NCBI GenBank assembly: GCA_965153355.1
Contig: OZ231126.1
Coordinates: 27,590,001-27,654,000 of the forward strand
Reading direction: 5' to 3'
Length of the DNA stretch: 64,000 nt
Source: Flaccisagitta enflata
Taxonomy: Eukaryota
The position numbers and the translations under genes are program-made. Under the pieces are notes generated by a model that was not told the DNA's origin, searched no databases, and saw only the letters and a list, made by a program, of their open reading frames with translations. Shown here piece after piece: positions 1 through 64,000 of this stretch. Within the stretch, counting starts at the first letter, position 1, and every line of letters begins with the position of its first letter.

Positions 1-163
1 CCCTCAAGACTTTTCTTTCCACATTCAAAACTTTACGACGGCCGTGTACAATCGCGTGGTGGAGCCCAAACGTCAGGCCACCTTCGATTACGCATTCACG
101 CCCAACGAAGCCTTCGCCGGACGACCATTCGGACTCGTCATCAATCTTAATTACAAAGACGCT
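1..163 (+). CDS. SSR1: Translocon-associated protein alpha (TRAP-alpha), internal exon, truncated by window start
   Basis: Frame from nt 2 reads [54 protein letters not shown], matching the TRAP-alpha lumenal domain. Ends at phase-0 donor GTGAGT (164). Confidence 0.93.
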
Positions 164-322
164 GTGAGTATACCGAAAACAAGGTATCTTTGCTATGGCC
201 ATATGATGTGCATTGTGCAACTGCAGTGGGAATGATCAGCGATGTGTAACGTTTCTCTCGCTTAACTTAACTTGAATACTACTTGATAATGACAAATGGT
301 TGAAATTTTGTTCTTTCTTTAG

Positions 323-433
323 GATGGAAATGTTTGGCAGAACGCCGTTTACAACGACACCATCACCGTCAACGAACCCGATGAAGGCTTGGATGGAGAA
401 ACCTTTTTCCTCTACCTCTTCCTTGTTGCCATG
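323..433 (+). CDS. SSR1: TRAP-alpha exon (end of lumenal domain, start of TM helix)
   Basis: ttctttctttag acceptor; DGNVWQNAVYNDTITVNEPDEGLDGETFFLYLFLVAM contains the family EGLDGETxF motif; GTAATC donor; 111 nt, phase 0/0. Confidence 0.93.
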
Positions 434-755
434 GTAATCGTTAATGTTTAAGGATTAAGGATTTGGATAATGGATATCAGCCTTTGCCGTATATTTGAGA
501 AAATTGTACATCAGACGCGTTTGTAGGCGCAAAAGCGTTATATGACCAGGCTTAGTCGTCTGTTTTTCAGGGGCGTAGGTGGAGACCGATATGTAATTAG
601 GCAAATAAGGCTATCGAGCTGAGAGACCCTCGTTCATCAAACCATCGGTGAATTGCGTCGTTGACTTATCAGCATTTTTTCGCAGCGACGGCCTCGGCAC
701 CGAAGGTCGTTGACAAGGCTGATAATTTGCTTTTAAACAACTTTTATCTTATCAG

Positions 756-858
756 GTTGTTTTGCTTTTGGTCGCTGGTCAGCAGTTTTTAGGCTCGTTC
801 TCCCGCAAACATCTTGGGTCAGGATCGTCATCCGCTTCGAAAACTTTAACCGAGCCAG
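756..858 (+). CDS. SSR1: TRAP-alpha exon (end of TM helix, cytosolic tail)
   Basis: cttatcag acceptor; VVLLLVAGQQFLGSFSRKHLGSGSSSASKTLTEP+G; phase-1 donor GTTTGC matches the next exon. Confidence 0.88.
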
Positions 859-925
859 GTTTGCGCGCGTTCGTTTTATTGGTTTGTTCCTTTAATAAAG
901 TCTATTCATTTGTCTTTATTGTATC

Positions 926-1067
926 TTTTTAGTCGCGGACGAGCGACTCTATAAGAGGCTATGCCCGTCGGTCCGTCGGTGAGCACGAATCAAAAATTGG
1001 AAAAACCAGGGTTTCTGCCCCTGCCCACCCGTCCGCGACTGGTATCGGCCGTGTATCCGGCCTTGTT
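926..1067 (+). mobile_element. Short Helentron/DINE-1-like element (family I) in SSR1 intron
   Basis: T-run flanks; subterminal IR agtcgcggac...gtccgcgact; gtcc/gtcg microsatellite; 3' hairpin ggccgtgtatccggcc. Related copies occur across the window. Confidence 0.6.
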
Positions 1068-1109
1068 CCGTGGCTTTCGCTTCGCTGTCTATTTTGTCGT
1101 TGTATCCCG

Positions 1110-1640
1110 TCTTCCTGTCTCTTTCCTACTCCCTTCCTGTCTGACTTTCTTCCTGTCTGCCTCTTTCTTCCTGTCTGCCTCTTTCTTCCTGTCTGCCTCT
1201 TTCTTCCTGTCTGTCTTTCTTCCTGTCTGTCTTTCTTCCTGTCTGTCTTTCTTCCTGTCTTTCTTCCTGTCTGTCTTTCTTCCTGTCTGTCTTTCTTCCT
1301 GTCTGTCTTTCTTCCTGTCTGTCTTTCTTCCTGTCTGTCTTTCTTCCTGTCTGTCTTTCTTCCTGTCTGTCTTTCTTCCTGTCTCCTTCTGACTGTCACT
1401 CGTTCCGACTGTCCTTTGTCCTGACTGTCCTTCCTGACTGTCATTCTTACTGACTGTCCCTCTTTCTATCTGTCCCTCTTTCTATCTGTCCCTATTTCTG
1501 TTTGTCCTTCTTCCTGGCTGTCTATCTTGCTGTCTGTCTTTCTTTGTCTTTCTTTCTGTCTGTCTTTCTTCCTGTCTATCTTTCTTCCCTCTAGTCTAAT
1601 CTTTCTTTCTGTCCCCTTTTCCTACCTGTCTGTCTTCATG
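1110..1640. repeat. Pyrimidine-rich simple repeat (ctttcttcctgtctgt-like)
   Basis: Visible tandem units of about 16 nt that degenerate towards the 3' end. Confidence 0.9.
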
Positions 1641-1812
1641 TTTCTTTCCTTCTTATCGGTCATTTTTTCTTTTCTGACCTTTCTCTAATTTCGTCTCTTC
1701 TTTTTTTTTACTTGTCCTTTCTATCGATCTTTTTTTGTCCATTTTTCTACGTTACATATGTATGTAATCCTCGTCTTTTACATCCGCCGTCCTTTAATTT
1801 CCTTCCTTCCAG

Positions 1813-1970
1813 GTGTGGAGATGGGCACGCAGAATGGGGGATTTTCGGGCGCAAACGGCGACATCGACATGAGTTGGATTCCCACCCAAAATCTCGTCAC
1901 CCTCACCAACTCTGGAAGTCCCAAACAAAGTCCTCGACAGCGTAAAGCTGGAAAACGACGAGAAGACTGA
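1813..1970 (+). CDS. SSR1: TRAP-alpha terminal coding exon
   Basis: ccttccttccag acceptor; (G)VEMGTQNGGFSGANGDIDMSWIPTQNL...SPKQSPRQRKAGKRRED* carries the conserved VEMGT and DMSWIP motifs. Confidence 0.92.
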
Positions 1971-2713
1971 TTTCGAAATCCATTCGAGGACTCTTCTTTG
2001 GGGGGAATTCAGAGAGGATGGTGTCGGGAGGAATTATTCAATTAAGGATGTAGAGCAAAAGGAGCTCGAGGAGAAATTGGACTTGTTTTAGCTTCGTCCA
2101 ACGGAGGGAGGAGGTTTTTTTCTGGGGGGAGGGGGGAGAGTGAAAGGTGGCGAGGTTGAAAGAGTGAAACCTGCAAACTACGTCCTTGTTGAAATTGCCC
2201 ATTGAATTTGTTCATCATTCCCGTGGCATCTTTTATCACATCGAATTTGATCCACTTCATTCTTCATGGTCAAGCGAGCCCATTTGTTCGCCGCGTTTCT
2301 AGTGAGATAGAAGCTTCCCATTCCCCATCTTTCTTTTGTCACCATCTCCACACCCGATCACGCTTCAAAAAAGTTTCAACTTCATTGTCTTATGTAATTT
2401 TGAACACCGGAACAGAAGGAATTTTATCCTTATCGACAAGTTGTGTTATACCTCACGAATTTTCATGTAATTTTATTCGAATTGGAGCATCTTGAATCGG
2501 TTTTGCCATGTAGTCGCATCAAAATTAGTCAATTTACATGGCTTGGGACTAGTGAGAAATCCACCTCGTCTTCCATTTTCTTTGGGGGGGGGGGGTTGGT
2601 AGAACTTTTAATGAAGGGATAGATCGTTTCCATTCTTTTATACCGAATTTTCTCTTTTTAAGGAGTCGGTGGTACTGCAATTATGAAATTGTACTTTTGA
2701 TAAATGCTAGCCG

Positions 2714-2719
2714 AATAAA
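2714..2719 (+). promoter_or_regulatory. Probable SSR1 polyadenylation signal
   Basis: AATAAA ~740 nt after the stop codon, followed by GT-rich sequence. Confidence 0.55.
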
Positions 2720-2969
2720 TGTTTGTCGGAGAAGTGTTTGCAATGGAGGTAACCTGGTTTGTCGGAGAAGTGTTTGCAATGGAGGTAACCTTTCTGCCAT
2801 AGCCAACAAAAACCAGTAAATCAGGTGTTTTAGCTCTTATCTAGATAATTAGTGGTTTGCGGTTTGCGGTTGGTGTAGAGCAAAAGTCTGCCACTGCGCA
2901 TTGCACTGTAATTTAAATTATATAAGTCATTGGTTGCCTTAGAATCAATGTGCAGATCTCCAATATGTC

Positions 2970-3311
2970 CAGGCCTGATTTTAGAGCGAGCCCGCGAGCC
3001 CGATGCTTTTTATTTGGCTCTCGGGCTCTCATGTTTTGAGAACTCTGAGCCCGGCAGGCTCTCTCTCTCTCTTATTGAAAAGGATTTAAAGCACTCAAGC
3101 TGATTGAGTGAAATATTTGAAAAAGCATCTAGTTTTGAGCTGTTTGATTGTTTCACCTAGCGAATCATCTGTTCAGAGATTGTAATATCATTTTATCATC
3201 TTATCAGATACTATATAATTACAAATCTAGGCTGATATGATCTAAATATTTGGCAATTGTAGAGAGCGGGCCCGGTTGGCTCAGTCAAAAGAATCACTAG
3301 AATCAGGTCTG
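2970..3311. mobile_element. hAT-like MITE
   Basis: TIRs caggcctgattttag...ctagaatcaggtctg; 8-bp TSD aatatgtc at 2962-2969 and 3312-3319. Confidence 0.8.
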
Positions 3312-4157
3312 AATATGTCGGAAAGACTGAGCAGCTATTTACTTTCGAACCTCAAGAACTTTATTTGAAAAATGAGGAAGTGAGGTGTCAATCTATCGGA
3401 AGTTGTCTCGCATTCCTATTAGCTATACTCAATTAGTCCACATCCTCTTCTTCATCCGTGTTTTCGTCTTATGCTTACTTGAAGTCACTATACTTATTTT
3501 TTGTCCCCGACGAACAGTTTTCGTCGGTGACTATGAAGTAGCAGTGATACGTAGTCTGTTTGTTTGTTCGTTTGTTTGTCGTCGTCGTTTAAAACCTTCT
3601 CATATCTTTTGAACCAGACCTCAGAAGTTCATGAAACTTTACCAGTGGTATTTTTATGTCAATGGGAGCTTGTGTACCAATTTTCAGAAAAATTCATAAA
3701 CTTTTACTACCCTTTGCCTATTATTTTTGTAGTAATATTTTACTAGACTTAGGCGATTTCCATAGGTAGAGGGTAGTAAACCTATGTGAATTTTTTTTTA
3801 ATTTGGTATACAAGCACAGGGTATTAAACAAACAACCCCTGCAAAATTTGAATTAAATCTGAGGTCTGGTTCATGAAATATTACCTTATTTATATAGTAA
3901 TATGTTACTAGGACTTAGGCAATTTACATAGGCAAAGGGTAGTAAAGGCATGTGAATTTTTTTTTAATTTGGTATATTAGTAAAGGATGTCAATTCAACA
4001 GCCCCTGCAAAATTTGAATTAAATCTGAGGTCTGGTGTATGAGATATTAGCTTTTTTTTATTTATGTAATATGTTACTAGGACTTAAGCAATTTATAAAA
4101 TGGATTTGATTGATGAAAATTTTTACTTGTTCATTCATAACATTCTGTTTTTCTTTA

Positions 4158-4444
4158 GGTTTGCCATCATGGATCATAAGGTATGCCATCATGGATCTCA
4201 AGTTATGCCATCATGGACTTCTACGTATGCCACCATGGACTTCAAGGTATGCCACCACGGACTTCAAGGTATGCCACCACGGACTTCTAGGTATGCCACC
4301 ACGGACTTCTAGGTATGCCACCATGGACTTCTAGGTATGCCACAATGGACTGCAAGGTATGTCACCATGGTCTTCAAGGTATGCCACCATGGTCTTCAAG
4401 GTATGCCGCCATGAACTTCAAGGTATACCATCATGGACTTCAGG
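4158..4444. repeat. 22-bp minisatellite (ggtatgccaccatggacttcaa) inside family A copy 1
   Basis: About 13 head-to-tail units. Confidence 0.9.
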
Positions 4445-4671
4445 ATATTTGAAAATTTTTTGGAAAAATTTTTTGGAAAAATTTTTTTGAAATTTTTTTT
4501 TAAAAATTTTTTTGGAAATTTTTTTTTGAATTTTTTTGAAATTTTTTTGAAATTTTTTTTGAAACAATTTTAAATTTTTTTTTTTTTGAAATTTTTTTTG
4601 TAGAATTTTTTTGAAATTTTTTTTTAAAATTTGTGTTTTTTTTTTAGGTTTGCCATCATGGATTTCAAGAT

Positions 4672-5228
4672 TCATCTTCAACTACTGTAATCATCATCAA
4701 CTTCTGACATCATCATTAACTATGGTCATCATCATCAACTTCTGACATCATCAACTACTGTCATCATCATCAACTACTGTCATCATCATCAACTTCTGAC
4801 ATCATCAACTACCGTCATCATCATCAACTGCTGTCAACATCATCAACTACTGTCATCATCATCAACTACTGTCATCATCATCAACTACTGTCATCATCAT
4901 CAACTACTGTCATCATCAACTACTGTCATCATCATCAACTACTGTCATCATCATCAACTACTGTCATCATCATCAACTACTGTCATCATCATCAACTACT
5001 GTCATCATCATCAACTACTGTCATCATCATCAACTACTGTCATCATCATCAACTACTGTCATCATCATCAACTACAACCTCATCATCAACTACTGTCCTC
5101 ATCATCAACTACTGTCATCATCATCAACTACTGTCGTCATCATCAACTACTGTCATCATCATCAACTACTGTCGTCATCATCAACTACTATTGTCATCAT
5201 CAACAACAGTCGTCATCATTATCAACTA
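4672..5228. repeat. 19-bp minisatellite (caactactgtcatcatcat) inside family A copy 1
   Basis: Long tandem array, directly visible. Confidence 0.9.
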
Positions 5229-5717
5229 AAAAAGCAACAGGGAAAAGCATGTTTCACTTGCGTTTTCAGAGGATAATCTAGAAGAGGATAATCATTCTTT
5301 GATTTGGTGAGTGATATTTGTTTTTTGAAAATTTTTTTTGAAAATTTTGTTTGAAAATTTTTTTGATTTTTTTTTTTTTGAAATTTTTTTCAAAAATGTT
5401 TGAATATTTTTTTTCTTTGATTTTTGTTGTCATTATCATTCATTGTTGTCATCATCATCATCCACTATTGTTATCATTATCAAGTTTTGTCATCATTAAA
5501 ACAATACTGAATATTTTTTTTTTTTTTTTTTTTAAATTGCTGTTTTGTCATGTATCTCATCGAGTTGCGTTTACGCAACGAGAAAGCTTCAAAAATTACA
5601 GTCCCCAGTCGGGGACTGTAATTTTGAAGCTTTTTTGATATTCTTTCTGAGCTGCGATAGCCATGAGACCCTTTCTTTCGCCATCCGCGTCGGTCGGCTT
5701 TTGAGTTAGTGAGTCTC

Positions 5718-7028
5718 CACAGCGTTACGATACATAGACAAAGACAATTTTGAGTGCCCAGAGCTGGGAGTGGTTCAGAAGTGTTCTATGATACTTGGTG
5801 AATACCAATCACCTGGTGGTAAATTTTTTTGAAAGCAAAATTTTGGAAAAATGTTTTTTTAGGCAAAAAAAAGGTGTTTTTAAGCATTTTTTAGCATCAA
5901 ATTGTGAATGTAGCTTTAAAAATACTAAAAAATACTATAAATGCGTTGTTATCATTGAAGTATACACACTTTTACCTTGAACAGCAAGTTACATGAGATA
6001 TTTTAAAGATTAAAACTTAATAAAAGCCTATAAATAGTAAAATATTGATTTTTTTGATTGAAATTTGATTAGGCAGCTTCAAAAATCTTGGAAAATCCTG
6101 GAAATGTCTGGTAATAGTTTAAGAACAAATGCTTTAACCCTGAACAGTAGGTAATTTTGGATATTTTCAAGTTTACAGCTCAAAAATAGCCTAATAAACA
6201 CTTATTATTGATTTTTTTTTTAGTTTTGACTAAGAAAATATTTAAAAAAACTGTCTATTAAAAGTAAAAATATTTATACTTCAACTATTACCACATAGCG
6301 CTTGTATCATTCAAGATTCTATAAGCTGCATAAACAATATTAGCTTAACATATAAAAAAAATAGATATTTTGCCTATTTCAGGTTAATTTTAGGCTTTAA
6401 ACTTCAAAGTATCCCAAACTGCTCGCTATTCAGGGTAAAAATATTTAAACTTTATTTGTCATATTTGACATATCCAAAATTTTTAAGGATTTTTGGATCT
6501 GTGTGAACAAAATTTAGCATATAAATGCTTAAAAAAAACAGTATTTTTTTATTTTTAGGCTTTTTTTTAGCTCCAATCTTGAAATATCCTTATAAACTTG
6601 TTGTTCAGGGTAAGTGTATTTCTACTTTAACTATTACTACACATTTCCAGTATTTTCTTAGGTTTTTGAAGCTGCATAATCAAATCTAGGCTTTAATATA
6701 CTTTAAAAAACATATTTTTATTCTTTTTAAGCTCTAATCTTAAAAATATTGCAAGAAACTTGCTGTATTGGGTTTAAGTATGTGTATTCTAACTATAAAT
6801 ACCCATTTCCAGTATATTTGGGGATATTTGAAGCTGCTTTAACAATTTTTTGCTGAAAAAATGCTGAAAATGCCCTTTTTTTTGCATAAAAAATTGTTTT
6901 CAAAATTTTGCTTTCAAAAAAATTTACCACTGGGTGATTGATCTTCACAAAGTACCATAGGACACTTCTGAACCACTCCCAGCTCTGGGCACTCAAAGTT
7001 GTCTTTGTCTATGTATCGTAACGCTGTG
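5718..7028. mobile_element. Foldback non-autonomous DNA transposon with CAC...GTG termini (Chapaev-like; Transib-like not excluded)
   Basis: Long TIRs starting cacagcgttacgatacatagacaaagac and ending gtctttgtctatgtatcgtaacgctgtg; 4-bp TSD tctc on both sides. Confidence 0.8.
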
Positions 7029-7135
7029 TCTCGTTAAAATCCGCGGCAGCTACCAACTTAATTAGCCTAGTCTTTTAACGGGTCACGGGTTGTTTCCCCG
7101 GTTCACGAGCTATTTCGGTGATGTTTGTATTTTTA

Positions 7136-8129
7136 CAGGGTGTTTCACGCGTTTTGAGGTTTAAAGAATCGACATAGCTTTCTCCTAGAAAAGTTATTCC
7201 AATTCTGAAAAAAGGTCTGAATAGATCTTGAAGTGCAGTTTTTTTATGTCACCAATTTTTTACACCTGCGCTTTTAAATATGCCCACTATGTAAGTTTGA
7301 AGAAAACATCCATATCCAGCATGCATCTTTAATCCGGATAATTATGGCAAAAAAAATGGAAATTACTTGTTTGTTAGCGTTTTACATCCAAGCAATAAGA
7401 AAAAACATAGCAAAATCCATGACCATCTTGAAGCTCTGTGAAAGATCTTTCCAATGAGACCTTGCTGGTTGTCATATCTCTATCCGTTTAGAAATGGCAG
7501 AAGAATGAAGACAGGTGGTCAAGAATTTGGAAAGTCAGTTACACTTGATTTCCATGGGCTATCTTTATTGTAACATAGAAATTGAACAAATTTAGTTGGA
7601 AATTTGTTCTTGGCTCCATTTCATAGAAAATTCATGGCTCTTTAATTTGCTCATGGATATCGAGTAGCTAAGACAATCCTGAGTTCGTAATTGACAAAAA
7701 CGAAAAGAGTAAAATTTCTCGATGGAAAAAAAATTGAAAGGAGCATTTTTTTCAATTTGTGATTTTTTTCTTTTATCTTTTGCCATTTCTAAATGAATGA
7801 AGCTACAATGTCCTGCAACGTCGCGTTTTGAAGTTTTTTTACAGAGCTTTTAAACAGTCATGGATTTTCTGTAGTTCAGGCCAATAGTTGACCAGAAACT
7901 AGTAAAAGAAGTTGTCCATTTTTTTCTTTACCATGGTTAGTTAACTGGATAATGTTGTTTACTTTAAACTCCCGTAGCTCCCAAGCTAAAAAACGCAAAT
8001 ACAAAAAATTGGTGACATAAAAAAACTGCACTTCAAGATCTATTCAGACCTTTTTTCAGAATTGGAATAGCTTTTCTAGAAGAAAAGCTATGTCGATTCT
8101 TTAAACCTCAAAACGCGTGAAACACCCTG
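7136..8129. mobile_element. Tc1/mariner-like MITE
   Basis: ~125-bp TIRs cagggtgtttcacgcgttttgagg...cctcaaaacgcgtgaaacaccctg; TA TSD on both sides. Confidence 0.85.
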
Positions 8130-9035
8130 TACGTTGAAACCTGAAAATGAAGCCTGAAAATGAATGATGCTCAAGAAAAACGATTCTCTTAATTAGATTT
8201 CCACGTGAAGGTTTTCTCTCCCTGGGTGTCTTCGTTTCCGCCTCTCCCAAGAGTGGTCTCCTGCTTGGGATTTTCTCAGGATTGAACTCCCTTATTGGAC
8301 ACCCTAATCCCCTTCCGCCGACCTACCCTTCCTTTTAGCTTTATCTGCTTATCCGACTGTCCCCATTCACCTATACCCAGCCTCCCATGTTGCACACCGC
8401 TCTTTTGAACCTTCAAATCCTAGTGATACACCTACCACGCCACATAATGCCTTCCACCCACCCACACTTTGGAAATACTAGCTCACATTTTGCGCTGACA
8501 TAACCTCGCCTCACTTAGCTCCCGACTGGTACTCTCCGACCCCCTCCTTTCGGACTTCACCCCCTTCCCCCCTCATCCGACATCGAGCTGCTCCCATGCC
8601 CGGGACGTGAGTGAGAGTTTATCACCGCAGAGACGGCTGTACTGCTCCTCCCCCGTGATCGATACACGAGAAACTCCGACGGACTCGCTCGAACAGTAAA
8701 AAGTTTTTGTGTGAGTCTCGAAATAAACTAAACGTCTGTTTTGTCCTAAAGAAAAAACATTTCTTCCCCCTGGACATGAATTGAGTACTTATATACAAAA
8801 AGCGAAAAACAGAAGAAGAAAATTTCAGAAATCTGCGCAACGTCTTTTGCACTCTCTCTTTCGTTTCCCCTCTGGTCTCCAGCGACTTGGGGTTGATCTC
8901 TAGGTTTCTCTCTCCCTCACATCACACACATTCCTCGATCATCTTCCCCCATCCTCTCCACCAGCCTGGTTTTCCTCATCGAAAAATAAAAAAAGAGTAC
9001 GAAAACTTCCATCTTCGTCTGCTATATCTTTTTGG

Positions 9036-9151
9036 ATGGTCTTCAGCAGCGTCAGCAGCCCCTCGTCGTCGGCGGCGGCAGCGTCCAGTGACAGCATCTC
9101 CGCGGAGGATCATCATCATCATCCGCATCATCCTAACATCTCTTATTCAAG
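9036..9151 (+). CDS. Candidate first coding exon (or uORF) of a long downstream gene
   Basis: ATG-initiated MVFSSVSSPSSSAAAASSDSISAEDHHHHPHHPNISYS+AG ending at a strong AAG|GTGAGG donor (phase 2), in unique CpG-rich sequence. Confidence 0.4.
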
Positions 9152-9650
9152 GTGAGGTTTCTTCGTTTTTAAAGGATCTATGAATATCTTCCACCGGCGC
9201 TGCAGAGCCGCCTTAAATCAAGTTTTTCAGATATCTTTTTTTTGCTCGCCTAGAAAATCCGTTGCTCGCGAATCTAATGGGGAGATAAAAATAATGAAAA
9301 AATTAAAAGAAAGATTTGTTCAACCACTTGAAAGTAATCCATCCATCACCGCCTCAAAATCATCATAACATCGTGAGATTCAACACCGAACAGCGTCTCT
9401 CATGCGGCGTCAACCAGTTTGATTGTTAGATTGTAACCATGAGTGTTTTCTATGACAATTTTCCCTCTCCTTTGCTCTTTTCTCCACGATCTCTCCCATG
9501 CTCCATTGCGCGCGCGTTCTAGAGAAACCAACCCAGTCACTTCTTTTAATGATAGATTGATAATGATCTTATTCTCAATAAGGCGTACATCCAGATTGTT
9601 ACTCCGCCTTGTCTCACTTTATATTGTCTTTCTTTCTCTGTATTACGCAG

Positions 9651-9904
9651 ATTCCTCGCTCTCTTTCATTGAACTACCTCCCGTCGAACGACGAGAAGAA
9701 ATTCGAACAATTGGGAGCAAATCTTGTGTTTTGGTGACTCAGAAACTGGATCAAATCCAAGGCGTTGTCGGATAAACATAATTCCAACAATTTGAAACAG
9801 AAAGGCCGGGGGCATAAAGCGGAAGGGGGAAGCTCGGCGAGATTCATGGATTAATGCGGATCTTCGACGCGTGGTTCCATATCAAACGCTTCTTTTCATG
9901 CTAG
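9651..9904 (+). other. Candidate mostly untranslated exon
   Basis: Pyrimidine tract plus cgcag acceptor ending at 9650; TAG|GTAAGT donor at 9905; all three frames closed, apart from a terminal ATG CTA G (phase 1). Confidence 0.4.
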
Positions 9905-10740
9905 GTAAGTTTAAGAGGGATGTTTTAAGTTTGGGAAAGAAAATCAAAATAGGTAAAGTTCTCTGACGACATCATATAAATTTGGCAAAATAAGAGCTTC
10001 GTTACTACAGTTATCACGGATCCAGGAGTAATGGGAATCCGCTTATAACGAATGTGGATTTTTAGTCCTTTTGTATTGATTTCTTATAAGTTCTACTTGG
10101 ATAGAAATTGTTTGTTGACATTCGTTCTTGCAGGGTTAAACTGAAACGTTCTGCAATCCCTGTAACATCACAACCAAACAATTCTTTGGGCTTACAAATC
10201 TTAAAACAAACCCTAAAGTATAGTTGAATTAGTGGTTATGAGCGCCAAAACTTGTTTTTGTGTGGGACCGAGGTGATCTAATTTCATTTAATCGTTAAGG
10301 AGTGCCTTTCCTCTGGCGGTACATACTTGTTATTTGCTGCTATTTGTTACTCAATCGGTATCCTCTGTTGCCTTAGTGGTTGTTGTTCTTAAAAATCTCT
10401 TATTTAGTTCTTACTTGTGTGTTGGGTAGTATACATATACAGGCTTCATCTAGGTAGTTGGAATGCATGGCGGTATATAAGTTGGTCCGTTCGTTGGTCC
10501 GTCCGTCGGTCAGTCCGTCCGTGGTATTAGTCAAAAAGCGGAAAAAAGAGCGTTTAAAACACGTTGTGTAAGTTTGTCTGTGTGGGAGTGGGGGTTGGGG
10601 TGTGGATGGGGTCTACCAATCCGCAACAATAATGCTTCCCCGCGACACTTGTTCTCTGACGATTTTCTTTGACGATTGCAGTTCTGTATATAATTGAGTT
10701 CAAAGGGTTTGCAGATGGGGAAGGAAATCAAAGGGGCTGC

Positions 10741-11846
10741 CAGTCGCCCAAGGGCAATATGTGGTCAGCGTTACCCGTTGCTCTGCTTTGCATGATTGTA
10801 AGTTGGAATAAGAGGAAGCAGGGCAGCGGCCCTAAAGGGAACAATGTCCTGTACAACACGGGGGGACTTTTGTTTGTTCATTTGTTCATCCGTCCATCTG
10901 AGCGTCCCCCCCCGGCCCTCTCAGGCCTGAAATCTGCCCTTTCAGGCCCTGAATCTGTGAGGGCAGGTTTATGACTGGAGAGGACAGACTTCAAGCTTGA
11001 TAGGGCTGATTACAGGTCTGAGAGGGCTGGGGGGGGGGGGATGGAGGAACAAACGGATGGATGAACGAACAAATGAATAAAACTCACCCTGCGTTCTACA
11101 GGACTAAGCCCTCTTCGGGGCCACTGCCGAAAAAAGAGAAAACAGGTCGCCCAAGGGCAATATGTGGTCAGCGATACCCGTTGCCCTGCTGTGCATGATT
11201 GTAAATTTGAGTGAGGGGAGGCAGGGCAGCGGCCCCGAAGGGGACGAAGTCCTGTAGAACACAGGGGGACTTTCGTTCGTCCGTTCGTTCGTCCGTCCAT
11301 TTGGGCTGAATTTAGGTCTAAGAGGGCTGATGTAAGGCCAGAAAGCCAGTTGGGGGCTTGAATGGGCTGACTTGAGGCTTGAAAGAGCTGGATTAAGGCT
11401 TGGAAGGCCATAGAGAACTGACTTGAGGATCAAATAGCTGATTTGAGGCTTGAGAGGCCTGATTTGAGGCTTGAGAGGCCTAATTTGAGGCAAGAGGTTG
11501 GATTTGAGGCCTAAGAGGCCAGATTTGAGGCTTGAGAGGCCAGATTTGAGGCCTGAGAGGCCAGATAAAAGGCCTGAGAGGCTATATTTGAGGCCTAAGA
11601 GGCCAAATTTGAGGCCTAAGAGGCTAGATTCGAGGCCTGAGAGGCCAGATTGTAGCCTGAGAGGTCTGGTTTGAGGCCTGAGAGCCAGATTTGAGGTTGA
11701 GAGGCCTGATTTGAGGTCCTGAGAGCCAGATTTGAGGCTCAGGGGTGAGGGAGGTCTCACGCACGTGCACAGATGCCTGACAGAGCGACGAGCGAAAGTC
11801 TGTGTTCTACAGAGACTTCGTCCCCTTCGGGGCCGCTGCCCAAAAA
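10741..11846. mobile_element. Two adjacent copies of repeat family D (gggcagcggccccgaagggg inverted repeats, internal 21-bp tandem repeats), probably Helentron-associated
   Basis: Each copy runs gtcgcccaagggcaatatgtggtcagcg ... gggcagcggccc ... (aggcctgagaggccagatttg)n ... cttcggggccgctgcccaaaaa. Confidence 0.7.
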
Positions 11847-11888
11847 GAAAATATGGGGAAATTATAACTTCCCAAATCATAATAGTCC

Positions 11889-12730
11889 GATTTGAGGTCT
11901 CAGATGCCTGATTTGAGGTCTCAGATGCCTGATTAGAGGTCTCAGATGCCTGATTAGAGGTCTCAGATGCCTGATTTGAGGTCTCAGATGCCTGATTTGA
12001 GGTCTCAGATGCCTGATTTGAGGTCTCAGATGCCTGATTTGAGGTCTCAGATGCCTGATTTGAGGTCTCAGATGCCTGATTTGAGGTCTCAGATGCCTGA
12101 TTTGAGGTCTCAGATGCCTGATTTGAGGTCTCAGATGCCTGATTTGAGGTCTCAGATGCCTGATTTGAGGTCTCAGATGCCTGATTTGAGGTCTCAGATG
12201 CCTGATTTGAGGTCTCAGATGCCTGATTCTGGGTCTAATTCAGGGCTCGAGGCCTGATTATGGGCTGGGAAGGTTTGATCTGGGTCTGATAGGCCTACTT
12301 TGAGGTATAGAAGGCGTGATTTTGGGTTTGAAAGGCGTTTTGGGGTCTGAAAAGGCCAGATTTGGATCTGAGAGGACTGAATTAGGTATTGATAGGCCTG
12401 AATTTGGTATTGATTGGCCTGATTTGAGGTCTAGATGGCCTGATCTGGGTTCCAGCAGGCCTGATTTGGGGTATGTCAAGGCCTGATTTTAGATCTGAAA
12501 GGCCTGATTGGGGTTCTGAGAGGCCTGATTGGGGTTCTAAAGGGCCTAATTTAAGGTCTGGAAAGCCTAATTTGGGGTCTGAAAGGCCTGATTGAGGTTC
12601 TGAGAGGCCTAGATTGAGGTCTGGAAGGCCTGATTTGGGATCTGATAGGCCTGATTTGGGGTCTGAAAGGCCTGATTTTGGGTCTGAAAGGCCTGATTTG
12701 TGGTCTGAAAGGCCTAATTCAAGGCTCAGG
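11889..12730. repeat. 21-bp minisatellite (gatttgaggtctcagatgcct), homogeneous to ~12227 then degenerate
   Basis: About 16 near-perfect units followed by diverged units of the same period. Confidence 0.92.
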
Positions 12731-13930
12731 AGGCCATGTATTGTATCTGACGACTGTCTCTGACAACTGTTTCCAACGATTGTCTTCAACGATTGCTTGA
12801 GCTGGCGTTAGGTCTTTTCTCTCTTGGCATTTACCGTTTGATTTTGCCTCTGGCGTTAGGTTTTGTCTTAGGCGTCGGTTCCTTTTCTTTGGCGCCGGGT
12901 CATTGACTATGGCATTGGGACTAGCGATTTGTTTCCGAATCTGCAGTTTTGGGCGTGTTAAAACTGCTTTCTCCCGGTCTTTTGTTGGGAGACAGGAATA
13001 ACAACGATATCGCCAAGATGCATTGATTAAAGATTTTATAAAAGAGTTTTTTGAATTATGTCGCCTAACGAATATTTGTTTTTCCTTTATAAAAGTGAAA
13101 TTTGATTTATTTAGTCGTTCGAAAACAGGTTGATTCAACACTTATAACACTTTTAGCTGTAATCACTGAGGGAATCGGGGCAAAACTACAAAAACGTCAT
13201 GATGGCGCCTTTTGTATTCACGCAAGCTATCAGATGATACATCAATCAAAGTTATGAATCAATGTGCTGGACTCTAGGGAGGGGGGAAGAGGGGGGTGGC
13301 TACAGTTTTCGTTCTAATTCACTCAAATCTATAGATTGAAGTGATTGGAAATTGGAAAAAGAGAGAAGTTAAGCATGGTTGCCTTCAACTTTTGGAAATT
13401 CTGAAAGATATCAGAGCATCGATGTAAGATAGTAGATCATTTTCAAGGACCTAAATTTTGTTCTGATCTGGAAAATGGATGCTAAGTGCACTCGCTTCTC
13501 GCCTCTCTCCAGTCTCTAGCTCGTTTGCTTTTAATCTTGGCCCACGGGGAGTTGTTTTCCACATTTCGACGCTTTCTTGTTGATACAGCCCCTCTTTAGC
13601 TTTCATCTCGTATACATAGTTCCTGATTCTGTTACTAATTAGATTTCCTCTCCTCCTACTCCACCAACCCGTTATGAACATCACAATTTTAGTAACGCCG
13701 AATTTTGAATCGAATCGATGGGGTGATTGAGGTTTTTAGCGCATGCTCAAACATATGACAAATGAATAGGAAAATATCTTTTTTGTCACCGACGGAGTTT
13801 ACAAATCACAATAACACGCGCGACTAAGACGCATGAGAAATTCTTGATAACCCCCTCCCCTCTTTACAATCGTTCTCTCTCACGCCCCCTCTTAGCACAC
13901 ACTCGCGCAACTACTTTTTTCAGAGGTGAA

Positions 13931-14009
13931 TTTTTAATGTTTTTAATGTTTTTAATGTTTTTAATGTTTTTAATGTTTTTAATGTTTTTAATGTTTTTAA
14001 TGTTTTTTT
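13931..14009. repeat. 9-bp tandem repeat (tttttaatg)
   Basis: About 8 perfect units. Confidence 0.9.
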
Positions 14010-14749
14010 ATTCATCCTTCTTTTTGGTTGGCTTTCTAAATTTCTAGATTCCTAATATCTCACTGCCCAATATCTCACTCCTATATTTTGAGGTTGCTAT
14101 TCTATTTTTGAAATTTGCCCTCCTAGCCAAAAAATCAGCTTTTCTAGGCCTTCAATACACTCGCTTAGGTAATTTACTATGAACTTCATAAGGTATTAGC
14201 TCAGATTAAATTACTCTTCCATTTCAAATAATCACTTGATCTTTGAGCAGGGCACTGGGTGTTACTAACCATGTGCAATCCTAAGATGAATGATGCATCA
14301 TAGTATTCATAGTAATCTTACTCTGGCCTGGATCAATCGTCTGCAGTTTACTACCCTACATCTGTACATATAACGCGGCCCTCTGTTCTACGATCTGATC
14401 GGCGGATTTACATTTCCTTCTCCGTATCCATTTCCTCTCTCTCTCCATCTCACATCGACGGAGCTTGATTTATTTAACGCCTCTCGTTGGGGTGTCTTCC
14501 CCCCTCTGCCGATTCACTCTCTCTTTGAATTTCTACTCTTTTGATTCCTGTGAAGATTTTTGTGTGTCTGACGCATCGGAAAATACGTTTATATACAATC
14601 GTATCTGTATCGGGGAGAGACTCGAGTCGAAAGACGCCAAATTTGGAAAGTGAAAGTGCCAACTGAGAAAAGAAGAAATGTTTGTCATCTTGCTTACTTT
14701 CTCAGTTGGCGACCTCCAGGGGTCTCGCGTCCCATTCAAATTAAGTCCC

Positions 14750-14780
<31 letters not shown>

Positions 14781-16033
14781 TGTGTGTGTGTGTGAGAGAG
14801 TGAGTTGACTTTCCCTTTCAAGGTCACCCTAGGGAAACAATTTCGTTCTTCAAACTGAGAAAAAGAGGTGTAATAGGTGAGGGTGGAGAAGGCAAGGGTG
14901 GTATGTAGGGGGAGGAATTGTAAACGATCTTAACTCTCAAGCAATTTCTGATTAGAAGATTAAGTACCTACACAATACACAGGCATTCTGAGAAGACCGG
15001 GCCTAGGGACTAATTTTCTCGCTTTGCGAAACAGCTGAATCTTGTCTTGGATTGAAATTGTTTTTATTTCCCTAAGAAATAGTTTTCATAAACATTTGTG
15101 TTTTGTAAGTTTTTGATTCGCCGAATTCCTCCAGCGTCCAATAAATTTGAACCAGGAATGATGAGATAGCGCATGTGATGAAGAGAGGAACGTTGTGTAG
15201 GCGCTGCTGCATTTCTGTAAACAAGAAAAGAATAGTTGTAACGGTCACCCATTGGCCGCGATAATTTCTCTTTACAATCAGCTTTCGCTTTAGCGGGTAT
15301 TAAGGGACTAAAAAAAAATTCAGATTTTGGTCTAATCTGACTTCAGCGGATAATTCTGTTTCGGTTGGCCCTTGTATAAGATATTTCCCATTCTTTTATT
15401 TCGTTAGAACGGGGTTCTTCTGTATTCAGCGTTCATTCTGTTGGCACACTGACGGATCATCTAATGACCAGACTAACCTTTCTCAGTAAGAATCTCAGAC
15501 TGGAGGCTCTTTAATGTCGTGACAGTTTTTATCTGGTCTTTCCTTTGTCGGGCATTTTCTTTTCTTTTCTAAACCCAGAAAAAATATTTTCGCCTGATTG
15601 CTTTTTTTCAATTCCCAACGTAAGGATAGATGTTTTTGTCTCTCGATGCGCGTTGCGTTGTCTTTTTTACTGATGGGAATAATTCAATTAAAGAATTCAA
15701 CTCGCCTTTATTTTTTATTTTTCTTCAATTCAGTTTATTTTGAGAGCGAAAAATTTTATGATTTTCTGTGACATTACTCTTACCGACGCGCAAGTGGGAA
15801 GGTTCAGATCAAGAATGGCGTTTTTCTTTGCTTTTTATTTCTTACATCAATGGAGTATATCCGATTCCTTAAAATGCAATTATTAAAAGGAAAATTTTAA
15901 AGTCAACATTCATCAGATATACAAACAATTCTCGCCACGAAATTATGCTTGGCGCTCTGTGCTCGCTCTTTGGTGATTTGACCTTATAAAGTCGGGGTCT
16001 TTTTTTCTTATATTTAATTTGATATAAAAGGTC

Positions 16034-17911
16034 GGATCGAATTAGTTAAAGATGTCTCATGTAGGGTAGCGAGGGGTGGGAGGGGTGGGGGGAGGGTGGT
16101 GGGACAAACTCGCCCCACATAAAATTGACCCTATTATTTAACCTAGCATGAATTTGTCTCCCCCTGGTTTCCCTCAGTTCACCTACGGGTCTACCTCTTG
16201 GTCCCCCTGGGTCCACCCCTAGGTTCTTTTTTATATTTTAAAATATGATAAAATTGCTAGTTTGCAAAAAGTACAAAAATCTCATTTACATATTGCAGTC
16301 TCAATACCTTTAAGTTCAAAGGATTTCATAATTCAAGAAACCAAAAAGGGTGGTGGTGGGGGAGGGTGGTGGTTCAAACTGAAAGTGTTTATAAAATACA
16401 CGACTATTATTTAAGATAAAATGAAAATGTCTACCCCTCGGTCTACCCCTCGGTCAATCTACGGGTCTACCACTGGGTCTACCACTGGGTCTACCCCTCG
16501 GTTCTTTTTTATACTTCAAAAATTTGATAAAATTGCTAATTTACAAAAAGTACAAAAATCTCATTTACATATTGCAGTTTCAATACCTTTAAGTTCAAGG
16601 AATTTTATGATTCAAAAAACAAAAATGGGTGGTGGTGGGGGAGGGTGGTGGTTCAAACTGAAAATGCACAGCTATCATTTAATTTACAGCCTAGAGAAAA
16701 GAAACATTTTGCAGATATATATATAGACATTTTTCCCATAGCAAGTAAAATATTTCATTCGTGGTAAAACAAAACCTTTTACCTTAAGCAAGTTAAAATT
16801 TGCCTAACCCCAACACAGGCCATGTTTTTAAATAACATTTTCAGCCTAAACCTAACACAACCCAGCACAAACTAATACAACCCTTAACCTAGCTAATACA
16901 GCCTCAACCTAAATAGCATTTCTATTTCATTATTGTTTGCTTTAAATAAGCATTGCCTAACACAACACAGCTATAACACAAATAACTGTATAACTAAGTC
17001 ACCTAACCTAAGCTAACACTCCCATAGCAACGCCAGAAGCTCAGCACCTAAGCCGACCAAACACAACTAACGCTGGCTTATGTTTTGAGTCCTTAATATT
17101 AAACCTTGTGGGAACTTGCTAAACGAGCCTAACCGCTGCGAAGGCGGCGTCCATTTTCTGGAATTATTAATACAAGTTGTTATGCAAAAATTTATATTTA
17201 AATTAAAGTTGAAGTTGTATTTTTTTTGACAAAAGTTAGAAAGCCCGTTGCAAATATTGGGGTGGAACAGGAATTTGTGTTAGTTTTAAGGATCAAGGAT
17301 GTATTAGAGAGATTTCAAATTAGGAGTTGTATTGGGTTTAGTGACACAGTAGGAATAGCGCTGGATATAAATGTTAAGGTGCAGGTTAGGGACTGTGTTG
17401 GGTTTAGGGCCATGGATTGTGTTGGGTTTGGGGTTAGGGTTTGTATTAGGTTTAGGAGTTAGGGGGTTGTGTTGGGTTTAGTGTTTTTTAAAACAAGTTA
17501 GAGGTAGTTGTAATGTGAGATTAGGTCCAAGAGGGTTGTGTTGGGTTTAGGGTTAGGGGTTGTATTGGGTTTAGGGTTAAGGGTTGAGTTGGATTTAGGG
17601 TAAGGGGTTGTGTTGGGTTTAGGGCTAAGGGTTGCGTTAGATTTAGGGTTAGGGGTTGTGTTAGGTTTAAGGTTAAGGGCTTTATCAAGTTAAAAGCTCA
17701 AACACCTCTTTTACTGATACTACACACCCTTCACACCACCCCTCACCCCACCCTACCCCTAGACCCCACGCTTTACCCTCCCACACCTGGCACACCTCAC
17801 CCCTCGCTACCCCTACATAATTTCAAACCACCCTTCACTTTTTGACCACCCCTAGCTACCCCTCACTACCCCTCACTTCCCCTCATGAGACATCTATAAC
17901 TAATTTTAGCC
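16034..17911. mobile_element. Non-autonomous DNA transposon, Merlin-like (GG...CC termini, 8-bp TSD)
   Basis: Imperfect TIRs ggatcgaattagttaaagatgtctcatg...catgagacatctataactaattttagcc; TSD aaaaggtc at 16026-16033 and 17912-17919; internal ~280-bp duplication and TTAGGG-rich repeats. Confidence 0.7.
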
Positions 17912-18563
17912 AAAAGGTCTTTGAGCTTGCCTCTAACCATCATCATGCGCAGCGTTTTTACGCCCGATTTCGGTTTTGGAAGAGCTGCTCAAAAGAAAAT
18001 AAGCACCTGTTTATTTAACTGCAAACCGAATGAAAAAAAAAAAAAAAGAATTCCCTTATGGAACTGATTCGCTGTTAAGTAAGAAGAAATCCCTACAAAG
18101 AGCAGAAAGAGGGGCTGGTCGATTTACGACATGGCGTACTAACCAAGAACCTAACGGGCTTAAAATAGTTCTTTACTCTCTTCAAGGGGCCTCCGTCTAG
18201 TTTTCATCATAAGATATATATTTTACATCAACCTAACTTGAAAGACTTAAAAAAAAAACTCTTGTGTCATTCGTCCCGCGAAGACTACATTCACCGGCCT
18301 GGTGACATATATAGTTTATCTGGTCTTTCATTCGTTTTAACACTCAAATATTAATAGTGTCCGTTGTATCGCGTACTTTCGGTTATTTGACTGTAGGGTG
18401 TGCTGGTTAATGATTGCTGGTCGGTTAGCCTGTCTGCATTTGCGCAAGAACGACCGCGCGTGGCCTAACACGCCACTGGTTTTGTTTGGAGTTGCTAGTT
18501 GAGGAAATTCCAGATATACTGTAATGTTTACAATTGAGCCCATACCTTTGCACTGGCTCTACA

Positions 18564-18898
18564 ATGAACCTGAAGACGTCGACATTAAACATTTTTGGTT
18601 GCTTCATTATCTGTTGGATACTTTTCACTATGGTCCTGTTGGAAATCTTCGACCGGGCTGCCATGAATCGTTATTTTCCATTTCAAAGTAAAAATGCCCA
18701 ATTGCACCTTGCAAGGGATCAGACGGAAGAAACCGACGAAGAAACAGAAACGGAAGACGTCTTTAATGAAGAACGGGACCAATCCTTAGTAAAACAGAAA
18801 ACGGAACTAGCTGCCATCATTGGCCGGATTCGGGAAAATGCAAATGAATTCACGATCTTTAAGGGCGATGTTTCGGCAGCTGATCGGAAAACTTTGGA
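18564..18898 (+). CDS. Putative first coding exon of the CK2-like kinase (signal-anchor-like segment plus acidic stem); 3' boundary uncertain
   Basis: ATG at 18564; MNLKTSTLN-IFGCFIICWILFTMVLLEIF-DRAAM...DQTEETDEETETEDVFNEE. Separated from the kinase exons mostly by repeat insertions. Only a weak phase-2 donor (GA|GTTCAT) fits the 20275 acceptor. Confidence 0.45.
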
Positions 18899-19131
18899 GT
18901 TCATTGTTACTTTGCACTGCATAAGATACAACGTTTAAACCTAATGTGGTTCTCTGGTCTTTCCTGATACACTTTCGCCAATTCTTTCTCCGCGAAGTCC
19001 TGCGTCGGGGTCAAAGAGTGAGGTTGGAAATGTCCGGGTCAGATTGGAGGACCGATAGACAGGGGTGGGGGGGAATAAAATCAAAGGATTTGGAAATGGG
19101 GAAGCGAATCAAAGGGTGGAAAAACAGTAAT

Positions 19132-20191
19132 AGTCGCAAAAGCGTCAGATGGTCAGCGGTACCCGTGCCCTGCCCAAGTAGGTTGCGAATTTGTGATTGA
19201 GGCTGGGGGAAAGAGCCGGGCAGCGGCCCCGAAGGGGTCGATGACCCATGCTTTCACAAATATGAGGAATTTTCTCCTGCTTCTAGCAATTGGGAATGGG
19301 ACCTTAGGGCTGGCATTTTGGATGGGGATTTGGGCCTTGAGACTGGGATTTGGGCCCCGAGTAAAGGATTTGGATCTTGAGGTTGGGTTTTTGGCCTCGA
19401 GGCTTTGATTTGGGCCTCAAACTGGGATTTGGGCCTTGAGGCTAGGATTTGGGTCTCAAGGATGGGATTTTGGCCTCAAGAATGGGATTTGGGCCTCAAG
19501 GATAGGATTAGGACCTTGAGGCTGGGATATTCGGGTGTGTCAATATGTAAAATGTCTTTTAATCTAACCATCAATATTAGAGAATAAAAATAAATAATTT
19601 TTAAGATCTTTAGTATTTTTATTTTTTCAAATTTCATCTATCTTCGGTTTTTTTCAAAACCCTTATTCAGCCCTTAATTTGTATATTGCTGTGGTGTTGA
19701 TTACATGCAAGAATGATTGGTTATAGGATAATGAAGTTGAAATGCTTTGCAATTTTGATTTTGATTCCAATTGCAAACAGAATGAAAAAATCATTTTCTT
19801 TATAGAAATTTAAAAAATAAAGAAAAAAATATATTCTCAAAGAGTTCATCGACTTTATTTACACCAAAACTGAGTGCAGTCACTCAAAGTATATATATTT
19901 TTGTTAATATTCAATCGCGCTAAAAAAACGGAAGATACATGAATTTTGAAAAAATAAAGATGGTAAAGGTCTTAGAATTCATTTCTCTACATTCCCTAAA
20001 GTCGATGATCAGATCAAACGAACTTTTGCATATTGACACACCCGACTGGGATATAGGCCTCAAGACTGGGATTTAGGCCTCCAAGTAGGATTTGGGTTGG
20101 CGGGGGGGGGGGACGGAGAAGGAGAAGGAGAAAATTCCCCATGTGTGTGAAAGCATAGGTCATCGACCCCTTCGGGGCCGCTGCCCAAAAA
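19132..20191. mobile_element. Family D element interrupted by a 9-bp-TSD insertion
   Basis: gggcagcggccccgaaggggtcgatgacc ... ggtcatcgaccccttcggggccgctgcccaaaaa with internal 21-bp repeats. Confidence 0.7.
19531..20045. mobile_element. Mutator (MULE)-like MITE
   Basis: TIRs tcgggtgtgtcaatatg...catattgacacacccga; 9-bp TSD ctgggatat at 19522-19530 and 20046-20054. Confidence 0.75.
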
Positions 20192-20274
20192 GGAAATTCA
20201 AATAGATTTTGCACTTTTAGCAGAATTACTATATAAGAAATAGTAATAGTGCAATTTAATGACGGCCTTCTTAG

Positions 20275-20450
20275 TGGAGTAGAGCACTTCGAATACCCAT
20301 TGGAGTACTCGCGAAGGCCCAAATCATTCATTAACGTAAATGAGAATGCGTCATTTCTGCCGAGAGAGAATTCGCTAGCGTCATTTCGTCATCACAAACG
20401 ATATTACTTATACGACGAGCATTACATTGTTTGGCAAGACTTAGAAGCTA
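20275..20450 (+). CDS. CK2-alpha-like kinase, exon with CK2 N-terminal segment (5' boundary uncertain)
   Basis: ...SRRPKSFINVNEN...KRYYLYDEHYIVWQDLEA resembles CK2alpha SRARVYTDVN...REYWDYESHVVEWG; phase-1 GTAAGT donor at 20451. Confidence 0.75.
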
Positions 20451-20792
20451 GTAAGTCAAATATATGGAAAGATACTTGACAATTTAGAGATAGTTATCTT
20501 TGTGAGGTGACATATTTGGAATGGGTATCTTTGCGAGGTGGTTCAGTGAAGGTTAAAGATAACCGGATACATGGAAACAGTCGCGGGTGGGTGGGTAGGG
20601 GCGCCGATGAAGGTCAGTGTGGCAGTGAGGTCAACAACCTTAAACACATCACAACCGACCGATTGACGCGCTCAAGGCGTGTATTCTCGCAATACATTGC
20701 ATCCTGTGTACGTTGAAAGATTGTCGTGGGCTGAATATGGCGAGTGTTTTTGGGTGTGCACTACTATTCATGGATCCATATGAACTGTTTAG

Positions 20793-20911
20793 ATTATGCG
20801 TTGACCAAGGAGCTTGGCTCCGGGCATTACTGCGAAACTTACCTGGCGGAAGATCGCAAACGAAAAGTTGAAGTTGTCATCAAGTTTTTAAAGCCTGTCA
20901 GAATATCCAAG
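20793..20911 (+). CDS. CK2-alpha-like kinase, Gly-loop and beta3 Lys exon
   Basis: (N)YALTKELGSGHYCETYLAEDRKRKVEVVIKFLKPVRISK; AG/GT boundaries, phase 1/0. Confidence 0.9.
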
Positions 20912-21052
20912 GTTTGCCTACTCATGTCTTATTGGATTAACCTGTTGAACAGTTTTACAATCTTGATCGTAACTGTCTTCTTAAATCCTTGTGTGATTTA
21001 ACTCCCATTTCTGTGTCCATCTACGGCGTTTGTGATCTCGTACGGTATTTAG

Positions 21053-21325
21053 GTGAAAAGAGAACTAACGATCTTGGAGAAAGTTCGGAATGTTTCCCAT
21101 GTAGTCAACTTATTGGGACCAGTTCGTGATTCTGAAGGGACGCCCGCGTTCGCTTTGGAGTTTGAACCCCACGATGAAGGCCGTTACGAGTCGATGACCA
21201 TCGCAGAGATCAAGATCTTTATGAGGCAGCTATTAAAGGCGTTGAAAGCAGTTCATTCCCTCGGGATTATACACAGAGATATCAAGCCCAGCAATTTAAG
21301 ATATGACTTCGAGAGAATGCGATTG
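21053..21325 (+). CDS. CK2-alpha-like kinase, alphaC to catalytic loop exon
   Basis: VKRELTILEK...LLKALKAVHSLGIIHRDIKPSNLRYDFERMRL; 273 nt, phase 0/0; GTACGT donor. Confidence 0.93.
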
Positions 21326-21570
21326 GTACGTGGTTTCCCTGTCTGACATGTCTGCATGTGGCCATACTGTTAAGCATGTCTTTGTTTGGCTTTGAGGTAG
21401 ACCAGATCGATTGATAGTCGCCCTGAAGCCTGCGCCTCAGGTATACTGGCGCTTCCACACGGCGTATCTGCAGATCTCTGCTTCTCTCCGACTGTCAGAC
21501 AAATATGCGTTGTTTCTAAATTTTTTGTGTTTTGCTTTTGGGCAGCGACCCCGAAGGGGTCGATGACATA

Positions 21571-24319
21571 CAGTGCGGCGCAAAAGAAAGTTTTTGGTAG
21601 TATTTAATCCTATTTTATAGCAGTAGACATACCCTTTTAACTATTTTCTTATCAACTATTATTTAGACTACTATACTTGAATGAACCTTCAGTTTGCCAA
21701 AAAAGTGAAAAATGGCGCAGTATCAAAAAAAAAGTTGCAAGGGTGTCTCTTTAGGTTTCATCACCCTAATGCCTTAAAATCTATTGAAAATGAACACTTA
21801 ACTGCTTAACTATGGGCCAGAACCATAGAAAATCCATGACCGTTTGAAAGCTCTGCAAAAAGTCTTTTAAATGCAAGAAGGTAAGAAGAAAAGAATCACT
21901 GATTGAAAAAAATGCTCTTTTTTTATTTTTGTCCCCGACGAACAGTTTTCGTCGGTGACTATGTGATGGACCTGATCGTGTAGTCTGTTGTCGTCGTCGT
22001 CGTTCGTTCGTTTAAAACCTTCTCATATCTTTTGAACCAGACCTCAGAAGTTCATGAAACTTTACCAGTGGTATTTTTATGTCAATGGGAGTTTGTGTAC
22101 CAATTTTCAGAAAAATTCATTAACTTTTACTACCCTTTGCCTATTATTTTTGTAGTAATATTTAGCTGGGACTTAGGTGGTTTACATAGGTAGAGGGTAG
22201 TAAAGGTTAATGATTTTTTTTTTAATTTGGTATACAAGTAGAGGGTAGTAAATAAACATCCCCTGCAAAATTCGAATTAAATCTGAGGTCTGGTTTATGA
22301 GATATTAGCTTATTTATGTAGTAGTATGTTGCTAGGACTTAGGGCAATTTACATAGGCAAAGGGTGGTAAAGGTATGTGAATTTTTTCCTTATTTGGTAC
22401 ACAAGTAGAGGGTAGTAAATAAATAACCCCTGCAAAATTCGAATTAAATCTGAGGTCTGGTTTATGAGATATTAGCTTATTTATGTAGTATTATGTTACT
22501 ATGACTTAGGCAGTTTACATAGGCAAAGGGTAGCAAAGTTATATGAATTCTTTTTTAATTTGGTATACAAGTAAAGGATATTAATTGAACTGCCCCTGCA
22601 AAATTTGAATTAAATCTGAAGTCTGATTTATAAGATATTAGCTTATTAATGTAGTAATATGTTACTAGGATTTATATAGAGGATTGGAGTTGATGAATTC
22701 TTTTACTTGCTCATTTATTACATTCTGATTTTTCTTTAGGTTTGCCATCATGGATTTCAAGATTCATCTTCAACTACTGTCATCATCTTCAACTACTGTC
22801 ATCATCTTCAACTACTGTCATCATCTTCAACTACTGTCATCATCTTCAACTACTGTCATCATCTTCAACTAATGTCATCATCTTCAGCTACTGTCATCAT
22901 CTTCAACTACTGTCATCATCCTCAACTACTGTCATCATCCTCAACTACTGTCATCATCTTCAACTACTGTCATCATCTTCAACTACTGTCATCATCTTCA
23001 ACTACTGTCATCATCTTCAACATTGTCATATCTTCAACTTGTCATCATCTTCAATTCCATTAATATCTTCAATTCATTCTGTCATCAACTTCATACTTTC
23101 ATTTTCAACTACTGTCATCATTTTCAACTACTGTCATCATCTTCAACTACTGTCATATCTTCAACTTCTTGTCATCATCTTCAACTACTGTCATCATTCA
23201 ATTACTGTCATCATCTTCACTACTGTCATCATCTTCAACTACTGTCATCATCTTCAACTACTGTCATCATCTTCAACTACTGTCATCTTTCAACTACTGT
23301 CATCATCCTCAACTTGTCATCTCGACTACAAATTTTTTGAAAATTTTTTAAAAATTTTGTGGAATTTTTAAAATTTTTTTGAAAAATTTTTGAAAATTTT
23401 TGAAAAATTTTGAAAAATTTTTTAAAATTTAAAAAATTTTTGAAAATTTTTGAAAAAAAATTTTTGAATTTTTTTGAATTTTTTTTTTGAAAATTTTTTT
23501 AAAAAATTTTTAAATATTTTCATTTAGATTTTTAGACTATTGTTATCATTATCAAGTTTTGTCATCATTAAAACAATATTGAATATTTTTTCTTCTTGAA
23601 ATTGCTGTCTTGTCGTGTATCTTATCGAGTTGCGTTTACGCAACGAGAAAGCTTCAAAAATTACAGTCCCCAGTCGGGGACTGTAATTTTGAAGCTTTTT
23701 TTTTCAACATTTGAGCAATTTTAGTTTTTATATTTTTGTCAATGATACAGCTTGAGATTGTCTAAGCAACTCGTTTTCCATGAGCAAATTAAAGAGCTTC
23801 AAATTTTCTTCAAAATGGCGCCAAGAACAAATTTGAACTCTTTGCGTTTAACTTTTTTGTTTGAATAAAGATAACCCATGAAAATCACTTAGTGAATTTC
23901 TAAATTCTTTACCACCTGTTTTCATCCTTATGCCTTTTTTAAATGGATAGAGCTAGGACATCCAGCAAGGAATCATTTGAAAGAGCTCTCACAGCTTCAA
24001 AATGGTATGTATTTCTCATTGCTTGGAAACAAGTAGTTCTATTTTTCCAGTTTATTCCCAAGTAGTTCTAGTTTATTCCCAAGTAGTTCTAGTTTATTCC
24101 CAAGTAGTTCTATTTTTCTAGTTTATTCCCAACTGATTTTTGAGACATCAATTTCAAACTTCTGTCACTTTCAAACAGTTTTACCGACATAATTGTGCTT
24201 GGCGGCAAATGCTTCATTTTTTGAAGCTTTAATTTTTTCATGATTTTTTCCAAAATCCATCAATTAATACCAGAGATATAACATGGAAAAGACTTAAAAC
24301 TTTTTTTTGCGCCGCACTG
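21571..24319. mobile_element. Tc1/mariner-like MITE containing a family A insertion
   Basis: TIRs cagtgcggcgcaaaagaaagtttt...aaaacttttttttgcgccgcactg; TA TSD. Confidence 0.8.
21926..23700 (+). mobile_element. Helentron/DINE-1-like family A, copy 2
   Basis: Same termini as the 3497 copy; three ~166-bp units; 19-bp array caactactgtcatcatctt at ~22765-23320. Confidence 0.8.
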
Positions 24320-24858
24320 TATGCTTTCACATGTGGGGAGTTTTCTTTTCCTCCTCATTCTCCTTCTTTATCCCCCCCCTCGACTCTAGGCCCAAATCCC
24401 AACCTCTAGACCAAAATCCCATTTCCAAGGCCCAAACCCCGTCCTTGAGGCCCCAACTCCGTCCTTGAGGCCCCAACTCCGTCCTTGAGGCCCCAACCCC
24501 GTCCTTGAGACCCAAATCCCATTCTTGATGCTTAAATCCCATTCTTGATACTTTACTCTTAGCTTCAAGGCCCAAATCTCTACCTGGTGGCCCAAATCTC
24601 AACCTTGAGGACCAAATCCCAGCCTCAAGGTCGGTATCCCCGCGACTAGGCCTAAATCCCACCTTCAAGGCTAAAATCCAGCCTTTAGCCCCATTTGCTA
24701 GAAGGAGGAGCACGACAAAATTCCTTGTGTGAAAGCAAAGGTCATTGACCCCTTTGGGGCCGCTGCCCTGCTCCTTCATCTTCAAGCACAACCTACTTAA
24801 GCAGGGCACAGGTACCGCTGACCATCTAACACTTTTGCGACCATTCTGGTTGTCACAG

Positions 24859-24981
24859 GTCTTGATCGATTTTGGTCTGGCTGAATATTACCTTCCTGGC
24901 GCCCGTTATAATTGTGATGTGGCAACCAAGAATTACAAGGCTCCCGAGTTACTTCTGGGATATGGAAATTATGATTATTCG
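24859..24981 (+). CDS. CK2-alpha-like kinase, activation segment exon
   Basis: VLIDFGLAEYYLPGARYNCDVATKNYKAPELLLGYGNYDYS, compared with CK2 [31 protein letters not shown]; 123 nt, phase 0/0. Confidence 0.93.
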
Positions 24982-25092
24982 GTTTGACCTTGTTTCAAAA
25001 TAGTTCACTTCCTCGACAGCGGGAGGGAAATCCAGTTGTGCATAGTTCAGTATGTTAATGAAAACCTGGTAAATTTCCTTGATGTGCTTCAG

Positions 25093-25257
25093 GTTGATAT
25101 GTGGGGTGTGGGCTGTTTGCTTGTAAGGCAAGTATTCGGTTTCCAACCTTTCGCTGCCGATACGAAATTTCAAGTGGTAACTGCCATAGGGAACATATTG
25201 GGTCGAAGAGGGATGGACGAATATATCCGAAAATACGATTTCGACGTGCGCGAGGAG
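25093..25257 (+). CDS. CK2-alpha-like kinase, subdomain IX-X exon
   Basis: VDMWGVGCLLVRQVFGFQPF...ILGRRGMDEYIRKYDFDVREE; 165 nt, phase 0/0. Confidence 0.92.
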
Positions 25258-25461
25258 GTTTGCTCAATCAGTGCACGCGTTTTGACGGACATTTCACTGA
25301 ACTGACATGCATGCTTGGAGACGTTACATGTAAAGCTCAAGTGTGGGTGGTCATTGGTCAACATGTTTCTTGTGGGATGTCATGTGTCCTTTTTGGCTGT
25401 TGCCCTGTTTAGATTTTGCCGTCGGTGTTACTTCCAGTTGCCGCCGTTTTTCCGCCTTCAG

Positions 25462-25692
25462 GCAGTGGAGCCAATGGATCAGATCGAGCAAGAAATGACA
25501 ATTGGATGGTACAATTTTCTGCGACATGACGCGAGACCGAATGAGCGCAAAAGGGACTTGGATGATGCTATTGACTTGATTGACAATTTACTTGTCTATG
25601 ATCATATGAACAGACTGACGGCGCAAGAGGCGCTTAATCATCCATTTTTGAAGTTGGGCAGAACCAAGCGGCGTAAGCGCCATGAAACGTGA
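25462..25692 (+). CDS. CK2-alpha-like kinase, terminal exon
   Basis: ...AIDLIDNLLVYDHMNRLTAQEALNHPFLKLGRTKRRKRHET*, compared with CK2 [28 protein letters not shown]; cgccttcag acceptor. Confidence 0.92.
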   Translation, partial: AVEPMDQIEQEMTIGWYNFLRHDARPNERKRDLDDAIDLIDNLLVYDHMNRLTAQEALNHPFLKLGRTKRRKRHET

Positions 25693-26359
25693 GTGTATAA
25701 GAAATGGTCCGTTTGGCACATAGTTATCGGAAGGATGGAATCTCATCTCATGATTTTTACAGTGATTTGAAAGACGTGCGGACTAGCCCATTATCAATTT
25801 GCGAATGAATTCATTTTTGATGCATGTCAAATTTTTCAATACATCTCAGTATTTGTCCTTAGACTGTTACCTTGCTTTTATTCAGTTTAAACATACTTTT
25901 CCTTTGACCAAGATAGCATTCTTAAAAATTATCTATCTCTCAAATTGGAAGCCTTCTAGAATTCTTGTTTTAAAGACAATTCTGTAGTGATCAGGACCCT
26001 GTAAAACTGCACTGGCCACTTGAAGAACCTGTATACTGTAAACCGTACTCTTGTGCTGAAATATTAAAAAAAACCATCAGGACCTTAAAATCCCCAGTAG
26101 ATATATTTACATCCGGTATTAATCTCAAAAAACTGATGATGTCGTTTTATTTTATTTGATAGAGATAAAGAAATAGGTGGTTAAGTTTTTCATCAACGGG
26201 AATCCTTAAAGCAAACACAATAACTCCTCATTTGAGCTGTTTCTGTCAAAACTTTTCTTACTCAAGATTTGGTAGTGGGTCATGTCATAAATCAATTAAT
26301 ATCCAAAAAAAAATTGTATGTCAAAAAAAGAAAAGTAAAAGCCTTAGTTGTCACTAATT

Positions 26360-28714
26360 ATGGAGGGCGCAAAGAGAAAGGTCATTCTTCGGAAGAAGGA
26401 GCGGTCATCGATTCATCTTCGACAGCCTCGCTTTAAAACCGACGTAAACAAAACTATGAACGATTCACTTTCATCTCCCGCGTCTTCGTCGATATTAAAG
26501 CGTGACTCCACTTCCACTAACTCAACGCCGGATATCGGCATCGTAAAAGGAAAGTCTCCCGACAGGGTCGTCAAGGCCGTCCAGTTCGTGCTTCCGCCTC
26601 CGAGCACGGATGACGAGGATTACGACGACGACGACGACGAAGACTACGAAAACGACGATTTTTCTGGGGATTCTGAGAATATGGAGGATGGTCCCGGTGG
26701 TGAGAAGAAGGCGTGTGAAATCCAAAGTGGAAGTAGTGGGAAATCATTGACTGGTGTAGGGATTGACGCAATCATCGACCATGACCGTCCATCGACGGCT
26801 GACATGGAAGAACAAGTCGATAATCAAGTTGAATCTGTGGAAAAGGATCCCGTGGTACCGGAAATTATGGATGCGGCCAGTGACAGTGATGGCCACCAAG
26901 TTGGACTCGATGTAATCGGACAGACGGGGACGTCTTGCTCGGACGAGGGTGTTGATGGGTCCAGCCCGGAGGAAGGCGTCATTGACTTGGGACATGTAGA
27001 ATTCGAATTAAATGACGGTCCTTGCGGGGATGATGACGTTTCTGAGTCAACCAAGTCGAACCCTCTCAAGTCGAATACTACCGAGAGTTCCCACGACGAT
27101 GTGGAAGCGCTTGACAGTGTTTCCGTCTTTGTATTTCACAAAATTCCCGGCCAAGTTACCGACGGTGGAAATGCGGAATCTGAAATGAGCGTGAGTTCAC
27201 TCGGCAATGATGAACCGTTGAAAAAAGATTTTACACCTGACGCGCAAGGATGTGTCATGGAAAATGAACAGGTGAAAGTTGAGACAGAACAAAAAGAGGA
27301 CCACACGAGGGCGTCAGAGGTTGGCGATGGAGACATGAGTGAAGAGCGCGCGTTTGCGTTATTTGGGGTTCCGACCTCCGATGTACCTACTGCCCAAGTT
27401 GTGACCGCGAAGACGCAGAAAGACAGAATTCCTCTGGTAGAAAATCACTCCGAGGAGAGCGAAAAACCGAGAGATACCACGCCGTCGTCATTATCGTTGA
27501 AGGCGCGGCAATCTGAAGATTCACGTAAACAATCTGTCGTCGAATCAAACCCAGTCGAGGGTGTTAAGGGGATCGCGTCAAAATTCAATAACATCACTGA
27601 CAATAATAATAATAACAGCAATGACGAGGAGCCCATCCCTGAGACGAATTATTTGAAAAAAGTCCAAACAAAAATTGATCGAGAAATTGACTCCTTGAAT
27701 GGTTGTGATGAAGTTTTTGATGAGGGCGATGATGAAAAATTGAAATCCTCGACTTTATCTACAATCGACCCACGAAGGGATTGCGGAGAGACTGGACGGA
27801 ATATACCAAAAAATTCCTCGACTGACTCCCAATTGGAAATTCCTCCTTCGACGAAACTTCAACCGTCGCCTCAACCACCGTCGACGACCATCTCTTGGGC
27901 TGAGAGGGTGAAATCCACGCGTCCCAGGAGCGTTATTTCCTCCAACTCGGCTACCCCCAAAAATACCCTCCCCCCTTTCTCACCCGACTCTTCGTCCTTT
28001 CACTCATCGGGGTCATCTTTGAGTAGAAGATTTTCGAGCCGCACCCTTCAAAGAATGCTCTCTTCTTCCTCCTCTCATCTTGAGAGTAATGACATCAAGA
28101 ATTCGTCTTCGTCCATGCACGTTCACAACCTCATCACGCTTCCTCGCGATTTTCGGTTAAGCGACAGTATGGATGGTTCTTTGGAGGAAGATTTAAAATG
28201 GCTGCAGGGTCACGATAACAACGAAAATAATCGAAATAGTAAGAACTCTTCTCTTCTCGATAGTTTCGACAAAAGTGCGCCGGGAGGAACTGGCAACGTC
28301 ACCCCGAAAGATCGCCCGCGCGGAATTTTTACCACGATGTCGTCTTCTTCGCGAGACGCGATCAGAATGACGAGCGTAAAGACCATGACGTTGCCTAGCA
28401 GACACGAACGCACCACGTCCAATTCTAGCTTCGCCAATGAAAGCAACGACGCGAATGATAAACCTAGTAAAGCCGGATCGAGTTCGCCCCCGTCTTTGGC
28501 GACCACCGAAAATACAATCAAATCCAACGCCGCGAATTATACCTCTAACGTTGCCAAAGCAGTCAATGTCACGCCCGTGGAAGTAAAAAAATCATCGACC
28601 ACTTTGAAATCTGATCCCGAAAAAATTAGCGAGTCTCCCCGCGCGGAATTTCTCGCATTACGGGGATCGAAGATGGAGCTTAGTGGAGCTCGTCCTGCTA
28701 GTCGTTCAGCTACC
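26360..28714 (+). CDS. Large exon encoding a ~785-aa acidic then Ser/Thr-rich, probably disordered region of unknown function
   Basis: 2.4-kb non-repetitive ORF. Start could be ATG 26360, ATG 26456 or the acceptor ending at 26425. Phase-0 donor ACC|GTAAGT at 28715; the ORF's nominal stop lies inside a repeat. Confidence 0.8.
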
Positions 28715-28744
28715 GTAAGTCATCGCCTGCGATCTTTAAACAGA

Positions 28745-29050
28745 AAAACAAGGCCAAGTGAAGGCCAATAAGTGCGCCTCGCTTGATTAAGAATTTGTGA
28801 ACGAACGTTTTTGATGAATGAATGAATGAATGAATGAATGAATGAATGAATGAATGAATGAATGAATGAATGAATGAATGAATGAATGAAAATGTGGTGA
28901 GACATAAAAGGTGACAGGAACGAAGAACTACGAAGAATCAGCCGTTTTTCGCATTTCAAACGTTTGCGTGACTGACCGACCGACCAACTTACCGACCAAC
29001 CGACCAACGGACATGACCTCTTATAGAAGTGCGAGGACGCACTTAAAAAG
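28745..29050 (-). mobile_element. Family I-like element variant carrying (GAAT)n
   Basis: aacaaggcc...ggcc hairpin; subterminal IR taagtgcg...cgcactta; accg microsatellite; A-run end. Confidence 0.6.
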
Positions 29051-29988
29051 CAGCAAAAAAAAAAAAAAAAAAAAAAACTCAGCATTAACTGTGTAACGAA
29101 ATGTAATGCAGAGAGTGAGTGACAAATATGCCGGTGATCCAATCTAGCTGCCAGTACAGATAGCTGCCATTATATTTTGGGATAGATACATATCTGATTG
29201 TATTTTACTATACATATCTGAATGTATTTTACTATAATACGGTGTTTCCGTCAGAAGGTCCATAATGCGAGATATTGGATTGGATGAGCAATCGGCCGAA
29301 ACAGCATTTCAGCCCCTGCCAGCGCACGCTACAGCGTTTGCCTTCCCGCATTATTGCCCCTACATCCAGAAGGATCACAACTGCAAGGAATGGAGGAACA
29401 AGCGGCTCGCGATAGTGGCAATTTGTATTCGTTGCTTGTCAGTACAGTTGAATCCCGCTCTAACGGATATTAAGGGACTAATAAATTCGTAGGAAAAATT
29501 TTGTTAGTAAATATATAGAAAAATAACTAGTGAGTAAGGGTATCTAACCCCTATCTATACTCCGCAACTCTCATTCCATACTTAAACATACGCAATATGT
29601 AATTGAAACATCATTGACTAAAAGACCGACAGACAAACTGACAGTCTCTTATAAAGTTGCCTATCTGTAACTTAAAAAAAGCAAGTTTAAGTGATTTTAA
29701 ATTCTATTATAGGCGGCATTCTATCAGTGGCGTGTTCGTTAGAGCAGAGTTCAAGTGTGTTAGTAAAACCTGTTTATCCTAAATGGGAGGGGTCTTTTGT
29801 GACTCAAAATTTACGAATTCTATTTATGTCGTCGAAACACGGATGGACATGATCGGACTTAGAGGATCGCTAGACTAACTTAACCTGATTGAATTCACCT
29901 AATCATTGACTGAATTCACCAAGATGAAGCACATGTGCGTCATCAAAATTAATTTCATTTTCCTTTGTTTTTCTGCCCTTCCCCTCCC

Positions 29989-30044
29989 ATGAAACTGTTT
30001 TCTTCCCTACGCGCCCGCTTATTGCGTTCTGCTTCTCGATACAG
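29989..30044 (+). other. Candidate short alternative first exon (MKLFSSLRARLLRSASRY+AG) or AG|GT recursive splice site
   Basis: Consensus CAG|GTAAGT at 30042-30050, preceded both by pyrimidine-rich sequence and by an open ATG frame (phase 2). Confidence 0.4.
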
Positions 30045-30242
30045 GTAAGTGTTCATTTTTTTGTGAATTTTTATATTGGAGTAGTATCTACTAAAAATCA
30101 TACTATCACTAATCCGCCAGTAGCTATCTGTTGGGATTTAGGAATGTCTATCTCTTTTTAAGGACTAGCGTATTAACTTATATGGGGTCTTTTACAATGG
30201 TAATGTGGAGGATATTTTGTCATGTTGGAACATAGCATGTCA

Positions 30243-30276
<34 letters not shown>

Positions 30277-31009
30277 GGAGTCATAAATGATAAGTTTAAG
30301 TATATAGTAAGAATAACCAACCTGATGTCGCGGTCAAGTGATTCTTGGAATGAACTTGATAATAGGGTCGACCTCTTGAAATAAGAGCCCGAGTTATCCG
30401 AAGTATAATCGGTCAGTTGGTTTGATGCATAGTTTGTTCGCTCGGTTGGTAGGTTGGGTATATGATCATTTAGTTGATGAGTTGGTCGGTTTCGTGGTTA
30501 GTTGGTCGGTCATTAGTCTGATGGATCTTTTGGTTGATGGGTAGGTTGAATTCTTAGTAGTCGGTCAAATGATCATACAAAGAGGTGATACTTACCGGAA
30601 TGTCTCAATGTAACTGAACGGGCATGTCGGTCGGTCGGTCGGTCGGTCGGTCGGTCGGTCGGTCGATCGATCGATCGATTGGTCGGTTGGACGGTCGATC
30701 GATCGATCGATCGGTTGGTTGGTTTTTCTATCGCTTAGATACCTTTTCTCCGCTCAAACCGTGCGGCACATGCCCCCTAGGGGCCCTTTTAATTTCTTCA
30801 ATTTGGGATTTCGTTGGTTTTGAACTTTTGAGGCGTGGTCGACTGGCGCGTATTATGTACTCAGTCTAACCCCTTTCACGAAAAACGGGATTTATTTCAC
30901 GCTTCGAATCCTTTTACTTTTACGCGTCGATGAACCACAGAGTCACCTGCATAGTGTCATTTTTAAATCTTTCGACGACGATGTATCCTCCCCAAACACG
31001 AAAATTCTT

Positions 31010-31440
31010 AATTCTTTTTTCTCTCTTTCTCTTTTTCTCTTTTCTCTTTTTCTCCTTTTCTCTTTTTCTCTTTTTCTCTTTTTCTCTTTTTCTCTTTTTC
31101 TCTTTTTCTCTTTTTCTCTCTTTCTCTCTTTCTCTATTTCTCTCTTTCTCTCATATACTTTCGCTGTCTTTCTGTCTCATATACGTCCCTGTCTCATTCA
31201 TTTTGCATTTTGTCTTTTTGTTTGCGGGTCTCTCTCTCTCTCTCCTTTGTCAGGATGTCTCTTAGTCTGTCTCTCTCTGTCTCTCTCTCGGTCTTTCTAT
31301 CAGTCTTTCCTCAGTCAGCCTGTCCTGTAGTCTCTCCTGCATCCTGGCATGTCACCCCCTCCTAATTTGCCTATCTCTTCCTGCTCAAAACTGTCGGTCT
31401 TTCTCTGTCATACACTTTTTCTGTTTGCTAGTCTGTCTCA

Positions 31441-31521
<81 letters not shown>

Positions 31522-31753
31522 TTTCTGTCTCCTGTCTCTCTCCTTCTGTCTCTCTCCTTCTGTCTCTCTCCTTCTGTCTCTCTCCTTCTCTCTTTCTTCT
31601 CTCTTTCTTTTCTCTCTTTCTCTCTGTGACTTCAATTTTTTTTCTCTTATCGCATTGATTACTTTTACAGCTTTCACCTTCTCTGGCGTTCAAAGCCCTC
31701 CACCTTGTGTCGTATCAAAAAAAAAAGTTTTTTTAGAATCTTATTTGATTACT

Positions 31754-31807
<54 letters not shown>

Positions 31808-31810
31808 TCT
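31010..31810. repeat. CT-rich microsatellite cluster
   Basis: (CT)n and (ttttctc)n runs. Confidence 0.9.
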
Positions 31811-32559
31811 TGGAATTTGAAACTTGAATTACTTTCGCCTAAACTTTTTTTTGTGTTTCTCCCCAAAGTGTCATTGAGAAAGAAACGGTCAACTTTTTTC
31901 CAGATCTAGATTGTTTAAAATGAAAAGAATTTTGTCGACGTCTTTGCACATTGAAAAGAACGGAAAGGATTTTTTTTCTTCAAATCTCCAAGTTTTCGCA
32001 CTTACCGACTTTGATTTCTGAACTTTCCCCATCTTTGTCACGCTTACCGTTTTTCTGCTCATCTTTTTGCGCCTCTAGGAAAAGTTTTTTTCTTCTTCCC
32101 TTTCATTCTCGAAATTCCAAAAAATTTTTTTTAGGTCTTACCCTTGCTTTTGCGTTCCTTTTCACTTCATCTGACTCTCCCTTTTGTCAGTCTGCATATC
32201 ATCCGTCGTTTGTACATCTGTTTGTATTTCTATGGCCAATTATGGTATTGAAGTGGCTTACTTTGATATGCAGTCTGTTTTCTCATTTTACCTCGGCACG
32301 CTTTTGTGTCAATATTGTGAGGTGGATTTTTAGTCATGATCCTCTAATAAGGTCTTCGGGGCACGAACGTCCAGAAGGAACTCTTGTTTGTATTCATTTT
32401 ATTGCTCTTTTGTGAAACACGGATTAGTTTCATTTTTAGTGCGCAAGTGAGACATAAAACAAGTCATGAATATCAGTTTCTACCGCCGCGGTGGAATGAA
32501 GGCGCGGTGAAATTGCTAGTTTGGCTCTACATCCGAACCCCGCTCTAACGGATCCGCAG

Positions 32560-35358
32560 TAGGACAGGGGTTCTGACACAGGTTTTGGCAGATCCTTCTT
32601 GTTAACGGCACTTTGGCTCAAAATCAATGCAGTATTAATGTTCTGCCTTCAAAAGTTGCATTGGGTATCAGGAAATTGTGACCGCCACCCCCCCAGAAGG
32701 TGGTGATCTCTAAAGATTAAGCAATTTGCCTTCTTTTGCTAATAAGTTCCAAATGGATCATTCAAAAAGCCTGGTGATAGTCTCATTTGAAAGGTATTTA
32801 CGCAGAGAACATGAAAGATTACTGATATGAAAGAGGGGTCCCAAGGGTAGCCCTTAAGGGGCCCCTAAAGTGATTGAAGGGGCCCCCAAAGCATCCAATA
32901 CATGAAAATGTGCAATGATTTGTTAAAAAAACTAGGTGATGGTGTTATTTAAGACGTTTCTACACATAGAATATGAAAAATTACTGATATGGAAAAGGGG
33001 GCTCCAAAGGGGCCCCTAAAGAACCCCAAACAGGTTGAAGGGGCCCTTGAAGGATCTATAACCATGAAAATGTAGATTGGACTCTTTGATAAATCTGATT
33101 GTGGTGTTTTTGGAAGGTATCTACGTGGAGAACATGAAATATTATTGACATGGATGATGGGGTCCCTGGGTGGCCGCTTAGGGCCCCCAAAGGGATTGAA
33201 AATTTAAAATGAATTGTTCAAAAAATCTGGAAGTGGTCTCATTTAGAAGGTATTTACATAAAAACCTAAAATGTTACTGATATGGAAAATGTGGTTTCCA
33301 GGTGGCCCCTAAGGAGCCGCTAAGGAGTAAAAGAGGGCCCTAATGAATCCAAAATCATGAAAATCTTGAATTGTTAGTTTTCTTTAAAAGACAGACCAAA
33401 ATAAACAAACAGATAGGTATACAGACAGACAGACACACAAAAAGACAGACACACAAAAAGACAGACAGACAAATGTGTCAAGATTTTCCCTTAATCTTGA
33501 CACATAGAAGTTGACATCCATAACTGATTGCCCAGCTAAACTCAACTGAACTCCACACTCTCATGGGTGACTTGTAATGCCGTTTCAGCCAGCCGTTGCT
33601 ATGGCCAATGAAAAAATAGAATTAATTCGCTAACTTGCAATTTTGCACTTACTGTCTTCCGATCAATTGAGAAAAGCAGAAATTGTTGTGCCTTTTTTTA
33701 CCCAAACTTTGAAGTTTCATATCTCTTGAACGGATTGACGGATTGATTTGATTTTTTGCATGGTACCATCATATGACCTTGTCTACTGATGAATGAATTT
33801 TCAAGAAATTTCAGACAGTACAACCACCTGAACCAGCCTACCCACCTAAAAATTTCAAATCAGCGTAGCCAAAAAAATATTCCATGAAATTTTCTGAAAT
33901 TTTGCATAAACAACCATCCATCCCTTGGACAAATCGGGGGGAAGTTGTACGGCGATCACGTAATTACTTTGACTGTGATTGCAAAAAGCATTTTTTTCAC
34001 GCTATCAAAAACATGAAATTCATGTTAGTTTTTTTAGATGTTTATGCATTAGCACATATTGACACGGGAAGTATCCTCGGTTGATATGCCAAGTCATAAC
34101 ATGTCTTTGCTAGTCATGGTAGCTACGTTTATGCGAGTTTTCTACAACCAATATCATTTCTGTCATTTGCCATGGGCTATTGCTGGCAGGGACCTCCTTT
34201 AAACACAGTAAAATGATAACGAGAATGTCCATCATAATCATCTTAAATGACACCAAGGCTCCAAAATTGCATGGCCGCGCTTTCTGCTATCAATACATTC
34301 ACTTTTTTAAAAAAATTAAGAAAAAAAATCATTTCCTGTTGGAATCAGTTCACTGGTAAAGCGATAAATTCGGTTAAACCTCTGATTAAGAAGAATACTA
34401 AAATGTTTCCCAAAATGTGGGATGGCACTCTCACCCTCTTGGTTTATCCGCCTATTTGTCTGTCTGTCTTTTTGTCGGTCTCTCTGTCTGTACACGTATC
34501 TGTTTGTTTAATTTGGTCTAACATTTAGAGAAAACTATGATAATTCAAGATTTTTATGATTTTGGATTCATTGGGGCCCTCTTTTACTCCTTAGCAGCTC
34601 CTTAGGGGCCCCCGGGGAACCAAATTTTCCATATCAGTAACGTTTTATGTTTTTTATGTAAATACCTTCCAAATGAGACCACTACCAGATTTTTTGAACA
34701 ATTCATTTTAAATTTTCAAGACTCTAGATCCGTTGGGGTCCTCTTCAATCCGTTTGGGGGCCCTAAGCGGCCACCTAGGGACCCCATCATCCATTTCATG
34801 TACTCCACGTAGATACCTTCCCAAAAACACCACAATCAGATTTATCAAAGAGTCCAATCTAAATTTTCATGGTTATAGATCTTTCAAGGGCCTCTTTAAC
34901 CTCTTTGGAGCCCCTCTTCCATATCAGTAATTTTTCATATTCTATGGGTAGAAACGTTTTAAATGACACCATTACCTAGTTTTTTAAACAAATCATTGCA
35001 CATTTTCATGTATTGGATGCTTTGGGGGCTCCTTCAATCACTTAAGGGGCCCCTTAAGGGCCCCCCTTGGGACCCCTCTTTCATATCAGTAATCTTTCAT
35101 GTTCTCCACGTAAATACCTTTCAAATGAGACCATCACCAGGCTTTTTGAATGATCCATTTAGAATTTATTAGCAAAAGAAGGCGAATTGCTTAATCTTTA
35201 GAGATCACCACCTTCTGAGGGGTGGGGGGGTGGCGGTCACAATTTCCTGATACCCAATGCGACTTTTGAAGGCAGAACATTGTTACTGCATTGATTTTGA
35301 GCCAAAGTGCCATTAACAAGAAGGATCTGCCAAAATTTGTGTCAGAACCCCTGTCCTA
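32560..35358. mobile_element. hAT-like non-autonomous element with ~900-bp inverted arms
   Basis: TIRs taggacaggggttctgacaca...tgtgtcagaacccctgtccta; 8-bp TSD atccgcag at 32552-32559 and 35359-35366; arms ~32560-33470 and ~34450-35358. Confidence 0.85.
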
Positions 35359-37314
35359 ATCCGCAGGCAACGGAATTCCGCTTACTACAAAAAGAAATGT
35401 GTATAGTAAATGTAAATTTAAATAAATGTCCCATTATTTCCTATATAAGCAATAATAGAACCTCAAGCATCTTGGAATGGTCCTGCAAAAATATATCTTT
35501 TTTGTTATCGAAGGAAAATCGATTTCATTTTGAAGAGGGCGATTTTTTTTTGACGTACCTTAGTAATAGGCTAATAGCGATCCATGACTTCACTTTCAAC
35601 TAATTGGTTTCAAGTTGAAAGAGATAAAGGTTGTTGTCTTTTTTCGTCGCAGAATGTGGAAGTGGTGAGGCATGGATACTCAAAGAAAAAAGATCTTGAC
35701 AAAGGCAGACAAAAAGAAAGGGCGGGAGTGGGAGGAAGTGAAGTCTTAAGTAAGAGATAAGAACCTCGCTTGATAGGTTAATCAAATACGCACAGAAATT
35801 CGTTGGCCCGCTGAAACCTAGTCTTAAGCCAAAACCCAAGTTTGTCTTACACCCACTTGCGATCCCATCGGCTTATCTACGATCAATGTCGGGGTTAGGA
35901 ATTTGCTTTTTTTCGGGATTCTTATGTATATTTGTATCCAAAGCACAAGTGATGGCGATATGAATATTTTAAGCGATGTGCGATCATTCACGAATTGGTT
36001 TAATCATGTAGAGCTGTAAATATTCGGTTTGCTGAATTGAATTGCAGTCAGTGCAGTTTTTCGATGCGATGAGTGTTGTTCAACAAGTATCTCGGGTTTG
36101 TAAATCTACATGTTGCGAGGGGGGGGAGGAACGGGAAGCTTGCCTCCACACATTGTCTCGAACAAAACGGACCAACGGACTGAATTACGACCTGACAAAA
36201 ACGTTTACAGCTGCGTATATGCGCATTCAAAAAGAGAATTTCAATTAGAAATTCCTTCAAATTTCGTGACTCGAGAGGTGATAGAGCTATAGAGTGAAAC
36301 AAGTGATTCAATGACTGCTTGACTGGGATCGTCGGGTTCTCTGCAGGGGGAAGCGAAACTTTTCCGCGTCGAGGATTGTTTTTGCCCTTTCTCCTGATAC
36401 TTATCGCGGTACGGTACGGCAGGCCGCACATCAACTCTTCGAGATACTTTTCTCCGCCGCCTTCCCACGGAGGAAAAAAAAAGTTTGAAAAAAATTCCAC
36501 CTTTTAGCCTAAAAGAAATAGTAGTTAATCTTCGGAAATATCACCGACTCTCTGCGTGACTTAATTATAATATATTCCCTTCGCTTTTTCCTGCCTTCCG
36601 GTATACATCGCCGCATCGACTTTCCATTTTGATGTTTATTTTACAAAAACACAGGAAATTCCCTTCTCGTTCTCTCACGATTTCTTTTTTCTCTCTCCCT
36701 GAATATTTGAGATCTCGATCTAACCAAAACAAAACCAAAATTTCACCCTCTTACCCTCGTTTACATCTCCAGCTACCGTTGAGGCCCTGAATCTGGGATT
36801 TTGTATCTTGCGCGCATCACTGGCGCCTTGGGGAAAGATAATCGATCGTGATGTAACCCTAACGCGCTATGTGGTGTCCCGTTACGCGCCGATGGGCACG
36901 TTTAACTTGTATGTGTATGGCGTTATTTTCAATTTGCTGGCGCCAAGAAGGCCTCTCCTTGAGTTATATGAGGCATGATAGATCAACTTATGGTAGTATC
37001 AAGGAGGTTATGTTGTTCAAACTCAAAGCAAAACGAAAAATTCGAAAATCAAAACAAAATCAAAAGTGAGAAAAAAAGAAAAAAAAAAAACAAAGCATAC
37101 TGGCTAAAAAGAGTTGGACAAAGATCTCAATATGGTACAGACTTCACGAATAATGCGTGTATGCGTCACGGACTGACGGACGGACACGCTTTGGTTCACA
37201 TAAAAAAAGAGAATTGCTTACGATCACATACGATCACGTGTGCTCATAATTAAACACTCTCATTCTCAACTCTTTTAATTCGAGAAACTGTTGCGTCCTC
37301 AATTCGTCGTTCAT

Positions 37315-37395
<81 letters not shown>

Positions 37396-37717
37396 CGCTT
37401 TATCGTCTCTTTGCTTTTGAGTTCTTTGTCTTCTCTTCTAAGAGACCCGATGAATGTTTCATTATGAGTCACTGCTTTTTGAGTCGATCTAACCTCTTGT
37501 TTAGACACAATGAAAGGCGCACAAATTGTTATTCAATTCTTTTGCTCAACATTGGTAACCAATAATTTATTGCTTTGCAATTCGATTCTTCTCTTCGATT
37601 GCCACTTATAGTTTTGCATCGTTAATTTTTTTGAAACGTCTGTTTCGGTCTCCTCTCTCTAAGTCTGTCTGTCTGTCTGTCTGTCTGTCTGACTGGTTGT
37701 CTGACTGTATGTGTGCG

Positions 37718-37775
<58 letters not shown>

Positions 37776-37954
37776 GTCGATCGGAATACCATTCCGACGC
37801 GGACTATAATTGAGGCGTGGGTGTTCGTCGTCGCCGTTGTCGCTGTCGCCCACATTTTTTGGGAATGAATAATCTTTGAACGCCCACTAATTTGCTCATA
37901 TTTGAGGAAGTTAGATAGTATGTTGCTTGCAGCTATGTAAGTAAGCAGATCTGA

Positions 37955-38900
37955 CCCACCCAGCCCAAGCTCAACCTAGCCTAAAAGTGGTAAATATGCA
38001 TAACTTGCATTTTCTCACCATTTAAGGAAATTTAGTATGTAGTCCTCTAAATGGAAGAACTCAGCATTTGTATTTGAATTGTAAAGATTTTAGCATGCTA
38101 ACTTCCAAAACTGCCTACCACCAACATAGCCTACTAGCCTAAAAGTGAAAAACGTGCATAACTTTGGCATTTTTCAACCCATTAAGGTTAAAACTTGGTG
38201 GTAGTCTCTAAATGGAAGGACTCAACATATGTATTTGATTTGTAAAGATTGCATGCTAACTGGCTAAACTGGCCTACCACCCAACCAGCCTACCAGCCTA
38301 AAAGTGAAAACGTGATAACTTTTGGTATTTTTCAACCGATCAGTTAAAACTTGGTATGTAGTCTAAAATGGAAGGACTCAACATATGTATTTGATTTGTA
38401 AGATTATAGCATGCTAATCGCCAAACTGGCCTACCACCCAACCAGCCTACCAGCCTAAAAGTGAAAACGTGCATAACTTTGGCATTTTTCATCATTTAAA
38501 ATTTGGCATGTAGTCCCTAAACGGAAATCTAACAAATGTATTTGATTGTAAAGATTATAGCATGCTAATTGCCAAACCGCCTACCACCCAACTAGCCACC
38601 AGCCCAAAAGTGAAAAAGTGCATAATTCGGCATTTTTCTACCGATTTATTAAAATTTGGCATGTAGTCCTAAATGGAAGAATTCAACATATGTATTTGAA
38701 TTGTAAAGATTTTAGCATGCTATCCTGCCAAACTAGCCTACCACCCAACCAGCCTACCGCCTAAAAGTGAAAACGTGCATAACTTTGGCATTTTTTCAAC
38801 CGATTTGTTAAAACTAGGTATGTAGTCTCTAAATGGAAGGATTCAACATATGTATTTGATTTGTAAAGACATAGCATGTATTGGCCAAACCGCCAAACTG
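37955..38900. repeat. ~157-bp tandem repeat, about 6 units
   Basis: Recurring cctaaaagtgaaaacgtgcataactttggc...aaatggaaggactcaacatatgtatttg at ~150-160-bp spacing. Confidence 0.88.
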
Positions 38901-38934
38901 CCTTTCTGACAATGCTGGTTGATAATTGCTCGAT

Positions 38935-39470
38935 AACAGCGCCGTTTGACAATGCCGATTACGCTGTTTGATTACGCCGTTGACAACGCCGCTTGACAAC
39001 GCTTTTTTGAACGCATTAGACGGCCGTTTGATAACGCATTTGATAACGCTTATTTGATAACGCCGTTTGATTAACGCTATGACAACGCCGCTTGACAACG
39101 CCATGACAATGCCGCGACAACGCGCCGTTTGACAACGCCATTGACACGCCGCTTGACAACGCCATGGATAATGCCGCTTTGACTACGCTGTTGATAACAC
39201 CGCTTTGACAACGCTATTTGATAACGCTGCTTGACAACGCCATTTGACAACGCCATTTGGATAACGCCATTTGACAACGCGTTTGACAAGCCGTTGACAA
39301 CGCCGTTGACAACGCCGTTGATTAACGCCGTTTGACGACGCCGCTGACGACGCTGCTGACGACGCCGCTGACGACACGCTGATTTCGCGCTGTTTTGACG
39401 CTTGACAACGCCATTTGACGACGCCGTTTGACAACGCCGTTTGACAACGCCATTTGACGACGCCGTTTGA
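38935..39470. repeat. Degenerate 12-13-bp tandem repeat (gtttgacaacgcc)
   Basis: Directly visible. Confidence 0.88.
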
Positions 39471-40109
39471 CCCCAGTCGCGGACCCATACTCTTTTAAGA
39501 TTTTTTTGCCAGAGCTCTTTCCCCCCGCTCCCCATCGTTTTCTCCACCTAAATCTTCCACTTAACTATCGGGGCACGTCCCATTTTCTGTCGTCTGCTGC
39601 TGGTTTTTGTCGCGTGCGTGTTATCACCATCAAATAGCTCGCTTCCCATTGGCTCTCTACCGTTTTGGCTGACAGAGCGATTCTTTGGAGCGTATGGTTT
39701 TTTTCATTGGACGTTTCTCGTCTCTCATGGTCGTCATTGGCCAGCTCTCTTCGTTGTCACGTTTTTCTTGCTCTTTTTTTAGAACGTCCCCAACACGTAT
39801 TCGTGCCACGCGCCGTGCGACCACCATGGGCAATGGACCGCGATGTTCGCTTCACATCCGTGGTCGGAAGACCCGTTTGGGCCTTGAGAAATTGGTTTTC
39901 CTTTTTTTGTGTGGGTATCATCGTTTTACAGGAAACAACTCGTCAAATATTCGTTTTGCAAACACCATCAGTAATATTGGCAGCCATAGTAAATGCTTTT
40001 TATTAGGCAGTCATTTCTTTTTAGTGTTTACTAAACAGAAACAGTTCTCCCTCTGCCCCGGTCTGTTTTCACGCCAGTATCTCTACTTGACTTTTTTCTC
40101 CATCTTGCC

Positions 40110-40999
40110 GTCTCTGTCCAGCAGCTTCTCTGTCCAGCAGCTTCTCTGTCCAGCAGCTTCTCTGTCTAGCAGCCTCTGTCTAGCAGTCTCCCTGTTTAGC
40201 AGTCTCCCTGTTTAGCAGTCTCCCTGTCTAGCAGTCTCCCTGTCTAGCAGTTTCTCTATCTAGCAGTTTCTCTATCAAGCAGTCTCTCTGTCTAGCAGTC
40301 TCTCTGTCTAGCAGTCTCTCTGTCTAGCAGTCTCTGTCTAGCAGCCTCTCTGTCTAGCAGTCTCCCTGTTTAGCAGTCTCCCTGTCTAGCAGTCTCCCTG
40401 TCTAGCAGTTTCTCTATCTAGCAGTCTCTCTGTCTAGCAGTCTCTCTGTCTAGCAGTCTCTCTGTCTAGCAGTCTCTCTGTCTAGCAGTCTCTCTGTCTA
40501 GCAGTCTCTCTGTCTAGCAGTCTCTCTGTCTAGCAGTCTCTCTGTCTAGCAGTCTCTCTGTCTAGCAGTCTCTCTGTCTAGCAGTTTCTCTATCAAGCAG
40601 TTTCTCTATCAAGCAGTCTCTCTGTCTAGCAGTCTCTCTGTCTAGCAGCCTCTCTGTCTAGCAGTCTCTCTGTCTAGCAGTCTCTCTGTCTAGCAGTCTC
40701 TCTGTCTAGCAGTCTCTCTGTCTAGCAGTCTCTCTGTCTAGCAGTCTCTCTGTCTAGCAGTCTCTCTGTCTAGCAGTCTCTCTGTCTAGCAGTCTCTCTG
40801 TCTAGCAGTCTCTCTGTCTAGCAGTCTCTCTGTCTAGCAGTCTCTCTGTCTAGCAGTTTCTCTATCTAGCAGTCTCTCTGTCTAGCAGTCTCTCTGTCTA
40901 GCAGTCTCTCTGTCTAGCAGTCTCTCTGTCTAGCAGTCTCTCTGTCTAGCAGTCTCTCTGTCTAGCAGTCTCTCTGTCTAGCAGTCTCTCTGTCTAGCG
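40110..40999. repeat. 16-bp minisatellite (tagcagtctctctgtc)
   Basis: About 55 units, mostly perfect. Confidence 0.95.
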
Positions 41000-41723
41000 A
41001 CCTTTTTGAGTGAGTCTCAGGCTCAATGTAGCGTACCACAATCCATTCCGCATCTTGGGATGATTTGCTCAAATTCCCTCAATCGCGGTCTGGATATTTT
41101 GACGTGTCCGACATGTATTTCATTTTCCCATAATTCATTATTCTCTTGTGATCTTTCTGACTCAAGATCGTGACTATTTCCTCGGAGAAGGGAGTGCATT
41201 TTTTCGCTTTGCCGAAGCCTTCGGTCTGCTTAAACATTAGTCTTCTTTATTTTCTGAATTTTCCACATCTCTTAGCTGAGTATCGGTATCTGTCCGTCTG
41301 TCTTTGGCTATCGGTTTCTCATGTTTGTTTTTTTACCGTAATTATTTTTCGTCGTTTCTCTCACATTATTTTTTTCTTTGCAAAGCTTATGATATCTTTT
41401 TAATGTCGCGAGCACACGACTAAATAACCTGCTTTGCAGGTCGGTCTGTCGGTTACACTTTGCTTTTTCGACGTTTTTCGTCGTGGATACGCTTCGACCG
41501 TCTGTTGGTCCGTCCTTCACGCTCAAGCTGAAAAGTGCGATAACGCATATCAATGATGCTGCTTGGAAGAGCGCAAAACGATTTCTGGCAAAAAATTAAC
41601 TAACTTCTCATGTGCTGATGTGCCTGAAAGAAAGTATATACCGTTCTGAATTTTTCTTATTTATCTATTAAAATTTTGAAATTTTTTTTTCGGCTTTCCC
41701 CCTCGCAAGTTGCGCTAATGTGG

Positions 41724-41768
<45 letters not shown>

Positions 41769-42725
41769 ATTCGCAAGAAAGAGGCCTAAGCCTCAGATTT
41801 CTTTCAACTTCAAACCACTCCTGATTCCTGAACTTGCGTTTAAAAAAATGAAATTTTATGAATTGAATAAACTTCAGTAAGCAGCTCATGAAATGTTCCC
41901 TGAAATCTGCAGAAGTTTGAAAATTTTTCTTTTTTTTCAAGCATTTTCAAGTATCTTTCTTAATCGGTCTAGTTTTCTCTAATGGCGCCCCGGATTTTTT
42001 CGCTTCTTCTTATCGCCAGATGTTTTCACGTATGGTGGTTGAACTATTTCGGTTTACGCCCCTTTCATTTCAACCTTTCCTTATTCTACGCATTGCACAT
42101 GCCATTGGAGAGTTTTCTAACCGCCGCATTTTTTGCAGAATTTTTACATCAAAACAATTTTCGTATATATTCAGTTATATGCATGCGCTTTTATAATATT
42201 TCCATTGGTTGGTCAGTCGGTCAGTCTCTTGGTTTTCATATTACTGCCCCTGCCCAATTGCTTCTTAGCCTGCTCCTACCTTAACTTTTGTAGCCGCGTA
42301 TCTGGTCTTGTTTTTTTAGGTGATCTTGACGGTGTTGGTAGTGCGGAGTCGCTGTCGCCGCCTTTTCAGAATTCACCCTATTGACAAAACATTTTCTCAC
42401 CTCCAAGGTTGTCTTTTCTCAAAGAATATTATGAAAGAATCATCTTCCACACGTTTCCAGTTTCTCTCCGGGTGTGAATTGGTCTTGAGAGGTTTTTCAT
42501 AACAGCCTAAAAGGTGTCGGATACATATACCTTCTTATCCTTGGCTAGGCTAGGCCCCGTTTTTTCAAAATGCCAAAATGCTCTAGACGGTTAGACCGCC
42601 ATCATAAAGGTAATCGTCGTTTTTTTTCCAGACATAAATACATTCAACCCTTCCATGACTACTCTGAGCGTCTGTCCATCCGGCCGTCTGATACAAACCT
42701 ACAACATTATTGTTGGGCAAGATTA

Positions 42726-42877
42726 TACAAGGCCGGATACACGGTAGTCCAGTCGCGGATGGTTGGGTGGGATTAGTTATGCAAAAACCGCTCGCAATTC
42801 AAAAATGATATGGAGCGACGGACCGACGGACCGACCGACACGGCGAGTTGTACAGTCGCGTGTCCGCGACTAAAAAA
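42726..42877 (-). mobile_element. Family I element
   Basis: acaaggccggatacacgg...agtcgcgga...tccgcgactaaaaa. Confidence 0.6.
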
Positions 42878-43407
42878 GGCATGGCAAACATTTGACATTA
42901 GTGAACTGGTGCGTCCGGTGCAGTGATTAATTTTGCATGGCATCCGAGTTCCGAACAAATCAGTCCCTAGAGAGGCGGTTGTTTTTCTTAAGATGATCTT
43001 TTCTGGGAGAGAACCACAAGCTATGTTATTGTATGTACAGTAGGTTGCAAGTAACTCATCCATGATGACAGTCCGAGCTTGGAAAGAAGTTGACAAGATT
43101 TGAGACTTTTATAGAATTTCTCTCTTTTTCTTTTCATTCTATTTGTTCACGCGTCGATTTAGATTCAAAATTTGTGTTTACCTTCTCCGGCCTGACTCTT
43201 GGATTCCCTCTGTTTGGACATCCTGACTTTTTGAGCGTCATTTACATCAAAACTTCCAAATTTCATCCGTTCTGTTTTCTCTCTCTCTCAATCCCCCTCT
43301 GTCTCTCTCTATCTCTGTCTCTCTCTGTCTCTGTCTCTCTCTGTCTCTGTCTCTCTCTATCTCTGTCTCTCTCTATGTCTGTCTCTCTCTATCTCTGTCT
43401 CTCTCTA

Positions 43408-43509
<102 letters not shown>

Positions 43510-45589
43510 TCGACATTCACAGTTAATTTCAAAAACATTTTTCCAAGACTCGGAAGTTGGTTTCAGTCATCACTTCCATAATTCGACCCCTCAATGAATT
43601 CGACTGGGTAGATCCGTCGTAAGTTAACTTCTAAAAATGTTTATTTCTCCACCCGAGAGTTCAATCCAGATGACATCTCAATCCAGCAGGTTTCACGTTT
43701 TGATTTTTTTTTTATACTTCCTATTTAAGAGTTGAAATATCTGGGAAGGTATAAAATTACATCGTCAAATCGGAGAGCGTTTATATTGAGTATGGCAGGT
43801 CTCACCAAAACACTCGGAAAAGATGTGCTAATTTTGGGTTTCTGGAAGTAGGAGAGACGATTTGTAACTTTGTTCTCCTGGGCTCTGGAATTTTTTGCCT
43901 TTTATTGTTCGAGGTTTTTTCTCCCGATTGTCATTCCTCTCAAATCTGCTGCTTTCTCGATGGAAATTTATTTCTTTATTTCTGCTGTGTTTAAAAACTC
44001 GGCCCATAAGTAATCGCTGGCGGGTGGGTAGGGGCAGTAGTGCAATTTGGCTGGGACAGAATGTGGTAAGCGGGGGCTATAGTGTGGCTTGGCAGAAGCC
44101 TTTATGCTCAAAAATCGCTGTATCAGACGATTTCGCGTCATCAAAATTTTCGCGTTCCGGATCTTCTGACAAGGGGACACACCCTCTTATAGAGTCGCAT
44201 AGCCAGCGACTAAAATTATCACCCATTTTGATTTTACTCCGTCGTTGCAAGTTTTCCAATTTGTATAATTTTTTGTCTATCTACTGACGCCCGTTAGTCT
44301 AGTACAGACTGTATGGACAATTTCGGCTCAATCGTCAAACAAGGCCGGATACATGGCTACCAAAGTCGCAGGCGAGTGGGCAGGGGCAGTGATGAAAAAG
44401 CTATATCAAGCATTTGGGCAGGAGCAGTAATGCAAATGTCGCCCGAAAACGCGACTAAAAATGAGCATTTACGTATAGGTTCAAGATTTGCGATGCGTGT
44501 CTCATACGAAAACCTTCTATCACGCTTTTAAGGGATGATATCCCTCTATATTGCGCCGATCCTTTGTTGCTGGCAGGCGGTAACTCTCCCAGAATGTTTG
44601 TGGTTTGTGGATATCATCCAACTCCCTATCCTACGGTCGTACACGATCAGGTCATATCCTTTTTTTTTCGTCGGCAGTTCGTTACTCTCCAAGAGGGATA
44701 CAAGGTTAAGTTCATTGGCCAATGCCATGCCCTAACTTGGCTTCCTAAGCCTCTACCGCATATAGGAAAATGGTCTGTGGGGGAAAAAACATCCGTTATC
44801 GCAAAAAAAATTTCTGGGCTAGCTTTTTGATAGCCTTTTGTTCTTAGTTGCGGACACGCAATTCTATGAGAGTCTTTATCCATCCGTCGGTCTGTCTGTC
44901 CGTTGTAATGATCAAGTTGGAAAGAAGGAAAACAAGCGTTTAAGATAAATAGTGTATGATTGTGTGTGGGGGAGTTTAGTGCTTCACATAGCAAAAGTTA
45001 GGAGTATCCCTTCACCATACTTACGTAATGTGGAGGATTATTATTTTTTTTCAGAATTCCTTTATCTTCTATTTTTGTTTTGACCATAAATCCAAGAAAT
45101 CAGTAAAATCCTCTGTAGTTATGTTAAATAATTGTTTAGGAAAATCATAGTGCTTGAAAGAATTGATTAAAATATCAAAACGTAAGCTTTGAAAAAGTTT
45201 GCTAAAAGGCAGATCAACAATTCAATAAAGAGTAAAAATTAGTAAAAGTTAATTTAAAAAATGTCAGCATAATGTTTCATCCCATTACATTATGCAAATT
45301 AACTCCTTAAAGATAATTTGCTAGAAAATGGAAGATCATCAATTTTTGATAAAAGAAAAATGGTCTTAAAATTAACTCCTCCATAATGAATAAAGAGGGT
45401 AAAAAGAAATAACCATGTGAAGCACCCAAGTTGGGGAGTTTTGGTCGGGGTGTGGATAGGGGTTGGACGCCCCTGCCCACCCCTCCGCAACGATATTTTG
45501 ACCTGCATCACTTGCTGATTTTGATAACGATAGCTTCAAATTAAAAGAAAACTATGGCATGGAAAGAAGTTTTCTCATAATTGATGTTC

Positions 45590-45742
45590 TTTTTAGTTGC
45601 GGGCACGCAACTCTATAAGAGGCTTTCTGTCCGTCCCTCGGTCCGTTGGTCCGTCCATCAGCACGAGTCGAAAAGTGGGAAAACGCACACATCCGCCCCT
45701 GCCCACCCATCCGCAACTGGTGGCCGTGTATCCGGCCTTGTT
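45590..45742 (+). mobile_element. Family I element
   Basis: ttttagttgcgg...ccgcaactggtggccgtgtatccggccttgtt; closely similar to 926-1067. Confidence 0.65.
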
Positions 45743-46726
45743 ACAAAATAAAGCACGAAATTGTGGATTTTCCATTTATTTCTTAAAGTGTCCCAAGAAA
45801 TCGTCAGAAACCACGGTGTAGAGCCCCGAAAAAACAAGGGGGGGGGGGCATTGGTCATTGAACTTGACTGAATTTGACCCTGTCTTCCTCTGTGTGAAGC
45901 CGTGAGTTTTTCTTGAGGTAGTGGCTTCCGGAGAGGCCCCTTTAAGGCCGCTGCCCCTCTCACCGCAGAGGCGAAGTTCAATCCATCTGTAAAACGCTTT
46001 TGCTATTGTTGGGTGTCTGCAATGAGGGGTCGCGGTTATCAAGTTGCACTTTGATGGATCGCGCGAAAGTGTACAGCACGCTACGATCTAGGCATCTCTC
46101 GCTGATCCTCAAATGGTTTTGTCGCTGCTGTGTAAGGGTTGGGCTCATAATTATATCTTGATTATTTTTTTCAACCCTCCAACTTTCATTTCAATCCCCG
46201 GTCGATAGGTGCTTTTTAAGTCTCTCTGTTTTCTTCAAGTTTTGTTACAAATGGTCTGAAAATAGGTGTCAAAGCGATGAAATAAAATCCCCAGGATTCT
46301 CTCGTGCCCTCTTGGGTTTTTTTGAATATCCACATCAAACTTGTTTTCTTTCCAGTTGCTTGGGTACTTTCACCTTCTTCAACTGACAGTAATAATTATT
46401 GGTTCAATTGATTCGCCTAAGTATGTCGTTGTCTAGGCAATTTAGCTTTATTAGGATTAATATTTAAAGAACTAGCTGCTGGTTATCCTGAATTTTCCTG
46501 AGTTTTTAAATCAAATGAGGAACCGACCGACCGACCGATTTGACTCGTCTGTGACAATTGAAAGAAATTAGGATAACTTTGTATTGATGTAACGTGAGAT
46601 TCGCAAGGGCCTTGAATCCCTAAGGAAGGGTTCGTAATGGGACTGATCGACCATTTCATGGATCGACCGACCAACTGACTGAAAAGTGGCTCACTGAGTT
46701 TTTGTCTCGAGTTGAACAAAGAATGT

Positions 46727-47738
46727 GGGTCATTTCAGCACAAATCACACAAACTATAAAACCCAAAAAAATAGATTTGGCTCATTTTTGGTGTACAGAT
46801 AGCCCATGTGGAGATATGCATAAATCCCGAATTTTTTTGCTCTACGACGCATATTTTGGATTTTACGGGGGTTTGAAATTTGGCCCCCACGGGGTACCCC
46901 CAAATCTTTAAAGGGCCATAACTTGGCCTGTAGTTGAGCTAGAAAGACAATCTTGGTGTCAATCATCTAGTTTTGGACCAAAGAATCTGATACAACAAAA
47001 AAATTGGTCAAAAATTTTTTTTGGGGGGGTGATTACCCCTAGGGGTGGTTATTTGGGGTAGGGGTACCTAGTACGGTGAAATTTGGAAAAATTCAAATTG
47101 AAAAAGAAACTTCATGGTTTTTTGTATCATATTCAAAAATAAAAAACATGTGTATAGACCTCCTAGACGCTGAAAAAAAAATAATAAAATGGCTTGTTGG
47201 ACCATTTTTCTCATTTTCACCCAAAAATGGCCCAAGAAGGGTAAAAATGTAACAAATAGCCCGACAAGCCATTTTATTATTTTTTTTTCAGTATTAAGGA
47301 GGTCTATACACATGTTTTTTATTTTTGAATATGATACAAAAAACCATGAAGTTTCTTTTTCAATTTGAATTTTTCCAAATTTCACCGTACTAGGTACCCC
47401 GGGGTACCCCAAATAACCACCCCTAGGGGTAATCACCCCCCCAGAAAAATTTTTTGACCATTTTTATTGTTGTATCAGATTCTTTGGTCCAAAACTAGAT
47501 GATTGACACCAAAATTATCTTTCTAGCTCAACTACAGGCCAAGTTATGGCCCTTAAAAGATTTGGGGGTACCCTGGGGGGGCCAAATTTCAAACCCCCGT
47601 AAAATCCAAAATATGCGTCGTAGAGCAAAAAAATTCGGGATTTATGCATATCTCCACTTGGGCTATCTGTACACCAAAAATGAGCCAAATCTATTTTTTT
47701 GGGTTTTATAGTTTGTGTGATTTGTGCTGAAATGACCC
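46727..47738. mobile_element. Foldback element, Sola2-like (GGG...CCC termini, 4-bp TSD)
   Basis: ~480-bp near-identical inverted arms gggtcatttcagcacaaatcacac...gtgtgatttgtgctgaaatgaccc with a short spacer; TSD atgt at 46723-46726 and 47739-47742. Confidence 0.8.
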
Positions 47739-50280
47739 ATGTGACTTCCCGTCGCGCCAAACTTGCCGCAAGTCTAGTCGCCGATTCTTGGTAGGGAGCG
47801 CCTATTTTCACTCATTTTGATTTCCATGTAACATTTTGTGCTTCGCGACTCTACAAGCCACTTTCGTCCGTCCATTGGTCTGTCCGTCCGTCTGACACCA
47901 TGTCGTTTGATAAGTTTTTTATCGCGTTTTTCTTGTTTTTAGCTTTGTTTAAAAGAAACAGCTAGATCCAAGATAGTTCTAGAAAAAGTTTGTCTGTTTG
48001 TCTGTCTGCCTGACTGACCCTTTTAAGAGAGTTCCTTGACTACTGCTCATTTATGTGCGCCATAGCACCTCTGCAACTGGGTCTGTCAGTCCGTCCATCT
48101 GTGTTTTTATGAAGGCATAAGAGGGGATGGTAATAATGTCAAATCGGAGTTTCTGGAACTCTCAATGAGTGTCAAGGAGCTTCTAACAGGTTAAATTGGA
48201 ATTACGATGGTTTCAAGTAAGGGTCATAGATGTAAAATAGTAAATGAAGAACGTCCGGCATACCGATTTGGTCCAGGTATGTGGCCTTGTTGATGATAGT
48301 TTTTCCCCGTCCGAGCTTTGAAGCAACTAGTTGCGCACTTCGGAATTCTCCCTCTGCGACTCGTTCCTTCTTCGATCTCTGGCACTTCGCCAGTGTTCAT
48401 CATCTCTCTTCAAATCCTACACTTTTTTTAACCTTCGTTATTTTGAAATTTCGGAAAGAATTTTAACGAGTTGGGAATATTTGACGATCATTTCCACGCC
48501 CGTCTGTTTAGCTGCGAATTATCAAGAAGATCCTTCAATTTAGTCGCGTCTCTCCACCCACCTACAATTGAACCTAGGCATAGCTTAGGTATACTGATGA
48601 CTGTTATTCTGTATGATAATTGATCAGGGACAGTGATGCTAGAACTTCTAATGCCCCCCCCTCCCCTACTCAAAACAAAAACAGACTTGTACATCGGCTA
48701 TAAGAAAACGCTCCTTCATGGGGCTTTACAATTTCGTCTCCCCTTCTGTGTGGCCAGTCCCTGGAGATGTACAAGATGCGCACCTGTGACTCTCATGAGA
48801 ACAGTCAATAAAGAAATCATTTTAAGAATAGAGCTTTTTTTACATATTGGCATTTACCAAGACTATTCTGCTCTCTCACTGGTAAAGATCACGGAAAAAA
48901 ACGGCGAATGGAGAACTATAAAGGCGACCCCTTTATCGGAGAACATTCCATTCGCCTCCCCAAGAATGTGTGGTCTGTCAATTGGGGAAAATAGTGACCT
49001 CTTATGAAAGAAGTGCGTTCTTAAACCTCTCATATTTGCTCTTATATTATCTCGTGTAAACAAAATTGACCAAAGTTTTTTATCTTGATTGGTGTCTTGG
49101 CGGAGAAAATATCTCACGTGCTCTCCTTTCGGTGAATCAAAGAGAAACGTTTTAGAAATAAATATTTGTAAAAACATTTGATAGACTGAAATGTCCATAC
49201 TGGAATTAAGATGCCGCCGCTTCTTTTTGATTAGATTTTTTCATCATAACACACGCATTTTATATGACATCGTACAAGTATTTGAGCAGGGCCGGTCTCT
49301 GAGACCACCTGAATATGATCGGGATGTGTCTTCTAAAGGCCGGAAAACTTACGGCAAAAAAATTACGCTCAGGAAAATTCGTCCAACCTCTACTGCTCCA
49401 CAGAGGAGAATGTCATATTTTACCCTCATTTTTTATCAAAACTTGCCGAAATTTTTAAATCTTCATAAAATCATGATTCCTGTCCTAGTTGGAGTAAAAC
49501 TTTGGGATAGGGCTCATTCGACGCGTATTGTTTAGTAGTTTTTCTGTTCTGTTCTGTTCAGCTCAATCGGTCAAGTGGTTGTAGAGAAAATCGAATTTCT
49601 TTTCAAAAAAGGCAACTTAATTTTACTCTTTTTTTTTCTGACACGGTTTGTAGCAACTCCGTATACGCACGTGTGCGCAAGATATGGCTCCCATGGCTAA
49701 GATAGATCCAAAGCATGATGCATTAGGGTCTAAAAGCCGCGTGGCGAGCCGAGGTGACCCCCAACTGATCGCTCTACAACTTATTATTCACTTTCAGGTC
49801 CAAATCGCTAAGAAATAGAACTCACGAATTTTTATAATATTCATAAAATCATAATTCCTGTTCTCATGGCAGCAAAACTTTGGGATAGGGCTCATTCGAC
49901 GCGTATTTTTTAGTAGTTTCTCTGATAAAAATTTCGCTCCATCGGTCAAAGAGGTTGCTGAGAAAATTTAATTTCTTTTTCAAAAAAGGCCCAAAAATCA
50001 GATTTTTTTCTCATTTTTACATTTTAAATCTCAACATACGCGCGTGTACGCAAAATATTGCTCCCACGGCCAAGATAGATCCAAAGTGATGTATTGGGGT
50101 GTAAAAGCCGCGTGGTGAGCCGAGGCGACCCACAACTGACCGCTCAACAACTTATCATTCACCATCAGGTCAAAATCGCTATAAAATTGAACACACGAAA
50201 TTTATAAATCTTCATAAAATCATAATTTCTGGTCTAAAACTTTAAGATAAGGCTTATTCAACGCATAGTTTTAAGTACTT

Positions 50281-50495
50281 TTTTGGCGCGTGCTACGCAA
50301 CTCTAAATCCTGCTTTGTCGGTCCGTCCATTGGTCTGTCCGTCCGTCCGTCCATCCGTCTGCCTGTCACACTTTACTTTTTCAGCGTTGATGGGGGTTTT
50401 GGCCCTATTGCTCCTGCCCAAATGTTCCACTGACCTCAATTATGGCCCCTGCCCACCCGCACGCGACTGGGGTAGCCGTGTATCAGGCCTTGTTC
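50281..50495 (+). mobile_element. Family I element nested in the Chapaev-like element
   Basis: Closely similar to the reverse complement of 61663-61873. Confidence 0.65.
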
Positions 50496-50829
50496 TTTAC
50501 AAAAGTAACTCAACTCAGTCGGTCAAGGGGTTGTCAAGAAAATTGAATTTCTTTTCCAAGAAAGGCCTTAAAATTAGTTTTTTTTCTCAATTTCACCGTT
50601 AACGACTCAATGTACACCAAACATTGGGTCAGTTCCTATTCGTGACAGCCGCGTTTTTAACAAGCCACTTGGTCGCTCACTACATTCATTCACTCGCACC
50701 GCTCACTCTGCTCATTTGCTCTCCAGCATAAGGCTTGCCTCATCCACAGGCTGGCTCACTCACTTTGATCATTCACATTGCTCACTTTGCTCACTCACTT
50801 CACTCCCTCATGGAATGGTTGAGATTCAT

Positions 50830-52350
50830 AGATGTCCTGATTTATACCTAAATCCAGCCTCTCAGGCCTCAAATCTGGCCTCTCAGGCCTCAAATCTGGC
50901 CTCTCAGGCCTCAAATCCAAATTCTCAGGCATCAAATCCAAATTCTCAGGCCTCAAACCTAGCCTCTCATACCTCAAATTAAGCCTCTCAGGCCTCAAAT
51001 AAGCCATCTAAACCTCAATTTATTGCTCTCAGTCCTCTGGCCTTTCAAGCCTTAATCCAGCTCTCTCAAGCTTTCAGTCAGCTCTCTCAAGCTTCCAATC
51101 GGCATTCTCAGGCCTTAAATCAGCCTTCTTAAACCTCAGTTTAGGCTCTTGAATGCCTTCAGTCAGCCCTCTATAGCATCTCATCAACATCTTAAGGTAG
51201 GAAAAACGAAAGCCCCATGTTCTACAGGACTTCGTCCCCTTTGGGGCCGTTGCCCTTCTTCCCCTCACTCCATTTCACAATCACTCAAAGCAGGGCAACG
51301 GGTATCACTGACCACATATTGCCCTTGGGCGACCTGTTTCTTTTTTGGGCAGTGGCCCCAAAGGGGGCTGATGACCTATGCTTTCACATATGCATACATT
51401 TTTCCTTCTTCTTCATGCCCCCCCCCCCCGCTTAATTCTGCCAAATTCTGCCAAATTCTGCCAAATTCTGCCAAATTCTACCAAATTCTACAATTCTGCT
51501 AAGATCTTAAAATATGTCAATATCAGCTAATTCTTTCAAATTCTGCCAATTTTGCCTAATTTGGCCTAAACCCAGTCTTGAGGCCCAAATCTTAGCCTTG
51601 AGGTCCAAATCCAGCTTTTAAGCAGCGGCCCCGAAGGGGACGGTCCTGTAAACACAGGGGGACTTTTGCTTGTCATCTGCTTGTCCGCTTGTTCCCTAGG
51701 ACTCTCAGACCTGAAATCTGCCCTCTCAGGTCAAAAATCTGCCCTCTCAGGTTTTGAATCTGCCCTCTCAGGCCTGAAATCTGTCCTCTTGAGCCTGAAA
51801 TCTGTCCTCTCTGGCCTGAAACCTGCCCTTGCAGATTCAAAGCCTGAGAGGGCAGATTTCAGGCGTGAGAGGGTGAATTTCAGGCCTGAGAGGACAGATT
51901 TCAGGCCTGAGATGGCTTGGGGGGAATGGACAGATGGACGGATTGATGAACGAAAGTCCCCCTGTGTTCTACAGGACTTCGTCCCCTTCGGGGCCGCTGT
52001 CCTGCTTCCTCCTTTCCCATTTCACAATCATGCAAAGCAGGGCAACGGGTATCGCTGACCACATATAGCCCCTGGGTGACCTGTTGACCTTAATCTTGAC
52101 CTAAATCCCAGCCTTTAGGCCAAACTTTGAGGCTAACTACCTAGCCTTGAGTCCCTAATAATAGCCTTTAGGCCCAAATTCCACCCTTGACACCCATATC
52201 CCAGTTTTGAGCCCCAAATCCCCAAAACTTTATGAGCATAGGTCATCGGCCCCTTCGGGACCGCTGCCCCTCCAACCACCTCACACCCACATACACCCAT
52301 TTAGGGGCAACGGGTACCACTGACTATTTAATGCTTTTGCGACCATTGCA
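50830..52350. mobile_element. Cluster of family D elements
   Basis: Several gcagcggccccgaagggg / ccccttcggggccgctg motifs, cagggcaacgggtatcgctgaccacatat ends and 21-bp repeats. Confidence 0.7.
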
Positions 52351-54730
52351 TTTATGGTTAGTTGTAGCTGCGCCTACTTAAATCTTTGGAGGCCCTATTT
52401 CATCCATCCCCTACCCACTGGCAAGTGACTTGGGTAGCTTTGTATTCTTGACCACTCGGAGCGGGGCATTGCGTAGCACTGACCATGTGCGATTCTTGGA
52501 CAACTTGTTTTGCTCATACGCAGATGTGTGCGCGGAACGTTAATAAAGGCTGAAATGACTTCTTTTTTCTCAAATCAGAAGTGTCGCTGCTTATGGAAAA
52601 GTTCATAGAAGGCCCTATCATTGGCTTTCTAAATGACTTTGGGTTTGAATCACCTTAAGTTGCATCTTATCCCCTTTTTTTGCTGAATTTAATAGTCTGA
52701 ATTTGATTGAAATTGATAATTTTGCTAAATCGAAAGTACCAGTAATGGCGGCTGTTGCCGTGAGGAAAAAAGTCATAAGCATTGGTCACTTTTCACCATG
52801 CTTTCGTCTTCAGTCACTGCAAATTTTGTATTTGTTAGATTAAATCAAGAGCAATTGTATGTATTGAATGCACAGAAAATCAGATAAGAATAGGACTGAG
52901 CCAAATGAGCTTGATGAGCTAAAATACTCAAAATCACTCACCCAGATGACCAATTATGCACACAGATATGTTCTCGTATTTGCATGCTCAGACATGTATC
53001 AAAACATTTATGCCATCAAAAATCAGAAAAAAAGATTGAGCTAAATGAGCTAAGTGAGCTAGAATACTGAATAACACCCTCACAGATGAGCAGCCATGCT
53101 TACTGACATGCTTTCTTGCATTTGCATGCTCAGACAAGTATCAAAATATCTATTCATTTTTCCGATTTAACATTAGAAAAAAAATTGAGCTAAATGAGCT
53201 AGATGAGCTAGAATACTCAAAAGCACCCTCAACGATGGGCAGTTACACTCAGGAACATGATTTCTTGTATTTGCATGCTCAAACAAACATCACTCCACTT
53301 CTTTATTGATCCTACACAAGATCGTAAAAAATTGAAAAAAAATTCTATTACTCTGACTTCTTACGTTCTATTATTCTGACTTCCTGCATCATTTTGCGCC
53401 ATCTGGTGTCATTCAAACTCATTTTGAACATCAGATATGAATTCAACATCAAAAATTATGTCACATTTGGTTTTGAACGCAGATTTTTGCCACGGAAAAA
53501 TGCGCTTTTGCAGGGATATCAAAGGAGTTTGCTTAAGATTCATGAAAAAAATGAAAGTGAAGATCATGCATTCTCATTGGTGGAGCAATAGAGGTTGGAC
53601 GAATTTTCCTGAGCGGGATTTTTTTGCGGAAAGTTTTCCGACCTCCAGAAGACCCATCCAGATCATATTGAGGCGGTTTCAGAGACCGGCCCTGCTCAAA
53701 TACTTGAACGACGTCATATGAAATGCGTGAACAGTCTCTGATGCTAAATCATAAGTAAACTATATGCTTAAACATTAAAAACTGATGAAATATTGAGGAA
53801 GGGAGTAGTTGTCTTGTGGTTCCTTTTGTCAGAAATCGTTTATGCCTTTCCAGTTAAGCTCAAGAAAAAAATATTCAAAAGATCAACTTTTTCCAAAATC
53901 ATTGAAAGGTGCAGGGTAATACCCATTTTTTGACTCTCCCAGCGGCTAGCTTCTTTACACATGCTTCGCCGCGAAGTTGAATGAGACTAGGATGGAAAGA
54001 TGGAGAATCAATTTTTTATAAGATTTTCTTTAGGAATTTGTTGTTTGATATATTGATGCAATCAAAAAGTATGAAGTTGTCTCCTTGTAGCGGCCTTGAC
54101 AGCTTCCCTTGCAGCCTCAATTACCGCTTTTTTGAAGGGTAGTTTATGAAAGCTCGTCTATCATCTACAGCTACATGAAATCGATTCTTGAAACTTGGCC
54201 CCAGTTTATCCTAAGTCCTAACCACTCATTCAAGGATTGCACATGCTCTGGTCATTTGCAATTGTATTTGGGTGACAGTAGGGTAGCGGCCTCAAAGGGT
54301 ATATGTCTTATGAGACACTTACGTGTATACATTTATTTTTCCGGTGTTCTACAGGACATTGGCCTTTTGGGGCCGCTGCCCAAAAAAAGAAATATATGTA
54401 CTTCTTTCTTGGGTGGTTAGAGAATGGTTTGATTGCAAAGATTTCACCCTTAATTTAATAGATCTGATTTAAAAATCGCTTATTTTACGGACCACTCGTC
54501 CTCTGCTTCATCAGAGCTGCGACCAAGTATTTTCAATTATGGGTTATTATTGATAATAAATGCACTACCCGGCAATTGTTCCATGCTGCTATCCTTTTGG
54601 TTTTCGTTCAGTCGCACACTGGTAATGTTGCACGGGGGTGCCTGTCTCTTGGTACATCCTTAGTGCTTTTGCCATATTTCGCGATGGTGTCCGGCCTTGT
54701 TTCTCCAATCTCCATGACTTATTTGCTAAT

Positions 54731-54776
<46 letters not shown>

Positions 54777-55630
54777 GATAAGTTGCAACAATTGATACGC
54801 TTGAATGAGAAAAAGTTTGAAACTGATCTTTTCACTCGTTTTGTGCCATTATTCGTACAGGTTTTTGCAAATTCAAGAAAAAATTGAGGAAGGATATAAC
54901 CCACCGCTTACCGCTCACTAACGCCCTTTTCTGCCTGCTTGAATGTTTGAACTTGACGAACCTTTTCTCGGAGATTGGCGTTCGTTTTCTCATACGTTTC
55001 TCTTATGCCTCGGAGATTGGGGGATATTCAGTTACCGCTTAAAAAGAAAACAACAAAGAAAAAAACTCAAAATAGAAAAAAAAACTCCCATCACATCTCG
55101 GGGGGCAAAAAATCAACGCTTTTCCGCTTTGATCATTCTTTCAATTTCGTTTTAAAAGGGAAAATCCGCTTTTTGATCGTTTTCTTCGCCTTTTCTCTTC
55201 CTTTTCGGTCGAAAGGGGGGAATGCCTACTTGTTTTGAAATACGTGGCTTCAATTAAAAAGAATAACAAACGTTGAAATCCCCACTCGACAACGCGCTTT
55301 TTATAAGAAAAGAAAAAAAAGAGATCTTTACCGATTTTCTTTCTCTTCTTGGATAACTTACCGGATTTACCTCGCATCATTTCATATCGTGAGAGAGCAA
55401 CAACGAAGCATTTTAAAATGGATGTATTCGTGTCATGGAGGTGGTAATTCCACTGAGCGAGGCCCTAAGATTACCGCAGTTGACAACCAACGACGACGTC
55501 TTGGCAACGACGTCTTGGAATATTCTCCCTTGATGTTTTGACTGGATAAGAAAAAGGCAACGGCCAAGACAGCCAAGTTGATCGACCCATAGGCTTGAAA
55601 TCGGCGATTTAAAGACGAAGACTTTGAACC

Positions 55631-55829
55631 ATGTCGACGATAGCATCGAGCGGAGGCAACGGCACTTCCGGTTTAAGATCCACATCCGCTCTCGAGCGAT
55701 TACGCGCGCGCAGACAAAACGGCGGCTCGGATCCTTATTCCTCGGATTCGTCGGACAAATTGGCCAATGGAAGCTCGTCAAAGATAAATGGCGATCCTAG
55801 CGACGCCGCCAACGCCAATGCCACTCCCG
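55631..55829 (+). CDS. Probable first coding exon of an unidentified protein or isoform
   Basis: accATG with in-frame upstream stop; MSTIASSGGNGTSGLRSTSALERLRARRQNGG...ANATP+G; phase-1 donor G|GTACCC is compatible with the exon at 59670. Confidence 0.6.
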
Positions 55830-56757
55830 GTACCCTGTTCGACGCGACCCGCCTAATATTAATCGCTCCAAGAGTAGTTATAGGACATTAATTTGAACAA
55901 GGCCAACACCTTTAAGTCGCGTGCGGGACATAAATAACTTACAATGACTATAAATGACTCAAGATGACGGTAAATGACTCAAGATGACTTAAAATGACTT
56001 GATGACTTCGAAATGATTTTAAAATTTAAAATGACTTAATAAAGATTAAAAATGACTTGAACGACAAAATTGACCTAATTGACCTAGTATGACCTAGTGT
56101 GACTTAGTATGACTTAGAATGACTTAAAGTATGGTAAAATAGTAAAGTGTGATGGACGGATGGATGGACGGACAGACAAAGCGGGGTGTAGTTGCGTAGC
56201 GCGCGACTAAAAATCAATGGCAAATGTTAACTGAGATCGTCAACCTATCAGTAGAGCTTCCTCAGTTATGATTATACTGTGTAGGGCACAAGTAAATGGA
56301 AAAAATGAGAATTAGATTCAGAATGAGCTCATAAGGCCTTTAAAGCTCTTCATTTTGGTTTTAGTTTAGCAGACATACACATCTTTCAAACCTTCCGAGG
56401 GGCAGGGATTTCAACCTCAAAGTTTCCGACATGATTTTCTAACTATTCCCTGTCTTAAAGCAATCAAAATATAGAAAAAAGCAATAAATATGCATAGATA
56501 TACTTTTCTCATTTCAAGACTTACATTAACAGTTCTACGCCTAATCAAGCAAAAAAGTGGGGTTGATATTTTGAAGTGAATCAACAGCCTCTGAGATGAG
56601 ATAAAATTTGAGTTTTTAAGCTGCAGAGCTATGCACAGTGCCATTTTCCTGCACCATGCATCATGTCAATCGTGTCTTTAATCAACCCATCAGCATGTCG
56701 AATTTTTGGGCCATTCCAAGCTATGATGACTTCTTTGCCCTTTTCTTTCTTTCCTTC

Positions 56758-57767
56758 TTTTTGTCCCCGACGAAAAGTTTTCGTCGGTGACTATGAGGTG
56801 GACCTGATCGTGTAGTCTGTCTGTTTGTTTGTTTGGCGTTTAAAACCTTCTCATATTTTTTGAACCAGACTTCAGAAGTTCATGAAACTTTACCAGCACT
56901 ATTCTTATGTCAATGGGAGCTTGTGTACCAATTTTCAGAAAAATTCATTAATTTTTACTACCCTTTGCCTATTATTTTTGTAGTAATATTTTACTGGACT
57001 TAGGCGATTTACATAGGCAGAGGGTAGTAAACTTATGTGAATTTTTTTTTAATTTGGTATACAAGTAAGGGTCACTGAATAAGCAGCCCCTGCAAAATTC
57101 GAATTAAATCTGAAGTCTGGTTCATGAGATATTAGCTAATTTATTTATGCAGTAATATGTTACTGGGACTTAGGCGATTTACATAGGCAGAGGGTAGTAA
57201 ACTTATGTGAATTTTTTTTTAATTTGGTATACAAGTAAAGGATAGTAAATAAATCACCCCTGCAAAATTCGAATTAAATCTGAAGTCTGGTTTAGGAGAT
57301 ATTAGCTATTTATGTAGTGATATATGTTACTAGGACTTAGGCAGTTTACAGGCAGTGTGTTATATGAATTTTTTTATTTTGGTATTCATTTAAAGGACAT
57401 CAATTGAACAGCCCCTGCAAAATTCAATTTAAATCTGAAGTCTGATTTATGAGATATAAACATATTTATGTAGTAATATATTACTGCTGTGAGAGTGGGT
57501 GAATTGTTCATTGAGGAGATTTGCACTTTTCTCATTTACATATTGCGGATGACCATTTATTTGTTTAAAGATTTTTGTGTGATGCATTTATTAGTTAAAT
57601 ATCATTTTACATTCACTCATGTTGTTGTTCAGCTTTATAGTATTTTCATTATTACGATTTAAATGATAAACAATTACTAATTTAGTTACTTGTAATTCCC
57701 AACGCTGAACTACTTATATTCAGAAGATTTGCTCTGGTCAAAGTTCACCTTCATGGTAAAAAGGTTT

Positions 57768-57827
<60 letters not shown>

Positions 57828-58260
57828 ACACACGAGAGAGCTTGTGCACGTGATACCAAGGTGCTTTTGTTTAGGGTTTTGCTGTGTGCTTCATGACTCT
57901 AAAAAATTTTTTTTTTTTTTTTTTTTAATTTTTTTTTGAAAAAATTTTTTTTTGAAATTTTTGAAAAAAAATTTTATTTTGTTGAAAAATTTTTTATTTT
58001 ATTTTATTTTATTTTATTTTATTTTATTTTTATTTTATTTTATTTTATTTTATTTTATTTTATTTTATTTTATTTAATTTGTTGAAAATTTTTATTTTGT
58101 TGAAAATTTTTTTTTAAAAATTTTTTTTTGAAAATTTTTATTTTTTTTTTTATTTTTTTTTTTTGAAAAATTTTTTTTTTTGTCGTAGATTTTCTGGAGT
58201 CGCATGATTGACGACTTCAAAATTAGTCCCAGTCGGGGACTGTAATTTTGAAGCTTTTTT
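56758..58260 (+). mobile_element. Helentron/DINE-1-like family A, copy 3
   Basis: Same 5' hairpin and ~166-bp units; slightly decayed 3' palindrome; different cargo, (CA)n and T-rich tracts. Confidence 0.78.
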
Positions 58261-59669
58261 TCTTTCTTTATTATCTTAATCTTTCCTCTGTTTCTTTCTT
58301 CCTTTTTTTTTTCTTTCTTTTTCTTTTCCTTCCTTCCTTCCTTCCTTCCTTCCTTCCTTCCTTCCTTTTTTTCTTCCCTCCCTCCCTTCCTTCCTTCCTT
58401 TCCTTTCCTTTCCTTTCCTTTCCTTTCCTTTCCTTTCCTTCCCTTCCCTTCCGACAGGCTTACATCCCTTCCGAGGAGCGGCGCTCCCCGCTCTTCCATA
58501 ATGTGTATGTCTGTAGTTTAGTAATAATGTTGATCAATTTTTTATGAAAAAAGTAATTTTATATGTATCTGCTTAATCAATTTATGTACTTATATCATCT
58601 TAGTAACAAAATAAAAACAGTAAGAATAATTTTTCAATTGAAATTTTATTTACAAAAGAAACTTGATGTTTATTTGTAAGTGTACCAACCACTTATTTAG
58701 GAAGGTGTTTGTTGGTCAATTAGTTGGGCAGATAGTTTCCTAAATGTTTGATAAATACTTAAATATTGTATTTCTTAAGTTTTGTAAAGAAATCAATTTT
58801 CATTTTGTCCATATACTTTTGATCTAGTTGGTAGAATTTCTGCGAAAGACATAGTCACATAATTAATTTTCAAAGAGTAGATCAGTTCTTTCTCTGATTT
58901 GCTATTTTAATTTTTTTTAAATCTTTTTGTTTTGATAAATTCATCGGCATCAGAAGAGAATTTGCGTAAGCATTTGATGAGAAATATCTCCCTCTTGAGC
59001 CACTTCATCCGATCCGCATTTTCTCATCTTGAAACCAATTGCCTTAGACTCGATTATTCAAACGTTATTCAGTAAATTCCCGAATTCCTTTAACTTTTCT
59101 TAAATCCTTTTATATTCCACACTTGTGCCCCCGGCGTCCTTTGCTCCAGTCTCACCCACCCTCCTCTCCAACTTGCATTACTCTTTTCCTTTAATTTCTT
59201 TAAATTCCCTCCCTGAATTTAAAGACCTTCAGATGACAGAACAAGGAGAGATTATTCAGTCACAGTTCCCTCCCTTTTCCTTTGAAGAAAACTCTCTCTA
59301 AAATCTTCCTTTAGTTCCTTATTTTCGGTCTGTCTCACTATCTGTGTGTGTATGTGTGTGTGTGTCTGTCTGTCTTACTGTGTGTGTGTGTCTCTCTCTC
59401 TCTCTCTCTCTCTCTGTTCTGTCGACCTTGTTCCACTTTTCTGCTTTGAGTGGCCTCTTTGAAAAAGCAAATTTTGTTAAAAGTACTTAAATTTTAGAAC
59501 TTATTTTCCCCTCAACAAATTAGCAAAAAAACTCTTAGGCGAAAAGAATAGTAATATAATGCTGGAGTGGATTTAGTTACTGCCATTTTACATCGTCCTT
59601 CCTTAAATTGGATGCTCATATTTCTTCTTCGACCTGAGAGCTGACCTCGATTCCGTTTTCCACCGCTAG

Positions 59670-59860
59670 GATCGGAATCGTCGCCCTCGCTCGGCGTAAA
59701 AAAGTTTTCACTTTCGTCCACCGGTGGCGTTACTTCACCAACTGGTTACACGTCTCGTTATACTCCAACCAATTCGTCTTCGACGTTACAATCAGGTCCC
59801 GCGGTGCCTGAAAAACCCGCGGTGCCCGAAAAACCTTCCGTGGCGGATAAATTACCTAAA
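59670..59860 (+). CDS. Internal coding exon, Ser/Thr/Pro-rich
   Basis: ttccgttttccaccgctag acceptor; (G)SESSPSLGVKKFSLSSTGGVTSPTGYTSRYTPTNSSSTLQSGPAVPEKPAVPEKPSVADKLPK; AAA|GTAAGA donor; phase 1/0. Confidence 0.72.
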
Positions 59861-60691
59861 GTAAGAATATTTATCCCGACTACAAAATCTGATAGTTTGA
59901 ATATCATTAAGTTTGATACGGCCCATATGGGGCAGGGGTAGGGCTACCTTTGTTGCAACCGATCAACCGCCTGCATTTCTTTCATCCCATTGAATAAAGA
60001 TCTATTCCTCTCGCTTATGAGTAAACTCTAAAAAGGTTTGCTATTTAAGGCAAAGAAGGTCAAAAGGGAGAATCGACGGTTGGTTGAATGGAGGTATCCG
60101 ACCATCGAACTCTATCGACCGACAAGACTTCTTTTAGAACTTCTATATGCCGCTTTCATGAAAAAGAAGAAAAAAGAAAAATAAAACAATAAAACACGGC
60201 TTCCCCAGTTGCGTGCGGGTGGGCAGGGGCTGTATTTGGGGTCGCTTGATCATTTGGGCGGGAGCAGTGAGGCCAGAGACGGACGGACAGATGGACGGAC
60301 CGGTAGTAAGCGACAAAAAAATTCATTTTCAAATGCGAGAAGATGAAACGTCGGCAGAATTCTTCACTTCATTTGAATGTAGTCCCCGTCGAGCGATGAA
60401 CAAACCCAACCCAACCAAACCTGTTGTTCGTCTTTCATCTTTTTTGACGTGATGACGTCAACCCATGGGACTTGGCTACGAAATGAACTTAGGAGAAACC
60501 TCTCGGGAGAAGGGCAAAATATCGATTATTTCAGCGGGATGTATTATTTTTCGCTCATTTTTGACAAGTTGGAACTCGCTTGGTAGATCTGTTATATACC
60601 TCGGCAGTATAACGGAATGAATCTAGTTTTGTGCCTTAAATGAACGCCAAGGAAGATGATAGCGTTATTAATATTATAAGTAATGTTGATA

Positions 60692-61298
60692 CAGTGGGGT
60701 TCGTGGAATAACAGCCTAAACTGGAGGAAGGTATTTAAGCGTCCTAAATTCATTTGACAAATTTGATATTTAGAATTTAAATTTTTTAATCGATGCTTTT
60801 GAGTTCTGTCCCTGAGTTTTTCGGTTGTTATGGAAACCAAAATTATTTTTTCAAACATTTGTAACCACTAGAATATCAATATTTTGACAAATATTATTAA
60901 GGAACATTGCTCAGAATTGAATTTGCTACAACTTTCCCACAGTATGTTCTGTAAGAATATTGCTCTTTTGGCCGTTGCAAGGGGGCATCACACCCAGCAA
61001 CCGCTAAATAATGCTCCCTAGCAACAGCCAAACGAGCAATATTCTTACAGAACATACTATGGGAAAGTTGTAGTAAATTCAATTCTGAGCAATGTTCCCT
61101 GATAATATTTGTCAAAATTATGATTTTCTATTACTTATAAATGTCCAAAAAAATAATTTTGGTTTCCATAGTAACCAAAAACTCCGGGACAAAAGCATCG
61201 ATTGAATAACTTACATTTCAAATATCAAGTATGTAAGAAAAAATTAAGACACTTAATACCTTCCCCCAGTCTAGGCTGTTATTCCACGAACCCCACTG
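60692..61298. mobile_element. Tc1/mariner-like MITE
   Basis: ~250-bp TIRs cagtggggttcgtggaataacagcct...aggctgttattccacgaaccccactg; TA on the left flank, CA on the right. Confidence 0.75.
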
Positions 61299-61498
61299 CA
61301 CATGCTCACTAAAGGGCGGTTACACAGCCACTACCAGTCGTGGACAGGTAGCAAAAATTTCTTATCTGACTTGATCATTTCCAGTAAAGGCGGCTCTCGT
61401 CGACCGGAAAAAAAATCGTAAGATTGTTTTTGTTATTTTCAGTTCCTTCTCTCTCATTTCAATTTTCTTTTCACTCTCTCATTTAGCTGCATGCACCT

Positions 61499-61563
61499 GT
61501 GTGTGTGTGTGTTTGTGTGTTTGTGTTTGTGTTTGTGTTTGTGTGTGTGTTTGTGTGTGTGTT

Positions 61564-61594
<31 letters not shown>

Positions 61595-61616
61595 GTGTTT
61601 TTGTGTGTGTGTGTGT

Positions 61617-61651
<35 letters not shown>
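61499..61651. repeat. (GT)n/(CT)n compound microsatellite
   Basis: Directly visible. Confidence 0.9.
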
Positions 61652-61653
<2 letters not shown>

Positions 61654-61662
61654 AAAAGTTGT

Positions 61663-61873
61663 AAACAAGGCTGGATACACGGCTACCCCAGTCGCGTGCG
61701 GGTGGGCAGGGGCCATAATTGAGGTCAGTGGAACATTTGGGCAGGAGCAATAAGGCCAAAACCCCCATTAACGCCAAAAAAGTAGTGTGACGGATGGACC
61801 GACGGACCGACGGACCGACGGATGGACGGACCGACAAAGCGGGGTGTAGAGTCGCGTAGCACGCGACTAAAAA
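61663..61873 (-). mobile_element. Family I element
   Basis: aacaaggctggatacacggct...agtcgcgtgc...gcacgcgactaaaa. Confidence 0.65.
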
Positions 61874-63124
61874 TATTGTTTAAGTTGTGTGCCACACAAC
61901 TTAAAACCCCACTTTGTCCGTCCGTGGGTTGGTTGGTTGCTTGATCATTACGAACCATCAGACGCACCAACGGAACAATGGACGGACACTTCCTCATGTA
62001 GATTCGCTTGTCCGCGACTTAAACGGTACTTGATTTTTTTCTTATTGCCAGGGATCTTACCACATTGGAAATGAGAAAAGTTCATAAGCTAGAGCTTGAA
62101 AAAGGTTAGCCCGTAGATCTCAACAGTTCAGCTTTTGCTCTGAAGTCAAATTCAACTGCGTGTAAGATAAAATCACTACGGCCAAACGCTAGCTTCTACA
62201 ATCCCGGCAACGGCACCGGCGGATAGAGTGTTAAGTTCTGTTTTGGATTTCAAATGAAAATTAGGAGATAAAAGCACCCACGCTTTTTAATATTAAATCA
62301 ATTGACACAATGTTTCATACAATATTCTGTTCATGCGCTCAGAGTTAAAGTCCGGGGATGTAAAGGTCAACTTAAGCACAGACAGTCATATTTTTTTTTA
62401 ATCTATAGTATTTCATATGTATTATGGTCAATCTTTTTTTCATCGATGTTACTCATAAGGTTTGGCAGATATTTCACTTTTCTTACTAGACCTACTTCCC
62501 TACTCGGATGATGACTAAAGTAAAGGGGATTTTTATGAAGCAATTTTCCTTGTCATCATTGCCATCTTATTATGCTGTAGTGAGAGACGCACTAACATTA
62601 ACTCACTACGGAAACATTTTTTTTGAGGCGCCAAATGGCGTTTTGCAGATAACTGCATGCAGTCGGATTCACCTTTGGTGTTCTGATGCAATTTATACAT
62701 ATCAGCGTATCTCTTTGTCTATTTATTCGTTGGTTTTAGCCAGTCTGTCTTTCTTTCTCAACGCGTAATGATACATTGGAAAGTTAACTCTGACTTGGAA
62801 AAAATGTCGGTGGAGATGAGTTTTAGAAAGAAGTCGTAGGATAAGTGTTACCTTTTTTTCCGTCTTTTTATAATAAAAATGTTTAAACAACATCAAAACG
62901 AGTAATGCTGAAGACATATGATTTCCACAGTTGTATTCAGCGCCCTCACTTTAGTCAAATTGCTAAAAATGATTTTCGAGCGAGCTTTTTTACCCCCGCT
63001 GATATCGCCGCCTACATAAGCTGATCAAAATAGGATTCGTGATTGGCGGATTTAGGTCAAAGGTGGGATTGAATTTAACATGTTAACTAGTTAATATTAC
63101 GCATAATAACATTCCATCTCCGCT

Positions 63125-63185
63125 TTTTGTTTTTCCCTTCCCTCTCTTCTACTCCACTCTTCGCTCCGCATTTTTGTAGGTAAGT
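63125..63185 (+). promoter_or_regulatory. Candidate recursive splice site (ratchet point)
   Basis: ~50-nt polypyrimidine tract then TAG|GTAAGT (junction 63179/63180); no ATG-open frame seen leading into it. Confidence 0.45.
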
Positions 63186-64000
63186 AACTAGTCCTGAAAA
63201 TATTCTTAGATTTGTATTGCGATCAGCTTGACTCAAAGATATTGTCATGTTACGGGGTAGTTTTATTTCCTATTTATCTTGAGTTTGGTCTTTGAAATGA
63301 TATATCCACCCGAAAGATATAAATGGAGAATGAAATAATATATCTGCATGATTACAAGCCATCTGTTTCGGATTTTGATTTTTCGCATGACTTGAAAATA
63401 TATTTCTTTCACGCGTTGGGAGTTAGTGGGTGGTCGCTGCCTGCTCGGGGGAAACATATTTTCTGATAAATTCGTGTGATCCTCTCTTGTTTGTATTTCC
63501 TCTCGAATCGGTTGACGCATTAATGACTACCCCATTTGTTATCAAATCTCGAGTGTTAGATTCCTTTTTCGAGAATTTAAAGCGAGTTTGGACCAAATGA
63601 CGTCTTTTACGACTCGTTGATGGAACACTCCAACAGAGTGCTGGAAGGGTTTTATTATTTGCGGAATTTCCCTGGAAGGAAGCTGGTTTATAGTGAGTTG
63701 TTTCTTCTTGGGGCTAGGTGGGGGTATTATATTTTCGTCCAACAGACGGTAACCGGAATAACATAAGTACTTTTTTTGGACATTGTTTATCTAATGTCTA
63801 TGATTTTTTCTCAGGACATATGCTTATTCTTAGAGATAGAATGTTGGTTGTCAATCTCTTTTAGAAAAATATTTGCAGGTGACACCGCTCAGTTAGCGTT
63901 GTACTGGCTGTTAGTAAATATGTAAGGGTCGGGACGTGATACATGGGTGCTTCACTTAGTAAAAGTTGGTTATTTCTTTTCACCCTCTTTACTTAATATA

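Follow-up and report, generated by a model that had tools for sequence, protein, structure and literature searches.

The 64,000-nucleotide stretch of DNA that we analysed (the window) carries an expressed gene of a marine animal, organised into eight exons of which seven are coding. Its 473 aa product is a divergent CK2 paralogue with a predicted membrane anchor. It is composed of a 9-residue tail, a hydrophobic segment of ~20 residues, an acidic stalk, a pre-kinase block and a CK2alpha-like domain, and RNA contigs place tail, hydrophobic segment, stalk and CK2-like domain in one and the same protein. The sole close relative that we found, P0001 (494 aa), has the matching order of tail, hydrophobic segment, stalk and kinase. 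We lean slightly towards a single-pass type II membrane kinase whose catalytic domain would be exposed to the ER/Golgi lumen or to the outside of the cell.

The initial annotation had proposed that an ORF starting at ATG 18564 provides the N-terminus of the kinase, and had named as its weak point that no donor joining this ORF to the kinase exons could be recognized. RNA junctions removed this difficulty. All supporting RNA stems from a single study, namely its metatranscriptome runs X1, X2 and X3, and in each of the three runs spliced contigs join 18898 to 20275 in frame across a GT..AG intron. The donor of exon 2 is GA/GTTCAT, cut at 18898/18899; only two other GTs in the ORF have a compatible phase. 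All three contigs that extend from upstream into exon 3 use this donor. The coding sequence of the kinase mRNA thus begins in the exon with ATG 18564. One contig, X2 record 6 (1483 nt), extends from the 5'UTR past the end of exon 5, and X1 record 1 (1546 nt) contains almost all of the CDS. No other ATG precedes ATG 18564 in the X2 record 6 mRNA: an in-frame stop lies 5' of the start codon, and the spliced leader of 153 nt contains no ATG. The gene has the following features:

18186..18313, + strand: 5'UTR exon, from X2 record 6, with the joint 18313 to 18539 (GT..AG); 18186 is the contig end, and the true transcript start may be further upstream
18539..18898, + strand: exon 2, with start codon 18564, residues 1-111 and two bases of codon 112; its end is shared by X1 record 1, X2 record 6 and X3 record 11
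18591..18650, + strand: hydrophobic segment, residues 10-29, predicted signal anchor or membrane span; aligns with the P0001 segment
18717..18779, + strand: acidic stalk, residues 52-72, rich in D, E and T, read from the translation
18899..20274, + strand: intron 2 (1376 nt), from the RNA joint; filled with nested inverted-repeat (MITE-like) elements
20275..20450, + strand: exon 3, conserved pre-kinase block and CK2-type N-terminal segment, with the NAS sequon (20345-20353); spliced in RNA to 18898 on its 5' side and to 20793 on its 3' side, alignment to P0001 and CK2alpha
20793..20911, + strand: exon 4, Gly-rich loop, VAIK lysine and degraded basic cluster; RNA joint 20909 to 21051 ('cut +2')
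21053..21325, + strand: exon 5, helix C glutamate to HRD catalytic loop, with the NVS sequon at 21089-21097; RNA contigs, Pfam Pkinase (E 2.2e-12), 66% identity to P0001
24859..24981, + strand: exon 6, DFG, activation segment and APE; beyond 21327, the overhanging end of X1 record 1 continues into it; 80% identity to P0001, splice sites
25093..25257, + strand: exon 7, C-lobe helices; based on homology to P0001 (47%) and AG/GT sites
25462..25692, + strand: exon 8, C-terminal helices, polybasic tail and stop codon 25690-25692; tblastn of P0001, splice site and frame

The six kinase exons have AG acceptors and GT donors throughout, and with frame and catalytic residues in place they encode an intact CK2alpha-like kinase, as had been annotated. 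The earlier view that mostly repeats separate them from the ORF also held. Intron 2 contains an inverted repeat at 19218-20186, whose 67-nt arms (19218-19284 and 20120-20186) are 91% complementary, and another at 19531-20045 with 124-nt arms (19531-19654 and 19922-20045). Very high, repeat-derived RNA depth was seen at 19064-19187 and 20056-20179. A candidate poly(A) signal, ATTAAA, is located at 26063. A poly(A) run, X6, of which ~6% was read, yielded 155 reads, all partial and on repeat ends, with none on the exons; this run possibly represents another organism and is thus uninformative on expression. We found no tandem paralogues in the window, where tblastn with P0001 detects one copy.

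The N-terminal part of the ORF had been described as a short tail, a hydrophobic stretch and an acidic stem, and we could locate all three. The mean Kyte-Doolittle hydropathy over 19 residues (KD19) peaks at 2.52 at residues 10-28, and its maximum beyond residue 45 is 1.11. In P0001 the peak is 2.86 at residue 13, and the two segments share a G, a W and the closing I-F. An acidic D/T/H/L repeat forms the stalk of P0001 at the corresponding place. The AF2 model of P0001 has a helix at residues 9-41, and residues 38-87, with pLDDT below 50, are disordered in the model. Whether homologues share the membrane segment had been suggested as a check on the annotation; the only close homologue that we found does. 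Overall, 217 of 462 positions (47%) are identical between the two proteins, rising to 56% over 331 kinase columns.

Searches for further members gave only distant kinases. Among 307 proteins retrieved at E <= 1e-30 in the representatives search, none of the best 150 was more than 45% identical to P0001. Scanning metagenome contigs with the P0001 protein reduced 596 stretches to 8 loci, all of them distant kinases and none a family member, and the ESM Atlas returned only generic kinase clusters. With the N-terminal exon alone as query for longer proteins, none of 77 candidates reached E <= 0.01, and the stalk matched no family in Pfam.

Both sequence and fold assign the kinase domain to CK2. 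The best matches of P0001 among the 120 listed were CK2alpha or CK2-like proteins with 37–40% identity, none closer being among them. A PDB search gave a best E of 2.3e-69, and the 60 shown of 249 matches were all CK2alpha or CK2alpha'. The AF2 model (pLDDT 79) resembles human CK2alpha with a Foldseek target TM-score of 0.91. The window protein is 34–39% identical to canonical CK2alpha (115 of 339 positions in the lamprey protein). Pfam recognizes Pkinase only; the closest homologues are all CK2, and there is no Fam20 homology. The annotation as 'CK2alpha-derived' thus stands at the family level, while the position within the family is less clear-cut. In a quick tree of 42 hand-picked rows, the clade of the window protein belongs to the CK2 ingroup and is separate from the clade of animal CK2alpha (support 99), on a stem of 1.87 changes per column; grouping it with animal CK2alpha was not rejected by the AU test (p 0.396). 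The same tree placed a group of protist CK2-like proteins (P0102) as its sister (SH-aLRT 91), which may be long-branch attraction.

The catalytic residues are complete in both the window protein and P0001: the VAIK lysine, the helix C glutamate, HRD, the catalytic-loop Asn, the Mg-binding Asp of DFG and the APE glutamate. Judged from these residues, the kinase domain is probably active, though divergent. Both proteins have DFG for the DWG of CK2 (W in 17 of 18 canonical CK2alpha) and APE for GPE. The derived changes common to the two are K49H, S51C, K75I, K76S/A, H160S/G, W176F, R191D/N, R195K and G199A. Among 18 hand-picked canonical CK2alpha sequences, the CK2 residue is kept in 13 at H160 and G199, in 14 at K75, in 15 at K76 and in 17–18 at the other positions. 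In the Gly-rich loop encoded by exon 4, the His and Cys thus replace Lys49 and Ser51. Of the basic residues for substrate recognition (the K74-K77 cluster, K49, H160, R191, R195 and K198), only K77 and K198 are kept, together with K79 and R80. Since several of the basic residues behind the acid-directed specificity of CK2 are replaced, the substrates probably differ from those of CK2. At the CK2beta interface, Y39, L41 and F54 are conservatively kept, and I69 is F or S. The polybasic tail at the C-terminus of the window protein is missing in P0001.

Rule-based prediction from KD19 and flank charges indicates an N-terminal signal peptide or type II signal anchor. According to the positive-inside or charge-difference rule, membrane orientation can be predicted from the charges flanking the segment. 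On the N side, the flank carries a net charge of +1 in the window protein and +3 in P0001; on the C side, the values over 15 residues are 0 and -2, and in both proteins a strongly acidic stalk comes next. The N flank is more positive than the C flank, and therefore an N-in/C-out orientation with the kinase domain in the lumen is predicted, by a simple rule applied to two sequences. Most likely the hydrophobic segment would stay uncleaved and serve as a type II signal anchor; cleavage, as of a long signal peptide, is less likely. Insertion would be co-translational with the N-terminus remaining cytosolic, and the kinase domain, facing the ER/Golgi lumen or the exterior, would phosphorylate secretory or surface proteins. 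A lumenal domain is plausible, with the balance tipping a little in its favour, and it is the flank charges that speak for it. A mitochondrial outer-membrane or P450-type N-anchor was considered as well and is unlikely: a basic C-side flank is expected for such anchors, and the C-side flank here is neutral or acidic.

Two further features had been put forward as signs of lumenal life, namely N-glycosylation sequons and additional cysteines. Both sequons are present (NAS at residue 136, NVS at residue 223), but two is a chance-level count (shuffle mean 1.9; at least two in 58% of 2000 shuffles), and cytosolic CK2alpha also has two. The cysteines of the GHYCET and YNCDVA motifs were likewise found, at residues 184 and 320; the latter is absent from P0001. 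P0001 has only two cysteines (206 and 372), the window protein three outside the hydrophobic segment. The two conserved ones are in the Gly-rich loop and in the C-lobe D-M-W-x-x-G-C block. They thus lie in different lobes, which makes a disulfide unlikely, and comparison of the window protein with P0001 revealed no conserved cysteine pair. We therefore regard sequons and extra cysteines as uninformative on location. With two sequons in each protein and two conserved cysteines, neither conserved disulfides nor an excess of N-glycan sites marks the pair as adapted to the lumen. Known lumenal kinases are usually disulfide-bonded, which counts against a lumenal reading. So does the polybasic C-terminal tail, which could equally be a nuclear-localisation-like signal.

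It is possible, if rather unlikely, that the kinase is tethered facing the cytosol, by an N-out or outer-membrane anchor in the ER, Golgi, plasma or an organelle membrane, and that its domain acts locally. The short, unfolded N-terminal tail could be translocated, and long, very hydrophobic segments, such as the present ones with KD19 of 2.5–2.9, favour N-out insertion. The same reading would accommodate the missing conserved disulfide, the chance-level sequons, the retained CK2beta-interface residues and the NLS-like C-tail, but the flank charges and the acidic stalk oppose it in both proteins. A soluble divergent CK2 paralogue, with the hydrophobic exon left untranslated in the main product because translation begins at Met23 or Met34 or because alternative 5' splicing takes out the ATG, seems improbable to us. 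In favour of it, a splice from 18300 to 18575 in X3 record 10 leaves out the ATG; this contig also has Ile in place of Met23, its first ATG would be that of Met34, and the encoded protein would lack the hydrophobic segment. It is, however, one contig of 174 nt with a depth of 3.95 and 5 mismatches in 120 nt, whereas X2 record 6 has ATG 18564 first. The N-terminal segment is also conserved as coding sequence in P0001, with a Met, tail and hydrophobic segment of its own, and the variants are mostly synonymous: two of three in codons 1–29 (tail and hydrophobic segment), and across exon 2 five of eight when counted as single bases or four of seven as variant codons. A minor splice form may nevertheless supply a soluble version of the kinase.

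Very improbable, finally, is a decaying or non-functional transcribed CK2alpha duplicate. The long branch, the loss of several CK2 hallmark residues and the transposons that fill the introns would fit such a fate. Against it, the frame is open over 473 codons, all catalytic residues are kept, and the gene is spliced and expressed. Moreover, the 56% kinase-domain identity and the derived residues shared with P0001 point to selection on a common new function.

Canonical animal CK2alpha is soluble and nuclear or cytosolic. CK2alpha (CSNK2A1 and CSNK2A2; CMGC group) is the best match of the window protein in sequence and fold. The two have in common the CK2-type N-terminal segment, a complete catalytic core and no evident requirement for an activation-loop phospho-site. 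CK2alpha differs by lacking the hydrophobic segment and stalk (~110–150 residues) and by its DWG and GPE motifs, intact K74-K77 cluster, K49, H160 and R191; in the tree, animal CK2alpha sequences are on much shorter branches. Fam20C, Fam20B and Four-jointed are built from a short cytosolic tail, a single span, a stalk and a lumenal catalytic domain. Their layout is like the one predicted here, but there is no sequence relationship, and the window protein has no conserved disulfides. In VLK/PKDCC, POMK/SGK196 and FAM69/DIPK, a signal sequence or type II anchor precedes a fold of the eukaryotic kinase type; a review (PMC9941534) and a paper on FAM69 (PMC3696010) deal with such kinases. These families are ancient and highly atypical, whereas the window protein is a recognizable CMGC/CK2 kinase with a canonical core. 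Ordinary leaderless CK2 is also found outside cells as ecto-CK2, with an unclear export route. A membrane-tethered (cell-tethered) CK2alpha has been engineered in the laboratory, according to a preprint (bioRxiv 10.1101/2024.03.20.585970). In both cases CK2-type activity reaches extracellular or surface proteins, as it may here; the window gene differs in being a dedicated gene that encodes its anchor. Our literature search found no natural counterpart of a membrane-anchored CK2. Some protist CK2-like proteins (P0102/P0114/P0125, and P0169 and P0035 with MMETSP members) do have a signal-like segment before a CK2-like domain, and DFG or DLG, as well as APE, occurs in the P0102 group too. They are 31–43% identical to P0001, carry large inserts in the kinase domain and have neither stalk nor pre-kinase block. 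Some N-terminal extensions of fungal CK2-like proteins look like gene-model artefacts.

We consider it possible, at somewhat less than even chances, that in a lineage of marine animals a CK2alpha-derived CMGC kinase acquired a type II anchor and an acidic stalk and so entered the secretory pathway, its substrate-binding surface being remodelled, as an independent origin of lumenal or ecto kinases. To our knowledge, the well-studied kinases of the animal secretory pathway all belong to a few atypical families. CK2 is the textbook cytosolic and nuclear acid-directed kinase and was long confused with the 'Golgi casein kinase'. If the proposal is true, recruitment to the lumen or the cell surface is open to a mainstream kinase fold, and lumenal or ecto kinases have a further independent origin, unrelated to Fam20, Four-jointed, VLK and POMK. 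The debated 'ecto-CK2' activity would likewise gain a counterpart in nature. The case is compact and easily tested, with two sequons, one span, a well-understood fold and thousands of inhibitors and structures. With the domain on the cytosolic side, too, the kinase would be unusual as a CK2-type enzyme of altered specificity that is permanently tethered to a membrane.

The upstream open reading frame, which starts at ATG 18564, is part of the kinase gene. Because exon 3, the first kinase exon, opens with codon position 3, the exon before it has to supply the first two bases of that codon, a phase offered by just three GTs within the ORF (18578, 18638 and 18899). Contigs from three metatranscriptome runs (X1, X2 and X3, all from a single study) were mapped, together with poly(A) reads from one further run, on positions 17700–21400. 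The joint 18898 -> 20275 (GT..AG) was found in all three contig runs, and no contig in these runs reached exon 3 from any other upstream site within this stretch. The initial annotation had seen no strong donor linking the ORF to the kinase exons; the joint in the contigs settles this point, since it shows that the weak donor GA|GTTCAT is real and in use.

RNA contigs carrying the joint 18898 -> 20275
X1 record 1, 1546 nt
X2 record 6, 1483 nt
X3 record 11, 289 nt

In X2 record 6, a 5'UTR exon (18186–18313) is spliced to 18539. The spliced leader has no ATG upstream of 18564 and contains an in-frame stop there. X1 record 1 continues beyond exon 5 into exon 6 sequence; junctions 5/6, 6/7 and 7/8 lie beyond the stretch mapped with RNA and are based on this loose contig end, homology and splice sites. 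The poly(A) run matched only repeats between 17700 and 21400.

Kinase exons, all with proper splice sites
20275–20450, forward strand, exon 3
20793–20911, forward strand, exon 4
21053–21325, forward strand, exon 5
24859–24981, forward strand, exon 6
25093–25257, forward strand, exon 7
25462–25692, forward strand, exon 8

The joined exons give 473 codons with an open frame throughout, and by tblastn the gene is present only once in the window, a eukaryotic, repeat-rich region with GT-AG introns. Translation puts the hydrophobic stretch (residues 10–29), both sequons (N136 and N223) and the two cysteines 184 and 320 where they had initially been annotated; further cysteines are at 350 and, inside the hydrophobic segment, at 13 and 17. 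The 19-residue Kyte-Doolittle mean peaks at 2.52 (residues 10–28) and never exceeds 1.11 past residue 45; an acidic run (residues 52–72) lies C-terminal to the hydrophobic stretch. Pfam recognized only Pkinase in the protein and had no match for tail and stalk.

One contig, X3 record 10 (174 nt, depth 3.95), splices 18300 -> 18575 and skips the start codon. It differs from the window at 5 positions in 120 nt and has Ile in place of Met23, so that translation would begin at Met34 and the encoded protein would lack the hydrophobic segment. The record could stem from a soluble isoform of low abundance, from faulty splicing or from the transcript of a related genotype.

The surroundings of the gene are rich in repeats. 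A MITE-like inverted-repeat family occupies introns (19064–19290, 20056–20190), and its end sequence recurs in ORF lists near 21540–21600, 24296–24323 and 24690–24790; RNA coverage of the element ends is very high in each of the four runs, poly(A) included, with summed contig depths reaching about 1280. A kinase intron also holds a 19-nt tandem array (22764–23314, 29.6 copies), followed by A/T-rich short repeats. Near-identical repeat ORFs point to a similar array 18 kb upstream (4691–5281), and the two look like copies of one composite repeat element. Arrays of a 21-nt repeat (11958–12257, 11 copies; 12282–12750, 21 copies) produce long artificial ORFs on both strands. Just downstream of the kinase gene, on the same strand, an 807-codon open frame (26348–28771, +), low in complexity, rich in Ser/Asp/Glu and without a Pfam match, probably belongs to the neighboring gene as one large exon. 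The window's first exon (2–160, within a terminal exon part that spans 2–235, +) encodes a piece of translocon-associated protein alpha (TRAP-alpha/SSR1). The match to its mammalian counterpart covers 53 residues (E 4e-19) and shows that the DNA is from an animal.

A search with the N-terminal exon alone found nothing. Exon 5 as query yielded one close protein among 464 candidates, the unnamed P0001 (66% identity; 494 aa, encoded on a 1768-nt contig), whose cluster has seven unnamed members from three archives. P0001 is identical to the window protein at 217 of 462 positions (47%) and has the same order of parts: basic N-terminal tail, hydrophobic segment, acidic repeat stalk, a conserved pre-kinase block and the kinase domain. 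The two hydrophobic segments align, with a G, a W and a closing I-F in common; a homologue thus shares the transmembrane segment that had been proposed. The AF2 model of P0001 (pLDDT 79) has a helix at 9–41, disorder at 42–92, helices at 93–138 and a confident kinase domain. With P0001 as query, 416 of 7999 scored proteins reached E <= 1e-10, and the top-scoring among the 120 matches listed were CK2alpha or CK2-like (37–40% identity). An exhaustive representative search gave 307 proteins at E <= 1e-30, the best 150 of which all had <=45% identity, and a metagenome-contig scan gave eight matches, all distant kinases. As these searches brought no further close match, the family is either small or poorly sampled.

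In the top representative-search match, the predicted protein P0127 (1918 aa, unnamed), six CK2-like kinase domains stand in tandem, and the catalytic motifs of some are degraded; either a tandem array of genes has been fused, or this is a genuine multi-kinase protein. Five protist-type CK2-likes (P0102, P0114, P0125, P0169 and P0035, the last two with MMETSP members) begin with hydrophobic, signal-like segments. Large inserts, a DFG or DLG motif and APE mark the P0102 group, which joins the window clade in our quick tree. Such CK2-likes (P0102, P0169, P0035) are probably independent cases.

The kinase itself is of CK2 type. All 60 listed PDB sequence matches were CK2alpha or CK2alpha' (best E 2.3e-69), and the P0001 model reached a Foldseek target TM-score of 0.91 against human CK2alpha. 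All catalytic residues are present. When 18 canonical CK2alpha sequences, picked by hand, serve as the reference, P0001 and the window protein have in common the derived changes K49H, S51C, F54Y, K75I, K76S/A, V116E, H160S/G, W176F (DWG -> DFG), R191D/N, R195K and G199A (GPE -> APE). At several of these positions CK2 has basic residues that hold its acidic substrates. With these altered and the catalytic residues kept, we expect the kinase to be active and its specificity to have changed. A quick tree built from 42 rows (the window protein, P0001 and 40 proteins hand-chosen from 274: named CK2s, N-terminally extended matches and three outgroups) united the two (SH-aLRT 100) on a long stem of 1.87, within CK2 and outside the animal CK2alpha clade. 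Their sister group (91) was three of the unnamed signal-bearing CK2-likes, P0102, P0114 and P0125. Long-branch effects are likely in this tree, and a topology that groups the two proteins with animal CK2alpha is not rejected by the AU test (p 0.396).

On which side of the membrane does the kinase domain lie? The hydrophobic segment is N-terminal and the only one in the protein. Its N-side flank carries a charge of +1 in the window protein and +3 in P0001, its C-side flank 0 and -2, and the strongly acidic stalk follows in both. Type II anchors are positive on the N side and neutral or acidic on the C side, while N-out and mitochondrial outer-membrane anchors are reversed. The flanks therefore resemble a type II anchor, a pattern that would favor a lumenal or extracellular domain, and we lean towards this placement. 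A membrane tether facing the cytosol is possible but rather unlikely. Several features count against lumenal placement or are neutral to it: the sequons listed in the initial annotation are at chance level (two, against a shuffle mean of 1.9, with 58% of shuffles reaching two) and equal in number to those of cytosolic CK2alpha; only two cysteines are conserved, one in the Gly-loop and one in the D-M-W-x-x-G-C block of the C-lobe, hence in different lobes; and the polybasic C-tail of the window protein, which is not conserved, could be read as nuclear-localization-like or as a convertase site. Against a cytosolic orientation stand the flank charges, the reverse of those in N-out and mitochondrial outer-membrane anchors. 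A mainly soluble product seems improbable, and a decaying copy very improbable. Of the proposed re-routing of a CK2 paralog to the ER/Golgi lumen or a membrane, the hydrophobic segment and its RNA join to the kinase are borne out, and the lumenal placement is plausible only.

Full-text searches of papers outside the subscription journals turned up no naturally occurring paralogue of CK2alpha that carries a signal anchor. Papers on Fam20C, secretory kinases and FAM69 (PMC9941534, PMC3416761, PMC3696010) provide the background. The present kinase differs from ecto-CK2, which in published reports (e.g. PMC2587710, PMC4450227) is ordinary CK2 found outside cells; a cell-tethered CK2alpha, according to a preprint (10.1101/2024.03.20.585970), was made by engineering. 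The gene described here is real, expressed and conserved, and its product is a divergent CK2-type kinase with a predicted membrane anchor, plausibly a secretory-pathway kinase derived from CK2.
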